DNA from: Bacteroidota bacterium
GTDB taxonomy: Bacteria > Bacteroidota > Bacteroidia > J057 > JADKCL01
NCBI GenBank assembly: GCA_016718825.1
Contig: JADKCL010000001.1
Coordinates: 152,574-216,573, forward strand
Reading direction: 5' to 3'
Length of the DNA: 64,000 bases
Shown: piece after piece, positions 1 through 64,000 of the stretch
How the letters are laid out: each line of letters starts with the position of its first letter
Numbering within the stretch: position 1 is the stretch's first letter
Translations under genes and position numbers: made by a program
The notes under the pieces: model-generated
The model's input: the letters and a program-made list of their open reading frames with translations, nothing else
The model's database searches: none
What the model was told of the DNA's origin: nothing

Positions 1-702
1 TCGATTCCACGGGAAGATCCAAAGCGCAAAAAGAAGAAAAAGAAGAAGCCCGGTCAGGAGGGCACTTCGAATGCCAACCGTCCGCGGGAAGCACGTGTAG
101 AATCTGGTACACCCGGTTCAGAAGGCGAAGCTCCAAGAGTAGAAGGTCAAGACCAACGTGGTCCCCGCCCGCAAAATCAGCAGCCTCGTGACGGTCAACG
201 TCAGCAAGGTGGCCGGGACAACCGTGGTCCCCGTCCGCAAAATCAGCAAAAGCAAGGCGGCCCAAGGCCCGAAGGTCAGGAAAATCGTGGCCCGAGACCA
301 GAAGGCCAACAGCGCCAAGGCGGTCCAAGGCCCGAGGGTCAGGAAAATCGTGGTCCACGCCCGCAGAATCAACAGAAGCAAGGTGGTCCAAGGCCTGAAG
401 GCAAGGAAAATCGTGGTCCAAGACCCGAAAATCAAGGGAAACAGCAAGGTCCAAGACCCGAAAACAAGGATCAGCGCGGTCCAAAACCGCAGCAACCGCC
501 ACGCAACGAGGGAAATCCGCAGGAGCAGCAGCCCCGCAGGGAGCAAGGTCCAAGGCCGGAGCAGAAGCCTCGGAACGAAGGCGGGCAGAATCAGAATACC
601 AGCGGGCGCGACTTTAGGAAAATCGCAAAGAAGCCTTCCAATGACCGTCCGGGCCAAGGGCCGGATGGCGGAGGAAATTCCAACCCACCCGCCAACTCAT
701 GA
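1..702 (+). CDS. 3' end of a CDS entering from upstream. It encodes a low-complexity R/G/P/Q/E/N-rich C-terminal tail; the parent protein is unknown.
   Basis: Frame +1 is open from base 1 to the TGA at 700-702. Manual translation: ...KRKKKKKKKPGQEG...QGGPRPEGQENRGPRPEGQQR/QGGPRPEGQENRGPRPQNQQK/QGGPRPEGKENRGPRPENQGK...NSNPPANS*. The stop overlaps the next gene's ATG (ATGA). It is absent from the ORF track because it has no start codon in the window. Confidence 0.5.
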   Translation, partial: SIPREDPKRKKKKKKKPGQEGTSNANRPREARVESGTPGSEGEAPRVEGQDQRGPRPQNQQPRDGQRQQGGRDNRGPRPQNQQKQGGPRPEGQENRGPRPEGQQRQGGPRPEGQENRGPRPQNQQKQGGPRPEGKENRGPRPENQGKQQGPRPENKDQRGPKPQQPPRNEGNPQEQQPRREQGPRPEQKPRNEGGQNQNTSGRDFRKIAKKPSNDRPGQGPDGGGNSNPPANS

Positions 703-1178
703 TGCAGCGATTCCGCACATGGTGTTTCTTGGTGGGGATTCTGATCGTGTTTTCAGGATGCTCCAAACATTGGCAGTCCGCTGAAAAGGACTTTGAAAGC
801 AAGTGTTGGAGTGTTTCGGATACCTTGGTGCTGTCATTCGAAAACACGGACACGAATGCGGTCTACGAATTGTCGTTTCCGGTGACCGTCAATGATGATT
901 ATCCCTTTCACAACCTTTATTTGCATGTGATATTGAATGCACCTTCGGGCGATGCATCGACCATTCCCACGGAATTTGTCTTGGCAGATCCCAACGGGAA
1001 TTGGTTGTCGGAGCCATCGGGGGAGGTTGTACCGTTCCTGCTGAAGGTTCCGGAGGGGATTCGCTTCAGCCAAACTGGGAAATATTCACTGCGGCTGTTT
1101 CACTACATGCGTGACCCCGACCTTTGCGGTGTGGAAAGCGCCGGGATTGCCGTAGATCCGATGGTGGTGGAGCAATAA
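699..1178 (+). CDS. gldH: gliding motility lipoprotein GldH
   Basis: 159 aa with a lipoprotein signal (LIVFSGC). DDYPFHNLYLHVILNAPSG...FVLADPNGNWL and the C-terminal GVESAGIAV match my recollection of F. johnsoniae GldH (NDYPFNNLFL...P.G...A.PDG). Confidence 0.75.
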   Translation: MMQRFRTWCFLVGILIVFSGCSKHWQSAEKDFESKCWSVSDTLVLSFENTDTNAVYELSFPVTVNDDYPFHNLYLHVILNAPSGDASTIPTEFVLADPNGNWLSEPSGEVVPFLLKVPEGIRFSQTGKYSLRLFHYMRDPDLCGVESAGIAVDPMVVEQ

Positions 1179-2498
1179 TTAGAGGTGGATTTCCATCGCC
1201 GGCAGTAGGCGCTCCAATGCCATTCCACGAGATCCTTTTAGCAGGATGAATTGGCAACCCTCCAAATCCTTGGCGATATTGGCTTGCGCCTCCGCAATCG
1301 TCTCATAACTCCGCACCTTATCATCGTCCTGCGGAATACTCTTCAAAAAATGGGGACCGATGCCAACGATCAACGCATTCGGGAGTTGCTTTCGTGCAAA
1401 TTCCCAAATCTCCGAATGCAATTCGTCAGATGTTGGACCAAGTTCAAACATGTCTCCGAGGACTAACGCCACCGATGCGTGTTCTTGGGCTGCGATGCTG
1501 GCAATGGTTGCCTTCATGGAAGACGGGTTCGCATTGTAGGCATCAAGCAAGATGCTGCGTTCGCCTTGACGGTGCAATTGACTGCGGTTCATTCGGGGAA
1601 GGTATCCTGCAAGGGCGGTCTGAATGCCTTCGTCACTGATGCCGAAGTGTTGCCCTACCGCCACGGCAAGCAAGGCATTTTCTGCATTGTGGCGACCATG
1701 GAGATGAATGCGCGCCTGCAGACTTTTGCCACGTGCGACCAACGTGATGAATTGGCCTTCCTCGTTTTCTTGCGTCCGGAGAATGTGGTACGGACTCTCC
1801 GGGGAACCATATCCGATATTTTCGGAAATGCCCGCCGCAACTTCGGCTACCAACGGATCATTCTCGTTGACAAATGCAATGCCTTGATGCTCGCGCAAAA
1901 AGTCAAACATTTCGCCCTTGGTACGCTGCACGCCAAGGATTCCGCCCATGCCTTCCAAGTGTGCTTGGCCAATGTTGGTGATCACCCCGTGTGTCGGCAG
2001 GGCAATGTTCACCAATTCTTCGATGTCCTTTGGTTTGTTCGCGCCCATTTCGATGACCGCAATTTCCGTTTCCGGGGGCATGGCGAGCAGGGTCAACGGA
2101 ACGCCGATGTGGTTGTTGAGATTGCCTTGGGTCGCGTATGCGCGACGCTCGGAACTGAGCACGGCGTGCACCAACTCCTTGGTAGTGGTTTTCCCATTGC
2201 TGCCGGTGATTGCAAATACCGGAATATCAAAGGTTTCCCGGTATTGCCGTGCGAGCCCCTGCAAGGCAAGTAATACATTCGGGACCAAAATGTAACGGTC
2301 GTCATCCTCTGGCACGACTGCGGGGTCATCGACAACCACGAATCCTGCACCGTCAAGAAGAGCTTGGGCCGCAAATCGATTGCCATCAAAGTTGTCACCT
2401 TTGAGCGCAAAAAAAATGTCCCCGAGCCGGATCTTCCGTGTATCCGTGGAAACAGCCTTTTGTCTCAGGTAGGCTTCCCAGATTTTTGATTGCGGCAT
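1179..2498 (-). CDS. murF: UDP-N-acetylmuramoyl-tripeptide--D-alanyl-D-alanine ligase
   Basis: 439 aa with the Mur ligase P-loop ITGSNGKTTTKEL, DAYNANPSSM, and typical MurF length and layout. Confidence 0.9.
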   Translation of the reverse strand: MPQSKIWEAYLRQKAVSTDTRKIRLGDIFFALKGDNFDGNRFAAQALLDGAGFVVVDDPAVVPEDDDRYILVPNVLLALQGLARQYRETFDIPVFAITGSNGKTTTKELVHAVLSSERRAYATQGNLNNHIGVPLTLLAMPPETEIAVIEMGANKPKDIEELVNIALPTHGVITNIGQAHLEGMGGILGVQRTKGEMFDFLREHQGIAFVNENDPLVAEVAAGISENIGYGSPESPYHILRTQENEEGQFITLVARGKSLQARIHLHGRHNAENALLAVAVGQHFGISDEGIQTALAGYLPRMNRSQLHRQGERSILLDAYNANPSSMKATIASIAAQEHASVALVLGDMFELGPTSDELHSEIWEFARKQLPNALIVGIGPHFLKSIPQDDDKVRSYETIAEAQANIAKDLEGCQFILLKGSRGMALERLLPAMEIHL

Positions 2499-2534
2499 CT
2501 TGTTTCCGTAATTTTAGTCAAAATTAAGCGTTCG

Positions 2535-4781
2535 ATGAATTCTGCCAAATACCTCTTTCTCCTCTTGCTTGGATTCAGTGCAAACTTGGTGAATGCCCAA
2601 AACTATGTTTTTTCCAATGACATTCCAGTAAGTGCTGCAAGCCTTTCGCTTCCGATGGCCTGGGCTGGCGGACTGAATGCCCCGCAATTCAGCGAAATTG
2701 ACTTGGACAACGATGGACGAATGGACCTTGCCGTCTTCGATCGGGTCGGTCCACGGTTGCTGACTTTTCGCAATCGCGGAGCTGCTGGGCAGATCGACTA
2801 TGAATTTGCGCCGCATTTCATTTCCCAGTTTCCAGCCAATATGAAGGACTGGATGCTGTTGCGTGATTTTGACGATGACGGGTACGTCGATATTTTCACA
2901 GCAGTTCCCCAAGTATCGAATGTGCGTGTTTATCGCAATACATCTGCTTTGACGGGAGGCACTTTAAGTTTTAGCCTATTTAAGGACACAATCATTTCCG
3001 TCTATCCGCCGACGCTGGCCTTGTATAGCGGAAAATCTGATATTCCTGGGATTGACGACATAGATGGAGACGGCGATTTGGACATCTTGACATTCGGAGT
3101 CGGAGGACAAAAGATCGAATGGCATAAAAATCTCTCGGTGGAAAACACCGGAGGATTGCTTGGGATGGATTTTGACCTCCAATCTCGATGTTTTGGACAT
3201 TTTGAGGAAGACGCATTCACCTGTGAGGCCCTGATCAATCGCATTCCATGTGGCACAGGGGAGCGCTCCGGATACGATGGCAGGGACTTGGAAAATGCGG
3301 TTTTGCATGCAGGTTCGACGACCCTGTCATTGGATTTGAATGCAGATGGACTCAAGGATCTGATCATCGGTGATGTTGGCTGCCCCACGTTGTATGCCTT
3401 GGTGAATGGCGGGACAACCCAAATTGCGCATTTTGTTTCGACGGAGGATCACTACCCCAACAGTGATTCATCGGTACATGTTACGAGTTTTCCTGCACCC
3501 TTTTACCTGGACATCGACAATGACGGTGTCAAGGATTTGCTGACTGCTCCCAACAATACCTCGCTCTTGGAGGATGTGACGGGCGTGATGTTTCACAAAA
3601 ACCTGGGCACGACATCACAACCAGACTTCGAATTTCAGCGCTATGGCGTTTTCCAGGAGGGAATGATCGACATCGGCACGGCGGCAGCACCAGCTTTCTT
3701 GGACTACAATGGAGATGGCTTGCTCGATCTTTTGGTGGGTGGTGCGGGGCGATACGATTCATTGGTCGGTTATTTGCCTCGTTTGCAATTGTTTGAAAAC
3801 GTGGGCACCGCACAATTACCTGCATTTGAAATGGTTGATCCAGATTATTTGGGTTTGCATGGAAATTCGGCGTTTGCGAATATCAGCTGGATCAAACCGG
3901 CGCCGGGAGATTTGGATGGCGATGGCGATCAAGACCTGCTGTTAGGCTGTTCCGATGGCACGCTATTTTATTTCCTCAACACTGCGCCGCCCAATACTGC
4001 TGCCAATTTCATCCTGACGACGGCCAACTATGCAGCAATCGACGTTGGAACCAACTGCGCGCCGCAATTGGTAGACCTGGACAATGACAGCGACCTCGAT
4101 CTTTTGGCAGGAAATCACCGGGGCTATGTTCACTATTTCGCCAATAACGGAACCGCCTCCTTGCCCAGTTTTGTCTTGGTGGATGATACTTTTGGAATGG
4201 TCAAGGTCAATGACCAGTCTGGACAGCCGGTTTCCAATGGATTTTCCCAGCCGTTTGCCGTTGATTATGACGATGACGGTGATTTAGACCTTTTGGTCGG
4301 TGGAATTGATGGCCTCGTGGCAGTCTATGAAGACATTAGTCCTGTTTCCGGCGCCACTTTTGTACGTGGACAGGATTTGTTTGGCCTCGATTTTGGATTG
4401 TATGCCAATCCAGTTGCTGTGGTGCTGGACAGTGCGCGCCTCACCTACGTGGTAGGTGACATGCGTGGCGGGTTGATGCTGTTGCGCGATGCTGGAGCAG
4501 TAGGCACCGTTGCAGGCGAATCCCCCTTGGAAGGCAATCTCAAGCTTTTTCCAAATCCTGCAATGGGACAAGCTTCATTCCTGTTTTCGGGGACAAATGG
4601 ATTCAATAAGGGTCGTTACCAAGGCTACGATGCCATGGGAAGGGAGTCCTTTGCCGGGGATTGGCAGGCGAATGGAGGCACCATTGACCTTGGAAAAATT
4701 CGGCCAGGTATTTATTGGATCGTTTTCACCGCCAAGTCGGGCACGCTCTCCAGCAAGCTGATCGTGACGGAAAGTCGCTGA
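2535..4781 (+). CDS. FG-GAP/VCBS-repeat protein with a T9SS type A C-terminal sorting domain
   Basis: The ATG at 2535 gives the signal peptide MNSAKYLFLLLLGFSANLVNAQ. Repeated DxDxDGxxD(L/I) FG-GAP-like motifs are present (DLDNDGRMDL, DIDGDGDLDIL, DYNGDGLLDLL, DLDGDGDQDLL, DYDDDGDLDLL). The C-terminus LKLFPNPAMGQASFLF...GIYWIVFTAKSGTLSSKLIV is a Por secretion tail. Confidence 0.8.
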   Translation: MNSAKYLFLLLLGFSANLVNAQNYVFSNDIPVSAASLSLPMAWAGGLNAPQFSEIDLDNDGRMDLAVFDRVGPRLLTFRNRGAAGQIDYEFAPHFISQFPANMKDWMLLRDFDDDGYVDIFTAVPQVSNVRVYRNTSALTGGTLSFSLFKDTIISVYPPTLALYSGKSDIPGIDDIDGDGDLDILTFGVGGQKIEWHKNLSVENTGGLLGMDFDLQSRCFGHFEEDAFTCEALINRIPCGTGERSGYDGRDLENAVLHAGSTTLSLDLNADGLKDLIIGDVGCPTLYALVNGGTTQIAHFVSTEDHYPNSDSSVHVTSFPAPFYLDIDNDGVKDLLTAPNNTSLLEDVTGVMFHKNLGTTSQPDFEFQRYGVFQEGMIDIGTAAAPAFLDYNGDGLLDLLVGGAGRYDSLVGYLPRLQLFENVGTAQLPAFEMVDPDYLGLHGNSAFANISWIKPAPGDLDGDGDQDLLLGCSDGTLFYFLNTAPPNTAANFILTTANYAAIDVGTNCAPQLVDLDNDSDLDLLAGNHRGYVHYFANNGTASLPSFVLVDDTFGMVKVNDQSGQPVSNGFSQPFAVDYDDDGDLDLLVGGIDGLVAVYEDISPVSGATFVRGQDLFGLDFGLYANPVAVVLDSARLTYVVGDMRGGLMLLRDAGAVGTVAGESPLEGNLKLFPNPAMGQASFLFSGTNGFNKGRYQGYDAMGRESFAGDWQANGGTIDLGKIRPGIYWIVFTAKSGTLSSKLIVTESR

Positions 4782-4795
4782 CGCTAGCCGCGTTT

Positions 4796-5359
4796 TTACA
4801 GAGGTTGCGATTCAAAACCGATTCTATTCTGCTCCATTTGCAGACAATGTCGCTGAGCATGTCGGCAGAGGAAGACCACATACTGGTACACATCCAATTT
4901 CCCGATTTCATTGACGGTCATGGTTGTTTTTGTATGATGGCCCCAACCACCCTCCAAAGACTTGACGGCGTCTTTGCACCGATGCATTTGAGATAGAAAG
5001 TTCTCTTTTGTTACTCCCGGGATTGAATTTGTGCGTGGATCCATGTGATCGGGGCGATGCCAAACGAACGCCTGAAAGACACCGGCTTCAGCCAAAGCCT
5101 CCGGAATCAACTGATAATTTGGGTCCAAGTAGATCTCTGTCCCTTTTGCCTTGGCTGCGAGGCTTTTGCGCGTACCCTTTTCGATGAGGAGCAGGAGATA
5201 GTGACTTGTAAGGACAATATGGTCCAAAATCTCCGTGATGGACCAGCCGTTTGTGGGCGGAACCCAGGATGCGAGTTCGGGCTTGGAGTCAAACCAAGGC
5301 AGCACGCGGGTGACGGCGTCTTCAATTTCTGCGAGAGTCGTGGATTCGTGAGGTGTCAT
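4796..5359 (-). CDS. DinB-family (DinB_2-like) protein
   Basis: 187 aa with a four-helix-bundle His pattern: WSITEILDHIVLTSHY and a C-terminal CRHAQRHCLQMEQN. Confidence 0.65.
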   Translation of the reverse strand: MTPHESTTLAEIEDAVTRVLPWFDSKPELASWVPPTNGWSITEILDHIVLTSHYLLLLIEKGTRKSLAAKAKGTEIYLDPNYQLIPEALAEAGVFQAFVWHRPDHMDPRTNSIPGVTKENFLSQMHRCKDAVKSLEGGWGHHTKTTMTVNEIGKLDVYQYVVFLCRHAQRHCLQMEQNRIGFESQPL

Positions 5360-5447
5360 GGCTTTGAAAAGAGGTGTAGGAAAAAAGGAAATCGGGCTAG
5401 AAGTTGCCTCCTAGCCCGATCATTTGATAATCCTTTTTACGCTTGGA

Positions 5448-6608
5448 TTAGAATGGGCTTCCCAAACGGATCATGGCGCAACGGAAACCGATCATCGCAG
5501 AGCTAGAGTCGGCATTGTAGAAGCGGCGTGAACCAGGGGTGAGGAAGTAAGCGATATCTGCCCAGCTACCACCGCGATACACTTTGATGTTGTCGAACTG
5601 CGAGTTGTTCGGCTCATTTGGATCGGGGTTGAAGAGGAGCGAGTTTTTCTCGTTGTAAGTAAAGTCATCCAACCACTGGTCAGGGCGCAATTCGGTGCGG
5701 CCACGGCGGCGGTTAGGGTTGAGGTCTTCGACATCTTCGCCGGAGAGCACACGGTAGGTATCCATGGTCCACTCGCAAACGTTGCCAGCCATATTGTAGG
5801 CACCGAAGTCGTTAGGATAGAAGGAGCGCACAGGAGCGGTGATCATGTAGCCGTCTGTGTAGTGGCGGCCATCGCCACCAGCCCAGCCAGCGTAGTCACC
5901 ACGGCCGCGCTTGAAGTTGGCACGGAAACGGCCTTCTTGATCGCGGAGTGATTTACCTTCCCAAGGATAGTTTTCTTCTTCGAGGAGACCACGGGCAGCA
6001 TATTCCCATTCGGCTTCCGTCGGGAGACGGTAGGCAGGATAGAGAATTTCTTCTGGGTCACGCTCCATGATCGTTTTGTTGACGATCACTGTACGCCACT
6101 TAGCATATTCGTTGGCTTGGTGCCAGTTCACACCAACCACAGGGTAGGTATTGAATGCTTCGTGAGCGTAGTAGTATTGGGTATAAGGGTCGTTGAATGC
6201 GAGGTCGCGCAACCATACCGTGGTATCAGGATAAAGTTGGCGGTGCATTACGTCACCTGAATCTTTCAAGATATACCAAAGGAACTCTTTGTAGTCCACG
6301 TTGGCAATTTCGGTTTCATCGATGTAGAAGGAGTGAACCGTCACTTGACGCTCACGGTTGTTCATGTTCCATTCGATGTCTTTTTCGCCACCGCCCATGA
6401 TGAAGGTACCACCTTGCACAAAGACGAGGCCTGGCGCTGGATCCATGCCCTCAAATTTCCGAACTTGGAATCCGCCCTCTTCGTTGTATTTCAGACCAGT
6501 TTTGGTACTGTTTTTGCCAACGAAGTTGATGTTGCTTCCGCCTCCGCAGCCGAAGAAGGTTCCTGTGATGACAGCGATCACGAGGAATAGCAAACTTTTC
6601 TGTCTCAT
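5448..6608 (-). CDS. gldJ: SUMF1/FGE-domain gliding/T9SS lipoprotein, GldJ-like (GldJ/GldK family)
   Basis: 386 aa with a lipoprotein signal (GTFFGCGGGS). N-terminal GLKYNEEGGFQV...PGLVFVQGGTFIMGG is followed by an FGE/sulfatase-modifying-factor fold (NVCEWT, YRGGSWAD, IGFRCA). It is shorter than the ~560-aa F. johnsoniae GldJ, so the subfamily assignment is tentative. From memory, murF-gldJ linkage is known in Flavobacterium. Confidence 0.6.
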   Translation of the reverse strand: MRQKSLLFLVIAVITGTFFGCGGGSNINFVGKNSTKTGLKYNEEGGFQVRKFEGMDPAPGLVFVQGGTFIMGGGEKDIEWNMNNRERQVTVHSFYIDETEIANVDYKEFLWYILKDSGDVMHRQLYPDTTVWLRDLAFNDPYTQYYYAHEAFNTYPVVGVNWHQANEYAKWRTVIVNKTIMERDPEEILYPAYRLPTEAEWEYAARGLLEEENYPWEGKSLRDQEGRFRANFKRGRGDYAGWAGGDGRHYTDGYMITAPVRSFYPNDFGAYNMAGNVCEWTMDTYRVLSGEDVEDLNPNRRRGRTELRPDQWLDDFTYNEKNSLLFNPDPNEPNNSQFDNIKVYRGGSWADIAYFLTPGSRRFYNADSSSAMIGFRCAMIRLGSPF

Positions 6609-6708
6609 CGTGTAGTAACGTTTAAAAAGGATTACAAAACTAAACTAGCAGTGCCTATTTATATTCTTGACTTATACTAATTCCGAGAGGTAACAAAGAT
6701 AGATTGAA

Positions 6709-7752
6709 TCAATATCTCGGACAAGGCATTTTTCTGTGCTTGAAGTACGTTGGCTTATTGCGCTCAAATTCCATGATCAGCGCAAGCTCGTGCGAACCGC
6801 CGGAAATGCCGTTGGTCAAGCGTGAGAGCGTATAATCATAAGAGTAGCCAATCGAGAAAATGCCTTGTTTGAAACCAATCAAACCAGCGAGCATGTCGCT
6901 TGTGACAAATTGTCCCTCAAAATTATTGTAGTTGGTGCGGTACCAGAGACCAAAGACCATCGGGTCAATGTTCACATAGGCACCGAGATTCAGTTGGTTG
7001 AAATTGCGCTGCTTCATAAAAATGACAGCTGGCGAAATCGCAACCTTGTCTGGATCATTGGGTGGGCCAACAGGAATTTTCAAACCTGCGGTGGCGGTAA
7101 ACTTCGTTGGAAGGCGCAAGGAGTCGCCACTGTTGACGGTCGTGATGAACGTCTGATAGGGCTGTGTCAAGTGGTGTGCAGAGACACCAACCCATGCTAC
7201 GCGGTTGTAATAGACAGCACCAAAGTGGATGTCTGGATTAAAACGGCTTTGCGTTGGGAAAACTTCTTGCGTTGCATAGATAAAACCCTCTCTTGGATCA
7301 ATCTGATCCGAGAAACGGAGTTTCTGAAAGTCGATGCTCGCTTGCTCCAATCCGCCACCCAAACCAAGGCGCAGATTTTGCTCATGGCCTCTACGGCCAA
7401 ATTGCATTGCAAACGAGTAGTTGAGATTCACCGTGAGCTTGGAAAGATTGCCTTCGCCAGCTTGGTCGCGGGTGATGGTGCCACCTAGTCCTTGCTGGGT
7501 TTTGCCCTTGCCGAGCAAAATCGGCTGGTCATAGGAAAACGCCTGCTGCCGGTAGGTGCCTGGAATGGCGACCCACTGGGCACGGTAGTTGATCGAAACC
7601 CGGGGTCCCAACGCAGCTCCAGTAAAAGCCGGATTCAGCAAAGGCTGATTGGCATAAAACTGAGTGTATTGGGGATCCTGGGCGTGCGCTTGCGCAAATC
7701 CCGCTACTGCGAAATATGCTAGCACAAAAATACGCGTGATGCCTCTTTTCAT
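6709..7752 (-). CDS. T9SS membrane protein, PorP/SprF family
   Basis: 347 aa with a signal peptide. The hallmark N-terminus is QDPQYTQFYANQPLLNPAFTGA, and the C-terminus is SGGSHELALIMEF. Confidence 0.85.
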   Translation of the reverse strand: MKRGITRIFVLAYFAVAGFAQAHAQDPQYTQFYANQPLLNPAFTGAALGPRVSINYRAQWVAIPGTYRQQAFSYDQPILLGKGKTQQGLGGTITRDQAGEGNLSKLTVNLNYSFAMQFGRRGHEQNLRLGLGGGLEQASIDFQKLRFSDQIDPREGFIYATQEVFPTQSRFNPDIHFGAVYYNRVAWVGVSAHHLTQPYQTFITTVNSGDSLRLPTKFTATAGLKIPVGPPNDPDKVAISPAVIFMKQRNFNQLNLGAYVNIDPMVFGLWYRTNYNNFEGQFVTSDMLAGLIGFKQGIFSIGYSYDYTLSRLTNGISGGSHELALIMEFERNKPTYFKHRKMPCPRY

Positions 7753-8089
7753 ATCACAGTGCCAAAATTTTACAAACTGTCAGCTTCTTTAGCTCTGAGT
7801 TGATAAAACATTAAACAAACCGCCCAGCAAATATCTATTTCGTAAAGATAGATAAAAATATTCAAAATCCCATCGCTACGAAAAAAAATGACAGACTCAA
7901 GAGCGATTTATACACAGCTTGTGGTTTCCGGCATTTTTGCGCCTTTGACCACTCTACTGAGGAAACCTACCCAAAATCGTCTTACCTATTCGCAAGCAGC
8001 AATGGAACCTGTGCTTCTCAATCAGGTGCTAAGGTAGGCATTCCATGTGAATTGATTTTACTTTTCCCCATTTCCACCACATATTTTTT

Positions 8090-8097
8090 TAATTTTG
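8090..8097 (+). promoter_or_regulatory. candidate Bacteroidota -7 promoter box (TAATTTTG) upstream of sdaAB
   Basis: Exact match to the TAnnTTTG consensus, 33 nt upstream of the ATG at 8130, inside an AT-rich 377-bp intergenic region. Confidence 0.3.
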
Positions 8098-8129
8098 GAT
8101 GATTGGCTGAAATACAGCACAAGAAAGAT

Positions 8130-8807
8130 ATGTCAGACAGGAGTAGCATTTTTGATATGATTGGCCCGGTGATGATCGGGCCAAGTAGCTCACATACTGC
8201 CGGCGTGGTGCGTATTGGACGCGTTGCAAGGCGTATTTTGGGCGCTCAGCCCACAGATGTCGTCATTACTTTCTACAATTCTTTTGCCCGGACCTATGAA
8301 GGTCATGGCAGCGATCGCGCCATCCTTGCAGGGTTGATGGACATGGCAACGGATGACGAAAGAATCCGGGAGGCAAAAAAATTGGCTACAGAATCCCATA
8401 TCAATTTCCAATTTAAGGCCGTCAACAATGCATCCGCCATGCATCCCAATACGGTACGCGTCGTCGCAAATGCCGGAAATGAGCATACGGAAGTCGTGGG
8501 TGTTTCGCGTGGCGGTGGCCTGATCTCCATCATCGAGATCGACGGATTCCGCTGCAATTTCACTGCCCAACGCCATACTTTGGTCGTTTCTGCCCAAGAT
8601 CTCAAAGGCACAATCGCTTTTGTAGCTACCGTACTCAGCAATGATGATTGCAACATCGCCACGATGAGCGTCGACCGAAAGGCTAAAAATTCACAAGCGA
8701 GGCTTGTCATTGAAATTGATTCGGCACCGCGGCCACTTACGATTGAGTACCTTCGGAGTGTGCATTGGATTGAAAAAGTTACTTACCTTCCAGACATACA
8801 CATATAA
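8130..8807 (+). CDS. sdaAB: L-serine ammonia-lyase (Fe-S dependent), beta subunit
   Basis: SIFDMIGPVMIGPSSSHTAGVVRIGRVAR plus a C-terminal ACT-like domain. It is collinear with B. subtilis SdaAB (~220 aa). I prefer the ATG at 8130 over the upstream TTG at 8103. Confidence 0.85.
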   Translation: MSDRSSIFDMIGPVMIGPSSSHTAGVVRIGRVARRILGAQPTDVVITFYNSFARTYEGHGSDRAILAGLMDMATDDERIREAKKLATESHINFQFKAVNNASAMHPNTVRVVANAGNEHTEVVGVSRGGGLISIIEIDGFRCNFTAQRHTLVVSAQDLKGTIAFVATVLSNDDCNIATMSVDRKAKNSQARLVIEIDSAPRPLTIEYLRSVHWIEKVTYLPDIHI

Positions 8808-8811
8808 TAAC

Positions 8812-10221
8812 ATGTGCTTGAACCATTTGGCGCGATTTTGGGGTAGAATTTTGTTCGTGATGCTCGTTGTCTTGGGGACGCAGCTTACGTTCAAGCCTAT
8901 ATTATGTGCCCAAACCCGACTGTCTTTTCTGCAATGTCTCGACCTTGCGGTGTCAAATAATGTGCAGGTCAAAATTTCGGAAAACAGCGTCTCTACTGCA
9001 GAGGTCTCTTATATTCAGAAGAAGTTTGACTTCCTGCCAAACGTGTCCATGAACCTGCCAGTCAACAAGTCGTTTGGTAATTCGGCGGATATTTTCACCC
9101 AGCAGATCGCCGTTTCACCTTGGACGAGTCAGCCGAGTCTCGGCGCGAGTTTTGTTGCTTTCCGCGGATTATCCAAATGGAATGAGCTCAAAAATGCGCA
9201 GTACACCCTTTCGGCCAGTCAATATTCGCTGGAGGATCTTAAAAATGACATTCGCCTGAACACTGCACTTGCGTTTTTTCAGGTTCTATTTGCCAACGAC
9301 AACCTTGAAATCGCCAAGACGCGACTCGATTTGCTTGAAAAGCAGCTCGTCAACGTACAAAAGCAGGTAGATGCGGGCGCCAAAACACAAGGCGACGTTT
9401 TTACCCTGCAATCTCAACTTGCCGCCGAGCGCGTCAATGCGGTGACACTTCAAAACAACTACGACCGCAGTTTGCTCGACTTGATCCTTACACTGAATCT
9501 AGATCCTTCAGAGGCCTATGAAATCGAACGACCTGACCTCATCAATGCGGAAGTCGAAGAACTTGAGGCGCTTGACGCTGTTTTTCAATCGGCAAGGCTG
9601 AGCAATCCCGGCGTGCGGCAGCAGGAATTTCGGGCGCTTGCGGCGAAGTATGCCATTAGAACAGCCAGCGCAGCCTATTTCCCAACGTTGAATATCACCT
9701 TCGGTTTGGGCAGTTTTTATTCTTCGAATGCCAAGGAGACGGTGCTCGACACCATCCTTTTTGACATCGTGCCGCTTTACACCTATGGCGATCAGATCCC
9801 GATGTGGACGCAATTCAGCAACAATTTTGGCAAGACGCTCAGTTTTTCCCTGACCGTACCGATCTTCAACCGAATGCAGACGCGTCAAGGGCACCGTATT
9901 TCCAAAATCAATTACAACACTGCCGAATTGAACGTCAAGGCCGAGGAATTATCCCTTTACCGCGCGATTCAGCAGGCACACCTCGATGCAAAGGCGGCTG
10001 ATGCCAAGTTTGCTGCGACCTTGGCGCAAAACGAAAGCTTGAATGAGTCCCTTCGATTTGCACAGGCCAGGTATGATGCTGGAATGCTTGATTTTTTGGC
10101 TTATTTGGAGGTGCTCAACAATCATACCCGTGCAGAAATCGAACAAACCCAGGCACAATATGACCGCATTTTGAAACGCAAAATTTTAGATTTGTACCAA
10201 GGGAAGCCATTGAGCTTCTGA
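8812..10221 (+). CDS. TolC-family outer membrane efflux protein
   Basis: The ATG at 8812 gives a signal peptide. Two coiled-coil/beta-barrel repeats are present, with an N-terminal LSFLQCLDLAVSNNVQVK typical of OEP/TolC proteins. It lies directly upstream of a periplasmic adaptor gene. Confidence 0.8.
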   Translation: MCLNHLARFWGRILFVMLVVLGTQLTFKPILCAQTRLSFLQCLDLAVSNNVQVKISENSVSTAEVSYIQKKFDFLPNVSMNLPVNKSFGNSADIFTQQIAVSPWTSQPSLGASFVAFRGLSKWNELKNAQYTLSASQYSLEDLKNDIRLNTALAFFQVLFANDNLEIAKTRLDLLEKQLVNVQKQVDAGAKTQGDVFTLQSQLAAERVNAVTLQNNYDRSLLDLILTLNLDPSEAYEIERPDLINAEVEELEALDAVFQSARLSNPGVRQQEFRALAAKYAIRTASAAYFPTLNITFGLGSFYSSNAKETVLDTILFDIVPLYTYGDQIPMWTQFSNNFGKTLSFSLTVPIFNRMQTRQGHRISKINYNTAELNVKAEELSLYRAIQQAHLDAKAADAKFAATLAQNESLNESLRFAQARYDAGMLDFLAYLEVLNNHTRAEIEQTQAQYDRILKRKILDLYQGKPLSF

Positions 10222-10227
10222 TGCAGC

Positions 10228-11583
10228 ATGGCAACGACAATCGGTAAAAAGAAAAAACGCACGGGCCTGATTTGGGCAGGTATCATTGGCATTTTGCTGA
10301 TTGTCCTGTTTGTGATCATGTTCTTTGGAGGAAAGAAGGTCGACAACGGCGTGAATGTCGAAAAGGTCGCGCGCCACGATATTGTGGCTTCGGTGACGGA
10401 AACGGGCAAAATAGAGCCGGTTTTGGAGGTCAAAATTGCCGCCGACGTCTCGGGCGAAGTGGTGGATCTCCAAATTGCCGAGGGCAAGGAGGTGCAAAAG
10501 GGCGAAGTGCTCGTGTCGATCAGGCCCGATAATTATCAGAGTGCATTGGAGCAAGCACAAGCAGCGGTCAACGCTGCCATTGCAGCCGAGTTGCAGGCGC
10601 AAGCTGCGCTCGAGCAGGCGCGTGTACAGGTGATGCAAGACAGTGCGACGTTCCAGCGGCAGGATCAGCTTTACAGGGAAAAAGTCATTTCCAAAGCCGA
10701 ATGGGAAACTGCGCAGCTACGCTACAACATTGCACGGTCGCAATTGCGCGCCAATGACGCAAGCATTCGTGCGGCGCGATTCAGCACGGAAAGCCGTAAA
10801 GCCAGCCTCAAAACGGCGCAAAGTGACCTGCGCAAAACAACGATCACGGCGAGCATGAGCGGAACCATTACCCGTCAGAACATTCGGTTTGGGGAGCGTG
10901 TCGTCGGCACGATGCAAATGCAAGGCACAGAACTGTTTCGCATTGCAGACTTGAGCCGCATGCAGGTCGTGGTCAACATCAATGAAAACGACATCGTGCA
11001 TGTACACATCGGGGACTCTGCCTTGGTGGAGGTCGATGCATTTGAAGGGCAACGTTTTTCAGGGAAAGTGACTGAAATCGCCTATTCAGCGGCGACCGCA
11101 GCGACTTCCACGGATCAAATCACGGCATTTGAGGTCAAGGTGGAGATTGATTCGGCATCCTACCTCGGCAAACCTGAATTGATGCGCGGACTCAAGCCGC
11201 ACCAAAGCCCGTTTCTTCCAGGCATGAGTGCACAAGTCGAGATCTTTACGGAGCGGGAAGACAACGCCTTGGCCGTGCCGATTCAGGCAGTGACGGTGCG
11301 AAAGTTGGGGACGAATGAAGATGCCGAGCCGACGGAAGTGGTTTTTGTGCTGAGGGAACGACAGTTTGCGCAGCTCAAGTCGGTCGTGACCGGCATCAGC
11401 GACAGCAAGTACATCGTGATCAAGGAAGGATTGAAAGAAGGGGAGGAGATCATTACAGGACCCTACCGACTTTTGAGCAAGGAAATCAAGGACAGCATGA
11501 AAGTCAAGATCAATCCTTTGCCCGATGTTTCTGCGGGCGATACAAAAAAGCCGCAGGCAGACAAAAAGGAGACGGATCAATAA
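10228..11583 (+). CDS. efflux transporter periplasmic adaptor subunit (HlyD/MacA-type membrane fusion protein)
   Basis: 451 aa with an N-terminal TM anchor, a biotinyl/lipoyl-like hairpin (VSGEVVDLQIAEGKEVQKGEVLVSI), a long alpha-hairpin, TITASMSGTITRQNI and a beta-barrel domain. Confidence 0.85.
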   Translation: MATTIGKKKKRTGLIWAGIIGILLIVLFVIMFFGGKKVDNGVNVEKVARHDIVASVTETGKIEPVLEVKIAADVSGEVVDLQIAEGKEVQKGEVLVSIRPDNYQSALEQAQAAVNAAIAAELQAQAALEQARVQVMQDSATFQRQDQLYREKVISKAEWETAQLRYNIARSQLRANDASIRAARFSTESRKASLKTAQSDLRKTTITASMSGTITRQNIRFGERVVGTMQMQGTELFRIADLSRMQVVVNINENDIVHVHIGDSALVEVDAFEGQRFSGKVTEIAYSAATAATSTDQITAFEVKVEIDSASYLGKPELMRGLKPHQSPFLPGMSAQVEIFTEREDNALAVPIQAVTVRKLGTNEDAEPTEVVFVLRERQFAQLKSVVTGISDSKYIVIKEGLKEGEEIITGPYRLLSKEIKDSMKVKINPLPDVSAGDTKKPQADKKETDQ

Positions 11584-11664
11584 CCCCGTAATAGTCCATT
11601 AAAATTTGCCTTGATTGGAAGTTGGTCTGGGATTACTTTTACATACTGAACTAAGTCATTTTAC

Positions 11665-12747
11665 ATGCGTCGCAGAATCCATTTTGCTTGTATTTTCCTC
11701 CTTGCCTTGGCTCCCAGCATCTTGCCAGCACAAAGTGTGCGCAAATATTCCAACGAGTTTCTGAAGATCGGAGTCGGCGCAAGGGCGGCCGCGATGGGCA
11801 ATGCCATGTCAGGAATTGCCGACGATGTCACGGCGGGGTACTGGAATCCGGCAGGGTTGGGTTTTGCACCCGCTGCGCCCGAGGTAGCCTTGATGCACAG
11901 CGAATATTTTGCGGGGATCGCCAAATACGATTATATCGGGTTTACGATGCCCATCGGCGAAAACCGTCGTTTCGGAGCTTCAGTGATTCGCTTGGGCGTC
12001 GATGACATTCCCAATACATTGAATCTGGTGGATCCCAATGGCAACATCGACTTCAGTGCGGTGGAGACTTTCTCAGTCGCGGACTTGGCCGCGGTGTTGA
12101 GTCTTTCACAGCGGTTGGACATCATGGGTGGTCTCGATGTCGGCGCAAATTTCAAGGTGGTCAACCGCAGTGTCGGCAAATTTGCCAATGCTTGGGGTTT
12201 TGGCTTGGATGTCGGTGCACGCTGGAACAAAGGCCCCCTTCAATTGGGTTTGATGCTCAGTGATGTCACAAGCACGTTTAATGCTTGGACTTTCAACACA
12301 GAAGAATTCGAATCCACCTTTGTCGCGACCGGAAACGTGATTCCTGAGAATTCCTTGGAGATTACACTTCCCTCGATGCGCATGGGTGGCGGCTATACCT
12401 TCCTGAAAGACCGTGCATTCGAAGTGCTGGTTTCTTTGGACAATGACGTGCACTTTGACGGCAAGCGGAATGTGGCACTCAATCTGGGTCCGGTGAGTTT
12501 GGATCCCCACATGGGATTGGAGCTTGGTTATAAAAAGATTGCTTTCATCCGCGGCGGATTCAAAAACCTGCAGCAGGTGCCCAATGCGGACGGCAAGGAT
12601 GTCATTTCACTCTTTCCCTGCGTTGGTGCGGGATTCAAGATCAAGAGCTTTAGCGTGGACTATGCTTTGAGCAATGTCGGGAATTTTTCACAAACGCTTT
12701 ATTCGCATGTGTTTTCGCTCAAGTACAGCTTCACCAAGCTGCGATGA
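11665..12747 (+). CDS. PorV/PorQ-family T9SS outer-membrane beta-barrel protein (PorV2/PorQ-like)
   Basis: 360 aa with a signal peptide. The N-terminal NEFLKIGVGARAAAMGNAMSGIADDVTAGYWNPAGL is the signature I associate with PorV/PorQ (FadL-like) barrels. The C-terminus ends in an aromatic-rich beta strand. Confidence 0.7.
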   Translation: MRRRIHFACIFLLALAPSILPAQSVRKYSNEFLKIGVGARAAAMGNAMSGIADDVTAGYWNPAGLGFAPAAPEVALMHSEYFAGIAKYDYIGFTMPIGENRRFGASVIRLGVDDIPNTLNLVDPNGNIDFSAVETFSVADLAAVLSLSQRLDIMGGLDVGANFKVVNRSVGKFANAWGFGLDVGARWNKGPLQLGLMLSDVTSTFNAWTFNTEEFESTFVATGNVIPENSLEITLPSMRMGGGYTFLKDRAFEVLVSLDNDVHFDGKRNVALNLGPVSLDPHMGLELGYKKIAFIRGGFKNLQQVPNADGKDVISLFPCVGAGFKIKSFSVDYALSNVGNFSQTLYSHVFSLKYSFTKLR

Positions 12748-12844
12748 GTGATTGCGGTTGGTGCTGCTATTGAAAATGTGGGGATATTTGATTATTTTAC
12801 GTGTTTGATCCCAATTAAACTAGCTGGAGCGCTAGACGGAGAAT

Positions 12845-15800
12845 ATGTTTAGAAATTTACTCGCTACACTCCTCCTTTGCTGCTGTGCACAATTTGCCTT
12901 CGGTCAGACCGGCTTTGACTATGCCAACGCTTGGTTCAACGCCACGCAAACCTATGCCAAGGTTTTGGTCTGGGAAGACGGTGTTTACCGCGTAGATGCA
13001 GCAGCCTTGGGTGCTGGGGGACTGAATGTTGCCCCGGGTGATATTGCCAATCTGCAGGTATTTTACCGCGGACAGCAACAACATGTGTATGTCAAGACAA
13101 GTTCCGGAAACCTCGACTACGTAGAATTTTACGGAATGCGCAACGATGGACGGGTGGACTCCATTCTTTATCGGGATCCTTACACCCGTCTGCACGATGG
13201 TGAAATCCAGCCCAATAAAAATTTCAGCACGTTTTCAGATACCTCGGCTTATTTTTTCACAATCGGCGCGCAACCCGGGTTGCGCTATTCAAATTTTAGC
13301 GACCTCAACTTTGGCAACTATTCTCCAGCGCCACATTTTCGGTACCAAAGCTATTACGACTACCATCCCAACTCGGGTTTCGCCTTGTGGAATTACGGGG
13401 GCGGAAGTCAGTACGACATTTTCCATATCCTGAACTCCTATTATGTGACTGCCGAAGGATATGTCGGCCAAGAATTTGATTACAATGCCCCCGCGACCGT
13501 GGTTTTGCCCACTAAATATGCTGCCAACGTTGGCAATCCAAGTGAACTGGAATGCAGGATTTATGGTCGGTCAAGTTGGGTCCACGTATCCAAGATCACC
13601 ATGAACGGTCAGGTGATGGTAAATGACACGATTGCCGGAATTTTTGTGCGGACCTGGAACCGGGGTTTTAGCAACGCATTGACCAACAATACAACGGTCT
13701 TGTATGAGGCATTGGGCAATCAAAACAGCAATACCGACAACAATAACGTTTTGTACACAAAGGTCACCTATGACCACCTGTTCAATATGGATGGCCAAAA
13801 TGCCATCATGGTGCACGATTGGCAGCAGAATTCCAATGCGTATTTCAATTTTGTGAATGCGGATACCGGTTCGATTGCCATTGCCTATGACCTCACCACC
13901 CATACGCGCTGCGAAGGAGTAGCGGGGGGCAACGCGGTGCAGGTCGTGGTGCCCGGCGGAGGCCAAGCACGCAAGATTTTTGTTGCCACCAACGGTGCGA
14001 TCAAGACACCCTTGGTAGAGCAACCGCGACTGAGCAATTTGAGCGACCCTGGCGCAGGAGCAAGTTTCGTGATCATCGCCCATCGCAGTTTGGCAGCCTC
14101 GGCCAATGCTTACAAACAGTATCGCGATACCTGCACACTCAATCCGCAGACCGCCAAGGTGGTTTTTACGGATGAAATCTACGATGAATTCGGCAGCGGT
14201 ACGATCACGCCACTGGCAATCAAGCGATTCTGCAAATATGCGATTGACAACTGGACCACCAAGCCCAAATACTTCATGCTTTGGGGTAAGGGACAGTACA
14301 TCACCAGAAACAGTACCGTCAACTTGGTTCCAACGTTTGGGTATCCGGCAAATGACTATGACTTTGTTTCTGACTTTGACCAGTATCAGATTGACGTTGT
14401 GCCGCAAGCATCTATAGGCCGGGTTAATGTGTACAACGACGCCGATGGACTCCTTTATCTGGCCAAAGCAAATGAATATGAGCATACGCCGTGGACGCCC
14501 TGGATGAAAGAATCGGTTTACCTCGGTGGGGGCAACGACACAACGGAACAGAAGCCAATTTTTGATTATCTCCTTAGCTATAAGGATATTTGGGAAGCGC
14601 CCCCATTGGGTGGGCATGGCAACTATTACCAAAAGTACAACACTGGAGAGCTCACCAATTCCAGCATGACTTCGACCGAGCGTATCAATGCAGGTGCGAA
14701 CATCATTAACTTTTTTGGTCACAGTTCCAACAACATCTATGATGTAGACATTCAGGAGCCTTCGCTGTACCTCAATTATGGAAAGTACCCGATGATGATT
14801 GCATTTGGGTGCTATGGGGGCAACTTTACAGGCGACCTCAAAAGTTTCGGTGAGCGATTTGTGCTTTCTGAAAACCGCGGATCCATCGGCTATCTTGCAA
14901 ACTCGACCGCAGGGTACCTGACACCGCTTGGAAACTTCGGTGAAAAGTTATATCCGCAAGTTTGCGATTCATCCTATGGTTTGCCATTTGGAGATCAAGT
15001 GCGCAGGACCATTCGGGACTATGCCTCGATTTGGACTGATCAGGTATATACCAATCATGCCAAGCAGATGAATTTGCAAGGTGATCCATCTATTAGTCTT
15101 TACCATCCGGAGAAGCCCGATCTTGAGATTACCATGGCGGGCCTTTTCTTTACGCCTTACAACTTCTCGGCTGCCGACAGTTTCTTCACACTCAATGTGA
15201 TCGTACACAACTATGGCTTGGTCACGGCAGACTCCTTTTACTTGAGTGTGCGGCAACAACTGCCCTCCGGTACTTGGCTCAACCATTCGATGACCAAACA
15301 TGCGCCAGTTGTAAGTGTTGACACCTTGGAGGTTTTGATTCACAACACCTTTGGGTCTGAAATGGCGGGGCTCAACTTGTTTGACATTTTTGCAGACTCC
15401 ACTGACTTGGTAGATGAATACCGCGAAGACAACAATCGTCTTCAAATGTCGGCTGTCATTCCGGGAAATGCACCTGCAGTGTTGTTTCCTTATGATTTTG
15501 CCGTGATCGATACGCCCAATGTGCGACTGTCGGCATCGGCATTGATCATGTCAAGGCTTGCAACGGTCAGGTATATTTTTGAAATCGACACCGTTCCTAC
15601 GTTCAACTCTCCACGCTACATAGGTTCGCCGGTGGTGGTAGGATCCGCGATTTATAGTGAATGGGATGTGCCGTTTACCCTTGTCGACAGCACGGTGTAT
15701 TATTGGCGTGTGCGTCTAGCGGATGCCTTTCCCGATGCATGGGCCAAGGCATCTTTCAAATACATTGCCCAACGCACCGGATGGGCACAATCGCGCCCCC

Positions 15801-17740
15801 CACAGTTTTACACCGACCCGACTGTGCAGGTCACGATGAACCAAACCGTGCAGGAATGGGGCTTTGACCAATGGTCTTCCGATTTGCATGCCTATACCTC
15901 TGCCGGAGGTCACGCTGTCTATCGCCTCGCAAACGGCGCTTATTTCTCGGAATATCCAAGTACCAATGGCGACTTTGGAATCAAATACACGCCCATCAGG
16001 GCAAAGGACCTGAAGCCTTCCATTACCAGCACGATCCATGGAGACTGGGCCTATGCCTCGATGCCTGCAGGTCAAAATGCGGTGGTGAGTGCGATTGCGA
16101 GCCTTGAAAAAGGAGATTATTTCTTGGCTGTGAGTGAGCAGGATCCGCGGGTAGAGCAATGGGCACCGCACGTACGCGCGGCGTTTGCCTTGATCGGATG
16201 CGATACCAGCTTGCTCAACAATTTTGCTCCGGGCAATGCCTTGGTGGTACTTGGACGCAAAGACTATCCCGGTCAGGGAATCTTGCTCACGAATCCAAAC
16301 GTGTTTGATGAGCCTACGCAGACTTGGCAGACCGATTTGCGGAAGGCCATGCAGAGCAATTTTGCAACAGGAGCAATTTCTTCAACGACCGTTGGCCCGG
16401 CAGTTTCATGGCGTGACTTGGTGTGGAATTGGTCCACGGTTGATCCATTTATCGAAGAAGACACCAGGGTTTCGCTATACGTATCGCATGACGGCGTGAC
16501 AGACTCGCTTGTATTTCAGAACCTCACGCGGGGGAGCTATAGCCTTTCCAACATCGATGCCGAGAAATATCCTTTTATCAAACTGAAAGCAGCGCTCAAG
16601 GACAGTGCGTTTTTGACGGCGCCGCAACTCCAACATTGGCACGTGATCTACACCCCGGCGCCAGACGCCGTCATTGATCCGATCAGCCTTTGGTCCTTTG
16701 ACCATGATACCGTCACCCAAGGGGAAAACGTAACCGTGAAATACGCCGCACGCAACATCACGGAGACCGATATGGACAGCTTGCTCGTAAGGTACATCGT
16801 GCAATTGGAGGATCGGCGCACGGTCGAGGTTGGTCACAAACGGTTTGGAAGGCTGCTTGCAGGTCAACGGGTAGAGCATACCTTCACCTTCAGCACAAAT
16901 TTCCCTGACATGGTGGGCAATGTTTCCTTCAACGTTGAGTTGAATCCTTTTAATGATCAACCCGAACAGTATCACTTCAACAATTTGTATTCCTATCCTT
17001 TCAAGATTCGGCCGGATGAAATCAATCCGATTTTGGATGTGACGGTCGATGGCAAGCACCTGATGGATGGGGACATCGTTTCGCCGCTCCCGGAAATATT
17101 GATTCAAATGAACGATGAAAACCGCCACCTGGCGGTCAATGATACCGCATTTGAGATTCACTTTGGATTGAAAACGCCCAATCCCGCCAATTTGCCCAGG
17201 ATCTTTATCGCTGGAAATTCGCAGATACAGATTGAAAGTGCCTCGCTTCCGGCCAACAAGGCAAAGCTACACTTCAAGCCTGGACATCTTGTCGATGGCG
17301 AATACACTTTGAGGGTTCAAGGATTCGACCAAAATGGAAATCAGGCGGGAAAGACTGACTACGAAATCAATTTCAAGGTTGTGAACGAGGTTGCCCTGAG
17401 CAATTTGCTCAACTATCCCAACCCTTTTTCCACCTCCACAAGATTTGTTTACACCCTTACAGGTGCCGAAATTCCGGAACGATTTGATATCCAAATCTTT
17501 ACAATTACGGGCAAACTGGTAAAGGTGATTGACCTTCATGAAACCAACGACGTTAAAGTAGGATACAACATCACGGACTATGCATGGGACGGGCGTGACG
17601 AATATGGTGACTTGCTGGCAAACGGCGTGTACATCTACAAAGTTGTGGCCAAGGTCAACGGAAAGGATATGAAGCTGCGCGACGAAGGGATCACCGACTT
17701 GTTCAAAAACGGTTTTGGGAAGATGTACCTAATGCGTTAA
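12845..17740 (+). CDS. giant peptidase C25 (gingipain-fold) PorU-like protein with a T9SS CTD, paralog 1
   Basis: 1631 aa with a signal peptide. The His/Cys dyad context is INFFGHSSNN...(33 aa)...MMIAFGCYGGNF, as in gingipain/PorU. The C-terminal FlgD-Ig-like CTD is NYPNPFSTSTRFVYTLTG...ITGKLVKVIDL...YAWDGRDEYGDLLANGVYIYKV...FKNGFGKMYLMR. Confidence 0.75.
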   Translation: MFRNLLATLLLCCCAQFAFGQTGFDYANAWFNATQTYAKVLVWEDGVYRVDAAALGAGGLNVAPGDIANLQVFYRGQQQHVYVKTSSGNLDYVEFYGMRNDGRVDSILYRDPYTRLHDGEIQPNKNFSTFSDTSAYFFTIGAQPGLRYSNFSDLNFGNYSPAPHFRYQSYYDYHPNSGFALWNYGGGSQYDIFHILNSYYVTAEGYVGQEFDYNAPATVVLPTKYAANVGNPSELECRIYGRSSWVHVSKITMNGQVMVNDTIAGIFVRTWNRGFSNALTNNTTVLYEALGNQNSNTDNNNVLYTKVTYDHLFNMDGQNAIMVHDWQQNSNAYFNFVNADTGSIAIAYDLTTHTRCEGVAGGNAVQVVVPGGGQARKIFVATNGAIKTPLVEQPRLSNLSDPGAGASFVIIAHRSLAASANAYKQYRDTCTLNPQTAKVVFTDEIYDEFGSGTITPLAIKRFCKYAIDNWTTKPKYFMLWGKGQYITRNSTVNLVPTFGYPANDYDFVSDFDQYQIDVVPQASIGRVNVYNDADGLLYLAKANEYEHTPWTPWMKESVYLGGGNDTTEQKPIFDYLLSYKDIWEAPPLGGHGNYYQKYNTGELTNSSMTSTERINAGANIINFFGHSSNNIYDVDIQEPSLYLNYGKYPMMIAFGCYGGNFTGDLKSFGERFVLSENRGSIGYLANSTAGYLTPLGNFGEKLYPQVCDSSYGLPFGDQVRRTIRDYASIWTDQVYTNHAKQMNLQGDPSISLYHPEKPDLEITMAGLFFTPYNFSAADSFFTLNVIVHNYGLVTADSFYLSVRQQLPSGTWLNHSMTKHAPVVSVDTLEVLIHNTFGSEMAGLNLFDIFADSTDLVDEYREDNNRLQMSAVIPGNAPAVLFPYDFAVIDTPNVRLSASALIMSRLATVRYIFEIDTVPTFNSPRYIGSPVVVGSAIYSEWDVPFTLVDSTVYYWRVRLADAFPDAWAKASFKYIAQRTGWAQSRPPQFYTDPTVQVTMNQTVQEWGFDQWSSDLHAYTSAGGHAVYRLANGAYFSEYPSTNGDFGIKYTPIRAKDLKPSITSTIHGDWAYASMPAGQNAVVSAIASLEKGDYFLAVSEQDPRVEQWAPHVRAAFALIGCDTSLLNNFAPGNALVVLGRKDYPGQGILLTNPNVFDEPTQTWQTDLRKAMQSNFATGAISSTTVGPAVSWRDLVWNWSTVDPFIEEDTRVSLYVSHDGVTDSLVFQNLTRGSYSLSNIDAEKYPFIKLKAALKDSAFLTAPQLQHWHVIYTPAPDAVIDPISLWSFDHDTVTQGENVTVKYAARNITETDMDSLLVRYIVQLEDRRTVEVGHKRFGRLLAGQRVEHTFTFSTNFPDMVGNVSFNVELNPFNDQPEQYHFNNLYSYPFKIRPDEINPILDVTVDGKHLMDGDIVSPLPEILIQMNDENRHLAVNDTAFEIHFGLKTPNPANLPRIFIAGNSQIQIESASLPANKAKLHFKPGHLVDGEYTLRVQGFDQNGNQAGKTDYEINFKVVNEVALSNLLNYPNPFSTSTRFVYTLTGAEIPERFDIQIFTITGKLVKVIDLHETNDVKVGYNITDYAWDGRDEYGDLLANGVYIYKVVAKVNGKDMKLRDEGITDLFKNGFGKMYLMR

Positions 17741-17849
17741 TAGGCATTTTTCATCAATACCTGGATGGGTGGTTTGCTAAGTCCTCCTGTGACTGATTGC
17801 AATTGATCGCATGTCGGCGTAACTTGAACACAAACATTGTGCAGAAATT

Positions 17850-20800
17850 GTGATTACCAGGCGATTTCAAACGATTTACCTTTTTGCTATTTTGGGGTTC
17901 TTCCTTGGATCGCAGGTAAACGCGTTTGCGCAAACGGCCTACTTTAATGAGTGGCTTTCATCCCAAAATCAGTATGTCAAGCTCCTTGTGCCTTCTGATG
18001 GCCTATATAGGGTAACGGCATCGGACTTGCTCGGGGGTGGGTTGCATACAAATTCGCCAATCACCTCGGCCAATTTGCAAGTGTTTTACCGCGGAGTAGA
18101 GATTCCCATTTATGTAAAGGATAGTATTTCAGGTGGGTTTGAGTACCTGGAGTTTTATGGGTACAAGAACGATGGTGCCATTGACTCCCTGTTGTATCGA
18201 AGCAGTGATCCGCCATTTGAAAATAAGCCGGCGTTGCAGCCAAACCTTTTCTCGAGCTTTTTCACGGATACTTCGGCTTATTTTGTGACGTGGGATGCTG
18301 TGGGAAGCCAAAGATTACAGCCGCTCGCCACGCAGAATTTTCAGACATTTTCACCGGAGCCTTGGTACAGGTACCGCGTATTGCAGGAGTACGACGAGAG
18401 TTTTTTTGTCGGTGGTGGAGATGCGAATGATTATTGGCATGTTCTGAACCCGGATTGGGTCATTGGTGAAGGGAATATTGGTGGGACATTCCGTACGGGA
18501 GATTTGCCCAACGTCATGGCAAGGTTTCTCAAAACGCCGGGTTTTGTAAATTCCGGCAATCCGGTACATGTCGCGGCACGCGTCGTTGGGGCCAATAATA
18601 CCGCGCAGCATATCCTGGCGATTGACCTTGCGTTTGTGGAAAGGTATCGAGACACCACTGCCAATATCAATGTGCATTCGGTTGAATTTGATGCCCCGAT
18701 TTCCTTGGATTCAATGACGCTTCTTCGATTCCATGCCTACGGGCAAAGTGTTCCGTTGGACAATCAACGAGCCTGTTGGGCGACAATCGATTACGACCGC
18801 AACCTGGATCTCAAGGGTGATGCTGCAACCACCCTCCGTCAATGGCAAAAGAACGATACGGCTTACTTTAGATTTTTCAATGCCGATGTGAACTCAGAAG
18901 CATGGTTGGTTGATTTGACGTTGAAGCAGCGTGTGGCAGCAACCGTTCTCGGCGATACACTGCACTTTTTGGTTCCGGGTTCACCGCTTAGGCGCGACCT
19001 TTACCTCGTCACCGATCGTGGTCTACAAACTGCCGCCATTGAACCCGAGCTCGTTTTGCCGCTGATTTCCACGGATACTGTTGGTGGGGATTTTGTGATC
19101 ATCACCCATCGCAAGTTCAAAAATTCGGCGGAGGCCTATGCCAATTACCGTGACACCTGTACCACCAATCCGTTTTTGCAGCCCAAAATTGTCTATATCG
19201 ACCAGATTTTTGATGAATTTGGCTTTGGTTCTGTGACGCCTTGGGCGATCAAGAATTTCTGCAGGTTTGCGATGGAGCAATGGCAGATCAAACCTAAACA
19301 CTTCTTGATTTGGGGGAAAGGCCGCAATACCGGTAAAAAGGACAATCGGGAAAACTACATCCCGGTGTTCGGAACACCTGCGAATGATCTGGAATATGTA
19401 ACCAATTTCAGCCGTGATGTCGTCGATCTTGTCCCGAAAGCTGGACTTGGCAGGGTCAGCATCAAGGAAGACGGACAGGGATTTGATTACCTCAACAAAA
19501 TCAATGAATACGAGCATCTATTGCCCGAGCCTTGGACAAAAAATGCCTTGTTTATGGGTGGTGGGGCAACCGCCACCCAACAAAATGCCATCAATTTCTA
19601 TTTGACTGACTCGGTGGATGGATTTAAGCCATTTTGGGAAAATGCGCCGCTCAATGGACGGGTCTGGTCTTACCAAAAACGCAACAATGGGTTTGAATTC
19701 AACGATGGGATGACCACAGAGGAGCGCATCAATGCCGGTGTCAGCCTTCTTCAGTTTTATGGGCATTCCGCGGTGAGTGTATTTGAGTTGGACATTTTGG
19801 AGCCCAATCTTTACAAAAATGAAGGGAAGTATCCGCTTATGGTTGCCTTTGGCTGTTCTGGAGGGAACTATTATTTGGAAGGGGCGAGCTACGGAGAACG
19901 GTTTATCTTACAACCGGGCAAAGGGGGCATCGGATTCTTAGGCAATACCACATCTGGCGTACTGAGCTTGCTTGGGCAATATGGGCAGGCCCTGTATGCG
20001 GTGGCCCTGAGGGACTCGTTTGGCAGCTCGATCGGTACGATATTAACGGAAACCATCCGTAGGTTTGGGAACAAGGTTTCTATGCAGACGAATATTCACG
20101 GTGCAAATCATTGCAAGCAATTGAACCTGCAAGGTGATCCGGCTGTTGCATTGAACCTGCCCAGGAAATGTGATCTGCGCATCGGTTCAGAAGACATCTA
20201 TTTCCCCGACGGCTTTCCAGTCGCGCTGGATCAATCCTTCAAGATGAATATCGTGCTCCACAACGATGGGCGGAGTTTTGAGGATTCCTTTTCTGTTTAT
20301 ATCCAACAACAATTGCCCAATGGTGGATTGGTCGTCTTTAGTGACACCGTTCGGCATGGGGCATTTGCATTCGTTGATACCCTTGAACTGACGATCCCCA
20401 ACATCAGCGGCTATGCCTCGGCAGGCTACAACAAATTTTTGGTGCATGTGGATCCCTTGGATTCTTTGGATGAGTTGGTGGAGCAATCCAACAACACTGC
20501 AGAAGTAGAGCAGCTATTTGTTGGCAGTATTGCCAAACCGTTGGAACCCTCAGAGTTTGCCATTGTGCCACATGCGACGGTAGCCTTGGTTGCCTCCACC
20601 TTGCAAATGGTCGCGAGCGGGCCCTTGCGTTACTCTTTTGAGATCGACACCGTTTATACATTCGATTCGCCCTTCAAAAAGGCCTCTCCAGCGATCATGG
20701 GTAATTCTGCAATGGGTGAATGGCCGATTCCCTTTGCCATGACCCCCGGACAGGTCTATTATTGGCGGTCGCGGCTCACTGACTCTTACCCCGAGCAGTG

Positions 20801-22817
20801 GACTTCAAGCTCAATGAAGTATGAGCCAAATAAATCCGGATGGTCACAAGGCAAGGCGCCGCAATGGTTTGAAGACGCGACGGAAGGAATTCAGATCGAT
20901 GAAATTTCACAGGCTTGGGAATTTGAACGATGGACGACGGAATTGCATGCTTATATTCTTTCCTATGGATTCCCCGGAAAGGCCGTGTACTTCATGGGCA
21001 ATTATGCGTCGACCAACGATGCTCCGAGTGGTGTGCTTTTTACACCCATCGATCAAAAAACATTGATTCCCAAAATTCTGGATACGCCATTGCAAGGAGA
21101 TTGGCGCTTTCTTTCGGCTCCCCCATCACCCGATCAAAACACACTCACTGATCTGCCTTTGGCCATTGCCTCGACAGAACCGGGGGACTATTTCTTGCTT
21201 GTGACGAGCGGAAATCCGGCGATGCAAAATTGGCAGGACCAGGTTTTGCAGGCTTTGGAAATGGTGGGTGGGAGCTACGCGGTCCTTCGTCCGATGCAAG
21301 ATGGTGACCGGTTGATCTTCCTGGGTCAAAAGGGTGCTGCACCTGGCACGGCCACGATGATCACAAGGCCCAATTTGGAGGTCGACGGTTTTCCGCCGAT
21401 GCATGATCTAACCAAGAACATGTCAGCGATTCGATCCTCCGGTCAAATCCTTAGTAGCACGATCGGTCCCGCATCAAGTTGGCAAAACCTTACATTGGAT
21501 TGGTCGACACTTGACCCTTTTGTCGGTGACAGCCTCAGTGTGTCGGTTTACGGAATTCGCAGGGATGGGTCGGAGGCCTTGTTGATTCCGCACTTGACAG
21601 ACACCGCAATAAGCTTGGGAGGAATCAATGCAGATAGCTTCCCCACACTCCGGCTTCAGGGAATGGCACGGGACATGATACATTTTACGGCCCCGCAGCT
21701 GAATGAATGGGAAGTCTTTTTTGACCCCGTCGCAGATTTGGCCGTCGATGCCAACAGGGGAGTCATGGTGCCGGATACGGTGGAGGAAGGGCAGATCATT
21801 CCGGTCAGTTTTTTTGTGCGGAACCTGACTTCCCAGACCATGGACAGCGTGCGCGTCAAATATACCTTGCAGGCATCCAACAGAAGTCTCATCGAAGTAG
21901 GCACCAAGCGATACAGCGGATTTGAGGCACGGGAGATTCGCAGAATGGAATATGCCATCCCTACCAGCGGTATCGGTCTCGAAGCAGGGCGCTACACCTT
22001 GATCATTGAGGTCAATCCCGAAAGCGAAGTCCCTGAGAATCAGCATTTCAACAATTTCTATTACGAGCCCTTGTGGGTGCGCACCGATGGGCTTGGGCCG
22101 ATCGTCGATGTCACGATCGATGGCAAGCACCTGATGGCAGGCGACATTGTATCTCCGGAGCCTACCATTGTGATTCAGATCAACGATGAAAATGCCTACC
22201 TGCCCGTGGCTGTCAGTGACAGCACTTACCGCATTTGGTTTGGGGTGGAAAGGTCGTTTCGCAGCAATCCGATGGTGACGATCGAGAACAATGACAGCAT
22301 CGAAGTCGTGCCGGTGAGGATGCCGGAAAACAAAAGCCGGCTCATCTTCAAACCCGGGCGTTTGGCCGACGGGGAATATACCCTCGCTGTGCAGGGATTT
22401 GATGCCAAGGGCAACGAAGCCGCGCGGAAACCTTATGTGATCCAGATGAATGTCGTCAACCAGAAGGCCATCAGCGAGGTTTTGCCTTATCCCAATCCAT
22501 TTTCCAGCGCCTGCCACTTCGTTTATACCTTGACCGGGGATGAAAAACCCAGCCGGTTTGACGTTGAGATTTATACGATCACGGGCAAACTCGTGAAGGT
22601 GATCGATTTGTTGGCCATGGGCGAAGTGCATTTCGGCTACAACGTGACGCAGTATGCTTGGGATGGCCGCGACGAATTTGGCGATCAGCTCGCGAATGGG
22701 GTTTACCTCTACCGCGTGAGAACCAAATTTGAAAACCAGGCAAGCGTCGAACTCCGAGACGAAGGCATCTCAGGCTATTTCAAAAACGGATTCGGGAAAA
22801 TGTACCTGATGCGCTAA
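17850..22817 (+). CDS. giant peptidase C25 (gingipain-fold) PorU-like protein with a T9SS CTD, paralog 2
   Basis: 1655 aa with a GTG start and signal peptide. It is collinear with paralog 1 along its whole length. The dyad is retained (LLQFYGHSAVS...LMVAFGCSGGNY), and the CTD ends in the identical FKNGFGKMYLMR. Confidence 0.75.
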   Translation: MITRRFQTIYLFAILGFFLGSQVNAFAQTAYFNEWLSSQNQYVKLLVPSDGLYRVTASDLLGGGLHTNSPITSANLQVFYRGVEIPIYVKDSISGGFEYLEFYGYKNDGAIDSLLYRSSDPPFENKPALQPNLFSSFFTDTSAYFVTWDAVGSQRLQPLATQNFQTFSPEPWYRYRVLQEYDESFFVGGGDANDYWHVLNPDWVIGEGNIGGTFRTGDLPNVMARFLKTPGFVNSGNPVHVAARVVGANNTAQHILAIDLAFVERYRDTTANINVHSVEFDAPISLDSMTLLRFHAYGQSVPLDNQRACWATIDYDRNLDLKGDAATTLRQWQKNDTAYFRFFNADVNSEAWLVDLTLKQRVAATVLGDTLHFLVPGSPLRRDLYLVTDRGLQTAAIEPELVLPLISTDTVGGDFVIITHRKFKNSAEAYANYRDTCTTNPFLQPKIVYIDQIFDEFGFGSVTPWAIKNFCRFAMEQWQIKPKHFLIWGKGRNTGKKDNRENYIPVFGTPANDLEYVTNFSRDVVDLVPKAGLGRVSIKEDGQGFDYLNKINEYEHLLPEPWTKNALFMGGGATATQQNAINFYLTDSVDGFKPFWENAPLNGRVWSYQKRNNGFEFNDGMTTEERINAGVSLLQFYGHSAVSVFELDILEPNLYKNEGKYPLMVAFGCSGGNYYLEGASYGERFILQPGKGGIGFLGNTTSGVLSLLGQYGQALYAVALRDSFGSSIGTILTETIRRFGNKVSMQTNIHGANHCKQLNLQGDPAVALNLPRKCDLRIGSEDIYFPDGFPVALDQSFKMNIVLHNDGRSFEDSFSVYIQQQLPNGGLVVFSDTVRHGAFAFVDTLELTIPNISGYASAGYNKFLVHVDPLDSLDELVEQSNNTAEVEQLFVGSIAKPLEPSEFAIVPHATVALVASTLQMVASGPLRYSFEIDTVYTFDSPFKKASPAIMGNSAMGEWPIPFAMTPGQVYYWRSRLTDSYPEQWTSSSMKYEPNKSGWSQGKAPQWFEDATEGIQIDEISQAWEFERWTTELHAYILSYGFPGKAVYFMGNYASTNDAPSGVLFTPIDQKTLIPKILDTPLQGDWRFLSAPPSPDQNTLTDLPLAIASTEPGDYFLLVTSGNPAMQNWQDQVLQALEMVGGSYAVLRPMQDGDRLIFLGQKGAAPGTATMITRPNLEVDGFPPMHDLTKNMSAIRSSGQILSSTIGPASSWQNLTLDWSTLDPFVGDSLSVSVYGIRRDGSEALLIPHLTDTAISLGGINADSFPTLRLQGMARDMIHFTAPQLNEWEVFFDPVADLAVDANRGVMVPDTVEEGQIIPVSFFVRNLTSQTMDSVRVKYTLQASNRSLIEVGTKRYSGFEAREIRRMEYAIPTSGIGLEAGRYTLIIEVNPESEVPENQHFNNFYYEPLWVRTDGLGPIVDVTIDGKHLMAGDIVSPEPTIVIQINDENAYLPVAVSDSTYRIWFGVERSFRSNPMVTIENNDSIEVVPVRMPENKSRLIFKPGRLADGEYTLAVQGFDAKGNEAARKPYVIQMNVVNQKAISEVLPYPNPFSSACHFVYTLTGDEKPSRFDVEIYTITGKLVKVIDLLAMGEVHFGYNVTQYAWDGRDEFGDQLANGVYLYRVRTKFENQASVELRDEGISGYFKNGFGKMYLMR

Positions 22818-22820
22818 GGC

Positions 22821-23309
22821 CTATCGCTTCTGGTTTTCAATCAAATCGTCGCTGATCGGCAAGACCATTTCGTTTTTGATGGTCGACAGCACCACCTTGG
22901 ATTGGATATGCCCCACGCCATCAATTTTGGACAACTTCTCGACGATGAACTTTTGATAGTCCGAGATGCTCTGCGTATGCATTTTGAGCAAAAAGTCCCC
23001 GTCGCCCGTGATATGGTAGGTTTCCACGATTTCGGGGAGGGCCTTGATCGAATCGATGAACTGCTCAATCTTGAAATGGCTATGGTAATTGAGCTTCACT
23101 TCGATGAAGACTGTGATCGCCAAACCGATCTTTTCCGGATCCACCAAGGCGTGATAGGATTGAATCATGCCGGAGACTTCGAGCTTGCGCACGCGCTCGA
23201 GCGTAGGCGCGGGGGAAAGTCCGACTTCGCTGGCTAGCTGCGCATTGGTCACACGGCCGCGCTCCTGCAAGATTTTGAGAATGCTGTAATCGATCTTATC
23301 AAGTTTCAT
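22821..23309 (-). CDS. Lrp/AsnC-family transcriptional regulator
   Basis: 162 aa with an N-terminal wHTH (LDKIDYSILKILQERGRVTNAQLASEVGLSPAPTLERVRKLE) and a C-terminal RAM/AsnC_trans_reg domain. Confidence 0.9.
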   Translation of the reverse strand: MKLDKIDYSILKILQERGRVTNAQLASEVGLSPAPTLERVRKLEVSGMIQSYHALVDPEKIGLAITVFIEVKLNYHSHFKIEQFIDSIKALPEIVETYHITGDGDFLLKMHTQSISDYQKFIVEKLSKIDGVGHIQSKVVLSTIKNEMVLPISDDLIENQKR

Positions 23310-23634
23310 GGCAAAGCGTCAAGGGTATAAATTCCAAGCAAAATGAAGCTGAACAGGCAAGGGTATTCCTTGCAGGCAATCACCAGCAAACGGGTTTAGA
23401 CAACAAAAGAGAATCCACCAAAATCCACAACCAAATCCGCCTTCAGCACTTTGGGTGCCATCTTTCCAACCAGACGAATTCACCCTAAAGATAGAACCTT
23501 CGACGTGATATCATTGAATTGGCCCCGAAATAAATTGTTTTGAACCAAGCCATGACCCCATTCGAATGACATTCAGGGCCGCGCTGCTGTTGAAATTTGG
23601 TGGGCAAATCCATTCGGATTCCTATTTTTGCGCC

Positions 23635-25167
23635 ATGAGTTACGCCGACGTTTTCCAAAAGGTCATTTCCCACGCCAAAGAATATGGCTTCATCTATCCA
23701 TCTTCCGAAATTTATGACGGTCTGAGCGCCGTTTACGATTACGGCCCGATGGGCGTCGAACTCAAAAACAACATCAAGGATGCTTGGTGGCGCGCCATGG
23801 TACAGATGCACGAAAACATCGTGGGTCTGGATTCGGCCATCCTCATGCACCCCAAAATCTGGAAGGCTTCGGGTCACGTGGATGCATTCAACGATCCATT
23901 GATCGACAACAAAGACTCCAAAAAGCGCTACCGCGCCGACGTTTTGGTCGAGGACTACATCCAAAACAAGCTCGAAAGCAAAATCACCAAGGAAGTCGAA
24001 AAGGCTGCCAAGCGCTTCGAAAACTTTGACGAAGCCATGTTCCGGCAGACCAATGCCCGCGTGGTCGAGTATCAAGCCAAGGTCGATGAAGTCAATGCCC
24101 GTTTTGTGGCAGCGATGGAGGCCGACAACCTTGACGAGCTCCGGCAGATCATCATCGACCTGGAAATCGCCTGCCCCGAAAGCGGCTCCCGCAACTGGAG
24201 CGAGGTCAAGCAGTTCAACCTCATGTTCAAAACGCAACTCGGCGCTGTGGCCGGCGACGCGATGGACCTCTACCTCCGTCCGGAAACGGCCCAAGGCATC
24301 TTCGTCAACTTCCTCAACGTCTACAAAACTTCCCGCGTCAAGGTTCCCTTTGGCATCGCCCAAATCGGCAAAGCCTTCCGCAACGAGATCGTCGCCCGGC
24401 AGTTCATCTTCCGCATGCGGGAGTTTGAGCAAATGGAAATGCAGTTTTTCGTGCGCCCCGGCACCCAAGCTGAATGGTTTGATCAATGGAAGGAGAAGCG
24501 TAAGAAATGGCACCTTGCCTTGGGTTTGCCAGCAAACCGGTTGCGCTTCCACGTGCACGAGAAGCTCGCCCACTACGCCAAAGCCGCCGAAGACATCCAA
24601 TTTGAATTCCCATTCGGATTCAAGGAAATGGAAGGCATCCACAGCCGTGGCGATTTTGACCTCAAGCAACACGAGGAGCACAGCGGCAAAAAACTGCAAT
24701 ACTACGATCCCGAACTCAGGGAGAGCTACGTGCCTTACGTGATCGAAACATCCGTCGGCCTTGACCGCACCTTCCTCGCCCACATGACCAACGCCTACAC
24801 CGAGGAGGAAGTCAATGGCGAGACACGCGTCGTGCTCAAGCTGCATCCGGCATTGGCACCGATCAAGGTTGCTGTATTTCCACTCGTTGAAAAGGACGGC
24901 CTGCCCGACATCGCCCTCGATGTCTTCAACCGCCTGAAATACGACTTCCGCACCCACTACGAAGACGGCAAGGACGGCATCGGCCGCCGTTACCGCCGCA
25001 TGGATGCGATCGGCACGCCCTACGCGATCACGGTCGACCACCAAACCGCCGAAGACGGCACGGTCACCCTCCGCGAGCGCGACACGATGGAGCAAATCCG
25101 CATCAAAATCGAGGACATCAACGGGCATATCGCCGCAAAGTTGAGCATGCGGAATATTTTGAGTTGA
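23635..25167 (+). CDS. glyQS: glycine--tRNA ligase (dimeric class II GlyRS)
   Basis: The ATG at 23635 gives MSYADVFQKVISHAKEYGFIYPSSEIYDGLSAVYDYGPMGVELKNNIK. Class II motifs are present (FRNEI..R...FRMREFEQME, ETSVGLDR), along with a C-terminal anticodon-binding domain. Confidence 0.95.
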   Translation: MSYADVFQKVISHAKEYGFIYPSSEIYDGLSAVYDYGPMGVELKNNIKDAWWRAMVQMHENIVGLDSAILMHPKIWKASGHVDAFNDPLIDNKDSKKRYRADVLVEDYIQNKLESKITKEVEKAAKRFENFDEAMFRQTNARVVEYQAKVDEVNARFVAAMEADNLDELRQIIIDLEIACPESGSRNWSEVKQFNLMFKTQLGAVAGDAMDLYLRPETAQGIFVNFLNVYKTSRVKVPFGIAQIGKAFRNEIVARQFIFRMREFEQMEMQFFVRPGTQAEWFDQWKEKRKKWHLALGLPANRLRFHVHEKLAHYAKAAEDIQFEFPFGFKEMEGIHSRGDFDLKQHEEHSGKKLQYYDPELRESYVPYVIETSVGLDRTFLAHMTNAYTEEEVNGETRVVLKLHPALAPIKVAVFPLVEKDGLPDIALDVFNRLKYDFRTHYEDGKDGIGRRYRRMDAIGTPYAITVDHQTAEDGTVTLRERDTMEQIRIKIEDINGHIAAKLSMRNILS

Positions 25168-25263
25168 GTGTTGAAGCGTCGGCGTCCCTTTTTGAAGCGG
25201 CGGCGTCCCGCCGCAACGCTGATGCTGCCGTCCGCCTCCGGCGGGCGAAAACGGTCTAGCTCG

Positions 25264-25311
25264 ACGGGCAACGCACAAAAAGCAAAACGTAAGCTTGCGT
25301 GCGTTGCCCGT
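25264..25311 (+). terminator. 13-bp perfect-stem hairpin downstream of glyQS, a possible terminator or REP-like element
   Basis: ACGGGCAACGCAC (25264-25276) pairs perfectly with GTGCGTTGCCCGT (25299-25311). No T-run follows, so the terminator role is uncertain. Confidence 0.3.
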
Positions 25312-25382
25312 ATAGTCGCCGGATTATCAGTGCAGAACCTGCAATAAGCATTTCCCAGTCCCACACCAATAAAATTCCTTCG

Positions 25383-26405
25383 ATGACCAAGATCTTGAAA
25401 AGAAGCAGTTTCATTTTCGCATGCGCGGTGAGTTTCTGCATGGCCCTCCTGCCAAGTTGCAGCGGCGGAGCTTCAAAACCCGCCGAAACAGAACAATCCA
25501 CAGCCCCCAAGTCCTACCAAAATGGCGATCTGATGGTCGGCGGTAAAAAAGGGGAAATGTGGTTCCAAACCTACGGTGGTGAAAAGGCTTTCAACGGCGC
25601 TACCTTCCATTTTGCGCGCGATTTCTACCGCGGCTATGCACCGGTCATCAAGATGGTCGATGGCAAGGAACTCCATGGTATCATCAATTTGAAAGGCGAG
25701 GAAGTCATCAAGATCGAGCACCCTGAGCCGATCGACGCCTACGACAACGGCTACTTCCAAATCGGGTCGATGGACAAACAAGGTTACCTTGACAGCACTG
25801 GAAAGCTCGTGATTCCGATGAATTACGGCAGGTCCAAAGGCGTCTATGACGGGCTGTTTGTGCTGCAGAAGGGCCTCAATTGGGGTGTGGTCAACGCGAA
25901 TGGGCAGGAAGTCACGCCTTTCATTTACACCGATGCGCATGGCTATGCCGACAATGGCTTGATGATGGTGGAGAAGAAGTACAAATGCGGCTTCATCGAC
26001 CGGGAGGGCAAGGAGGTAATCCCCTGTTCCTACGAATCAGCGACAAGTTTTGAGCAAGGTGTCGCCATTGCCCGCATTGGCGAAAAATACGGCTTGATCG
26101 ATGCCACAAATCAGCACATCACTGGATTTGATTTTGACGAATTCAAGTTTGAGACGACTTCTGTTGAGGATGCAGGAAGCCAAACGGGTTACTCCAACGT
26201 CGGCAAGCGCATCATCACCGAAGGTGGGTACTCCGTTTTCCGCAAAGGCAAAATGTGGGGCGCCGTCAATCCAAAGGGAGAAATTGTGATCCCCTTCGAA
26301 TTTGACTACATGGGCAGCGCCGACGCCATGGGCGTGAATGTCGGTCTCGGCAAACGCCGCGGAACTTACGATCTCGAGAAAAAAGAGGTGAAGTGGTTGG
26401 ATTGA
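25383..26405 (+). CDS. WG-repeat-containing lipoprotein
   Basis: The ATG at 25383 gives a lipobox (ALLPSCSGG). Repeated units of the KWG/WG type are present (WGVVNANGQEVTPFIY, CGFIDREGKEVIPCSY, YGLIDATNQHIT, WGAVNPKGEIVIPFEF). Confidence 0.7.
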   Translation: MTKILKRSSFIFACAVSFCMALLPSCSGGASKPAETEQSTAPKSYQNGDLMVGGKKGEMWFQTYGGEKAFNGATFHFARDFYRGYAPVIKMVDGKELHGIINLKGEEVIKIEHPEPIDAYDNGYFQIGSMDKQGYLDSTGKLVIPMNYGRSKGVYDGLFVLQKGLNWGVVNANGQEVTPFIYTDAHGYADNGLMMVEKKYKCGFIDREGKEVIPCSYESATSFEQGVAIARIGEKYGLIDATNQHITGFDFDEFKFETTSVEDAGSQTGYSNVGKRIITEGGYSVFRKGKMWGAVNPKGEIVIPFEFDYMGSADAMGVNVGLGKRRGTYDLEKKEVKWLD

Positions 26406-26419
26406 AAGGGATTCCAAAA

Positions 26420-26920
26420 ATGTACAGACACGGGATTTCCTTCATCTCTATTCTCGTGTTGCTTACAACAAATTGTTTCTCACAGCATGGCCGCCATGCT
26501 GCTTTTGAAGGGCGCAACGAAAGACCGGTGGAGGTGCCTGACAGCCCTTGGGAGGTTTATATCGGTTGGTTTGATTCCACGGATGCCTTTCACATTACCG
26601 ATTCGATAAGTGCAGTGGATACCCTGACCGGACGAATGGACAATGTACGGTCGAATGGGCAATTCCTGTTTTGGAATTGCATGTATCGGACGCACCACAG
26701 AAAGAGAGTGGTTTTGGGTTACGGCTATATGCCGATTGAAAACGGGAAACTCCAGCCGCAACAGCGTGTGGCTTTTACAATTCGCAAGCGAATAGATCCT
26801 CAGGCCCGTTTACGTGTTGAATTCGCTGACGACGATTTAGAATTCCCAACCCAGTTCGGACTTTATCATTTACGGATATTGAAATTCCAGAATATGTCTT
26901 CACAAAAAAGCGCTCGTTGA
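26420..26920 (+). CDS. hypothetical secreted protein, possibly an immunity partner of the downstream effector-like gene
   Basis: The ATG at 26420 gives the signal peptide MYRHGISFISILVLLTTNCFSQ. About 166 aa with no family recognised. The functional suggestion comes from position only. Confidence 0.5.
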   Translation: MYRHGISFISILVLLTTNCFSQHGRHAAFEGRNERPVEVPDSPWEVYIGWFDSTDAFHITDSISAVDTLTGRMDNVRSNGQFLFWNCMYRTHHRKRVVLGYGYMPIENGKLQPQQRVAFTIRKRIDPQARLRVEFADDDLEFPTQFGLYHLRILKFQNMSSQKSAR

Positions 26921-27235
26921 AGCCATGCGTCTATTGGTGCGTGCGGTGAAGGGCTACCCCAGAAGCATCAAAGCAGACTACTTGAAGGACTTGTTCGAGA
27001 ATATTTAAGCGCAAAATGGACGATTGAGTGAGCCACTTCAAAAAGGCTCACCTCCCCACCGCAATCACCATCTTCCCGGCCAATAGGATCTCTCTCAGCT
27101 TCATTCAGGTCATCTCGCCGCCCAAGGAAGATGCCAGCCCCTAACCCAAACCCGCAATCCCCTAACTCACGCGCGTAAGAGAAAAGTCCGAGCCCCACCT
27201 TGGCAGTCAATTCACCCTATTGTCTGCCAAAGTCC

Positions 27236-29323
27236 ATGAAAAGTCCCCTTGTTCACCAGCCTGCAAACAAGCAAGAATCCTCGGAAAGTAACTTTCCGCA
27301 AGGCAAATCCATGATGCCGCCACAGTTTTCATTGTCGAGCAGTTCCGGCAATGTCGGTACGCTGGGCTTTGGAAATATGTGGGATCAAGCTTTTGGTCCC
27401 ATTGGGCTAGGTTCCAAAAACCAATCCACCGAAAGTGCCGAGAAGTCTTCCGAACACGCTCAAGGGGGCGCAGATTCGGAATGGGTTACATTCGCCGAAC
27501 AATTCAATAACCGGTTCAAATCTGTTTTGCATGTCTTTGAACCAGAAGGGACCCCTGCCAATTTTGTAGAAAAATCCGTTGCTAGCGGTAAAGTGCTCAC
27601 TCCAGAGCAATGTGAATCGCTTTTCACAAAGGGGCAACGCGACAAGCTGATTCCCTTCTTTCAAACGAACGTCATTCCCGAACGCCTTTTTAACGGGGAC
27701 GAACGTGGGAAAACCACCGCTGCACAACGCATTCTTCTGTCTGCCGAGATTCTTGCCAATGGCATTTATGCTCCGGGGAGTTTCGAGCAGCGTGTCCATG
27801 CCAAAAACTGCGGACACTGGGCACAGACCGTCCAGAACTATGCTGGGGTTACCGCCAATTCTGGTGCAAATGCAGACAGCCTCAATGGAAACTTTGATCT
27901 GCATGGCAATGTAATTTTGGGTGCTGAAATGGCGAAGCCTCAAGGTTTTGACGAAAAAAGGGTCTCCATTGAGAACTTACCCGAAGAGGAATCCGCAACG
28001 ATCGGACCGATTTACGAAGGGACCGCGCACGGTGAAGAAGCAGCCAAAAGAGCAAACCGCCGCGCAGAACTCGAGCAGCAGGATGCCAATAATCCCGATG
28101 GCGAAAAGTCCAAGAAACCTTTGACGCCCTTCCGTTGCGAACATTTGTCCATGGATTTGTTTGACACTGTGAAGCCAGGTGATTGGCTATACATCTACAA
28201 TGCCAACGGCTCAGGCAACCACAGCGTCATTTTTTCTCGTTGGGCAAGTGGCGACTTGGTGGTGGATGGTGGAATCCAATACCGCAAGGCGGTGACATTT
28301 GACCAGAATAAGCCAGTTGCGGGAGGAGAGGAACATAACTTGAATCTCGGCCAACAATTCCATCGGACGAAAGACATCCAAATTTGCCCGATTACAAAGG
28401 TTTCCAAGGTCAATCCTGAGCAACGACCTGCAGAAAGCATCGAGGAATTGCTGCCAACACGCGGTGATCAGGATGACCTGCTCAACGAAAAAAACCAGAA
28501 ATTCATTGAGGAGATCAAGAAACAAAGCGGCGGCAAGATCACCGAAGATTTGTTAATCAACTTGTTGGTCAAAGAGAACATTGGCCATATCGACGCTTTG
28601 GGCGATCGGCTCAGCCCCGAACAGCACGAGATGTTGACAGATGCCAACAATGTAAAATGCGACCTCGAGACTTTGGTGCGACTCACCGAGCGATTGCGGC
28701 AGTTGCATACCAATGCAGACTTGCTCGCTAAAAATGAGGCTAAGATCTACGAAAGCAAACTCAATGGACAATACGCGGAATTGATCACCGCTTACAAAGC
28801 CCAAGAAGCCGAAATCAACGCGCTGATTGAGCCCTTGGAAAAGGAGAAAGCACCTTGGGAGGAAGAATTGGCTGGCTTGACGAAAGACCGTGACGAGCTC
28901 GACACCTATCCCGAATTGAGTCTTGCGCGCAAAAAGTACCGCAAAGTTCTTGCCGAGCTCAAGCTGATGGGCAAGTCGGATCCAAACCGTGATGCTAAAA
29001 AAGCGGAGCGTGATAATATTTTGGCTGAGATTGGAGAATGGAAAGCCAAAGGGAAGGCCAACAAGGGTGCCCTTGGCGAAAGCCGCACAGAGATCAATTC
29101 CCTTCGCCGCAAGATTGGAAAGGTGAATGCCAAAATCAGTAAGCTGGAAGTGAAGTTGGAAGAGGCCGCGCTTTTGCTCCCTTGGGGCCAAGTCGCAGGC
29201 GGCAGTACCAAGGAGCAAGACAAGACGAGCAACAAAGCCGGCAAAACGGGTACGTTAGAAAGCACCCTCGGCGAAGCCGCCATTAAAGACCTCAAGAAGA
29301 AAGCCAAGGCAGGGGAGTTTTGA
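27236..29323 (+). CDS. hypothetical effector-like protein A: disordered N-terminal leader, candidate papain-like (NlpC/P60-type) Cys/His core, and a long C-terminal coiled coil
   Basis: The ATG at 27236 (MKSPLVHQPANKQ...GKSMMPPQFSL). No signal peptide and no T9SS CTD. The candidate catalytic strings are HAKNCGHWAQTV and KPGDWLYIYNANGSGNHSVIFSRW. The last ~270 aa have heptad-rich K/E/L composition. The function is inferred, not recognised. Confidence 0.6.
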   Translation: MKSPLVHQPANKQESSESNFPQGKSMMPPQFSLSSSSGNVGTLGFGNMWDQAFGPIGLGSKNQSTESAEKSSEHAQGGADSEWVTFAEQFNNRFKSVLHVFEPEGTPANFVEKSVASGKVLTPEQCESLFTKGQRDKLIPFFQTNVIPERLFNGDERGKTTAAQRILLSAEILANGIYAPGSFEQRVHAKNCGHWAQTVQNYAGVTANSGANADSLNGNFDLHGNVILGAEMAKPQGFDEKRVSIENLPEEESATIGPIYEGTAHGEEAAKRANRRAELEQQDANNPDGEKSKKPLTPFRCEHLSMDLFDTVKPGDWLYIYNANGSGNHSVIFSRWASGDLVVDGGIQYRKAVTFDQNKPVAGGEEHNLNLGQQFHRTKDIQICPITKVSKVNPEQRPAESIEELLPTRGDQDDLLNEKNQKFIEEIKKQSGGKITEDLLINLLVKENIGHIDALGDRLSPEQHEMLTDANNVKCDLETLVRLTERLRQLHTNADLLAKNEAKIYESKLNGQYAELITAYKAQEAEINALIEPLEKEKAPWEEELAGLTKDRDELDTYPELSLARKKYRKVLAELKLMGKSDPNRDAKKAERDNILAEIGEWKAKGKANKGALGESRTEINSLRRKIGKVNAKISKLEVKLEEAALLLPWGQVAGGSTKEQDKTSNKAGKTGTLESTLGEAAIKDLKKKAKAGEF

Positions 29324-29344
29324 AAAGGGTGGGGGCAGTCCTAG

Positions 29345-29510
29345 CAGTTGCTTCCAGCGGAATCAAGATCTCCCTCATGGGTCAAACTTGATAAAGCCCA
29401 TCTCGACGGATTCCTGGTGGGTATCGCCATCAAAGCAGCAAATGTTCCATAAGCGCGACAAGGCTCTCGATTGGAAGGAACGAATATCATGGAAAAGAAT
29501 GCTGATGCTC
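29345..29510 (-). pseudogene. decayed 3' fragment of a phosphatidylserine decarboxylase paralog
   Basis: Manual minus-strand translation gives ...RALSRLWNICCFDGDTHQESVEMGFIKFDP*, then after a -1 shift MREILIPL. The intact psd 1.1 kb away reads ...AVARRICWYIKEGDTVQQSAEMGFIKFGSRMDLLIPL. About 79% nt identity over the GDT...EMG core. The self-cleavage Gly-Ser is destroyed (G>D, S>P) and a frameshift is present. Confidence 0.6.
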
Positions 29511-29559
29511 AGTTTGTAAGAATTTGTGGGGATTCAAATTTGCCTGCAAATACACAACT

Positions 29560-30480
29560 ATGAAAAAAGCACTACTCATTCTCCTTTTGGCCGTTGGCAA
29601 CTTGGTATTCGCTCAAAACCCAATCATCTTCATGCCTGATGCCGGCCTCAACGATGGCTCGGACGAAGGTGGACTTAATGGTGGTAAGGAAACCTACGTC
29701 TTCGATGGCGATCCGAATACCAACAATGGTGCAGTGAATGCCTTTTATAGTTTGCCAATCAGCACCTGCAATAACACAAACTATTTGGGAATGATCCAAT
29801 TTGACCTCACGACCTTGCCAGCCGTTGTGGATTCTGTATTTTTAGGTGGATGGACTTGGGATCAAAATGTGATTTGCTACTCCAATTGCGACAACAATTG
29901 GGAGTTTTGGTATGTCGGGGCAGCATGGGATGAAATGGCCGTGACGTGGGGGACTGCGCCATTGCTTGATTCTGGATTTGCCGGACCTTTTAACGTGACC
30001 TTTCCTGATGTCGCCCGCGAACGGAAATTTGATATCACCCCCGCCTACAGGAATTGGAAATCAGGCAATGTCCCCAACTACGGGCTTGCCATCAAGCCCA
30101 TCGATGGGTTCTGCAACAATGCCTGTGTCATCCTCGGGATGCTTTCTTCGGATGATACCACGTTTGCTGGCACGCATCGTCCTTACTTGGAGATTTATTC
30201 AGGTGGCGTCGGGGTAGCAGAGGCACAACAAATCAAAACGAGATTTTTCCCCAATCCTGCACATAACGCTGCTGTGATCGAGTTTCAATCTACGTTCGTT
30301 GGACCAGTGGAATTGCATGTTTTGGACTATACAGGTCGCACAGTAAGCACACAAACCGAAACCATGGATATGGGATTGCAACGCATGAGGATTGACTTGG
30401 AAAAATTGGCAAACGGAATGTACACCTATCGCCTCACTACTCCATCCGGAAACAGTTCGGGAATGTTCGTGAGGCAGTGA
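29560..30480 (+). CDS. secreted protein with a T9SS type A CTD; the N-terminal domain is possibly DNRLRE/CBM96-like
   Basis: The ATG at 29560 gives the signal peptide MKKALLILLLAVGNLVFAQ. The C-terminal FFPNPAHNAAVIEFQS...LANGMYTYRLTTPSGNSSGMFVRQ is a Por secretion tail. The N-terminal domain assignment (FDITPAYRNWKSGNVPNYGLAIKP) is a weak recollection. Confidence 0.7.
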   Translation: MKKALLILLLAVGNLVFAQNPIIFMPDAGLNDGSDEGGLNGGKETYVFDGDPNTNNGAVNAFYSLPISTCNNTNYLGMIQFDLTTLPAVVDSVFLGGWTWDQNVICYSNCDNNWEFWYVGAAWDEMAVTWGTAPLLDSGFAGPFNVTFPDVARERKFDITPAYRNWKSGNVPNYGLAIKPIDGFCNNACVILGMLSSDDTTFAGTHRPYLEIYSGGVGVAEAQQIKTRFFPNPAHNAAVIEFQSTFVGPVELHVLDYTGRTVSTQTETMDMGLQRMRIDLEKLANGMYTYRLTTPSGNSSGMFVRQ

Positions 30481-30570
30481 CAATAAAATAATTTCTATTG
30501 GAGAAGGGCAGGCGGCTAAACTTCCTGTCCTTCTGCATTTCGGGAGAAGATTGCCTTACGCGGGTGATGG

Positions 30571-31236
30571 TTATTTCCCGACTGCAATCACCGTCTTCCC
30601 GCCAAACACGACCTCTTCCAGCTTCACGCTGACCTCCGCGTCCAACGGAATGAGCAAGTCCATACGCGAGCCAAACTTAATGAACCCCATCTCGGCGGAT
30701 TGTTGGACGGTGTCGCCTTCCTTGATGTACCAGCAGATGCGGCGCGCCACGGCGCCGGCGATTTGTTTGTAGCCGACCGTCCAGCGGCTGTTTTCGACGA
30801 CGGTATAGGTCATTTCGTTGTCGGTGCTGCTTTTGGGATGCCAAGCGACGAGGTAGAGGCCGGGCATGTATTTGAACCACTTCACCTTGCCGCTGATCGG
30901 ATTGCGGTTCACGTGGACATTCAGCGGACTCATAAAAATGCTGATCTGACGCACCTTGGCCTTGAAGTAAATCGGATCGAAGACTTCCTCGATCACGACG
31001 ACCTTGCCGTCGCAAGGACAGACAATCGCATTCTCTTGAATCGTCGGCACAATTTCCGGATTGCGGAAGAAGTTGAAAATCAGCCCGATCAAGACGAGCG
31101 CGGCTACACCGAGCACGATGCCGATCCACCAGACCACGGTCCCGGCCAACAACGGAAAATAAATTGCCGACCAAACGCCGCCCAGCAGCAAGATGGATAT
31201 CGGAATGAGAAAACGACCTTCTTTGTGCAAACGCAT
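30571..31236 (-). CDS. psd: phosphatidylserine decarboxylase family protein (short, membrane-anchored type)
   Basis: MRLHKEGRFLIP..., two N-terminal TM helices, and the proenzyme cleavage motif GFIKFGSRMD. I prefer the ATG at 31236 over the TTG at 31242. Confidence 0.85.
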   Translation of the reverse strand: MRLHKEGRFLIPISILLLGGVWSAIYFPLLAGTVVWWIGIVLGVAALVLIGLIFNFFRNPEIVPTIQENAIVCPCDGKVVVIEEVFDPIYFKAKVRQISIFMSPLNVHVNRNPISGKVKWFKYMPGLYLVAWHPKSSTDNEMTYTVVENSRWTVGYKQIAGAVARRICWYIKEGDTVQQSAEMGFIKFGSRMDLLIPLDAEVSVKLEEVVFGGKTVIAVGK

Positions 31237-31279
31237 GTGCAAAGAAAACCATTTTGAATGCGGGATGCAAAAAAGGGGT

Positions 31280-31444
31280 AGCGAAGGCGGCGCTCACACC
31301 GTGCTTTGGGTAGCGCCACCTTCGCTTGATTCCGCGAAGAGGGCGCTATCAGCATGCGGTGTTTGCGCCCTTTTCGCTACTGTGTTTTGTGGTATAGCGA
31401 AGGCGGCGCTCACACCGCGTTTTTTGTAGCGCCGCATTCGCGCT
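31280..31444. repeat. array of three REP/BIME-like hairpins sharing a GCGAAG(G/A)(C/G)GGCGC stem
   Basis: Hairpins at 31280-31326 (15 bp, 1 mismatch), 31334-31377 (13 bp including 1 G-U) and 31396-31444 (~14 bp, 1 mismatch, followed by T8). Loops 1 and 3 contain CACACCG(T/C)G, and loop 2 contains its reverse complement (GCGGTGT), so the units alternate in orientation. Confidence 0.6.
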
Positions 31445-31468
31445 TGTTTTTTTTGTTATCTTGTTGAT

Positions 31469-32065
31469 ATGAAACCCATTGGACCATCGATTCTGCGCTT
31501 GCTTTTTGTCATCTGCTTCCTCGCCGCTTCAGCGAATGTAGGAAACAGCCAATCCGAAGGGGAGGGCAGTCAGGCTTTGTACATGCAGCATCAAAGCGAT
31601 TCCGAGCGGGTCGTGAAAATTGATTCCGGACGCAAACTCAAAGTCTGGACCCAAGACGGGCAGTTGCATGCTGGGAAATTGACGCAGGTAAGTGACTCCA
31701 GTTTCTTCTTGGGAAAGGAGGAAATTTCTTATTCGAAAACCAAGAAAGTCAAACTCGACAAGGGAGAAGGCGGACGTATCGGTGGATTGACCGGTCTTTT
31801 GTTGGGTGCGTTTGGGATTGTCATCGGCTTGGCATTTTCATTGTTGGGATTGTATGCGGCCAACTCTGCGACGCAAAATACTTCTAACGGATGCGCTCAG
31901 GCGATGGGAGGTTTTTTCTTGTTGATCTTGGGAATCCTAATCGGAGCGGTCGGAATCATTTTTGCCATCATCGGCATCGTCGCCTACGCCATCGGAACGG
32001 CGGTCGCCCGCAATTTCAAATTGGATGGCAAGTGGCGAATCGTACGAAGAACCGCTGGAAACTAA
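31469..32065 (+). CDS. hypothetical membrane protein (signal peptide, small soluble domain, Gly-zipper TM helices)
   Basis: 198 aa. N-terminal signal, then the C-terminal hydrophobic stretches GGLTGLLLGAFGIVIGLAFSLLGLY and GGFFLLILGILIGAVGIIFAIIGIVAYAIG. Confidence 0.55.
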   Translation: MKPIGPSILRLLFVICFLAASANVGNSQSEGEGSQALYMQHQSDSERVVKIDSGRKLKVWTQDGQLHAGKLTQVSDSSFFLGKEEISYSKTKKVKLDKGEGGRIGGLTGLLLGAFGIVIGLAFSLLGLYAANSATQNTSNGCAQAMGGFFLLILGILIGAVGIIFAIIGIVAYAIGTAVARNFKLDGKWRIVRRTAGN

Positions 32066-32087
32066 TCGCCGAATCAGATTTCGAAAC

Positions 32088-33224
32088 TCATTCGAAGAAA
32101 TCCCGCACCGCACGAATCACAATTGCTTGGTCTTCCTCTGTCAATCCAGTGGAGGATGGCAAGCAAAGCGAATCTTCGTACCAACGGAAACTATGGTCCT
32201 CACGCTGAATGTACAGGTTTTGCCCATACATCGGCAGGCGGTTCATCGGCACCCATAACTTGCGGGTCTGAATCTCATTCGCCTCCAAATAGGGCTCCAA
32301 TTGCCGGGCTTCGGAAGTAAAAATGCAGTTGAGCCAATAGCCGCATTTCCGGTGCAGATCTCCGTGCGGCGTCAGTGAAATGGCGCGGACATCGATGAAA
32401 CCAGCTTCGTATTCCGCGCGAATGGCTTGTTTTTTTGCCCAAAATTCGGGGAGACGCGCCAATTGGCCTAAGCCGAAGGCCGCATTGAGGTTGGGCATGC
32501 CATAGTTGAAGCCAACGGCATCGTGGATGTATTCGAGGGGAAATGATTTGGCTTGGTGGGCGAGGTGGCGGATGCGGTCTGCGAGTTGGCTGTCGTTGGT
32601 CAAGACGGCTCCGCCGCCGCCCGTCGTCAAAATTTTGTTGCCGTTGAAGCTCAACGTGCCCAAAAGGCCCATGCTTCCGGCGGGTTTGTCGTCGAAGCTC
32701 GCCCCGAGGGCTGCGGCTGCGTCTTCCAACACGGGAATTCCGCGGCTGCGTGCCAATTCCAGCAGGCGGTCCATGTCACAAAAATCGCCCAACACGTGCA
32801 CAGGTACGATCGCCCGAATACGCCTTTGGGTGCCTTTGAAGAAACATTTGCCGTCTGCAAAGTCGGTATGGTTTTGCAGAAAGTCTTCGAGCAAGTCGAG
32901 GTCAAGCTGCAAATTGTCGGGCGCTGCGTCGATGAAAATCGGTTCGGCCCCGGTCATGGAAACCGCATTGGCGGTAGCGACAAAGCTCAAGTTGGGGCAA
33001 ATGACGTAGTCATTGGTGCCGACACCGAGGGCCAACAAGGCAAGGTGCAAAGCGGCAGTGCCGCTGTTGACCGCGATGCAAAACCGCACGCCCGACAAAG
33101 CCGCAACCTTGCGTTCGAAGTCGCCGATGTCAGGCCCAGCCGTGGAAACCCAGCCGGATTCCAAAGCGCGTGCCACCGACATTTGTTCGGTATCAGAGAT
33201 ATTGGGGATGGAGAGTTGGATCAC
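32088..33224 (-). CDS. DegT/DnrJ/EryC1/StrS-family PLP-dependent sugar aminotransferase
   Basis: 378 aa with a GTG start and typical family architecture (SGTAALHLAL, LSFNGNKILTTGGGG with the PLP lysine context). Confidence 0.85.
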   Translation of the reverse strand: MIQLSIPNISDTEQMSVARALESGWVSTAGPDIGDFERKVAALSGVRFCIAVNSGTAALHLALLALGVGTNDYVICPNLSFVATANAVSMTGAEPIFIDAAPDNLQLDLDLLEDFLQNHTDFADGKCFFKGTQRRIRAIVPVHVLGDFCDMDRLLELARSRGIPVLEDAAAALGASFDDKPAGSMGLLGTLSFNGNKILTTGGGGAVLTNDSQLADRIRHLAHQAKSFPLEYIHDAVGFNYGMPNLNAAFGLGQLARLPEFWAKKQAIRAEYEAGFIDVRAISLTPHGDLHRKCGYWLNCIFTSEARQLEPYLEANEIQTRKLWVPMNRLPMYGQNLYIQREDHSFRWYEDSLCLPSSTGLTEEDQAIVIRAVRDFFE

Positions 33225-33230
33225 TTTTTA

Positions 33231-33258
33231 ATGGAGAATGGAGAATGGAAAATGGAAA
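33231..33258. repeat. heptanucleotide tandem repeat ATGGAGA x2 + ATGGAAA x2
   Basis: Read directly: atggaga atggaga atggaaa atggaaa. It begins 7 nt upstream of the DegT-like GTG start, on the opposite strand sense. Confidence 0.8.
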
Positions 33259-33334
33259 GCCTCCTAGGAGTTGGGGAGCCAACGAAGCTCACCGTATGGC
33301 TAGGAAAGCCCAGGCTTTTCAGCACACGCATGCA

Positions 33335-33379
33335 CCCCTTCTCCGCGGATTCGCGGCAAGCGAATGCGTGGAGAAGGGG
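33335..33379. other. long imperfect hairpin (about 20 stem positions) in the 381-bp gap between the epimerase and aminotransferase genes
   Basis: CCCCTTCTCCGCGGATTCGC / GCGAATGCGTGGAGAAGGGG with a 5-nt loop, one mismatch and one G-U, paired by hand. Confidence 0.6.
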
Positions 33380-33605
33380 CCGGGGGTTGAGGCGATAAAC
33401 AAAAGGCAGGGCGATTTCCTCGGAAACGTCATTGCCTTGGTTGAAACAATTACCAGGTCCTCATCGATTCCGGGCGAACGTCCCGGGGAAAAAGTGGAGT
33501 GGCTGGGCGATTTCCTGGAACCAGGGCCGCAACGCATTGAAGGCTCAGCGATTTTCCAAGAAACCTCCCCACAGCCTTCGATGCTATCAATCATACCCTT
33601 CGCCA

Positions 33606-34583
33606 TCAGCAATTCTGATAAATACGATCAAATGGATCCCCAAACTTCCCGCTGTTCAGGACCGCCTGGATTTCGCGGATGCCATCGGGGACGTGGCGCG
33701 TCGCAACAAATTGCAGTTGTCGCGCAGCTTTGTCAAAGTTCACGCGGTAGTTGCGGGTGTCGGCATCGGGCTGTTGGCCGTAGGCGAACTTGCATTCGGG
33801 GACGACCTTTCGAATCTCCTCCACGATCATGGCCTTGGTGTAGTTTTCGGAGCTTTCGCCGATGTTGAAGACACCCTCTGCGACCTCGGGTTGATGTGTG
33901 AGGCAAAGGCAAATCGCCTGCGCAAGGTTCTGCACGTGGCAATACGGCCGCCATTGGTGTTCGCCAAAAACAAGCAGCTCCTTGCCGAGCACCAAGTCCC
34001 GCGTAAAGTGGTTGACGGTGAGGTCAAAACGCATTCTCGGGGACAAGCCGTAGGCGGTTGCAAAACGGAGGATGCTGACCGTGACAGGGCTTGTGGCCGA
34101 TTTGGTGAGCAGATATTCTTCGAATCCTACTTTCAACCGGGCATAGTGGCTCTGTGGTTGCAGCTCCGAATTTTCATCCAGCAGACCTTCGTCCGACATT
34201 TGCCCGTAGTTGCTGCACGTGCTCGCGAAGACAAACTTGGAAACGCCGACTTCTTCGGCCTCCTCAAACAAAGCCCGGCTCGCGACGTCCATCAAGGCGG
34301 TGGCAGCTTCCGGAAACAACTTGCAAGCTGGGTCGCCGACAATCGCCGCAAGGTGGATCACCGCCTCGACATGTTGCAAGGCGGCTTTCCGAATTTCAGG
34401 ATCACAAAGATCCCCCTTGACAAGGCTGAAATGCGGATGCGCATAGAGATCCTCCAGTCCGGCATCGCCAAACAACAGCACATCCAAGCCGCGCACGGCA
34501 TATCCAAGGTCCAGCAATTGTCGGCAAAGGACCGAACCCACATAGCCGGCCGCGCCGGTCACCAAAATCTGTCGTTGCAACAT
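33606..34583 (-). CDS. NAD-dependent epimerase/dehydratase (SDR family)
   Basis: 325 aa with the Rossmann motif ILVTGAAGYVGS and the YxxxK context YARLK. Confidence 0.85.
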   Translation of the reverse strand: MLQRQILVTGAAGYVGSVLCRQLLDLGYAVRGLDVLLFGDAGLEDLYAHPHFSLVKGDLCDPEIRKAALQHVEAVIHLAAIVGDPACKLFPEAATALMDVASRALFEEAEEVGVSKFVFASTCSNYGQMSDEGLLDENSELQPQSHYARLKVGFEEYLLTKSATSPVTVSILRFATAYGLSPRMRFDLTVNHFTRDLVLGKELLVFGEHQWRPYCHVQNLAQAICLCLTHQPEVAEGVFNIGESSENYTKAMIVEEIRKVVPECKFAYGQQPDADTRNYRVNFDKAARQLQFVATRHVPDGIREIQAVLNSGKFGDPFDRIYQNC

Positions 34584-34668
34584 CGGGGCGAAATTAGTTG
34601 TTTTGGATGGAATGGTGGTTAAATGGATTGTGTCGAATCGCCGCCGTGGTTGAATTGTATTCTACACA

Positions 34669-34710
34669 TTGGTCGTAGGGACAGGTCGCGACCTGTCCCT
34701 ACGACCAATA
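34669..34710. repeat. perfect 42-nt palindrome with no spacer
   Basis: ATTGGTCGTAGGGACAGGTCG|CGACCTGTCCCTACGACCAAT. The 21-nt arms are exact reverse complements. It lies in the divergent intergenic region between the epimerase and mce. Confidence 0.9.
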
Positions 34711-34742
34711 TAAATCGTTGTTAATCATAAATTTGAATCGAA

Positions 34743-35147
34743 ATGAAAATCGAACACATCGGCATCGCCGTCCAGGACCTCGCCAAGAGCAATGCCCTTT
34801 TTGCGGCCATTTTTGATCAGCAGCCCTACAAGCAGGAGCAGGTCGAGAGCGAGCATGTCAATGTCTCGTTTTTCCAGCTCGGCGACTCCAAAATCGAATT
34901 GCTTGAGGCGACCCATCCGGAAAGTGCGATTGCCAAACACATTGAGAAACGCGGCGAAGGCATGCACCATATCGCCTTCGAAGTCCCCGACATTTTTGCT
35001 GCGATGGAACGGATGAAAGCTCAAGGGTACCGTGTTTTGAACGAAGCCCCCAAACGTGGCGCCGACAATAAATTGATCTTTTTCCTGCATCCCAAAGACA
35101 GCAACGGGGTTTTGGTCGAATTGTGTCAGGAGATCAGGGAGAGCTGA
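34743..35147 (+). CDS. mce: methylmalonyl-CoA epimerase (VOC/glyoxalase superfamily)
   Basis: 134 aa: MKIEHIGIAVQDL...GMHHIAFEV.DI...VLNEAPKRGADNKLIFFLHPKDSNGVLVEL, the typical Mce length and motifs. Confidence 0.85.
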   Translation: MKIEHIGIAVQDLAKSNALFAAIFDQQPYKQEQVESEHVNVSFFQLGDSKIELLEATHPESAIAKHIEKRGEGMHHIAFEVPDIFAAMERMKAQGYRVLNEAPKRGADNKLIFFLHPKDSNGVLVELCQEIRES

Positions 35148-35178
35148 AGGTGGCTGAGCGGCGCCGAAAAGTGTTGAA

Positions 35179-35760
35179 TCAAGCGTTATTCCCGAGTTTC
35201 ACGCGGCGGTAAATGTCAGCCAGCGGAAGACTCAGCTTGAGGCTTTTTATTTCCAACACGTCTTCCAATCCACTATAGCTACGAAGTTGCCAAATACCGT
35301 CGTGAGCTTTTTGGAAGACATCAATTTGGTATTCGTCTTGGGCGATGAGAATGTATTCCGTTAGTGATGGTATTTGCTTGTACCGGTGGAATTTTTTGCC
35401 ACGGTCAAAGGATTCGCTCCATTCTGCAAGAACTTCGACGACTACCGTCGGATTTGTATAGGCATATTGATTGTCCACCACGTTGGGTTTGCCTTTGCAA
35501 ATAGATATTTCAGGATAGAAATAGCACCTTGGCTGATCGATACGAATTTTGAAGGAACTGGTAAAAACAAACCATTCCTCATGTTCAACGCCATCGGCAA
35601 TGGAACACATGCAATCTACTGTGATGCCGTTTTGATCAATGGAATGGCTTGTCATGGGCAGGATCTTGCCATCCAAATACTCATTTTTGTACTCTGCAAG
35701 CAATTCCAATGCGAGATATTCCTCTGGTGTGACGAATCGGTTTGGTATTTGAATTTCCAT
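35179..35760 (-). CDS. Uma2-family (DUF820) restriction-endonuclease-fold protein
   Basis: 193 aa with N-terminal TPEEYLALE...YEY.DGKI, a central D...E.K-like core (YPEISICKG...VVVEVLAEWSESFDRGKKFHRYKQIPSLTEY) and a typical Uma2 layout. Confidence 0.75.
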   Translation of the reverse strand: MEIQIPNRFVTPEEYLALELLAEYKNEYLDGKILPMTSHSIDQNGITVDCMCSIADGVEHEEWFVFTSSFKIRIDQPRCYFYPEISICKGKPNVVDNQYAYTNPTVVVEVLAEWSESFDRGKKFHRYKQIPSLTEYILIAQDEYQIDVFQKAHDGIWQLRSYSGLEDVLEIKSLKLSLPLADIYRRVKLGNNA

Positions 35761-35804
35761 CTATCAAAAATACAAATGTCCCATTCAATGCAACGATACC
35801 TCAG

Positions 35805-36932
35805 TCAAAAACCATCCTTCCACTTACGAGCGATTTGCCTTGCGGTTTCGAGCATGGCGGGATCCCAATTTACCGCACTCCATTCGCCTGATGCAAGTGC
35901 CGAACTTTGAATCTTTGCCTTGACTTCTTCAAAATTGGCGCTGTTTTCGAGAATGTCGGAAAGCAGGAGTTGTTCGAAATGCAGCGTTTCATCCTCTAGC
36001 GGATGGCTTTGAAACTCAATTTTGGGCGGCAAAAAGTTTTGCAGGAGCGTGAACGAAGTCCGTTTGGCGGATTCGAGCTGCACCAAATCCCGCATTCGAA
36101 GGAAGTCGGCCTGATACTGCGATTGGCTTTCCGCATCGGCCAAGGCATGGCTCATTTGCTCCAAAACCACAAATTTGAGGTTCGGACATTGGCCCATTGT
36201 GGTAGCCAGCAACTCGAACACGCGTTCGGGTACGCCCGCGTCGTGCGTATCGCGCCTGACCCCAGGTTGCGGGCGAAAAGGCGAAGGTTCCCAACTTCCG
36301 CCGGAAATGTGAATTTCCCTGACGCGTGCCAGTGGAATTCCAGCCAGCAATTCTGCTGAGTCCAACCCAAAATTATGCAGCTGACAATACAGGTTGTGAA
36401 GGTCGAGGATGAGGAAACCATTCGCGGGCGCGAGCAAGGCCTCCAAAAATTCACCATGAATACGTGCAGAATGCGCATCTGTGGCAAATGCAAGGTTTTC
36501 CAGCCCCACGGGGCAACCGCAGGCGTCGGCAATCCGCAAAAGCCTATCCTGCCCAAGGGCAAGCGTTCGCTTGGAATAAGGCACGGACAAGGGTGCGCCC
36601 TTGTGAAAGTCGGCTCCCGTGAAAAACCCGAAATGTTCGCTGATGTGGTCAAATCGGAAGCGGGTGGTCAGGGATTTCAATTCCGCCAACCAAGCCGCTT
36701 GCTCGGGTAGCCATTTTCCTGAAAACATCGAAAAAAACACCCCATGCCCGACGAGCCGACCGGCATTGCCGTAACTTTTGAGCAGTTCTTCAAACCATTC
36801 CGGGATGTCGGGTCGATTGTGCAGCGTGTCAAATGACCATTCCATACCTTCGACGGCCTCCGCCGCAAACAGGGGTAATGCTGCCTGAATCAGGTTGGAA
36901 TCGACATTGAAGGAGAGGGAGGCGTGGATCAT
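35805..36932 (-). CDS. DUF692 multinuclear non-heme iron oxidase (MNIO; MbnB/TglH/ChrH family) RiPP-modifying enzyme with a ~85-aa C-terminal extension
   Basis: TIM-barrel motif series GHGVFF, DHISEHFGF, GLENLAF, LDLHNLY, EIHISGG, RRDTHD, VVLEQ. I prefer the ATG at 36932, 23 nt after the upstream precursor's stop, over the alternative start at 36980. An uncharacterised tail follows the barrel. Confidence 0.8.
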   Translation of the reverse strand: MIHASLSFNVDSNLIQAALPLFAAEAVEGMEWSFDTLHNRPDIPEWFEELLKSYGNAGRLVGHGVFFSMFSGKWLPEQAAWLAELKSLTTRFRFDHISEHFGFFTGADFHKGAPLSVPYSKRTLALGQDRLLRIADACGCPVGLENLAFATDAHSARIHGEFLEALLAPANGFLILDLHNLYCQLHNFGLDSAELLAGIPLARVREIHISGGSWEPSPFRPQPGVRRDTHDAGVPERVFELLATTMGQCPNLKFVVLEQMSHALADAESQSQYQADFLRMRDLVQLESAKRTSFTLLQNFLPPKIEFQSHPLEDETLHFEQLLLSDILENSANFEEVKAKIQSSALASGEWSAVNWDPAMLETARQIARKWKDGF

Positions 36933-36955
36933 CTTGGGTATTGCCACGTGTAAAC

Positions 36956-37123
36956 TCAGCCCCGACCGCAAGCCGGACAATTGTCGGCGTCTACGCGAAG
37001 GGGTTCATGCTGATCAACCTTCGTTTTGGTGTCTGATTGCGCCTTTTTGGTGTTGCAGGCAGTGCCCAAACCGATGGTCGCGGTGATCAGCATAGCTTGG
37101 AGGAGGGTGGTGGAGATTTTCAT
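36956..37123 (-). CDS. RiPP precursor peptide A2 (55 aa) with a lipoprotein-type signal peptide and C-terminal CPACGRG
   Basis: Manual translation, below the ORF-track cutoff: MKISTTLLQAMLITATIGLGTACNTKKAQSDTKTKVDQHEPLRVDADNCPACGRG*. It is a paralog of A1 in both the signal peptide and the C-terminal core. Confidence 0.65.
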   Translation of the reverse strand: MKISTTLLQAMLITATIGLGTACNTKKAQSDTKTKVDQHEPLRVDADNCPACGRG

Positions 37124-37228
37124 CGTCAATTCTTTTTAAACATTCGGATGACTTTTTGGTGCGGGAAACCAACCGATTCCATAAAGATACTGAAGAAGAA
37201 AATTCCACGAACAGCGGCTTGCGGGGGT

Positions 37229-37447
37229 TCAGCCCATGCCGCATGCCGGGCAAGGGTCGCCGCCGTTGCGCGGACTTGGCGAAAAAAGGTCTTTGACCTT
37301 GTCAATGATGCTTTCGTTTTGGGCAGGCCCAGTTTGGGAATTTTCTTCCTCAACATTTTGAGGTTTGACTGTGCGGCAGCTTGTCGCGGTGACGCCCACT
37401 GTGGCAGCAATGAGCATGGCTTTCAAAAGGGTGGATGGAACTTTCAT
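37229..37447 (-). CDS. RiPP precursor peptide A1 (72 aa) with a lipoprotein-type signal peptide and C-terminal CPACGMG
   Basis: ORF track: MKVPSTLLKAMLIAATVGVTATSCRTVKPQ...PRNGGDPCPACGMG*. From memory, CPACGMG is the conserved C-terminal core of the ChrA precursors acted on by the DUF692 enzyme ChrH. Confidence 0.7.
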   Translation of the reverse strand: MKVPSTLLKAMLIAATVGVTATSCRTVKPQNVEEENSQTGPAQNESIIDKVKDLFSPSPRNGGDPCPACGMG

Positions 37448-37567
37448 GGGTTTTCTTTTTAGTCGTGATGGTAGGTTGATGCGGGATTTTAGCAGATGGT
37501 TGGAATCGGTGCGAAATTCACAAGAGTGTTCGGCATGGGCCGTTTGCGTTCATGGATATCGGCCGAA

Positions 37568-38044
37568 CTATTCCGCGACGGTGATCTCCAGCACATTCGA
37601 ATCGGGCAAACCATTCATCGACGTTTTGCCCTTGAATTGAATGCGGTATGTGCCAGATTGACGAATGGGGTAGGCATCCAACAAGTTGAATTCGGCAACA
37701 ATGGATCCTTGTGGCGCTACATGAACAAATGCAGAAGGTCTGGGCTTCCCGCGTTTGACCATCGCACCCGCATAAGGGATTTTGTTGCCTATGGCGTCGG
37801 TTACGTCCAAAAAATTGCCTTTGAAGCCCTCCAAGGGGGTCATGTAACGGCAAAACCGGGCTGCCTTTCCTTCGTTGTTGGTAACCGAGAAGGTAAGCGT
37901 GATGCTTTCGCCAATCGGAAAATGAACACCGTTGGAGGTGAGCTGGGTCTGCAATTCGGTTGCAGGGTTTTGGGCAGCAGCATCCATGTTGACCATCAAG
38001 GCAAAGAAAAGAAAAAGCAGCGGATGGAGGAAGGTGAAGCGCAT
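37568..38044 (-). CDS. secreted stand-alone domain resembling the propeptide/inhibitor domain of M35 (aspzincin, AsaP1-type) peptidases
   Basis: The ATG at 38044 gives the signal MRFTFLHPLLFLFFALMVNMDAAAQ. ITLTFSVTNNEGKAARFCRYMTPLEG..FLDVTD..GNKIPYAGAMVKRGKPRPSAFVHVAPQGS...NLLDAYPIRQSGTYRIQF follows the pattern I recall for the AsaP1 propeptide (LTLTNTG.KPV..LKW..P......F.V..DG..V.Y.G...KR..P...DY..L..G.S). No HExxH catalytic domain follows. Confidence 0.5.
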   Translation of the reverse strand: MRFTFLHPLLFLFFALMVNMDAAAQNPATELQTQLTSNGVHFPIGESITLTFSVTNNEGKAARFCRYMTPLEGFKGNFLDVTDAIGNKIPYAGAMVKRGKPRPSAFVHVAPQGSIVAEFNLLDAYPIRQSGTYRIQFKGKTSMNGLPDSNVLEITVAE

Positions 38045-38272
38045 AAATGGGGAAATTTGGGTTTTGGTAGCTACTAGAGCCGACTTCCCGACCACGCATG
38101 GATCAAAGATATTGAAAGTTGGGGTTTGGGACGAAGGCACAACAATTCCATCCTCTAGCAAAATTTACCAATCTCCCTTTATTTTCTGCCGATTACCAAA
38201 ATCCAGTTGAATCAATTCAAGCGGGCACATTATTTTCGCAGCGTCTAAATCACTGTCACCTTCTATCTATCA

Positions 38273-39466
38273 ATGGGATCATTCACCTCACCCGAAAAAC
38301 AGCCGTTGCAGCGGAAGCCGGCAACACAAGAAACCCCAGCCCTCGGAAAATCTGCCCAGCCACCTGCCTTTCAATTGACTGCTGAAGCCGATTCGCAGAA
38401 GCCCGCCCAGTTGCAGGAGGCTACCGCAGCCAAGGATTCCACAGCCGAGGTTCAGCAAGAAGCCCCTCAATTGGCCGAAACCGCTGCTCCCGAACCTGAA
38501 AAGGAGCTTTCGGAAGCCGATCGCTTACGCGGTGCCGTTGCAGGTAAAGCTACGGAGTGGAACGGCAAAGAATTCATGACCCAACAAGAAATCGAAGATG
38601 TCAGGGTCAGTTCCGGCCTCAAGAACTACACCACTTGCTTGGAGTTTGCGGGCAAAATGATGCGCGACGCCGACAAGGAAGTTTACGGCAAGGACTATAA
38701 AATGGCGACGGCAACGTCGCAGATGTTTACCCAAACCAAGGCAGATTGGGAAAAGGCCGTTGGTGCGCGCATTCAAGCCGATGGCTTTGACAAGTCAGTG
38801 GCTTTGTTTGAAAAGGCAATTGTGAGGGTGGAGGCACAAAAGGCCACGGTTGTTGCGGAAATCACGAAACTCCGTGAGCCTCAAAAAGAAGGCGAAAAGG
38901 AGTTGGCCTACAAACAGCGTAATCTTCGCGCCGCAGCACTTGAAAAACATACCGTTCCAGCCCTTGATTCGGTCTTGCGATTGTTGACTTCGCAGCGTGA
39001 CAAATGGAAGGCGAGGTCTGAAAAAAGTGATGCCAAGGCTGAGGAAATTGATGCCGGCAATTCTGCGATGATCAAGGCGGAGGATGGTATGAAAAATGGC
39101 CGACCCAAGTCCGGCGAATTTATCATCCTCGCGCAAGCCCCCGGTGGGGCGAAGTATGGTGTGAAAAAGGAAACGCAGGTACAGCTTGCAGGCGGCGCTT
39201 TCAAACATATTGCTGTCTTCATGGAAGTGCTCAAGCAAGACGACGGCAGCGGATTTGAGCTTTGGCGCACCATCGACGGTGGCGGCACCAATGGAAAAGA
39301 AACCTTGTTGCGTGTGCGCTTGGCCGACCGTATGATTTTCCCTGGACAAGAAGGCGCAAAAATGCCCGATGTTGGTTCCGCCTCCGGCTCACAACTCGCA
39401 GGATGGATGAACATGGATGAGATTGTGAACAAGCGCGACGCGAAATTGGCGGCTGGGAAGAAGTAA
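38273..39466 (+). CDS. hypothetical effector-like protein B: disordered N-terminal leader and a candidate papain-like Cys/His core split by a coiled-coil insert
   Basis: 397 aa with no signal peptide or CTD. The leader is MGSFTSPEKQPLQRKPATQETPALGKSAQPPAFQL. The candidate catalytic strings are KNYTTCLEFAGKMM and SGEFIILAQ...GGAFKHIAVFMEV...WRTIDGG. The function is inferred. Confidence 0.6.
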   Translation: MGSFTSPEKQPLQRKPATQETPALGKSAQPPAFQLTAEADSQKPAQLQEATAAKDSTAEVQQEAPQLAETAAPEPEKELSEADRLRGAVAGKATEWNGKEFMTQQEIEDVRVSSGLKNYTTCLEFAGKMMRDADKEVYGKDYKMATATSQMFTQTKADWEKAVGARIQADGFDKSVALFEKAIVRVEAQKATVVAEITKLREPQKEGEKELAYKQRNLRAAALEKHTVPALDSVLRLLTSQRDKWKARSEKSDAKAEEIDAGNSAMIKAEDGMKNGRPKSGEFIILAQAPGGAKYGVKKETQVQLAGGAFKHIAVFMEVLKQDDGSGFELWRTIDGGGTNGKETLLRVRLADRMIFPGQEGAKMPDVGSASGSQLAGWMNMDEIVNKRDAKLAAGKK

Positions 39467-39485
39467 GTCACGTTCCGCATAAATG

Positions 39486-39525
39486 AAACCGCCCCACCAT
39501 CTCTGGCAGGGCGGTTTTTATTTTT
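39486..39525 (+). terminator. rho-independent terminator after effector-like gene B, possibly bidirectional with ettA
   Basis: AAACCGCCC (39486-39494) pairs with GGGCGGTTT (39509-39517) around a 14-nt loop. It is followed by TTATTTTTG. Confidence 0.7.
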
Positions 39526-39537
39526 GAAAAGTCCCGC

Positions 39538-41211
39538 TTACCGCGACAGCTTCTTATACCGAATCCGGGTAGGCCCGGTATCGCCCAAGCGCTTCTTCTT
39601 GTCTTCCTCGTATTCCGAGAAGGAGCCTTCGTAGAAGAAAATCCTGGAATCGCCTTCGAAAGCAAGGATGTGCGTACAGACGCTGTCCAGGAACCACCTG
39701 TCGTGGGAAATGATCACGGCGCAGCCGGCAAAGTTGTCGATCGCTTCTTCCAATGCCCGCAACGTGTTCACGTCGAGGTCGTTGGTCGGTTCGTCCAAAA
39801 GCAGGACGTTGGCACCGGAACGGAGGATTCTGGCCAAGTGCAAGCGGTTGCGCTCCCCGCCGGAGAGCTGCTTGACCTTTTTGCTTTGGTCGGTGCCCGC
39901 AAAGTTGAAGCGGCTCACGTAGGCGCGGCCGTTCATTTCTTTGTTACCCAAAACGATGATGTCGTTGCCGCCGGTGATGGCATCGTAGACGCTCGCCTCC
40001 ATGTCGAGGTCGTCATGCTCTTGGTCCACGTAGGCAAGCTTGACGGTTTCGCCGACTTCGAATGTCCCCGTGTCGGGTGTTTCCTTGCCGGTGATCATGC
40101 GGAAAAGCGTGGTTTTACCCGCACCATTCGGGCCGATCACCCCGACGATGGCGCCTTTTGGAATGATGAATTCCATGCCTTCGTAGAGCAATTTATCGCC
40201 GAATGCCTTGGAAACGCCATGGGCTTCAATGACTTTGTCTCCCAAGCGCGGACCGGAGGGGATGTAAATCTCCAGTTCCTGTTCGCGTTGGTTGCCGTCT
40301 TCGGAGACCAGTTTTTCGTAAGCCGTGACACGGGCCTTGCCTTTGGCGTGACGGGCTTTGGGCGCCATGCGAATCCACTCCAACTCGCGTTCGAGGGTTT
40401 TGCTGCGCTTGCTTTCCTGCTTTTGCTCTTGGTCGAGTTTCTTCTGCTTTTGTTCGAGCCAAGAGGTGTAATTGCCTTTCCAGGGTACACCATGGCCGCG
40501 GTCGAGTTCGAGGATCCATCCTGCGACATTGTCGAGGAAGTAACGGTCGTGGGTCACTGCGATGACGGTGCCCGCATAGTTCTGCAAATGTTGCTCGAGC
40601 CACTGTACCGACTCGGCGTCCAAGTGGTTGGTCGGTTCGTCGAGGAGCAGCACGTCGGGCTTCTGGATGAGCAGGCGGCAAAGGGCCACACGGCGTTTTT
40701 CACCACCGGAAAGTGTCGCGACGATTTGATCGGAGGGCGGGCAACGCAGCGCGTCCATGGCTACCTCGAGCGAACTGTCGAGGTTCCAAGCGTCGGCGGC
40801 TTCGATTTTGTCTTGAAGGGCAGCTTGGCGGTTGATGAGCTTGTCCATTGCCTCGGCGCTCATCTCCTCCATGAATTTCATGTTGATCTCTTCGTATTCC
40901 GTGAGCAGGGCGGCAGTTTCTGCGGCACCTTCACGCACGATTTCGATCACGGTTTTGGTCGGATCAAGGTCGGGATGCTGCTCGAGCATGCCGACGGAAT
41001 ACCCTGGCGAAAAGGCCAAATCGCCTTGGAAATCGGTGTCTACGCCGGCAATGATGCGCAGCAAGGTCGATTTTCCTTGGCCGTTCATACCAATCACACC
41101 GATTTTGGCGCCGAGGTAGAAGCCCAGGGAAATGTCCCGGATCACTTGCTTGTTGGGTGGGTAAACCTTGCTTACCCGCGACATGGAGAAAATTATCTGA
41201 CGATCGCTCAT
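39538..41211 (-). CDS. ettA: ABC-F ATPase, energy-dependent translational throttle protein EttA
   Basis: The ATG at 41211 gives MSDRQIIFSMSRVSKVYPP.KQV. Two ABC cassettes are present (GMNGQGKSTLL / LSGGEKRRVAL..LLLDEPTNHLD; GPNGAGKTTLF / LSGGERNRLHL..LLLDEPTNDLD). The ~557-aa length and ...RIRYKKL C-terminus are typical of EttA. Confidence 0.9.
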   Translation of the reverse strand: MSDRQIIFSMSRVSKVYPPNKQVIRDISLGFYLGAKIGVIGMNGQGKSTLLRIIAGVDTDFQGDLAFSPGYSVGMLEQHPDLDPTKTVIEIVREGAAETAALLTEYEEINMKFMEEMSAEAMDKLINRQAALQDKIEAADAWNLDSSLEVAMDALRCPPSDQIVATLSGGEKRRVALCRLLIQKPDVLLLDEPTNHLDAESVQWLEQHLQNYAGTVIAVTHDRYFLDNVAGWILELDRGHGVPWKGNYTSWLEQKQKKLDQEQKQESKRSKTLERELEWIRMAPKARHAKGKARVTAYEKLVSEDGNQREQELEIYIPSGPRLGDKVIEAHGVSKAFGDKLLYEGMEFIIPKGAIVGVIGPNGAGKTTLFRMITGKETPDTGTFEVGETVKLAYVDQEHDDLDMEASVYDAITGGNDIIVLGNKEMNGRAYVSRFNFAGTDQSKKVKQLSGGERNRLHLARILRSGANVLLLDEPTNDLDVNTLRALEEAIDNFAGCAVIISHDRWFLDSVCTHILAFEGDSRIFFYEGSFSEYEEDKKKRLGDTGPTRIRYKKLSR

Positions 41212-41386
41212 GAATACCAAAAATTTGGTGCAAAGATAACTTCCTCGTCGAAGAATGAACAATTAATAATGTGCAAAGCGGCCGACGGATTTCAAAAGCG
41301 GGCAGCACAACTTCGGTCGATCATGGATGCAACCTTTGTCGGAGACTGTGCATCTTCTCCAACAGGAGCAGGATCATCGAACGGCA

Positions 41387-44032
41387 ATGAGGCATTATTA
41401 TTTCTTCATTGTTCATGATTCATTGCTAACTTTTGCCTCTGTTTCGCCTGCTAAGACGTTGTTGCAGTTTCACCGATATAAAAAGCCATTCTTACACGGC
41501 TCTTTGTTTGTCCTATTGCTGGGACTAAGCGGCATTTTGTTGGGGCAGAAGGTGCAATTTGGCGGGTCAGTCGTGGATTCCGTAACGCAGGAGGCCCTTC
41601 CTTTGGTCTCTGTTGTTTTGGACGGCACCACTTACGGCGTGAACACCAACCTCGAAGGAGCCTTTCTTTTTGTCGTTCCCAAGGGAAGGTACAAGGTATT
41701 GGTGAGGGCATCAGGCTACAAGCCGTTTTCGGATAGCATCACGATCGACGGTGACGTCACCGATTACAAAGTGCAGGTCAAACCGGTGAGCATGGCCCTG
41801 GACGAAATCGTGATTACCTCCAAGGCGGTGAATCCCGCCCACAGAGTGATCCGGAATGCGATTGCCAACCGCCGTTACAACCGATTCGACAAGATCGAAG
41901 CCTACGAATACGAAGCCTACAACAAGCTCGTGCTCACGATGGACAATGTCACCGACAAGTTTCTCAGCAGCAAACTTGTGCGCAACATCGGCAAGGAGGT
42001 GCAGGAAATCATGGGCGATTCAACGCATTCCGACAGTACCAAGTACAAAATCGCAGGATTTGTCTCGGAGAGCGTGAGCCGATTTTACTACAACCGGCCC
42101 GATCAGAAAAAGGAAGAAATTTTGGCGGTGCAGACCTCCGGCGTGAAAGGCTCGGAATACAATTTGTTGAATTCGATGTTGTTGCAGCTCGACATGTATG
42201 ACAACAACGTCGTGATTGTGGACCGCACATTTCTGAGTCCGATAGCGGATGGGGCTTTTGTGGACTACGATTTTTTCATGTTGAGCGTTGAAAGTTACGG
42301 GCAAGACACACTGTACGGCATCCAAGTGCTACCCAAGCGCCCGTATGATCCGGTTTTCAAAGGCACGATTTACATCGACAACCACCGCTGGGCCATCAAC
42401 CGGTTGGATTTGGTCCTGAATGAAAATCCGAACGTCAACTTTGTCGAAGACATCCGCATTCGGCAGGAATACGGGGAAGTGGATTCTTTTTGGGTGCCGA
42501 CGTTGCTGGATATCGAGGTCGATTTTCAAAACAGCGTGATGAAGCGCAAGGGCGGCAAAGGGATCAGCATTATCGGCCGCAGCAGCTCACATATATATAA
42601 CTACAAAATCAATCAGCCCAAGGATCCGAAGTTCTTTCAACAGGAAGTGATGGAGGTGATGCAAGGTGCTGAGAGCAAGGATTCCACGTATTGGGCCGAA
42701 GCCAGGAAGTCGCCTTTGGACAAAAGCGAGCAGCTGGGCTTTGCCTTGGTCGATTCGCTGCGCTCGAGAGGGGTTTTGGATTTTTACATTGAGGCGACAA
42801 GGCTGATCGGCTGGGGAACCTACAAGCGGAAGTACTGGGAGGTCGGCCCCTATTTTTATGTGATCGGCTTCAATCAGGCAGAAGGGATGCGTTCGCGTTG
42901 CGGGTTCTACACCCGTCCCGATTTCAGCAATTGGTTCTACTTTGGCGGCCATTTGGCGTATGGATTCGGAGACAAGCGCCTCAAATACCAAGTCGAAACC
43001 AAGTTCCGCCTCGTCCGCAAACCCAAGCTCGAGCTCGGGCTCAAGCGCACGTATGAAGTGGAGCAAGTCGGATTCGAAAATTTCCTCAACAACGGCACGA
43101 GTCTGTTGCAAAGCAGTTTGCGCAGGGTTCCGCTCACGCAGCTCAACTACTATGGCGAAAACCGTGTCGATGTTTACACCGACATCATGAAGGGACTTTC
43201 GGGTGATTTTTACTTCCGCACAAAATCCTTTGAGCCGGCAAGGACATTCGCCTTTGGTTTTGAGCGGCCCGATGGCGGGCTGGGGTCGGAGTATTCAATC
43301 GCAGAGGTCGGGGCTGATCTACGCCTGTCGTTCAAGGAAAAGTACATTACAGATTCCCGCGGAGACAGGAAATACGTTGGGACGAAATACCCGGTTTTTC
43401 AACTCAAGTACCGTCACGGCTTTGACGGTTTGCTGCAAGGTCAGTACAAATACGATGCTGCCGAAGTGCAAATGGGCAATTTCGTGCGAATGGGACGTTA
43501 TGGATGGTTTCGCTACGACCTCCGGGCAGGACAAGTCTTCGGGACTTTGCCCTTTCCTTCGCTGCATGTTTTCAGGGGGAATATGTCTTGGGGCTATGAC
43601 CGTTATGGCTTCAACCTGATGAATTACTACGAATTTGTAGCAGATCGTTATGTGACATTTGCGGGGGAGCAACATTTTGAAGGATTGATCTGGAACCAAT
43701 TGCCTTTGCTACGCAAGCTCAAATGGAAGGAAGTTTTGACCTGTCGCTTGGCTTGGGGTTCCTTGACTCCGGCCAATCAGCAGCTTAACGATGCCCTGAT
43801 TCCGCGCTTGGATGGCAGTTTCGAGCACCAACAAATCAAGGCCCCGACAAAAGTGCCCTATCTCGAGGCTGGGGCAGGACTTTATAATATTTTTAAGGTG
43901 CTGCGTGTCGATGCGATTTGGCGTTTGAACTATTTTGACCTTTCCTACAAGACTGACCCGGGGGTTCCCAAAGCAAATTGGGGCCGCTTCAACAATTTTG
44001 GGTTGCGCGCAGATTTCAGCATTACGTTCTGA
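41387..44032 (+). CDS. CarboxypepD_reg + DUF5686-type outer-membrane-associated protein
   Basis: The N-terminal carboxypeptidase-regulatory-like domain is GSVVDSVTQEALPLVSVVLDGTTYGVNTNLEGAFLFVVPKGRYKVLVRASGYK. A long beta-rich region ends in ...FGLRADFSITF. The start is uncertain (the ORF is open from 41327). Confidence 0.65.
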   Translation: MRHYYFFIVHDSLLTFASVSPAKTLLQFHRYKKPFLHGSLFVLLLGLSGILLGQKVQFGGSVVDSVTQEALPLVSVVLDGTTYGVNTNLEGAFLFVVPKGRYKVLVRASGYKPFSDSITIDGDVTDYKVQVKPVSMALDEIVITSKAVNPAHRVIRNAIANRRYNRFDKIEAYEYEAYNKLVLTMDNVTDKFLSSKLVRNIGKEVQEIMGDSTHSDSTKYKIAGFVSESVSRFYYNRPDQKKEEILAVQTSGVKGSEYNLLNSMLLQLDMYDNNVVIVDRTFLSPIADGAFVDYDFFMLSVESYGQDTLYGIQVLPKRPYDPVFKGTIYIDNHRWAINRLDLVLNENPNVNFVEDIRIRQEYGEVDSFWVPTLLDIEVDFQNSVMKRKGGKGISIIGRSSSHIYNYKINQPKDPKFFQQEVMEVMQGAESKDSTYWAEARKSPLDKSEQLGFALVDSLRSRGVLDFYIEATRLIGWGTYKRKYWEVGPYFYVIGFNQAEGMRSRCGFYTRPDFSNWFYFGGHLAYGFGDKRLKYQVETKFRLVRKPKLELGLKRTYEVEQVGFENFLNNGTSLLQSSLRRVPLTQLNYYGENRVDVYTDIMKGLSGDFYFRTKSFEPARTFAFGFERPDGGLGSEYSIAEVGADLRLSFKEKYITDSRGDRKYVGTKYPVFQLKYRHGFDGLLQGQYKYDAAEVQMGNFVRMGRYGWFRYDLRAGQVFGTLPFPSLHVFRGNMSWGYDRYGFNLMNYYEFVADRYVTFAGEQHFEGLIWNQLPLLRKLKWKEVLTCRLAWGSLTPANQQLNDALIPRLDGSFEHQQIKAPTKVPYLEAGAGLYNIFKVLRVDAIWRLNYFDLSYKTDPGVPKANWGRFNNFGLRADFSITF

Positions 44033-44298
44033 CAGTTAGCACAATCCGAAAATCCTGAATTTGCTCATCTTTTTCTTTGCGGTTGAGCATCAACCGACCA
44101 AAAAAATCCATTGTTGAATAAACTGTGGATAAATAATTTATTCCTATCTTGATGCCCTTTAGTGATAGCGGAAGCTTGGCTAGGAATCAAAACGCGCTCA
44201 TTTGAAATTTTGTTGAACAAATGTTGCTGCTTCAGCGGGGTTCATCCTGTGGACTTGAAGGGCGACGATACGTTTTACGAAATTGAAAATGAAGGACT

Positions 44299-47200
44299 TT
44301 GAAGTTTCGAATCGAGCAAGATCGGAATAGAATGCTTAATCGTCTGAATTTTATGCGGGAAGTCTACGAACTCTCACCCTGTTCGGTATTCTACAATCCA
44401 GACCTTGTGCCAAAGCAAGGGAGTCGTGCATTGTCGGCACGCGTGAAGCCTTGGCTGTTGATGGTTTTGGTATGTTGTCTTGCCGGGTGGGCACAGGCCC
44501 AGGAAATTTGCAACAATGGAATTGATGACGACAACGACGGCTACGTCGACTGCTATGACATCGATTGCTCTGGGAATTTTGCATGTACATCACAGCTTTT
44601 TGGCGGCGCGGTGCCTGGCTGTCAGTACGTTCCGACGCCAGCTCCGTCATTTCAGATGAGCCTTTTGTGGGCTACCGACAGCATTGCCCAGCCATTGACC
44701 ACGCGTCGCACCCCGATTATCGGCGACATCGATATCGACGGTGTGCCCGAAGTGATCACAGGGACCGCTGCGATTGCAAGCGGCACCTACGTTTACAATG
44801 GCGCAAACGGAATCCTTGAACGTACCATTGCTTCTTCGCCCTTTGCGCTCAGTTACGGTGCACATGCAATCGGCGACATTGACAACGACGGATTTGGCGA
44901 AATCCTCATGGTTTCCCAAAACAGCTCAGGCAGGCAATTGCTTTGTTATGAGCACAATGGAAACTTGAAGTGGACATCTTCGACACAGGTTGGCTTCGGC
45001 GTTGCTGATGAAACCTGGACGCCGCTGATCGCAGATTTTGAGGAAGACGGCTTGCCGGAAATCTACATGGGCAACCAGATTTTTAATGGTGCGACTGGAG
45101 CTTTGATCGTTTCAGGAACCGGATCTGCAAGCCGCGGCGCCAATGCTGGTTCACCCAATGAACCCTTTTCTGTCGCTGCAGACGTCTTGCCAACCGGATT
45201 TTGTGCCGACTGCGCTGGACTGGAATTGGTTGCTGGCAATACCGTGTATGCCATCAACCTTCTCGCCGGCACGATGGTAGCCCAAAACGTGCCCAATGCA
45301 GGCATGTTTGACGGAATGACATCTTTGGCAGATATGGACCGTGATGGTGATGTCGATGCCGTTGTCGTAGGTCAGAATGGTCTGACGCGTGGTGCCGTTT
45401 ATATTTGGGATATTCAAACAGGTGTGGTAATCGCCTCACCTTTTCAAATCGACGGTGCTGCCAATGCATCGGGAATCACGAGCTCCGGCGGATTGGCCAC
45501 CATCGCCGACCTCGACAACAACGGATTTCCGGAGGTTTTGGTCGGCGGGCGCAATGTGCTCGTAGCACTGAACTTCAACGTTGGGTTGAATAACTTTTCC
45601 GAACGCTGGTCCTTGGCCTCTATTGACAATTCGGGTCGTCTGGGTTGTACTGTTTTTGACTTCGAAGGTGACGGTACCAAGGAAGTTGTCTATCGTGATG
45701 ATGCTGTGCTGCGCGTTTTGGCGGGTGCAAATGGCGCCGTCAGGTTCACGACGACCTGTCCTTCTTCCTCGCGGATGGAAACCCCGGTCGTCGTCGACGT
45801 CGACAACAACGGGCAGGCCAATATCGTTTGCCAATGCAACAACAGCGTCAAAGCCTATCAGCCATTGCTCAGTACTTGGGTGCCGGCACGTGGCATCTGG
45901 AACCAACGCAGCTATTTTGTGCTGAATGTGCGCGACAATCTCCGCATTCCGCGACAGCAGCAAGGGCAGGAACTGGGCTTTCCCGTCGGCGCTCCCGTCA
46001 ACTATCCTTTTAATGTGTTCATGAGTCAGACCACGCGTCTGGCCAACAATGGCGCCATTGTCTACCCTGCCGCCAATGATCAAATCTCCATCCTGAATCC
46101 GGTGGCCGACATCAACCTCGGCCCCTGTCAAGACGGCATCAATGACTCCATCGGTCTGCGATTGACGGTTCGCAACACCGGAAATGCCCCGATTCCGATC
46201 GGCACGCCGATCTCCTTTTACAATGGAAATCCCTACGCGATCGGAGCGACATTCCTCAGGTCCTACAACATGTTGCAAGCTGTACCCATCGGGGGAAGCC
46301 TTACGCTGCCGTTTGTGTACGTCGATGATCAGGGAGGCACGATGAATCTGCATTTTCAGATCAACGACCTCGGAACCAATCCGATTCCGATGACCGCGCC
46401 GGCAAATGCCCACCTTGAATGCAACTACCTCAACAACATCGGCAACTTGCAAGTGACAAGCTGCGGCAATTTGCCCCCTGCGGTGGATACATTCGGCCTG
46501 CAAACGGATACGATTTTGTTTACCTCCTTTGAAGACACCCCGGCGCAGCTTTGTATTTCAGCGACCGATCCGCAGTCCGATGCCCACGATGTGACAGGCT
46601 TGATCGGAAGTATTGCCTTGGGTTCCGCCACCGGACTAAATGATGGCGATAGTTGTATCACCCTCACCCCATTGCCAAGCTCCACCGGCCAATCGACATT
46701 TTCGCTGATTATTTGCGACAATGGCAACGTTCCGCTTTGCGATACGGTGTTTGTGATTTGGACGCTTGCACCTTTGAATGACCGTCCCGTTGCACTGGAT
46801 GATGCGATCACCACCAACGAAGACACCCCTGTCTCCATTCCGCTCTTGGGAAATGACTTTGACGCTGAAAACGATCCGCTTGCGGTGACCTTGATCGGCG
46901 GGCCTTTGCATGGAACGGCGGCCATGAACTTGAACAATTTGGATTATACGCCTGGCTTCAACTACGTCGGGTTTGATACCATCGTTTACAGGGTTTGTGA
47001 CAATGCTTTGCCCGTCGGCTGCGACACGGCAACCATCATCATTACCATTCTCCCCATCAACGACAATCCGCTTGCTGTTGATGATTCGATCACGCTGCCC
47101 AACGATACGACGCAGGTCAATGTGCCGATCATTGTCAACGATAGCGATCCCGAATCAGGCGTGTTGTCGATCACCATCGGCTGCCCACCGGCCCATGGCA

Positions 47201-48198
47201 CCGCCACGGTCAATACCAACACCCTCCAAATTGTGTATGTCCCCGATCCGACCTACATCGGCTTGGACTCGCTCTGTTACATTCTCTGCGATGACGGAAA
47301 CCCTGTGCTTTGCGACACCGCTTATGTGTATTTCAACATCTTCAATGGCAATGAACCGCCGTTGGCAGTGGATGACATGGACACCACGCTCTTGCAAGAC
47401 ACCGTGTTGATCTCGATCATACCCAACGACAGCGATCCCAACGGCGATGCCTTTTCTACGACCGCATTGATTTGCGGACCGATGAATGGAACCGTCACCT
47501 TGGACACGCTGCTTGGTATCCTGACCTACGTGCCCAATGTCGGCTACCTTGGACCCGATTCGATTTGTTATGTCATTTGCGATGTTCCCGTCGGTGGCCC
47601 ATCCTATTGCGACACCGCTGTGGTTTACATCCAGGTGAATACCAGCAATATCCCGCCGGATGCGATCACGGATACACTCACGGTTGCATTTACGCTCACC
47701 GGCACACGTGACCTCCTCGCCAATGACAGCGATGCCAATGCGCTTGACAGCTTGTTTGTCACGATCCTTTTGCAGCCTTCCAATGGCACCGCCTTGCTCA
47801 ACAACGGTGTCATTACCTACACGCCCAATCCGACATTTTACGGACTCGATAGCCTCTGCTATCAGCTCTGTGACAACGGCATTCCGGTGATGTGTGACAC
47901 GGCCTGTGCCTACTTCACGGTCCTTCCTCCGGTCGATATCATTGTCCCCAATGGATTTTCGCCGAATGGGGATGGGGCCAATGACTTCTTGGTCATCGAT
48001 GCCGTGCAGTTGTATCCCGACAATACCTTTCAGGTATTCACGCGCTGGGGAACCACGGTGTTTGAGGCAAATGGCTATAACAATGAATGGGACGGCACTT
48101 ACAAGGGGAACGCAGTACCCGATGGCACCTATTTTTACAGGCTCGATCCGGGGGATGGGTCTGACGTAATTACTGGTTTTGTATTGCTGTACAGATAA
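44299..48198 (+). CDS. giant adhesin-like protein: Cys/Asp metal-binding motif, FG-GAP/VCBS propeller, tandem Ig/cadherin-like repeats, and a T9SS type B CTD (gliding-associated C-terminal domain)
   Basis: The signal-like VKPWLLMVLVCCLAGWAQAQ suggests the true start may be the GTG at 44443. CNNGIDDDNDGYVDCYDIDC and FG-GAP motifs (DIDIDGVPE, DIDNDGFGE, DMDRDGDVD, DLDNNGFPE) are followed by at least 6 repeats of NDxPxAxDDxxT...V.ND.D...D. The C-terminus IVPNGFSPNGDGANDFLVID...FTRWGTTVFE...WDGTYKGNAVPDGTYFY...GFVLLYR is the type B sorting domain. Confidence 0.85.
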   Translation: MKFRIEQDRNRMLNRLNFMREVYELSPCSVFYNPDLVPKQGSRALSARVKPWLLMVLVCCLAGWAQAQEICNNGIDDDNDGYVDCYDIDCSGNFACTSQLFGGAVPGCQYVPTPAPSFQMSLLWATDSIAQPLTTRRTPIIGDIDIDGVPEVITGTAAIASGTYVYNGANGILERTIASSPFALSYGAHAIGDIDNDGFGEILMVSQNSSGRQLLCYEHNGNLKWTSSTQVGFGVADETWTPLIADFEEDGLPEIYMGNQIFNGATGALIVSGTGSASRGANAGSPNEPFSVAADVLPTGFCADCAGLELVAGNTVYAINLLAGTMVAQNVPNAGMFDGMTSLADMDRDGDVDAVVVGQNGLTRGAVYIWDIQTGVVIASPFQIDGAANASGITSSGGLATIADLDNNGFPEVLVGGRNVLVALNFNVGLNNFSERWSLASIDNSGRLGCTVFDFEGDGTKEVVYRDDAVLRVLAGANGAVRFTTTCPSSSRMETPVVVDVDNNGQANIVCQCNNSVKAYQPLLSTWVPARGIWNQRSYFVLNVRDNLRIPRQQQGQELGFPVGAPVNYPFNVFMSQTTRLANNGAIVYPAANDQISILNPVADINLGPCQDGINDSIGLRLTVRNTGNAPIPIGTPISFYNGNPYAIGATFLRSYNMLQAVPIGGSLTLPFVYVDDQGGTMNLHFQINDLGTNPIPMTAPANAHLECNYLNNIGNLQVTSCGNLPPAVDTFGLQTDTILFTSFEDTPAQLCISATDPQSDAHDVTGLIGSIALGSATGLNDGDSCITLTPLPSSTGQSTFSLIICDNGNVPLCDTVFVIWTLAPLNDRPVALDDAITTNEDTPVSIPLLGNDFDAENDPLAVTLIGGPLHGTAAMNLNNLDYTPGFNYVGFDTIVYRVCDNALPVGCDTATIIITILPINDNPLAVDDSITLPNDTTQVNVPIIVNDSDPESGVLSITIGCPPAHGTATVNTNTLQIVYVPDPTYIGLDSLCYILCDDGNPVLCDTAYVYFNIFNGNEPPLAVDDMDTTLLQDTVLISIIPNDSDPNGDAFSTTALICGPMNGTVTLDTLLGILTYVPNVGYLGPDSICYVICDVPVGGPSYCDTAVVYIQVNTSNIPPDAITDTLTVAFTLTGTRDLLANDSDANALDSLFVTILLQPSNGTALLNNGVITYTPNPTFYGLDSLCYQLCDNGIPVMCDTACAYFTVLPPVDIIVPNGFSPNGDGANDFLVIDAVQLYPDNTFQVFTRWGTTVFEANGYNNEWDGTYKGNAVPDGTYFYRLDPGDGSDVITGFVLLYR

Positions 48199-48215
48199 TC
48201 AGGAGGACGAGAATC

Positions 48216-49187
48216 ATGAAAATGCAGAATACAATTTCTCCAAGAAATTCCCGATTGAAGCGGGTTTGGATGCTCATTCTCCTTGCAATGACCTTGGCAG
48301 GTGCGCAACAAGGCGTGCAGGCGCAGCAGGATGCGCAATACTCGCAGTACATGTTCAATCAACTCGTGTACAACCCCGCCTATACGGGGAGCAGGGAGGC
48401 ATTGAGCGCAACGGTGTTGCTGCGCCGCCAATGGCTGGGCTATGTCGGCGGCCCTGCAACCGGAAACATCAGTGTGCATGCACCGATTGCCAACGAACGC
48501 CATGGCGTCGGCTTCATGTTTGCCCAAGATCACTTGGGTGTCACAAGCACGAGCAACTTGGCGCTGTCCTATGCCTATCGCCTGCCGGTCGGGACCGGGT
48601 TTCTCAACCTTGGTTTGAATGCCGGCGTGATGCAATACAAAACCAAGTTTTCTGAAGTGCATCCAATGGATCCTGATCCCATCAAACCCAACGTTGACGT
48701 GTCCGCCTTGTTGCCGCGTGCAGGCGCAGGGGCATACTTCCATACGCCAAAGTTTTTTGCCGGATTTTCCGTGCCCAATCTTTTGGCAGGACGGTATTTT
48801 GGGACGAGCAATCCGACCGCGGGCCTGCTGGCTTCAAAGCAATCGATGCACTTTTTCACGATGGCAGGCGCGATTTTGCCGATGGGCAGCAATGTGAGCT
48901 TTCGTCCAAGTGCCGTGCTGAAAATGGTGCCGCATTCGCCGATGCAAGTCGACATCAACACCACGTTTTTCTTTGCGAAAGTGCTGGGAATTGGTGTCGG
49001 TTACCGCACCTCCGATGCCTTGGTGTTTATGTTGGAATACCAAAGCTTGCGCCGTTTCCGTGCAGGCTATGCCTTTGACATGACACTTTCGCCTTTGCGC
49101 AACACCAATTCTGGTTCGCATGAACTTATGATCGGGGTCGACCTCGGTTGGGGCAAAGCCAACTTCATGACTCCACGTTATTTCTGA
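48216..49187 (+). CDS. T9SS membrane protein, PorP/SprF family, cognate to the upstream type B CTD protein
   Basis: 323 aa with a signal peptide, QQDAQYSQYMFNQLVYNPAYTGS and a C-terminal SGSHELMIGV. It lies immediately downstream of type B CTD cargo. Confidence 0.85.
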   Translation: MKMQNTISPRNSRLKRVWMLILLAMTLAGAQQGVQAQQDAQYSQYMFNQLVYNPAYTGSREALSATVLLRRQWLGYVGGPATGNISVHAPIANERHGVGFMFAQDHLGVTSTSNLALSYAYRLPVGTGFLNLGLNAGVMQYKTKFSEVHPMDPDPIKPNVDVSALLPRAGAGAYFHTPKFFAGFSVPNLLAGRYFGTSNPTAGLLASKQSMHFFTMAGAILPMGSNVSFRPSAVLKMVPHSPMQVDINTTFFFAKVLGIGVGYRTSDALVFMLEYQSLRRFRAGYAFDMTLSPLRNTNSGSHELMIGVDLGWGKANFMTPRYF

Positions 49188-49207
49188 CCTTGAATCTCTG
49201 ATATCCC

Positions 49208-51919
49208 ATGAAAAAGTTTCTTAGCGTTGCCCTGATCTGCATATTGGCAGTCGCAACACAGACAGCACAAGCGCAATTGGGCCGCGCCAACAAAAGGTTT
49301 GACCGTCGGGAATACGCCAAAGCCATTCCGCTGTATCAACGCCACTTGGAAAAGGTGCCCATCAGCGAAGAAGGCATGGAAAAGCTTGCCCATAGCTATC
49401 GCCAAATCAATGACTCGCGCAACGCGGAATATTGGTACAACCGGTTGATCAAGGCTGGCAACAAGGATCCGCAAAACGTCTTCTACTTTGCTCAAATGCT
49501 CATTAACAATGAGAAATGGGAAGATGCGGCCCCCTTGCTCGAGAAATATCTGCAAGAACGCGATTGGGATGAAGTGGCTCAAAACATGCTCAAATCTGCC
49601 AAAAGCTACAAAGAGTATATGGCTGATTCCACGATGTACATCGTGAAGGGCACGAATATCAATACCGCCAAGGCGGAGTTCAGCCCCACGATTTACAGGA
49701 ACTCCATTGTGTTTGCAAGTTCGCGGACCCCAGCCAAAAACATCTTCAATTGGACCGGAGACAACTTTTTGGACCTGTATCAAGCGCAGTATTTTGGCAA
49801 GGCTGAATTGGGCGAGCCCCAAATCCTGCCGGGATTGGCCAACAGTAAGTACCACGAAGGCGGTAGCACATTCAGCCCCGATGGCAACTTGATGTACTTT
49901 ACCCGCAACAATTACAATCAAGGCAAGCTCACAAAAGGCGAAAATGGATTGGTAAGGCTCAAAACGTTCCAAGCCGAACTTGTGCGCAACAAATGGGACA
50001 ACATCAAGGAAGTGCCTTTTAATGGTGAGGAATTCTCCGTTGGGCATCCAAGCTTGAGCCCTGACGGCAGCACCTTCTTTTTCGTTTCGGATATGACAGG
50101 TGGTGAGGGCGGCACGGATATTTGGATGGCAAAGAAGCAAGGTGAAACTTGGAGCAAGCCGGAAAACATGGGTCCACGCATCAATACCCCTGGCAATGAC
50201 ATGTTTCCTTGGGTGAGTCCGACAGGAGTGTTTTACTTTTCTTCGAATGGACATCCTGGTCTGGGCGGTCTCGACCTCTACCGCGTAACTTCAGTCGGCA
50301 CCGAGTTTGAGAAGGTTCAAAACATGGGCTACCCGGTAAACAGTCCACGCGACGACTTTTCCTTGGTGATCGACGAAAAATCCGGTGTCGGATTTTTCAG
50401 CTCCAACCGCAAGGGTGGAAAAGGAGACGACGACATTTATTCTTTCATTCAGCGCCAGGTTTTGGAAGGCCATGTGGTGGATGCTTCAACGGGCAAATCC
50501 ATCAACAATGCCAAGGTCGAAATCTATGGTGTAAAGGGTCTCCAAACGGTGATTCGCACTGACAGTGTAGGCCATTTCCGTTATGGTTTGGACAGAAACA
50601 CTGACTATAAATTGGTCGGTTCTGGCGATCATTATTTGGAGACACAGCAGATTGTAAGCACAGTGAGCTTCGACCCAACTGTACCGGTCGAAACGTTGAT
50701 CAAACTGGAAAAGGACAAGTCTGATCCCATCTACAATCTCAAAGGTAAGTTGGAAGCCGACAGCATCGTGAACCTCGAAGGCACCAAGGTGCGCATCATC
50801 GCCAAGGAAGTCGTGGTAATGGTGGACGAAAACGGAAACTTCGAATACCATCTTGCGCCAGAAACAGACTACGAAGTGCGTGTCGAGAAGGAAGGCTTCA
50901 TGGACAAGGTCATGGACATCACCACCAAAGGCATGGCGCCCGGCGACCTCAATTTGAATGCGATGCTCATGAAGTTGATGCCGGATACCGCATTGTACCG
51001 CATCTTCTACGACTACGATGATGCCTTTGTACGTAGCGATGCCTACAAGGAGTTGGACAAAGTGCTTGAATTCATGAAGCGCAATCCGACAGCAAAGATC
51101 AGGCTTGTTTCCCATGCCGACCCGCGCGGTTCGGAATCCTACAACGAGCAATTGTCACGTAAGCGTACCAACAGTGCTTTCACCTATTTGATGCGCCATG
51201 GTATTGCACAAAATCGTTTGGAGCAGGTTTGGTTGGGCGAACGCAGTCCGAAAAACAAGTGCCGCGATGGAATGGATTGCACAGAGGAAGAATACCAAGA
51301 GAATCGCCAAACCGAAATTCAATTCGGAGGAAAGATTCGTGACCGTGAAATGCCAAAGTTGGAAGTTGTCCCAATGGATCCCAACAGCGATTCCGGCACG
51401 AGCAAGGCAGACTTGAAAATGCAGGCCGAGCCTTCTGGCAAGGAGAAAATCAAGGCGGGTGCTCCTGCAGATCCGAAGGATAGCATCAAGGAAGGTACTG
51501 AGGTGGTCGAACCAACCAAAGAATCCGCTCCAGCTGAGCAGCCCAAAGAGGAAGCCAAAACCGAAGCTCCAGCCACCACGCCTGCTGAGCAGCCCAAAGA
51601 GGAGGCTAAAACGGCAGCACCAGCCTCGACGCCGGCTGAACAGCCCAAGGAAGAAGCGAAAACTGCGGCACCTGCCTCCACTCCTGCGGAACAGCCCAAA
51701 GAGGAAGCCAAAACCGCAGCACCAGCCTCGACGCCTGCTGAGCAGCCCAAAGAGGAAGCCAAAACTGTAGCACCTGTCGAAAAGGAAATGGTCGAGGAGC
51801 TTCGGAAGCCCGAAAACCTCATTCAGGACTTTGATGCACCGGCCGACAGTGCCAAGGGTGGCAATGCAGTACCGGTGACTCCGGGATCTGGCACAGCTGC
51901 CGATGGCAAGCCAAAATAG
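49208..51919 (+). CDS. OmpA-family protein (TPR + TolB-like PD40 repeats + CarboxypepD_reg + OmpA_C) with a repetitive PAEQPKEEAKT tail
   Basis: 903 aa with a signal peptide. PD40-type repeats are present (FSPTIYRNSIVFASSR, FSPDGNLMYFTRN, PSLSPDGSTFFFVSD, PWVSPTGVFYFSSN). The OmpA-like domain is IFYDYDDAFVRSDAYKELDKVLEFMKRNPTAKIRLVSHADPRGSESYNEQLSRKRTNSAFTYLMRHGI. Confidence 0.85.
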   Translation: MKKFLSVALICILAVATQTAQAQLGRANKRFDRREYAKAIPLYQRHLEKVPISEEGMEKLAHSYRQINDSRNAEYWYNRLIKAGNKDPQNVFYFAQMLINNEKWEDAAPLLEKYLQERDWDEVAQNMLKSAKSYKEYMADSTMYIVKGTNINTAKAEFSPTIYRNSIVFASSRTPAKNIFNWTGDNFLDLYQAQYFGKAELGEPQILPGLANSKYHEGGSTFSPDGNLMYFTRNNYNQGKLTKGENGLVRLKTFQAELVRNKWDNIKEVPFNGEEFSVGHPSLSPDGSTFFFVSDMTGGEGGTDIWMAKKQGETWSKPENMGPRINTPGNDMFPWVSPTGVFYFSSNGHPGLGGLDLYRVTSVGTEFEKVQNMGYPVNSPRDDFSLVIDEKSGVGFFSSNRKGGKGDDDIYSFIQRQVLEGHVVDASTGKSINNAKVEIYGVKGLQTVIRTDSVGHFRYGLDRNTDYKLVGSGDHYLETQQIVSTVSFDPTVPVETLIKLEKDKSDPIYNLKGKLEADSIVNLEGTKVRIIAKEVVVMVDENGNFEYHLAPETDYEVRVEKEGFMDKVMDITTKGMAPGDLNLNAMLMKLMPDTALYRIFYDYDDAFVRSDAYKELDKVLEFMKRNPTAKIRLVSHADPRGSESYNEQLSRKRTNSAFTYLMRHGIAQNRLEQVWLGERSPKNKCRDGMDCTEEEYQENRQTEIQFGGKIRDREMPKLEVVPMDPNSDSGTSKADLKMQAEPSGKEKIKAGAPADPKDSIKEGTEVVEPTKESAPAEQPKEEAKTEAPATTPAEQPKEEAKTAAPASTPAEQPKEEAKTAAPASTPAEQPKEEAKTAAPASTPAEQPKEEAKTVAPVEKEMVEELRKPENLIQDFDAPADSAKGGNAVPVTPGSGTAADGKPK
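51530..51784 (+). repeat. 5 x 51-nt in-frame tandem repeat encoding PAEQPKEEAKT(A/E)AP(A)(S/T)T
   Basis: Copies at 51530, 51581, 51632, 51683 and 51734. Copies 2-4 encode identical 17-mers but differ at many third-codon positions (11 synonymous differences between copies 2 and 3). Confidence 0.9.
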
Positions 51920-51941
51920 TTCTTCCGGGAAAATGATTCCC

Positions 51942-51986
51942 AAAACAAGAGCCACACGGAGATTCGCCGCTGTGGCTCTTGTTTTT
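51942..51986 (+). terminator. rho-independent terminator after the OmpA-family gene
   Basis: AAAACAAGAGCCACA (51942-51956) pairs with TGTGGCTCTTGTTTT (51971-51985) around a 14-nt loop, running into a T-tract. Confidence 0.8.
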
Positions 51987-52144
51987 CAAAAACGATCCCT
52001 ACCCAATTCGGCTGAGGATACCCAGTCGGACGCGGTGATTGGATTTTGTCGGTCCGTCTTTCGGCAAGCTCCCCGGCCAAGGGATAATTTTCTTTGACAA
52101 TTCCCCATGCAAGCCCTATTTTTCGAAAAAGAAAGCGTTACAAT

Positions 52145-53167
52145 ATGGCAGAGCAAGACACTTTGAACAGTTTCATACAAGGAATTCCAAAGGCGGAATT
52201 GCACGTTCATATCGAGGGCACTTTTGAACCCGAATTGATGTTTGCCATCGCCCAGCGCAATCAGGTTCCGATCCGGTTTGCCTCGGTGGAGGAGGTGAAG
52301 CAGGCCTACAACTTCAGCAACCTTCAAGACTTTTTGGACATTTACTATGAGGGCGCCAAGGTCTTGCTGCACGAGCAGGATTTTTACGACCTGACTTTTA
52401 CCTATTTGGAGAAGTTGCATGCCCAAAACGTCGTGCATGCCGAGATCTTTTTTGATCCGCAGACGCATACCGATCGTGGTGTTTCCTTTGGTACCGTGAT
52501 CGACGGAATTTGGCGGGCTTGCCGTGATGCCGAATCCAAATGGGGTCTCTCCACCAGCCTGATCATGTGCTTTTTGCGGCATTTGGATGAGGCCAGCGCT
52601 TTTCAGACCCTGGAGCAAGCGTTGCCTTATCGGGACCGCATCATCGGCGTTGGCCTCGATTCTTCCGAACTTGGGCATCCACCGTCCAAGTTTCAACGGG
52701 TTTTCGCGCGCGCTGCCGAGGAGGGGCTTCTACTCGTTGCACATGCAGGCGAAGAGGGTCCGGCCGCGTATATATGGGAGGCATTGAATCTACTGAACAT
52801 TTCCCGCCTAGACCATGGAAACCGTTGTCTTGACGATGAAAAGCTCGTTGATGAACTCGTGCGCAGGCAAATGGCCTTGACGGTTTGTCCTTTGAGCAAC
52901 CTGAAACTTTGTGTGGTCAAGGACTTGAAAGACCATTCCCTCAAGACCATGCTCGACCGCGGATTGTTGGTGACCGTCAATTCGGATGACCCAGCCTATT
53001 TTGGCGGCGGAGTCAATGACAATTACGCCCATACAGCTGCTGCCATCGGCCTCAGCAAGCAAGACATTTATGAACTTGCCCGCAACTCGTTTATCGGCTC
53101 GTTTTTGCCCGAAGACCAGAAGCAGCAGCACCTCATCAACATTGACACTTATTATCAAGGAATTTAA
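52145..53167 (+). CDS. add: adenosine/adenine deaminase (amidohydrolase family)
   Basis: The ATG at 52145 gives MAEQDTLNSFIQGIPKAELHVHIEGT. VAHAGEEG and VNSDDPAYFGG are the metal and catalytic motifs. Confidence 0.85.
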   Translation: MAEQDTLNSFIQGIPKAELHVHIEGTFEPELMFAIAQRNQVPIRFASVEEVKQAYNFSNLQDFLDIYYEGAKVLLHEQDFYDLTFTYLEKLHAQNVVHAEIFFDPQTHTDRGVSFGTVIDGIWRACRDAESKWGLSTSLIMCFLRHLDEASAFQTLEQALPYRDRIIGVGLDSSELGHPPSKFQRVFARAAEEGLLLVAHAGEEGPAAYIWEALNLLNISRLDHGNRCLDDEKLVDELVRRQMALTVCPLSNLKLCVVKDLKDHSLKTMLDRGLLVTVNSDDPAYFGGGVNDNYAHTAAAIGLSKQDIYELARNSFIGSFLPEDQKQQHLINIDTYYQGI

Positions 53168-53176
53168 CACCACATC

Positions 53177-53416
53177 ATGGCCGAAGCACCCCGTACATCT
53201 TGGACATATTTGAAGGGCCCTTGGCATTCATTCGAATTGCGGATTTCAAAGGAAGGCGTCGAATTGAAGGAATATTGGGATCCGGGCAAAAACCCGAATG
53301 TGAGCCAATGCACGCTCGCTGCCTTTCTCGCAGGGTCCTTGCACGACGAGATCAATGCCAACATGAATGCAGGCGTGTTGGGGGAAGCCCTGGAAAGTGC
53401 GCGCAAGATCGCTTGA
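53177..53416 (+). CDS. hypothetical small protein (79 aa)
   Basis: The ORF is tightly packed 9 nt after add, with a balanced composition. No family is recognised, and several overlapping alternative-frame ORFs exist here. Confidence 0.35.
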   Translation: MAEAPRTSWTYLKGPWHSFELRISKEGVELKEYWDPGKNPNVSQCTLAAFLAGSLHDEINANMNAGVLGEALESARKIA

Positions 53417-53534
53417 GCCGACTTTGCGTGAATCAGGGCCAGGTTCATCGAGGGAAGTTTTAGCGCAAAGCCAAACGCCGAGCAGTGGGTAGCTGATCGG
53501 TGAAATGCCAACCTTCAACGTATTTTGAAGTACA

Positions 53535-54098
53535 ATGAATGCCTATCTCGCCCCCATTTTAGTAGAAGCCCGGTTGCTCCCCGACAGATTTCAGGAGTCC
53601 TTCGGCAATTTGAATGAAGTCCAGCTGAATTGGAAGCCCGATCCTGAAACGTGGAGCATTGGCGAATGCATCGACCACCTCATCACGACCAACCGCAGTT
53701 ACTTTGCGCAGTTGGAGGCGATTACGCGCGGGGACAAACATGTCTCGTTTTGGGAGAAGCTGCCCATCCTCCATGGATTTTGGGGACGGATGCTGATCAA
53801 GGCAACCGCGGAGAAAGTAACCAAAAAGGCGAAGGTCCCTGCAGCCTTTCGTCCTACCCGAAGCCACTTTTCAGTAACCATTCTTTCGGAATTTGGGGTA
53901 CAGCACCGGTATTTGCTGGACCTCGTAGAAAAGTTGCAGCACATGGATCATCATTCGCTCATCATTTCATCGCCAGCAGCAAGCTTTGTCACCTACAGCC
54001 TGCAAGATGGCTTGACAATCATTTTCCAGCATGAAAGGCGGCATTATCGACAAGCATTGGCATTGTTGACCAGACCCGATTTCCCCAAAAACACCTGA
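53535..54098 (+). CDS. DinB-family protein
   Basis: 187 aa with WSIGECIDHLITTNRSYF and a C-terminal FQHERRHYRQA, the His triad pattern of the DinB_2 four-helix bundle. Confidence 0.7.
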   Translation: MNAYLAPILVEARLLPDRFQESFGNLNEVQLNWKPDPETWSIGECIDHLITTNRSYFAQLEAITRGDKHVSFWEKLPILHGFWGRMLIKATAEKVTKKAKVPAAFRPTRSHFSVTILSEFGVQHRYLLDLVEKLQHMDHHSLIISSPAASFVTYSLQDGLTIIFQHERRHYRQALALLTRPDFPKNT

Positions 54099-54099
54099 C

Positions 54100-54804
54100 A
54101 TGGATCAACCTACATTCGCGGAAAAGGTGATTCGGTTCAATCGGGAGTTGGACTTCACTGGAAGCCTGCCCGCTGGTTTTGCGATGATGAATCCATTTCG
54201 GGAGAATCCGGTTGCTTTGGCCTGTTCAGAAACGTTCTACCGACAGTATTACAATGACCATCGGCCGAGGCGCTTGATCTTGGGGATCAATCCAGGCAGA
54301 TTTGGAGCGGGGGTCACAGGGATTCCCTTCACGGACCCCAAACGTCTCATTGATGTCTGTAAGATTCCCTTCGTTGGCAAGCTGGAGCACGAGCCCTCCT
54401 CTGTCTATGTTTATGAAGTCATCGCTGCCTATGGCGGAGCAGCCGCATTTTACAGTGATGTCTATATTAATTCGGTTTGTCCACTTGGGTTCACTACCCA
54501 AAGCGCAAAAGGTAAAGTAGTTAATGTGAATTACTACGATGACAAGTCACTGACAGAGGCTGTTTTACCTTTTATTCTGGAAAGTATTCAAAAGCAGCTC
54601 GATATCGGGGTTGACAAGGATTGTTGTTTCTGCTTCGGAACGGGCAAGAACTACAAATTCTTGCAGCAGATCAACCAAGCGCACGGTTTTTTTGGAAAGA
54701 TCGTTCCAATGGAACACCCGCGGTTTATCATGCAATACAAAGCCAAATCCAAGCAGCGGTATATTGACGAATACCTGAATTTACTTCGCCATCCGAACGT
54801 TTGA
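54100..54804 (+). CDS. uracil-DNA glycosylase superfamily protein (SMUG-like / DUF4918-type)
   Basis: 234 aa. LILGINPGRFGAGVTGIPFTDP resembles UDG motif A and HPRFIMQY resembles motif B. The subfamily comes from memory only. Confidence 0.5.
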   Translation: MDQPTFAEKVIRFNRELDFTGSLPAGFAMMNPFRENPVALACSETFYRQYYNDHRPRRLILGINPGRFGAGVTGIPFTDPKRLIDVCKIPFVGKLEHEPSSVYVYEVIAAYGGAAAFYSDVYINSVCPLGFTTQSAKGKVVNVNYYDDKSLTEAVLPFILESIQKQLDIGVDKDCCFCFGTGKNYKFLQQINQAHGFFGKIVPMEHPRFIMQYKAKSKQRYIDEYLNLLRHPNV

Positions 54805-54824
54805 AGTCGCGTCTGTGCCTAAGC

Positions 54825-55574
54825 CTAAAGTTGCTGCACCATTTCTTGGGTCAGCACTTTGAGTTTGATCAGCGCATCTTGTGAGGCGTTTTGTTCGGCA
54901 ACCTTTTTCTTTTTGCCGACGCCAGTCCCGATGACTTTCTCACCAATCTTGACATCTATTTTGAAAAATTTGTCATTGCCTTCGCCTTTTTCAGCTACGA
55001 GCTCGTAGGTGAGGTTTTCCAATTTCTCCTTTTGCACGTGTTCGAGCAACATGGATTTGAAATTGTAAATGGTGTCTTCCATTTCACCCAGGTCCACATG
55101 GTCGTGCAAAATCTTGCCAATGATGAACTTCTTGGTTTTGATATACCCCAAGTCCATGTAGACGGCACCGATAAAAGCCTCCAATGCGTCACCAAACATG
55201 CTTTTGTTGACTTGGCCTTTGCGGGTTTTGTTGAATTGGATCAGCGAATCGAGTTTGATCTTCTTGCAAATCTCATTCAACGATCCCCGGTTGACGATCT
55301 TGGCGCGCATTTCGGTGAGGAAACCCTCATCCTGAGTCGGATAGAGCTTGAACAAGTATTCCGAGACAACGGCGTCCAATACGGTATCACCCAGGAACTC
55401 CAGCCGTTCATTGCATTCTTGATGGCTGAACTTGCGGGTAGTCACAAGGGACGAATGGCGCAATGCAAGGTGATACAGGAATGGATCATTGGGCGTAAAT
55501 CCAGTAATCATACGGACTTGACCAACAAACCCTTTTTCCTTGGAAAAATAACGATTGTAAAGCGTTCTGAACAA
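54825..55574 (-). CDS. rnc: ribonuclease III
   Basis: 249 aa with the RNase III signature NERLEFLGDTVLD and a C-terminal dsRBD (KSMLLEHVQKE...GVGKKKKVAEQNASQDAL). Confidence 0.9.
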   Translation of the reverse strand: MFRTLYNRYFSKEKGFVGQVRMITGFTPNDPFLYHLALRHSSLVTTRKFSHQECNERLEFLGDTVLDAVVSEYLFKLYPTQDEGFLTEMRAKIVNRGSLNEICKKIKLDSLIQFNKTRKGQVNKSMFGDALEAFIGAVYMDLGYIKTKKFIIGKILHDHVDLGEMEDTIYNFKSMLLEHVQKEKLENLTYELVAEKGEGNDKFFKIDVKIGEKVIGTGVGKKKKVAEQNASQDALIKLKVLTQEMVQQL

Positions 55575-55698
55575 AAGACCTCCTTCCAGTCAGCAATCCC
55601 AACGAGGTGGAAATAGTCGCAACGCACATCGCCAAAGTGGCATGTACGGGTTCTGATTTACCTCAAGGGGAGAACAGTAAATATTCCTTACTGAACGA

Positions 55699-56943
55699 TT
55701 AGTCCAGTTTACGGAACACCACCGAGGCATTGTGCCCACCGAAACCGAAGGTGTTGCTAATGGCAACACGCACATCGCGTTTCACGGCAGTGTGGAATGT
55801 GTAATTGAGGTCGCATTCCGGATCATCCGTAAAGTGGTTGATCGTCGGGGGAACGACCCCGTGATAAATGGACAGGACGGAGGCAATGGCCTCGATGGCT
55901 CCAGCAGCGCCGAGGAGGTGGCCGGTCATCGATTTGGTAGAACTTATATTCAGCTTGTGAGCGTGATCGCCAAAAAGCCTTTTGATGGCTTTGGTTTCAG
56001 CGATGTCTCCTAGCGGAGTAGAAGTGCCGTGAACATTGACATAATCGACTTCGGAAGGCAAGATGCCAGCTTGGTCGAGGCATTGCTTCATCACGCCATG
56101 TGCGCCGTCTCCATCGGGATGGGGCGCAGTGATATGATAGGCGTCGGCTGTCATGCCTACGCCACACAATTCACCGTAAATGCGCGCTCCCCTTGCCTTG
56201 GCATGCTCGTATTCTTCGAGCACCAAAACACCTGCACCTTCACCCAAGACAAATCCATCGCGGTCCACATCAAAGGGACGGCTGGCAGTCGAGGGGTCAT
56301 CATTGCGGGTCGAGAGCGCCTTCATGGCGTTAAATCCGCCAATACCAGCTTCCACAACCGCTGCTTCGGCGCCTCCTGCAAGCATGAGATCCGCAATTCC
56401 ATTGCGAATGAGCATGAAGGCGTCGGCGATACAGTTGCTGGACGTGGCACAGGCGGAAACCGTGCTGTAATTGGGACCTCTTAGACCGTACTTGATCGAC
56501 ACGTGGCCCGAAGCGATGTCGATGATCATTTTAGGGATAAAGAACGGATTGAAGCGCGGGGTGCCATCTCCTTTGTAGAAGTCCCGGACTTCTTCTTGGA
56601 AGGTAAGCAGGCCACCAATGCCAGATCCTAGGATCACACCAAACTTGGTCGGATCGTAGTCGCCCGGCTGCAGACCGGAGTCGGCCATCGCTTCGTCTGA
56701 AGTGACAACAGCATAATGACAGAAAGGATCCATTTTTCTGGCTTCCTTTCTGTCAATAAATGCACCGATATCGAAGTTCTTGACCTCACAGGCAAATTGC
56801 GTCTTGAATTTGCTCGCATCAAATCGAGTGATGGGAGCAGCTCCACTTACACCATTCATCAAACCCTGCCAATATTCCTTGGCGGTGTTCCCGATGGGGG
56901 TAAGCGCACCCAAACCTGTGACGACGACCCTTCGCTTCGACAT
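55699..56943 (-). CDS. fabF: beta-ketoacyl-ACP synthase II
   Basis: 414 aa with RRVVVTGLGALTPIGN, the active-site SACATSS, HGTSTPLGD and NTFGFGGHN. Confidence 0.95.
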   Translation of the reverse strand: MSKRRVVVTGLGALTPIGNTAKEYWQGLMNGVSGAAPITRFDASKFKTQFACEVKNFDIGAFIDRKEARKMDPFCHYAVVTSDEAMADSGLQPGDYDPTKFGVILGSGIGGLLTFQEEVRDFYKGDGTPRFNPFFIPKMIIDIASGHVSIKYGLRGPNYSTVSACATSSNCIADAFMLIRNGIADLMLAGGAEAAVVEAGIGGFNAMKALSTRNDDPSTASRPFDVDRDGFVLGEGAGVLVLEEYEHAKARGARIYGELCGVGMTADAYHITAPHPDGDGAHGVMKQCLDQAGILPSEVDYVNVHGTSTPLGDIAETKAIKRLFGDHAHKLNISSTKSMTGHLLGAAGAIEAIASVLSIYHGVVPPTINHFTDDPECDLNYTFHTAVKRDVRVAISNTFGFGGHNASVVFRKLD

Positions 56944-56946
56944 GTA

Positions 56947-57183
56947 TTACTTGCTGTTCGCTTCGAGATAAGTAATTGCGTCGCCGACAGTCATGATCTT
57001 TTCGGCGGCTTCATCAGGAATGCTGATGTTGAATTCTTTTTCAAACTCCATGATCAACTCGACAGTGTCAAGCGAGTCGGCACCGAGGTCATTGGCGAAG
57101 CTGGCTTCACGGGTTACTTCCGCCTCCTCGACACCCAACTTGTCAACGATGATAGAGGTTACTTTTTTTGCGATTTCGGACAT
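56947..57183 (-). CDS. acpP: acyl carrier protein
   Basis: The ATG at 57183 gives the 78-aa [18 protein letters not shown]...[16 protein letters not shown], with the phosphopantetheine Ser in DSLD. Confidence 0.95.
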
Positions 57184-57257
57184 CTTGGTAATGCTTTTAG
57201 TTCCTACTGTGCTTTTATTGAGACCCACCAATGTAGTGAGTCCCCTTGAAACTGCCG

Positions 57258-57265
57258 CAAATATA
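57258..57265 (-). promoter_or_regulatory. candidate Bacteroidota -7 promoter box (TATATTTG on the minus strand) upstream of acpP-fabF-rnc
   Basis: Plus-strand CAAATATA at 57258-57265 is TATATTTG on the minus strand and matches TAnnTTTG. It lies ~75 nt upstream of the acpP ATG. Confidence 0.3.
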
Positions 57266-57419
57266 ATATTTTTCTTTTTCCAACAAGCAATTGCGATTTC
57301 CCTTCACATCAGATCTGCCAAGCCAACCAAGAGCTAATTGTCATTTTAACACTAACTCCCTCCGCCGGACGATTTTGTTGCTGAAAACTTCCTATCTTCG
57401 CTCACCTAAAGCAAAGGAT

Positions 57420-57821
57420 GTGGCAAAGAAGAATGTACTCGATTTTGGAAACGACCACTCGGCCACAGTGATCGGAATCGCCTCCAATGATAAAATTTGG
57501 AAGCTTTGCTGGAAACTTAACCAGGTTTTGTCGATCAACCTCGCAACAGCCGAGGACGATGTGACCCGTGTCAAAGGCCCGATTTTGTACACGGATTTCG
57601 AATCTGATCCAGATTTTGAATTCACATTCTTTGAAAACAACCTCAAACCCACACAAGGAACCAAGCTTTCCAGGCAATTCCGCTATTGGCTGGTAATCGG
57701 CAGTAAAAAGGATGATGAGCTTCATTCACAGCGGTTTTTGCAATTAATCGGCACCATTGACATTGTTTCTCTGGCGCACGATCTCACAGAAGAAAAAGAC
57801 ATAAAAAAATTACTCCCGTGA
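57420..57821 (+). CDS. hypothetical protein, possibly IPExxxVDY-family, a conserved small Bacteroidota protein
   Basis: The in-frame GTG at 57420 gives VAKKNVLDFGNDHSATVIGIASNDKIWKLCWKLNQVL. The ORF is open from 57291. The family name is a weak recollection. Its stop overlaps the pyk GTG start (GTGA). Confidence 0.45.
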   Translation: MAKKNVLDFGNDHSATVIGIASNDKIWKLCWKLNQVLSINLATAEDDVTRVKGPILYTDFESDPDFEFTFFENNLKPTQGTKLSRQFRYWLVIGSKKDDELHSQRFLQLIGTIDIVSLAHDLTEEKDIKKLLP

Positions 57822-59251
57822 ATTTTACGAAATACAACCGCACCAAGGTCGTCTGCACGATCGGACCGGCTTCCAATACAGAGGATATGCTCAGGAAGAT
57901 GATTCATGCGGGCATGGATGTCGCTCGTTTGAACTTTTCACACGGCACCCATGAAGAGCATGCGCAGGTCATTGCGATGATTCGCAAATTAAGCGAGGAA
58001 CTTGCAGTGCCTGTCACGATTTTGCAAGACTTGCAAGGTCCCAAAATCAGGGTAGGAAAGCTGGATAAGCCTTATCCCGTCAAGCCGGGTGACCGCGTAT
58101 TCCTTTCTACGTCCATTGAGGAGCAAGACGGAAATGTGTTGCCGATGCAGTATGAGACATTTGCCAAGGACGTGAAAGTGGGTGACCTCATTCTCGCGGA
58201 CGATGGCAAGGTCGCGCTCACCGTCATTTCGACGAATGGCACTGACAAAGTGGAGCTGGAAGTCACGCATGGCGAAGCCATCGGCAGCAAAAAAGGGGTG
58301 AATTTGCCTTATACCTCGATTTCGATGTCAGCACTTTCTGACAAGGATGCCAAGGACCTTGAATTCGGAATCAAGCAAAATGTGGACTGGGTGGCACTTT
58401 CCTTTGTGCGTACGGCACAGGAAGTACGTGACTTGAAGCGCCGAATCAAGGAGTCTGGCAGCGACATCAAGGTGATGAGCAAAATCGAAAAGCCGGAGGC
58501 GCTCAAAAACATCGATGAGATTATTGCCGAAAGCGATGGCGTCATGGTAGCGCGTGGCGACCTTGGCGTTGAAATTCCGCTGGAGCAGGTTCCAATGTGG
58601 CAAAAGCGCATCGTACGCAAATGCAACGTCATGGGTAGGCCCGTGATCGTAGCCACGCAGATGATGGAAAGTATGATTGACAACCGTCGCCCAACCCGAG
58701 CGGAGGCCAATGACGTTGCCAATGCTGTCACCGACGGTGCAGATGCGGTCATGCTTTCCGGTGAAACCGCTGCCGGCAAGTACCCCATCGAGACCATCGA
58801 AAGCATGGAAAAAATCATCGAGATCGTCGAAAGCAGCATGGACGAAATCTACTTCCGCAACATGGAAGCCGACACTGCTTCACCGACCTTCATTCATGAT
58901 TGTACCATTGTACATGGTTGCGGATTGGCGCAACAAACTGGCGCCACTGCATTGGTCGGCATGACGGCATCCGGCTATACAGCCTATCAGCTTTCCAAAT
59001 GCCGTCCCAAAAGCAGCATTTACATCTTCACCCACAACCGCCGGATGATCAATCAACTCAACTTGGTCTGGGGCGTGCGGGTATTTTATTACGACAACGA
59101 CGAAGGTACCGACAAGACAATTGACGATACCACCGATATTCTGAAACTGAAGCGTTTGGTCAAACGCGACGATATCGTGGTGCACTTTGCCTCCATGCCA
59201 TTGCGCCATAGACTGCGTACCAATGCCATCAAAATTGCGGTCGTGGACTAG
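57818..59251 (+). CDS. pyk: pyruvate kinase
   Basis: 477 aa with RTKVVCTIGPAS, ARLNFSHG, IKVMSKIE, MVARGDLGVEIP and ATQMMESM. Confidence 0.95.
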   Translation: MNFTKYNRTKVVCTIGPASNTEDMLRKMIHAGMDVARLNFSHGTHEEHAQVIAMIRKLSEELAVPVTILQDLQGPKIRVGKLDKPYPVKPGDRVFLSTSIEEQDGNVLPMQYETFAKDVKVGDLILADDGKVALTVISTNGTDKVELEVTHGEAIGSKKGVNLPYTSISMSALSDKDAKDLEFGIKQNVDWVALSFVRTAQEVRDLKRRIKESGSDIKVMSKIEKPEALKNIDEIIAESDGVMVARGDLGVEIPLEQVPMWQKRIVRKCNVMGRPVIVATQMMESMIDNRRPTRAEANDVANAVTDGADAVMLSGETAAGKYPIETIESMEKIIEIVESSMDEIYFRNMEADTASPTFIHDCTIVHGCGLAQQTGATALVGMTASGYTAYQLSKCRPKSSIYIFTHNRRMINQLNLVWGVRVFYYDNDEGTDKTIDDTTDILKLKRLVKRDDIVVHFASMPLRHRLRTNAIKIAVVD

Positions 59252-59273
59252 TTTGGATGGTTCCGGGCAGATA

Positions 59274-59316
59274 AATGAAGGCGGAATTTCCACGGGAGTT
59301 CCGCCTTCATTGTTTT
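59274..59316 (+). terminator. rho-independent terminator after pyk
   Basis: AATGAAGGCGGA (59274-59285) pairs with TCCGCCTTCATT (59300-59311). It is followed by GTTTTG. Confidence 0.75.
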
Positions 59317-59342
59317 GTGATTTCCCGATTAGCATCATTACC

Positions 59343-59383
59343 AAAGAAAACGGGCATCCGAACCGAAGTCCCGATGCCCGTTT
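59343..59383 (-). terminator. rho-independent terminator after fbaA (minus strand)
   Basis: AAACGGGCATC (59348-59358) pairs with GATGCCCGTTT (59373-59383). On the minus strand the stem is followed by TTTTCTTT. Confidence 0.75.
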
Positions 59384-59404
59384 GGATGGAATAACTTTTT
59401 AGAC

Positions 59405-60466
<1,062 letters not shown>

Positions 60467-60658
60467 TTCTGGAGGTGTTGATTTCTATTGAAAATTCCTT
60501 CGAATGAACGAAAGGACAAATGTAGCCAAGAATTGAAAACGGACAATGTGCATTTCGACTTGTTCCGGGGGATGCACGAATTGATTTTGGTCAGTGCCTT
60601 GTGGTTGACTCCGGAGGAAACGATATTTGGAAGAACTGCCTCCAATGGCACTTTCAAG

Positions 60659-61828
60659 ATGAAGACTCCCCGACATGCTATTTTTATTGCTGGCGCAGGC
60701 GGTATCGGCCGTGCAGCAGGATTGTTGCTGCAGAAACTGGTGAAGCCGTCCGAAGCAGGATTCGAGGCCGAAATCTGGATTGGCGACATTTCTCAGCGCG
60801 CAGTGGATGAAGCCTTGCGGTTTATCGCCGCCGGTTCGCCTGCCAAACGCTTGCACGGGGTTTTGATGCCCAAGGAGGGCGCTGACGACGGATTCATCCA
60901 AGCCCTGAAATCCTGCAAAGTGCTGCTGGATTGTCTTCCCGGCTCCCAAGCGCCGCGTATGGCAAGACTCGCCCGAGAATACGGCCTTCATTATGCCAAC
61001 CTCACAGAATATGTGCATGAAACAGACGAAATCCGAAAAATTGCCGAAGGGGCCGAAACGGGATTCATCCTGCAAACAGGACTGGCGCCAGGGTTTATCG
61101 GCGTATTGGCCATGCACCTGATCCACGAATTCAGGGAAAAATTTGGCGGTGCCAAAGAGCTCGAATATGTTTCCATGAAGGTGGGAGCTTTAACGGGGAG
61201 TGCAAATCCGCCGCATTTTTATGGATTTACCTGGAGCACGATCGGTGTTGCGACCGAGTATGTCAAGGACGCGATCGTGATTCGGGACTTCAAGACGACC
61301 AACTTGCCCAGCCTCAGTGAATACGAGCAGTTGATCATCGACGGGGTGCACTACGAGGCGGATTTAACGTCAGGCGGTGCGGCTGATCTGCCCGAGGCCT
61401 TGGCCGGAATCGCAAAAAAGCTGGACTATAAAACCATTCGATGGCCGGGTCACTACGAATGGGTGCAGCAGCAATTGACGTTGGTACCGCCGGGCGAGGA
61501 CCAAGCCAAGGCTTTGGAGGCGAGGATGCTGGAACAGATTCCGGTCTGCGAAGACGATGTCGTCGTCATTCAAGCTTACGTGACTGCCCGCGACGGTCAC
61601 GGGCAATTGCGCCTTCATGGAAAAAACTACCGCATCGGCCCCAAAATGATCGGCAATCAAGTCTTGCGCGCAATCCAAACGACCACAGCGGCACCTCTCG
61701 TGGAATGCGCCCGCATGTTGCTCACCGACAAATACAAAGGCATTGTTTTACAAAGCCAACTTGATACGACTGCCTTCCTCAACGGTCCCTTTGTGAAGGC
61801 GATCTACGGGGGAGGAAATGAGAAATGA
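60659..61828 (+). CDS. saccharopine dehydrogenase-like NAD(P)-binding oxidoreductase
   Basis: The ATG at 60659 gives MKTPRHAIFIAGAGGIGRAAGLLL (Rossmann GxGxxG). The ~389-aa size and layout resemble Sacchrp_dh family proteins. The specific function is unknown. Confidence 0.55.
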   Translation: MKTPRHAIFIAGAGGIGRAAGLLLQKLVKPSEAGFEAEIWIGDISQRAVDEALRFIAAGSPAKRLHGVLMPKEGADDGFIQALKSCKVLLDCLPGSQAPRMARLAREYGLHYANLTEYVHETDEIRKIAEGAETGFILQTGLAPGFIGVLAMHLIHEFREKFGGAKELEYVSMKVGALTGSANPPHFYGFTWSTIGVATEYVKDAIVIRDFKTTNLPSLSEYEQLIIDGVHYEADLTSGGAADLPEALAGIAKKLDYKTIRWPGHYEWVQQQLTLVPPGEDQAKALEARMLEQIPVCEDDVVVIQAYVTARDGHGQLRLHGKNYRIGPKMIGNQVLRAIQTTTAAPLVECARMLLTDKYKGIVLQSQLDTTAFLNGPFVKAIYGGGNEK

Positions 61829-62126
61829 GAAATGAGAAATGAAAAATTGCGGGGAATTCGCATCAGCAAATGAGAAACGAAGTTCAGCGAAGCTAAATGA
61901 AGAATCGCAGATCGGCGCAGCCAATTGCGGAGCAATCAGCGACGCTGATTAGAGATTGGAACAGCGAAGACCTTTGAAAAGCACAATTCTGAACGGGCCC
62001 TACAGCAAATGAGAAGTTACGTGGGCTGAGACGTCAATGACTTTCACCAGCCTGAGAAATGAAAGCACAGGGTCGATAATACCTTACCGAATCATTTCTC
62101 ATTTCTCATTGCTAATTTCTCATTCA
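61813..62126. repeat. 314-bp non-coding element bounded by mirrored heptamer arrays (AGGAAAT GAGAAAT x3 GAAAAAT ... TCATTTC x2 TCATTGC TAATTTC TCATTCA); MITE-like or a long-range stem
   Basis: A 19-nt perfect inverted repeat, AATGAGAAATGAGAAATGA (within 61817-61842) versus TCATTTCTCATTTCTCATT (62092-62110). The stop codons of both convergent flanking genes (TGA at 61826-61828; TCA at 62124-62126) lie inside the arrays. Internal AAATGAGAA-like copies sit near 61869, 62007 and 62053. Confidence 0.7.
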
Positions 62127-62528
62127 ATTCAGGCATTTGAACGACTTCACCTTCAGATAGGTAATCGTTCCAGGGCTGCAAACGTCCTGATTACTCGGGG
62201 CGATGGTGTGTGAAACCATTTTGCCGGTCACTTGGAGGCGGTTGCATTCCATTTTTTCATTGGCGCGTTGATAGTCTTCCAATTCGCCTTTTTCAAAACA
62301 GACTTTGATTTCCTTGCCAGCGGATGTTGTCAAAACGCCACCATCAAAGCAATGGCAACTCAACGTCTGCATGACACCGCGGTAACTGCGGAATTCGCCC
62401 TTGAAGGTCACGGATTTTGTGGCAGCGGCAGCAGGTGCAGCAGGCGCAGTTACGGATTTCGTGTTTTGGCTCCATGCCATCAAGCAGGTGACCATCAGAA
62501 GGAAAGAAAGGAGGGAAGCTTTTTTCAT
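62124..62528 (-). CDS. hypothetical secreted Cys-rich protein
   Basis: 134 aa with the signal peptide MKKASLLSFLLMVTCLMAWSQ and 7 Cys in the mature part. No family is recognised. Confidence 0.5.
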   Translation of the reverse strand: MKKASLLSFLLMVTCLMAWSQNTKSVTAPAAPAAAATKSVTFKGEFRSYRGVMQTLSCHCFDGGVLTTSAGKEIKVCFEKGELEDYQRANEKMECNRLQVTGKMVSHTIAPSNQDVCSPGTITYLKVKSFKCLN

Positions 62529-62737
62529 TGCAATCGCAGTTTTGGGGTGAAATCTTGAAGATGCAAAAATGGTACCAATTCGGCAAAAGACAATCTAGCA
62601 CCCCTTCGAATTCCAGCGCAGCCTTTGCCGCGTGCGCCATTCGAAAGAAAATTCAGTATTTTTCATTCGGCTCAGGCAACCCCGACGCTGCTGCTTGCAT
62701 TAAGACAGATGTAGCCCAGTGAAAACACAAAAAGATT

Positions 62738-63316
62738 TTGAAAGACGATGAATTGATCAAGCGCTGCCGAAAAGGTGACCGACAGGCCCAGAAGGCCTTG
62801 TACGAGCACTTTCAGGCGCAAATGTTCCGCTTGTGCTACCGCTACGTGCGGGAGCAGCAGGAGGCCGAAGACATCCTTTGCAAGGGATTTCACAAGGTCT
62901 TTCTGGCCATCAACACATTCGAAGACCGCGGGGAAAACAGTCTGCAGAAATGGATTACCCGCATCATGGTCAACGAAGCTTTGATGTTCTTGCGCAAACA
63001 CAAACTCGAACTCGTCAGCGACGATGCTGCACAGTCCATCCCGGCCGGGACCCGTACCGATAGCGCAATCGAAGCGGAGGATTTGTACAACTTGGTCAGG
63101 GCATTGCCGCTCGGCTACCGCACCGTTTTCAATCTTTTTGCCATCGAAGGCTACAGCCATCTGGAGATCGCCGCACAATTGGGCATCACCGAAGGCACCA
63201 GTAAATCTCAGCTGAGCAAGGCACGCGCCATGCTGCAGGAAATGATTCACTCCAACGAAAAACACAATGCAAAAGAATATAGACCAGCAGTTTCAGGAAG
63301 CCCTCGGAAAGCTTGA
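62738..63316 (+). CDS. ECF-type RNA polymerase sigma-70 factor
   Basis: 192 aa with a TTG start. Region 2 is [20 protein letters not shown]...MFRLCYRYV, and region 4 is [43 protein letters not shown]. Confidence 0.85.
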   Translation: [192 protein letters not shown]

Positions 63317-64000
63317 GGGTGATCCACAGGGTGTTGTACGCAACCCGGAGGCCAATTGGACCACAATCGAAGGAATGCTTGACGGCGAAAAGCGCAAGCG
63401 CAGAGGGGCTTGGATTTGGATGGCCACCGCCGCGAGCGTTGCCCTCATGATCACCTTGGGCTACTTTTTGATGCCGGAGCGTGCGCCACAGCAGGGTACG
63501 TCCCTATCATCAAATAGAATCCCGGAAGACAGCGGCAATTCGGCCGAGGCCACAGTCGTTGAAAAATCCAATGCGGATTCTACGATTCAATTCGCTCAAA
63601 ATGAACAACAATCCAGAACCGAGGCAGACCAAAGGATGCCCAACAATCAGCTTGCCTTTGGGAAAAGCGCCCAAGACAAGCGGAAAGTGGTGCGTGGCGG
63701 CGATTGGAAAACCACGAATAGCCTTTTGAAAACCCAAAACCAGTCTTTTTCATTGAATCATGGAAACCGCATCGGCTCGGGATCCAATGATGGGGTTACC
63801 CAACCATTGGCCCCATTGGTCTCGCAGCTGGATATGTCCACCAACCTAACCTTCTATTCTAGTCCATCATTCACCCAAGTTGCACCGAATTTTGCCCCAG
63901 CATTTCATTGGGACTTGGGGAGCTTAGTCGTCGTCAATGGGACTGCTACAGCCCCCATGACGGGCACCTATACCGTCACAACGACAGATGCAGCGTCCGT
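63267..64000 (+). CDS. putative anti-sigma factor or membrane protein, 3'-truncated by the window edge
   Basis: Manual translation from the ATG at 63267 gives MQKNIDQQFQEALGKLEGDP...KRKRRGAWIWMATAASVALMITLGYFLMP... (one TM helix). The frame is open to base 64000, overlaps the sigma gene's 3' end by 50 nt, and is absent from the ORF track because no stop falls in the window. Confidence 0.5.
   Translation, partial: MQKNIDQQFQEALGKLEGDPQGVVRNPEANWTTIEGMLDGEKRKRRGAWIWMATAASVALMITLGYFLMPERAPQQGTSLSSNRIPEDSGNSAEATVVEKSNADSTIQFAQNEQQSRTEADQRMPNNQLAFGKSAQDKRKVVRGGDWKTTNSLLKTQNQSFSLNHGNRIGSGSNDGVTQPLAPLVSQLDMSTNLTFYSSPSFTQVAPNFAPAFHWDLGSLVVVNGTATAPMTGTYTVTTTDAAS

Follow-up and report, generated by a model that had tools for sequence, protein, structure and literature searches.

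On the minus strand of the 64-kb stretch of DNA analysed here (the window), two short precursor genes, A1 and A2, are followed by the gene of an MNIO enzyme, all within 1.6 kb (Table 1). The stop codon of A2 and the start of MNIO are 23 nt apart. A1 ends in GGDPCPACGMG-stop, while A2 reads MKISTTLLQAMLITATIGLGTAC...DADNCPACGRG-stop. Re-reading of the sequence confirmed that the locus is real and well read: the coordinates, lengths, spacers and C-terminal ends given for the three genes in an earlier first-pass annotation are all reproduced. A 391-aa version of MNIO with a TTG start, overlapping A2, is an artefact of the ORF finder; the homologues begin at the ATG. Across all six frames, the window contains the pattern C-x-x-C-G-x-G-stop twice, each time at this locus. 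This is far above chance, as 0.01 occurrences are expected per mononucleotide shuffle of the window.

Table 1. Features of the A1-A2-MNIO locus, with positions counted in the window.
Feature	Position	Strand	Remarks
A1 precursor, DybA-type	37229..37447	-	72 aa: signal peptide, lipobox, spacer region, C-terminal CPACGMG
A1 signal peptide MKVPSTLLKAMLIAATVGVTATS and lipobox Cys24	37376..37447	-	Cys24 codon 37378..37376; PS51257-like rule passed
A1 core CPACGMG, predicted MNIO modification site	37232..37252	-	Motif is the modification site in ChrA/DybA
A1-A2 spacer	37124..37228	-	105 nt
A2 precursor, DybA-type	36956..37123	-	55 aa, ends CPACGRG
A2 lipobox Cys23	37057..37055	-	Lipobox rule passed
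A2 core CPACGRG	36979..36959	-	
MNIO, ChrH/DybH subfamily	35805..36932	-	375 aa, starts MIHASLSF, no signal peptide

The enzyme matches PF05114 with 105.8 bits (cut-off 25, E=2.9e-30, residues 50-258), the profile check that the first-pass annotation had proposed. The NCBIfam model NF050165 (MNIO_ChrH) covers it from end to end, pairing residues 6-372 with profile positions 6-361 of 363, at a score of 338 bits. Because this score falls below the equivalog cut-off of 600 bits, MNIO is not an orthologue of the Chryseobacterium ChrH, a placement that rests on the score calibration of NCBIfam. The Dyadobacter and Hymenobacter enzymes also remain under this cut-off (387-398 bits). The BufB and HvfB models reach only 76-88 bits on MNIO. 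Over the full length, the identity is 52-58% to enzymes from Dyadobacter, Hymenobacter, Fibrella, Spirosoma, Fluviicola and Saprospiraceae (53-55% for the Dyadobacter homologues). MNIO lies in a separate subclade, about 55% identical to any experimentally tested enzyme; its nearest genome relatives among the matches listed are the loci L001-L003, with 65-69% identity. For comparison, DybH and ChrH share only 40% identity (PMC13056109).

The full motif series read earlier is present: GHG (62-64), SEH (98-100), ENL (145-147), DLHN (177-180), EIHISGG (206-212) and DTHD (228-231). Across 12 homologues, down to 54% identity, the motif residues are invariant with the exception of S98 and I207, the latter being nearly invariant. 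In TglH, iron is bound by H71, H107, E151, D184, N187, H216, D229, H231 and E258 (PMC10880893). Seven of these (E151, D184, N187, H216, D229, H231 and E258) align to E145, D177, N180, H208, D228, H230 and E258 of MNIO, while H63 of GHG and H100 of SEH were assigned as ligands from the motifs and an alignment to 3BWW. All nine ligand positions are kept and are invariant across the 12 homologues. In the AF2 model (pLDDT 87.4, pTM 0.89), a TIM barrel (~1-262) is followed by a long helix (267-290), a linker (291-314) and a C-terminal helical bundle (315-372; nt 35990..35808) with helices at 315-330, 334-342, 345-348 and 358-372. A TIM barrel with a linker-attached C-terminal helical bundle of ~7.8 kDa is found throughout the ChrH family (PMC13056109). 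The best PDB matches in Foldseek are TglH (8hci/8hi7), MbnB (7tcr/7fc0/7dz9) and 3bww, with E=3e-13 to 9e-9. A sequence search of the PDB matched only TglH and 3BWW, and returned no solved structure of ChrH or DybH.

Both precursors pass the 40-bit cut-off of NF050125 (ChrA_rel_RiPP, 'chryseobasin-related MNIO class RiPP peptide'), A1 with 40.4 and A2 with 45.2 bits, the two E-values being 1e-11 and 4e-10. These passes are marginal, as peptides from Dyadobacter and Hymenobacter reach 66-77 bits. On the ChrA model NF050124 (cut-off 50 bits) A1 fails with 16.3 bits, and no hit to this model was reported for A2. Together with the end-to-end NF050165 match, the NF050125 hits bear out the first reading of a chryseobasin-like MNIO RiPP locus. 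The signal peptides of A1 and A2 had been called near-identical; they are indeed similar, but only about 12-14 of 24 residues are identical. A1 carries a subclade-specific (I/L)xxK(V/I)xxLF motif ahead of its core, and relatives with 92% and 85% enzyme identity have A1 orthologues of 70 aa.

The A1-A2-MNIO cassette is surrounded by unrelated housekeeping genes. As the first-pass annotation had it, no partner or protease gene is present among the neighbouring ORFs scanned, nor is a transporter gene, and these ORFs hold no DUF1772 or M42 peptidase domain. A secreted-looking upstream ORF of 197 aa (37568..38161) was rejected as part of the cluster: L085 and all of the best 80 genome loci lack it, and its L081 counterpart shares only 56% identity with it. 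Uma2 was treated as local synteny; in close relatives it is found next to the cassette, and further hits fell in L002 and L046. Between A1 and A2, a three-way alignment shows that a block (37205..37175) is kept in close relatives. It contains TATCTTTA, which resembles the Bacteroidota -7 promoter box and may act as a promoter. A terminator or attenuator after A1 was considered and rejected, as 37235..37185 folds no better than shuffled sequences do (z=-0.13). The stretches after A2 and after MNIO yield no terminator-like fold either, and the consensus scan of the minus strand found no terminator. A sigma-70 scan returned 3 sites against 2.8 expected, with a consensus that is unsuited to Bacteroidota.

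The closest characterised systems are DybA/DybH from Dyadobacter crusticola, ChsAH and HymAH, which represent a non-Chryseobacterium clade of Bacteroidota and were studied by Chen et al., PNAS 2026; the products are termed 'DAG-RiPPs' (PMC13056109). DybA-type precursors are short, carry a lipobox Cys and end in CPxCGxG, and their clusters often consist of just a precursor and an MNIO (PMC13056109). DybH, ChsH and HymH act without a partner and generate an unmethylated -4 Da product at CPxCGxG, with a macrocycle and a hydantoin, the macrocycle having been likened to the pyrophosphate-binding B ring of lantibiotics (PMC13056109). The locus described here shares with DybA/DybH the MK(I/L/V)S..LL..A signal, the lipobox Cys and the C-terminal CPxCGxG, the precursor directly upstream of an MNIO of ~375 aa with a fused C-terminal helical bundle, the lack of partner, protease and transporter genes, and the phylum. 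It differs from the dyb cluster in having two paralogous precursors instead of one, an Arg for Met in the core of A2, a longer A1 with the additional motif, and an MNIO from a separate subclade. The earlier description as an uncharacterised branch therefore does not hold, since the products of DybH, ChsH and HymH and a triacylated lipo-DybA have been reported for this clade (PMC13056109).

Chryseobasin itself (ChrA/ChrH; Ayikpoe et al. 2023, PMC10214503) is made by an MNIO of the same subfamily, also with the helical bundle, and CPACGMG is the modification site in both ChrA and DybA (PMC10214503, PMC13056109). Macrocycle and hydantoin formation like that of chryseobasin is predicted here. ChrA, however, is longer, lacks the lipobox Cys and has an SPI signal, and the chr operon adds ChrI (DUF1772), ChrE and ChrP (M42 peptidase), none of which was found near this locus. 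TonB-dependent receptor and sigma/anti-sigma genes are a feature of methanobactin clusters. Their lack had been listed as a difference from chryseobasin; such genes are in fact absent from the published chr cluster as well, which comprises ChrA, H, I, E and P (PMC10214503). A need for ChrI, also assumed at first, is contradicted by the finding that ChrI is dispensable even for ChrH (PMC13056109).

The product of ChrH is S-methylated (+10 Da), whereas the DybA-type product is not (-4 Da). The first-pass annotation expected SAM-dependent S-methylation, and a ChrH-like enzyme working with the same genes and the same export route would indeed yield a chryseobasin-type product. The homology of MNIO to the ChrH model extends over the full length, and ArlH, a non-Chryseobacterium homologue from Myxococcota, yielded methylated and unmethylated product side by side (PMC13056109). 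Methylation differs within the family (ChrAH methylated, ArlAH a mixture), for reasons that, by their own account, the authors of the study do not understand (PMC13056109). All three tested non-Chryseobacterium homologues from Bacteroidota, however, gave the -4 Da product only (PMC13056109). Furthermore, MNIO scores far under the ChrH equivalog cut-off, as do the Dyadobacter enzymes, and A1 and A2 are of the DybA type and not of the ChrA type. S-methylation thus seems improbable, and an unmethylated DybA-type product is preferred.

As to the fate of the peptides, a PROSITE PS51257-like lipobox rule was applied: {DERK}6-[LIVMFWSTAG]2-[LIVMFYSTAGCQ]-[AGS]-C, with the Cys at 15-35 and a K/R in the first 7 residues. 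It is passed by A1 (Cys24) and A2 (Cys23), in line with the Sec/lipoprotein-type signals noticed earlier, and by 92 of the 100 related precursors among the matches listed. The residue at -3 is Ala in A1 and Gly in A2, where the classical box has Leu. This, and the use of SPI signals by ChrA and MelA1 of the same family (PMC13056109), would fit ordinary Sec/SPI signals or an unused Cys, giving soluble periplasmic or secreted peptides that carry no lipid anchor. Such a route is judged very unlikely: not only do both peptides satisfy the rule, with the Cys also found in those 92 related precursors, but a very similar box, A-T-A-C, is carried by the Dyadobacter precursors, which belong to the type shown to be triacylated (PMC13056109). 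In DybA the lipobox Cys, an invariant residue of the family, is the site of diacylglyceryl attachment, lipo-DybA expressed in E. coli is triacylated, and the peptides of this clade are triacylated via the lipoprotein pathway (PMC13056109). The early prediction of export and possible lipid anchoring agrees with this later result for DybA, and lipidation of A1 and A2 remains the preferred reading. A parallel is offered by the bufferins and oxazolins with lipoprotein signals (NedA/NedBC), which are likewise Cys-containing, MNIO-modified peptides with SPII signals, lipidated following modification in the cytoplasm (PMC13056109, PMC12452194). These differ in their MNIO clade, in requiring a DUF2063 partner and in their core motifs, and form a thiooxazole or an oxazolone-thioamide for copper binding.

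The gene arrangement is conserved beyond this locus. The genome scan sample consists of the best 80 loci, all of the DybH type. Among the matches listed, 79 of the 83 related loci contain at least one sORF ending in CxxCGxG, which adjoins the enzyme gene in the related loci inspected, as had been anticipated for DUF692 genes. CPACGMG is the commonest core (61/100 precursors among the matches listed). Two precursors had been regarded as a distinguishing feature of this locus; tandem precursors are, however, common in the clade, being present in 19 of 79 related loci among the matches listed. The main text of PMC13056109 makes no mention of multiple precursors per cluster.

The second core raises the question of whether A2 is a substrate at all. 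Arg takes the place of the Met that contributes its backbone nitrogen to the hydantoin, so that only A1 might be the true substrate, with A2 a decaying or non-processed paralogue. The cores assayed so far with any enzyme exclude G-R-G and G-K-G, GMG is by far the commonest ending, and G[RK]G ends account for only 6 of the 100 precursors, and are seen in 6 of the 79 loci, among the matches listed. The codon changes argue against decay. Compared with its counterpart in L081 (enzyme 92% identical), A2 shows 20 synonymous and 3 non-synonymous changes, and its GRG end is kept in L081-L085. The core codons of both precursors display synonymous differences only in comparison to close relatives, and the CPACGMG of A1 is separated from that of L081 and L085 by synonymous changes only. 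Both sORFs are kept in close relatives, where most changes are synonymous, and are under purifying selection, which for A2 is strong. In addition, GRG/GKG partners recur in L001, L003, L081 and L085 and, independently, in L040. The heterocycle is built from backbone atoms, and Leu at this position is accepted in HymA, which ends in CPGCGLG, so that the x positions tolerate variation (PMC13056109). A non-substrate A2 is therefore a doubtful proposition, and processing of both A1 and A2 is favoured.

Overall, the locus, which comes from an uncultured Bacteroidia lineage, most probably (roughly 85%) represents a minimal 'DAG-RiPP' cluster of the DybA/DybH type, with two precursor genes and one maturase. 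In the proposed pathway, A1 and A2 would be translated in the cytoplasm, where MNIO, itself lacking a signal peptide, would act partner-free with a multi-iron centre and O2, its own C-terminal helical bundle serving as the accessory domain. The C-terminal C-P-A-C-G-(M/R)-G is expected to undergo a four-electron oxidation that joins the two Cys-derived positions into a macrocycle and converts the last residues to a hydantoin (imidazolidinedione), leaving a thiohemiaminal with a free thiol. In sum, the mass would change by -4 Da, most likely with no methylation. The modified peptides would subsequently be exported by Sec. Lgt would then transfer diacylglycerol onto Cys24 (A1) or Cys23 (A2), after which LspA would cut off the signal peptide and Lnt would N-acylate the new N-terminus. 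The predicted products are two macrocyclic lipopeptides, 49 and 33 residues long, that are triacylated and anchored in the membrane. Because neither A1 nor A2 has an Asp at +2, they would be destined for the outer membrane by the E. coli rule, and possibly for vesicles.

A more speculative idea, which we hold to be rather unlikely, is that the GMG-core and G(R/K)G-core lipopeptides behind one maturase form a functional two-component system, beyond mere redundancy, that yields an Arg-substituted hydantoin congener. It draws on the recurrence of the GMG + G(R/K)G pairing in the subclade (this locus, L081-L085, L001 and L003) and its independent appearance in L040. If true, differently charged and differently sized lipid-anchored macrocycles would act jointly on one target or on two, and the Arg-substituted hydantoin congener would be one that is so far undescribed.

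Within the chryseobasin family, the locus falls into the DybA/DybH 'DAG-RiPP' branch, for which experimental characterisation came in 2025-2026. Since the family chemistry, the partner independence and the lipidation have been published, and annotation models already name the peptides, the locus raises no new question. The Arg-for-Met core is the only feature that is not covered in PMC13056109, and it is a minor one. Coming from an uncultured Bacteroidia lineage, the locus provides a clean minimal example of the lipoprotein-RiPP hybrids, a recently defined group, and contributes a natural Arg/Lys variant at the core position that is incorporated into the hydantoin. Such cores, together with the multi-precursor cassettes that are frequent in the clade, are useful for substrate-tolerance mapping and engineering.

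The locus consists of two small precursor peptide genes, A1 and A2, and an adjoining DUF692 enzyme gene (MNIO); these three constitute the functional unit, which is a further member of the recently characterised DybA/DybH kind. The first-pass annotation had recognised a real feature correctly, and its description of gene coordinates, peptide ends and enzyme position was borne out as written. A six-frame scan of the 64-kb window for C-x-x-C-G-x-G-stop gives two hits, those at A1/A2, against 0.01 per window from mononucleotide shuffles. A TTG start for the enzyme at 36980, overlapping A2, appeared in a mechanical ORF list; this extension is an artefact, because the homologues begin at ATG.

Features of the locus, its surroundings and related loci (window coordinates unless a related locus, L, is named)
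Feature	Position	Strand	Description
A1	37447..37229	-	72 aa, MKVPSTLLKAMLIAATVGVTATSC...GGDPCPACGMG-stop
A1 pre-core motif	37312..37283		A1 residues ~46-55, (I/L)xxK(V/I)xx(L/I)F
A1-A2 spacer		-	105 nt
Conserved spacer block	37175..37205	-	GAATTTTCTTCTTCAGTATCTTTATGGAATC
A2	37123..36956	-	55 aa, MKISTTLLQAMLITATIGLGTAC...DADNCPACGRG-stop
A2-MNIO gap		-	23 nt
MNIO	36932..35805	-	375 aa, N-terminus MIHASLSF
Uma2-family protein (PF05685)	35179..35760	-	flanks locus, downstream of cassette
197-aa ORF	37568..38161	-	120 nt upstream of A1; likely start MRFTFLHPLLFLFFALMVNMDAAAQ, signal-peptide-like
397-aa ORF	38273..39466	+	low-complexity Gln/Ala/Glu-rich N-terminal part; 92% identity in L081-L084
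Type IX secretion cargo adhesin	44299..48198	+	1299 aa, FG-GAP/Big_9/cadherin-like, CHU_C domain
Type IX secretion cargo CBM96 protein	29524..30480	+	Por_Secre_tail domain
A1-type motif precursors	L001 3773-3979; L002 3440-3646; L003 3766-3972
CPACGKG precursor	L003 5234-5491
CIACGRG and CPACGMG precursors	L040 3320-3538 and 3588-3806
Uma2 paralogues	L081 4348-4917 and 7173-7756; L001 2687-3166 and 5271-5756

The enzyme matches PF05114 (MbnB_TglH_ChrH; 105.8 bits, E=2.9e-30) and aligns end-to-end with NCBIfam NF050165 (MNIO_ChrH), residues 6-372 on profile positions 6-361 of 363. Its 338 bits (E=5e-101) fall below the 600-bit equivalog cut-off defining Chryseobacterium ChrH, as do the 387-398 bits of the Dyadobacter and Hymenobacter enzymes from the fetched loci, scored for calibration. 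The NCBIfam bufferin, HvfB and ApyH models give 39-88 bits. Judged by the full-length NF050165 alignment, the 100 residues beyond the MbnB/TglH length are typical of the family, and no foreign partner has been fused on. In an AlphaFold2 model from 12 homologues (pLDDT 87.4, pTM 0.89), an eight-stranded beta/alpha barrel extends to about residue 262 and is followed by a long helix (267-290), then by a poorly ordered linker that leads into a small helical bundle (315-372). Such a C-terminal bundle is found in all family members and is required when separately encoded (MelHc; PMC13056109). The top Foldseek PDB matches are TglH (8hci, 8hi7), MbnB (7tcr, 7fc0, 7dz9) and the DUF692 protein 3BWW. The enzyme is predicted to be cytoplasmic, because its N-terminus leads directly into barrel strand 1 of the model. 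TglH binds iron through H71, H107, E151, D184, N187, H216, D229, H231 and E258 (PMC10880893). By profile alignment, the last seven correspond directly to E145, D177, N180, H208, D228, H230 and E258, and the first two positions are filled by H63 (GHG) and H100 (SEH), assigned by motif. None of the nine varies across an alignment extending down to 54% identity.

Both precursors pass the 40-bit cut-off of NF050125 ('chryseobasin-related MNIO class RiPP peptide', NCBIfam), A2 with 45.2 and A1 with 40.4 bits, and such peptides are thus already named by current NCBI annotation models. Neither reaches the cut-off of the ChrA model NF050124 (A1, 16 of 50 bits; A2, no match). Both fit a lipobox rule modelled on PROSITE PS51257, with the Cys at position 24 in A1 (T-A-T-S-C) and 23 in A2 (L-G-T-A-C). 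By the E. coli rule, no inner-membrane retention signal is predicted, since the Cys is followed by Arg in A1 and by Asn in A2, not by Asp. The two signal peptides had been called near-identical, which was overstated: about half of their residues are in common. Between A2 and its counterpart in L081, a locus with a 92% identical enzyme, 23 codons differ, 20 of them synonymously; in the seven core codons of either gene, close relatives differ by synonymous changes only. A1 and A2 are both present, in the same order, in the relatives with 92% and 85% identical enzymes. With mostly synonymous change and a conserved order, both are real genes under purifying selection. A motif a few residues before the core (IIDKVKDLF, LSGKIHNLF, IVGKVNTLF or IFDRIHDIF, for example) is common to the A1-type precursors of the subclade and absent from Dyadobacter-type precursors; a role in recognition or as an amphipathic element is possible.

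A collection of 5.8 billion proteins holds more than 2,700 MNIO homologues at E<=1e-20. Metagenomes and a 'Bacteroidia bacterium' MAG supply the closest (97%, 92% and 85% identity). A second group follows at 65-69%, and a plateau at 52-58% includes Saprospiraceae, Fluviicola, Dyadobacter, Hymenobacter, Fibrella, Spirosoma, Taibaiella and Pontibacter. The best 80 genome loci and five metagenome/MAG loci were scanned for sORFs ending in C-x-x-C-G-x-G-stop, with three duplicate L081 copies set aside (denominator, 83 loci). At least one was found in 79 of 83, and in those loci inspected it adjoins the enzyme gene; the lipobox rule holds for 92 of 100 surveyed peptides. CPACGMG is the commonest core (61), followed by CPGCGMG (11), CPACGLG (6) and rarer others. 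Basic cores are CPACGRG (n=3; the window, L081 and L085, the last with the 85% identical enzyme), CPACGKG (n=2; L001 and L003, from the 65-69% group) and CIACGRG (n=1; L040). Two or three precursors occur in 19 of the 79 loci. Pairs of GMG and G(R/K)G cores recur in the subclade of the window and, independently, in L040, an unrelated Bacteroidota MAG with paired CIACGRG and CPACGMG precursors. The CPACGKG precursor of L003 lies downstream of the MNIO gene, not upstream, and two dissimilar precursors are regular in Fluviicola loci.

The A1-A2 spacer contains a block conserved across the window, L081 and L085, unlike the variable stretch directly past the A1 stop codon. Within it, TATCTTTA resembles the Bacteroidota -7 box TAnnTTTG, 59 nt upstream of the A2 start. 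Going by this sequence likeness, A2 and the MNIO gene may have an internal promoter in this block.

Further flanking genes encode a glyoxalase-fold protein, an NAD-dependent epimerase, a DegT aminotransferase, a phosphatidylserine decarboxylase, an ABC-F ATPase, a DUF5686 protein and the type IX secretion cargo adhesin; the flanking order is the same in relatives with the 92% identical enzyme. The type IX markers Por_Secre_tail and CHU_C support a Bacteroidota origin of the window. In close relatives, Uma2 paralogues lie on both sides of the cassette; the window retains the downstream copy only, equivalent to an indel of ~500 bp on the upstream side of A1. The flanking may be plain synteny or may mark a cassette in a variable spot. 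The 197-aa ORF has no match in Pfam or NCBIfam, is only 56% identical to the 139-aa gene that takes its place in L081 (flanking genes, 92-99%) and has no counterpart in L085. Its product seems to be a rapidly evolving, predicted secreted protein, and it is probably outside the cluster. The 397-aa ORF has no family match. The neighbouring genes scanned include none for a protease, a TonB-dependent receptor, a SusCD pair, a methyltransferase, DUF1772 or DUF2063.

The ChrH subfamily is divided into a Chryseobacterium cluster and an other-Bacteroidota cluster (Chen et al., PNAS 2026, PMC13056109; preprint November 2025). In the latter, the precursors, which are shorter, have a CPxCGxG C-terminus and an extra invariant Cys, that of the SPII lipobox, and the gene clusters often comprise only precursor and MNIO, without partner protein (PMC13056109). 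DybH, ChsH and HymH convert the motif partner-free to a -4 Da unmethylated product with a macrocycle, a hydantoin and a thiohemiaminal with free thiol; HymA ends in CPGCGLG, so the x positions tolerate change (PMC13056109). DybA with its native signal becomes a triacylated lipopeptide in E. coli, found in outer-membrane vesicles, and ChrI is dispensable even for ChrH (PMC13056109). Each testable feature of the window agrees with this description. The lipoprotein-type signal and the lack of partner and accessory genes, which had been taken as departures from chryseobasin, are all published defining DybA/DybH traits. Nor do the missing TonB receptor and sigma/anti-sigma genes set the locus apart, as the chr cluster, which consists of ChrA, H, I, E and P (PMC10214503), has none of them. 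The pair of paralogous precursors, one with a GMG and one with a GRG core, is real, and the main text of PMC13056109 does not discuss it; even so, multi-precursor cassettes are frequent in the clade.

Starting from the genes, fold, ligands, lipobox and conservation observed at this locus, the homologues suggest the chemistry, lipidation and localisation of the A1 and A2 products. MNIO would carry out a four-electron oxidation of both peptides at the C-terminal motif in the cytoplasm. Sec export would follow, and then processing by Lgt, LspA and Lnt, yielding two macrocyclic peptides, one of 49 and one of 33 residues, each anchored by lipid. The most novel interpretation, that the two lipopeptides with their different charges work together as a functional two-component system, is improbable. 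The remaining novelty is a small extension of the family: a naturally occurring basic residue at the position that contributes its backbone to the hydantoin.
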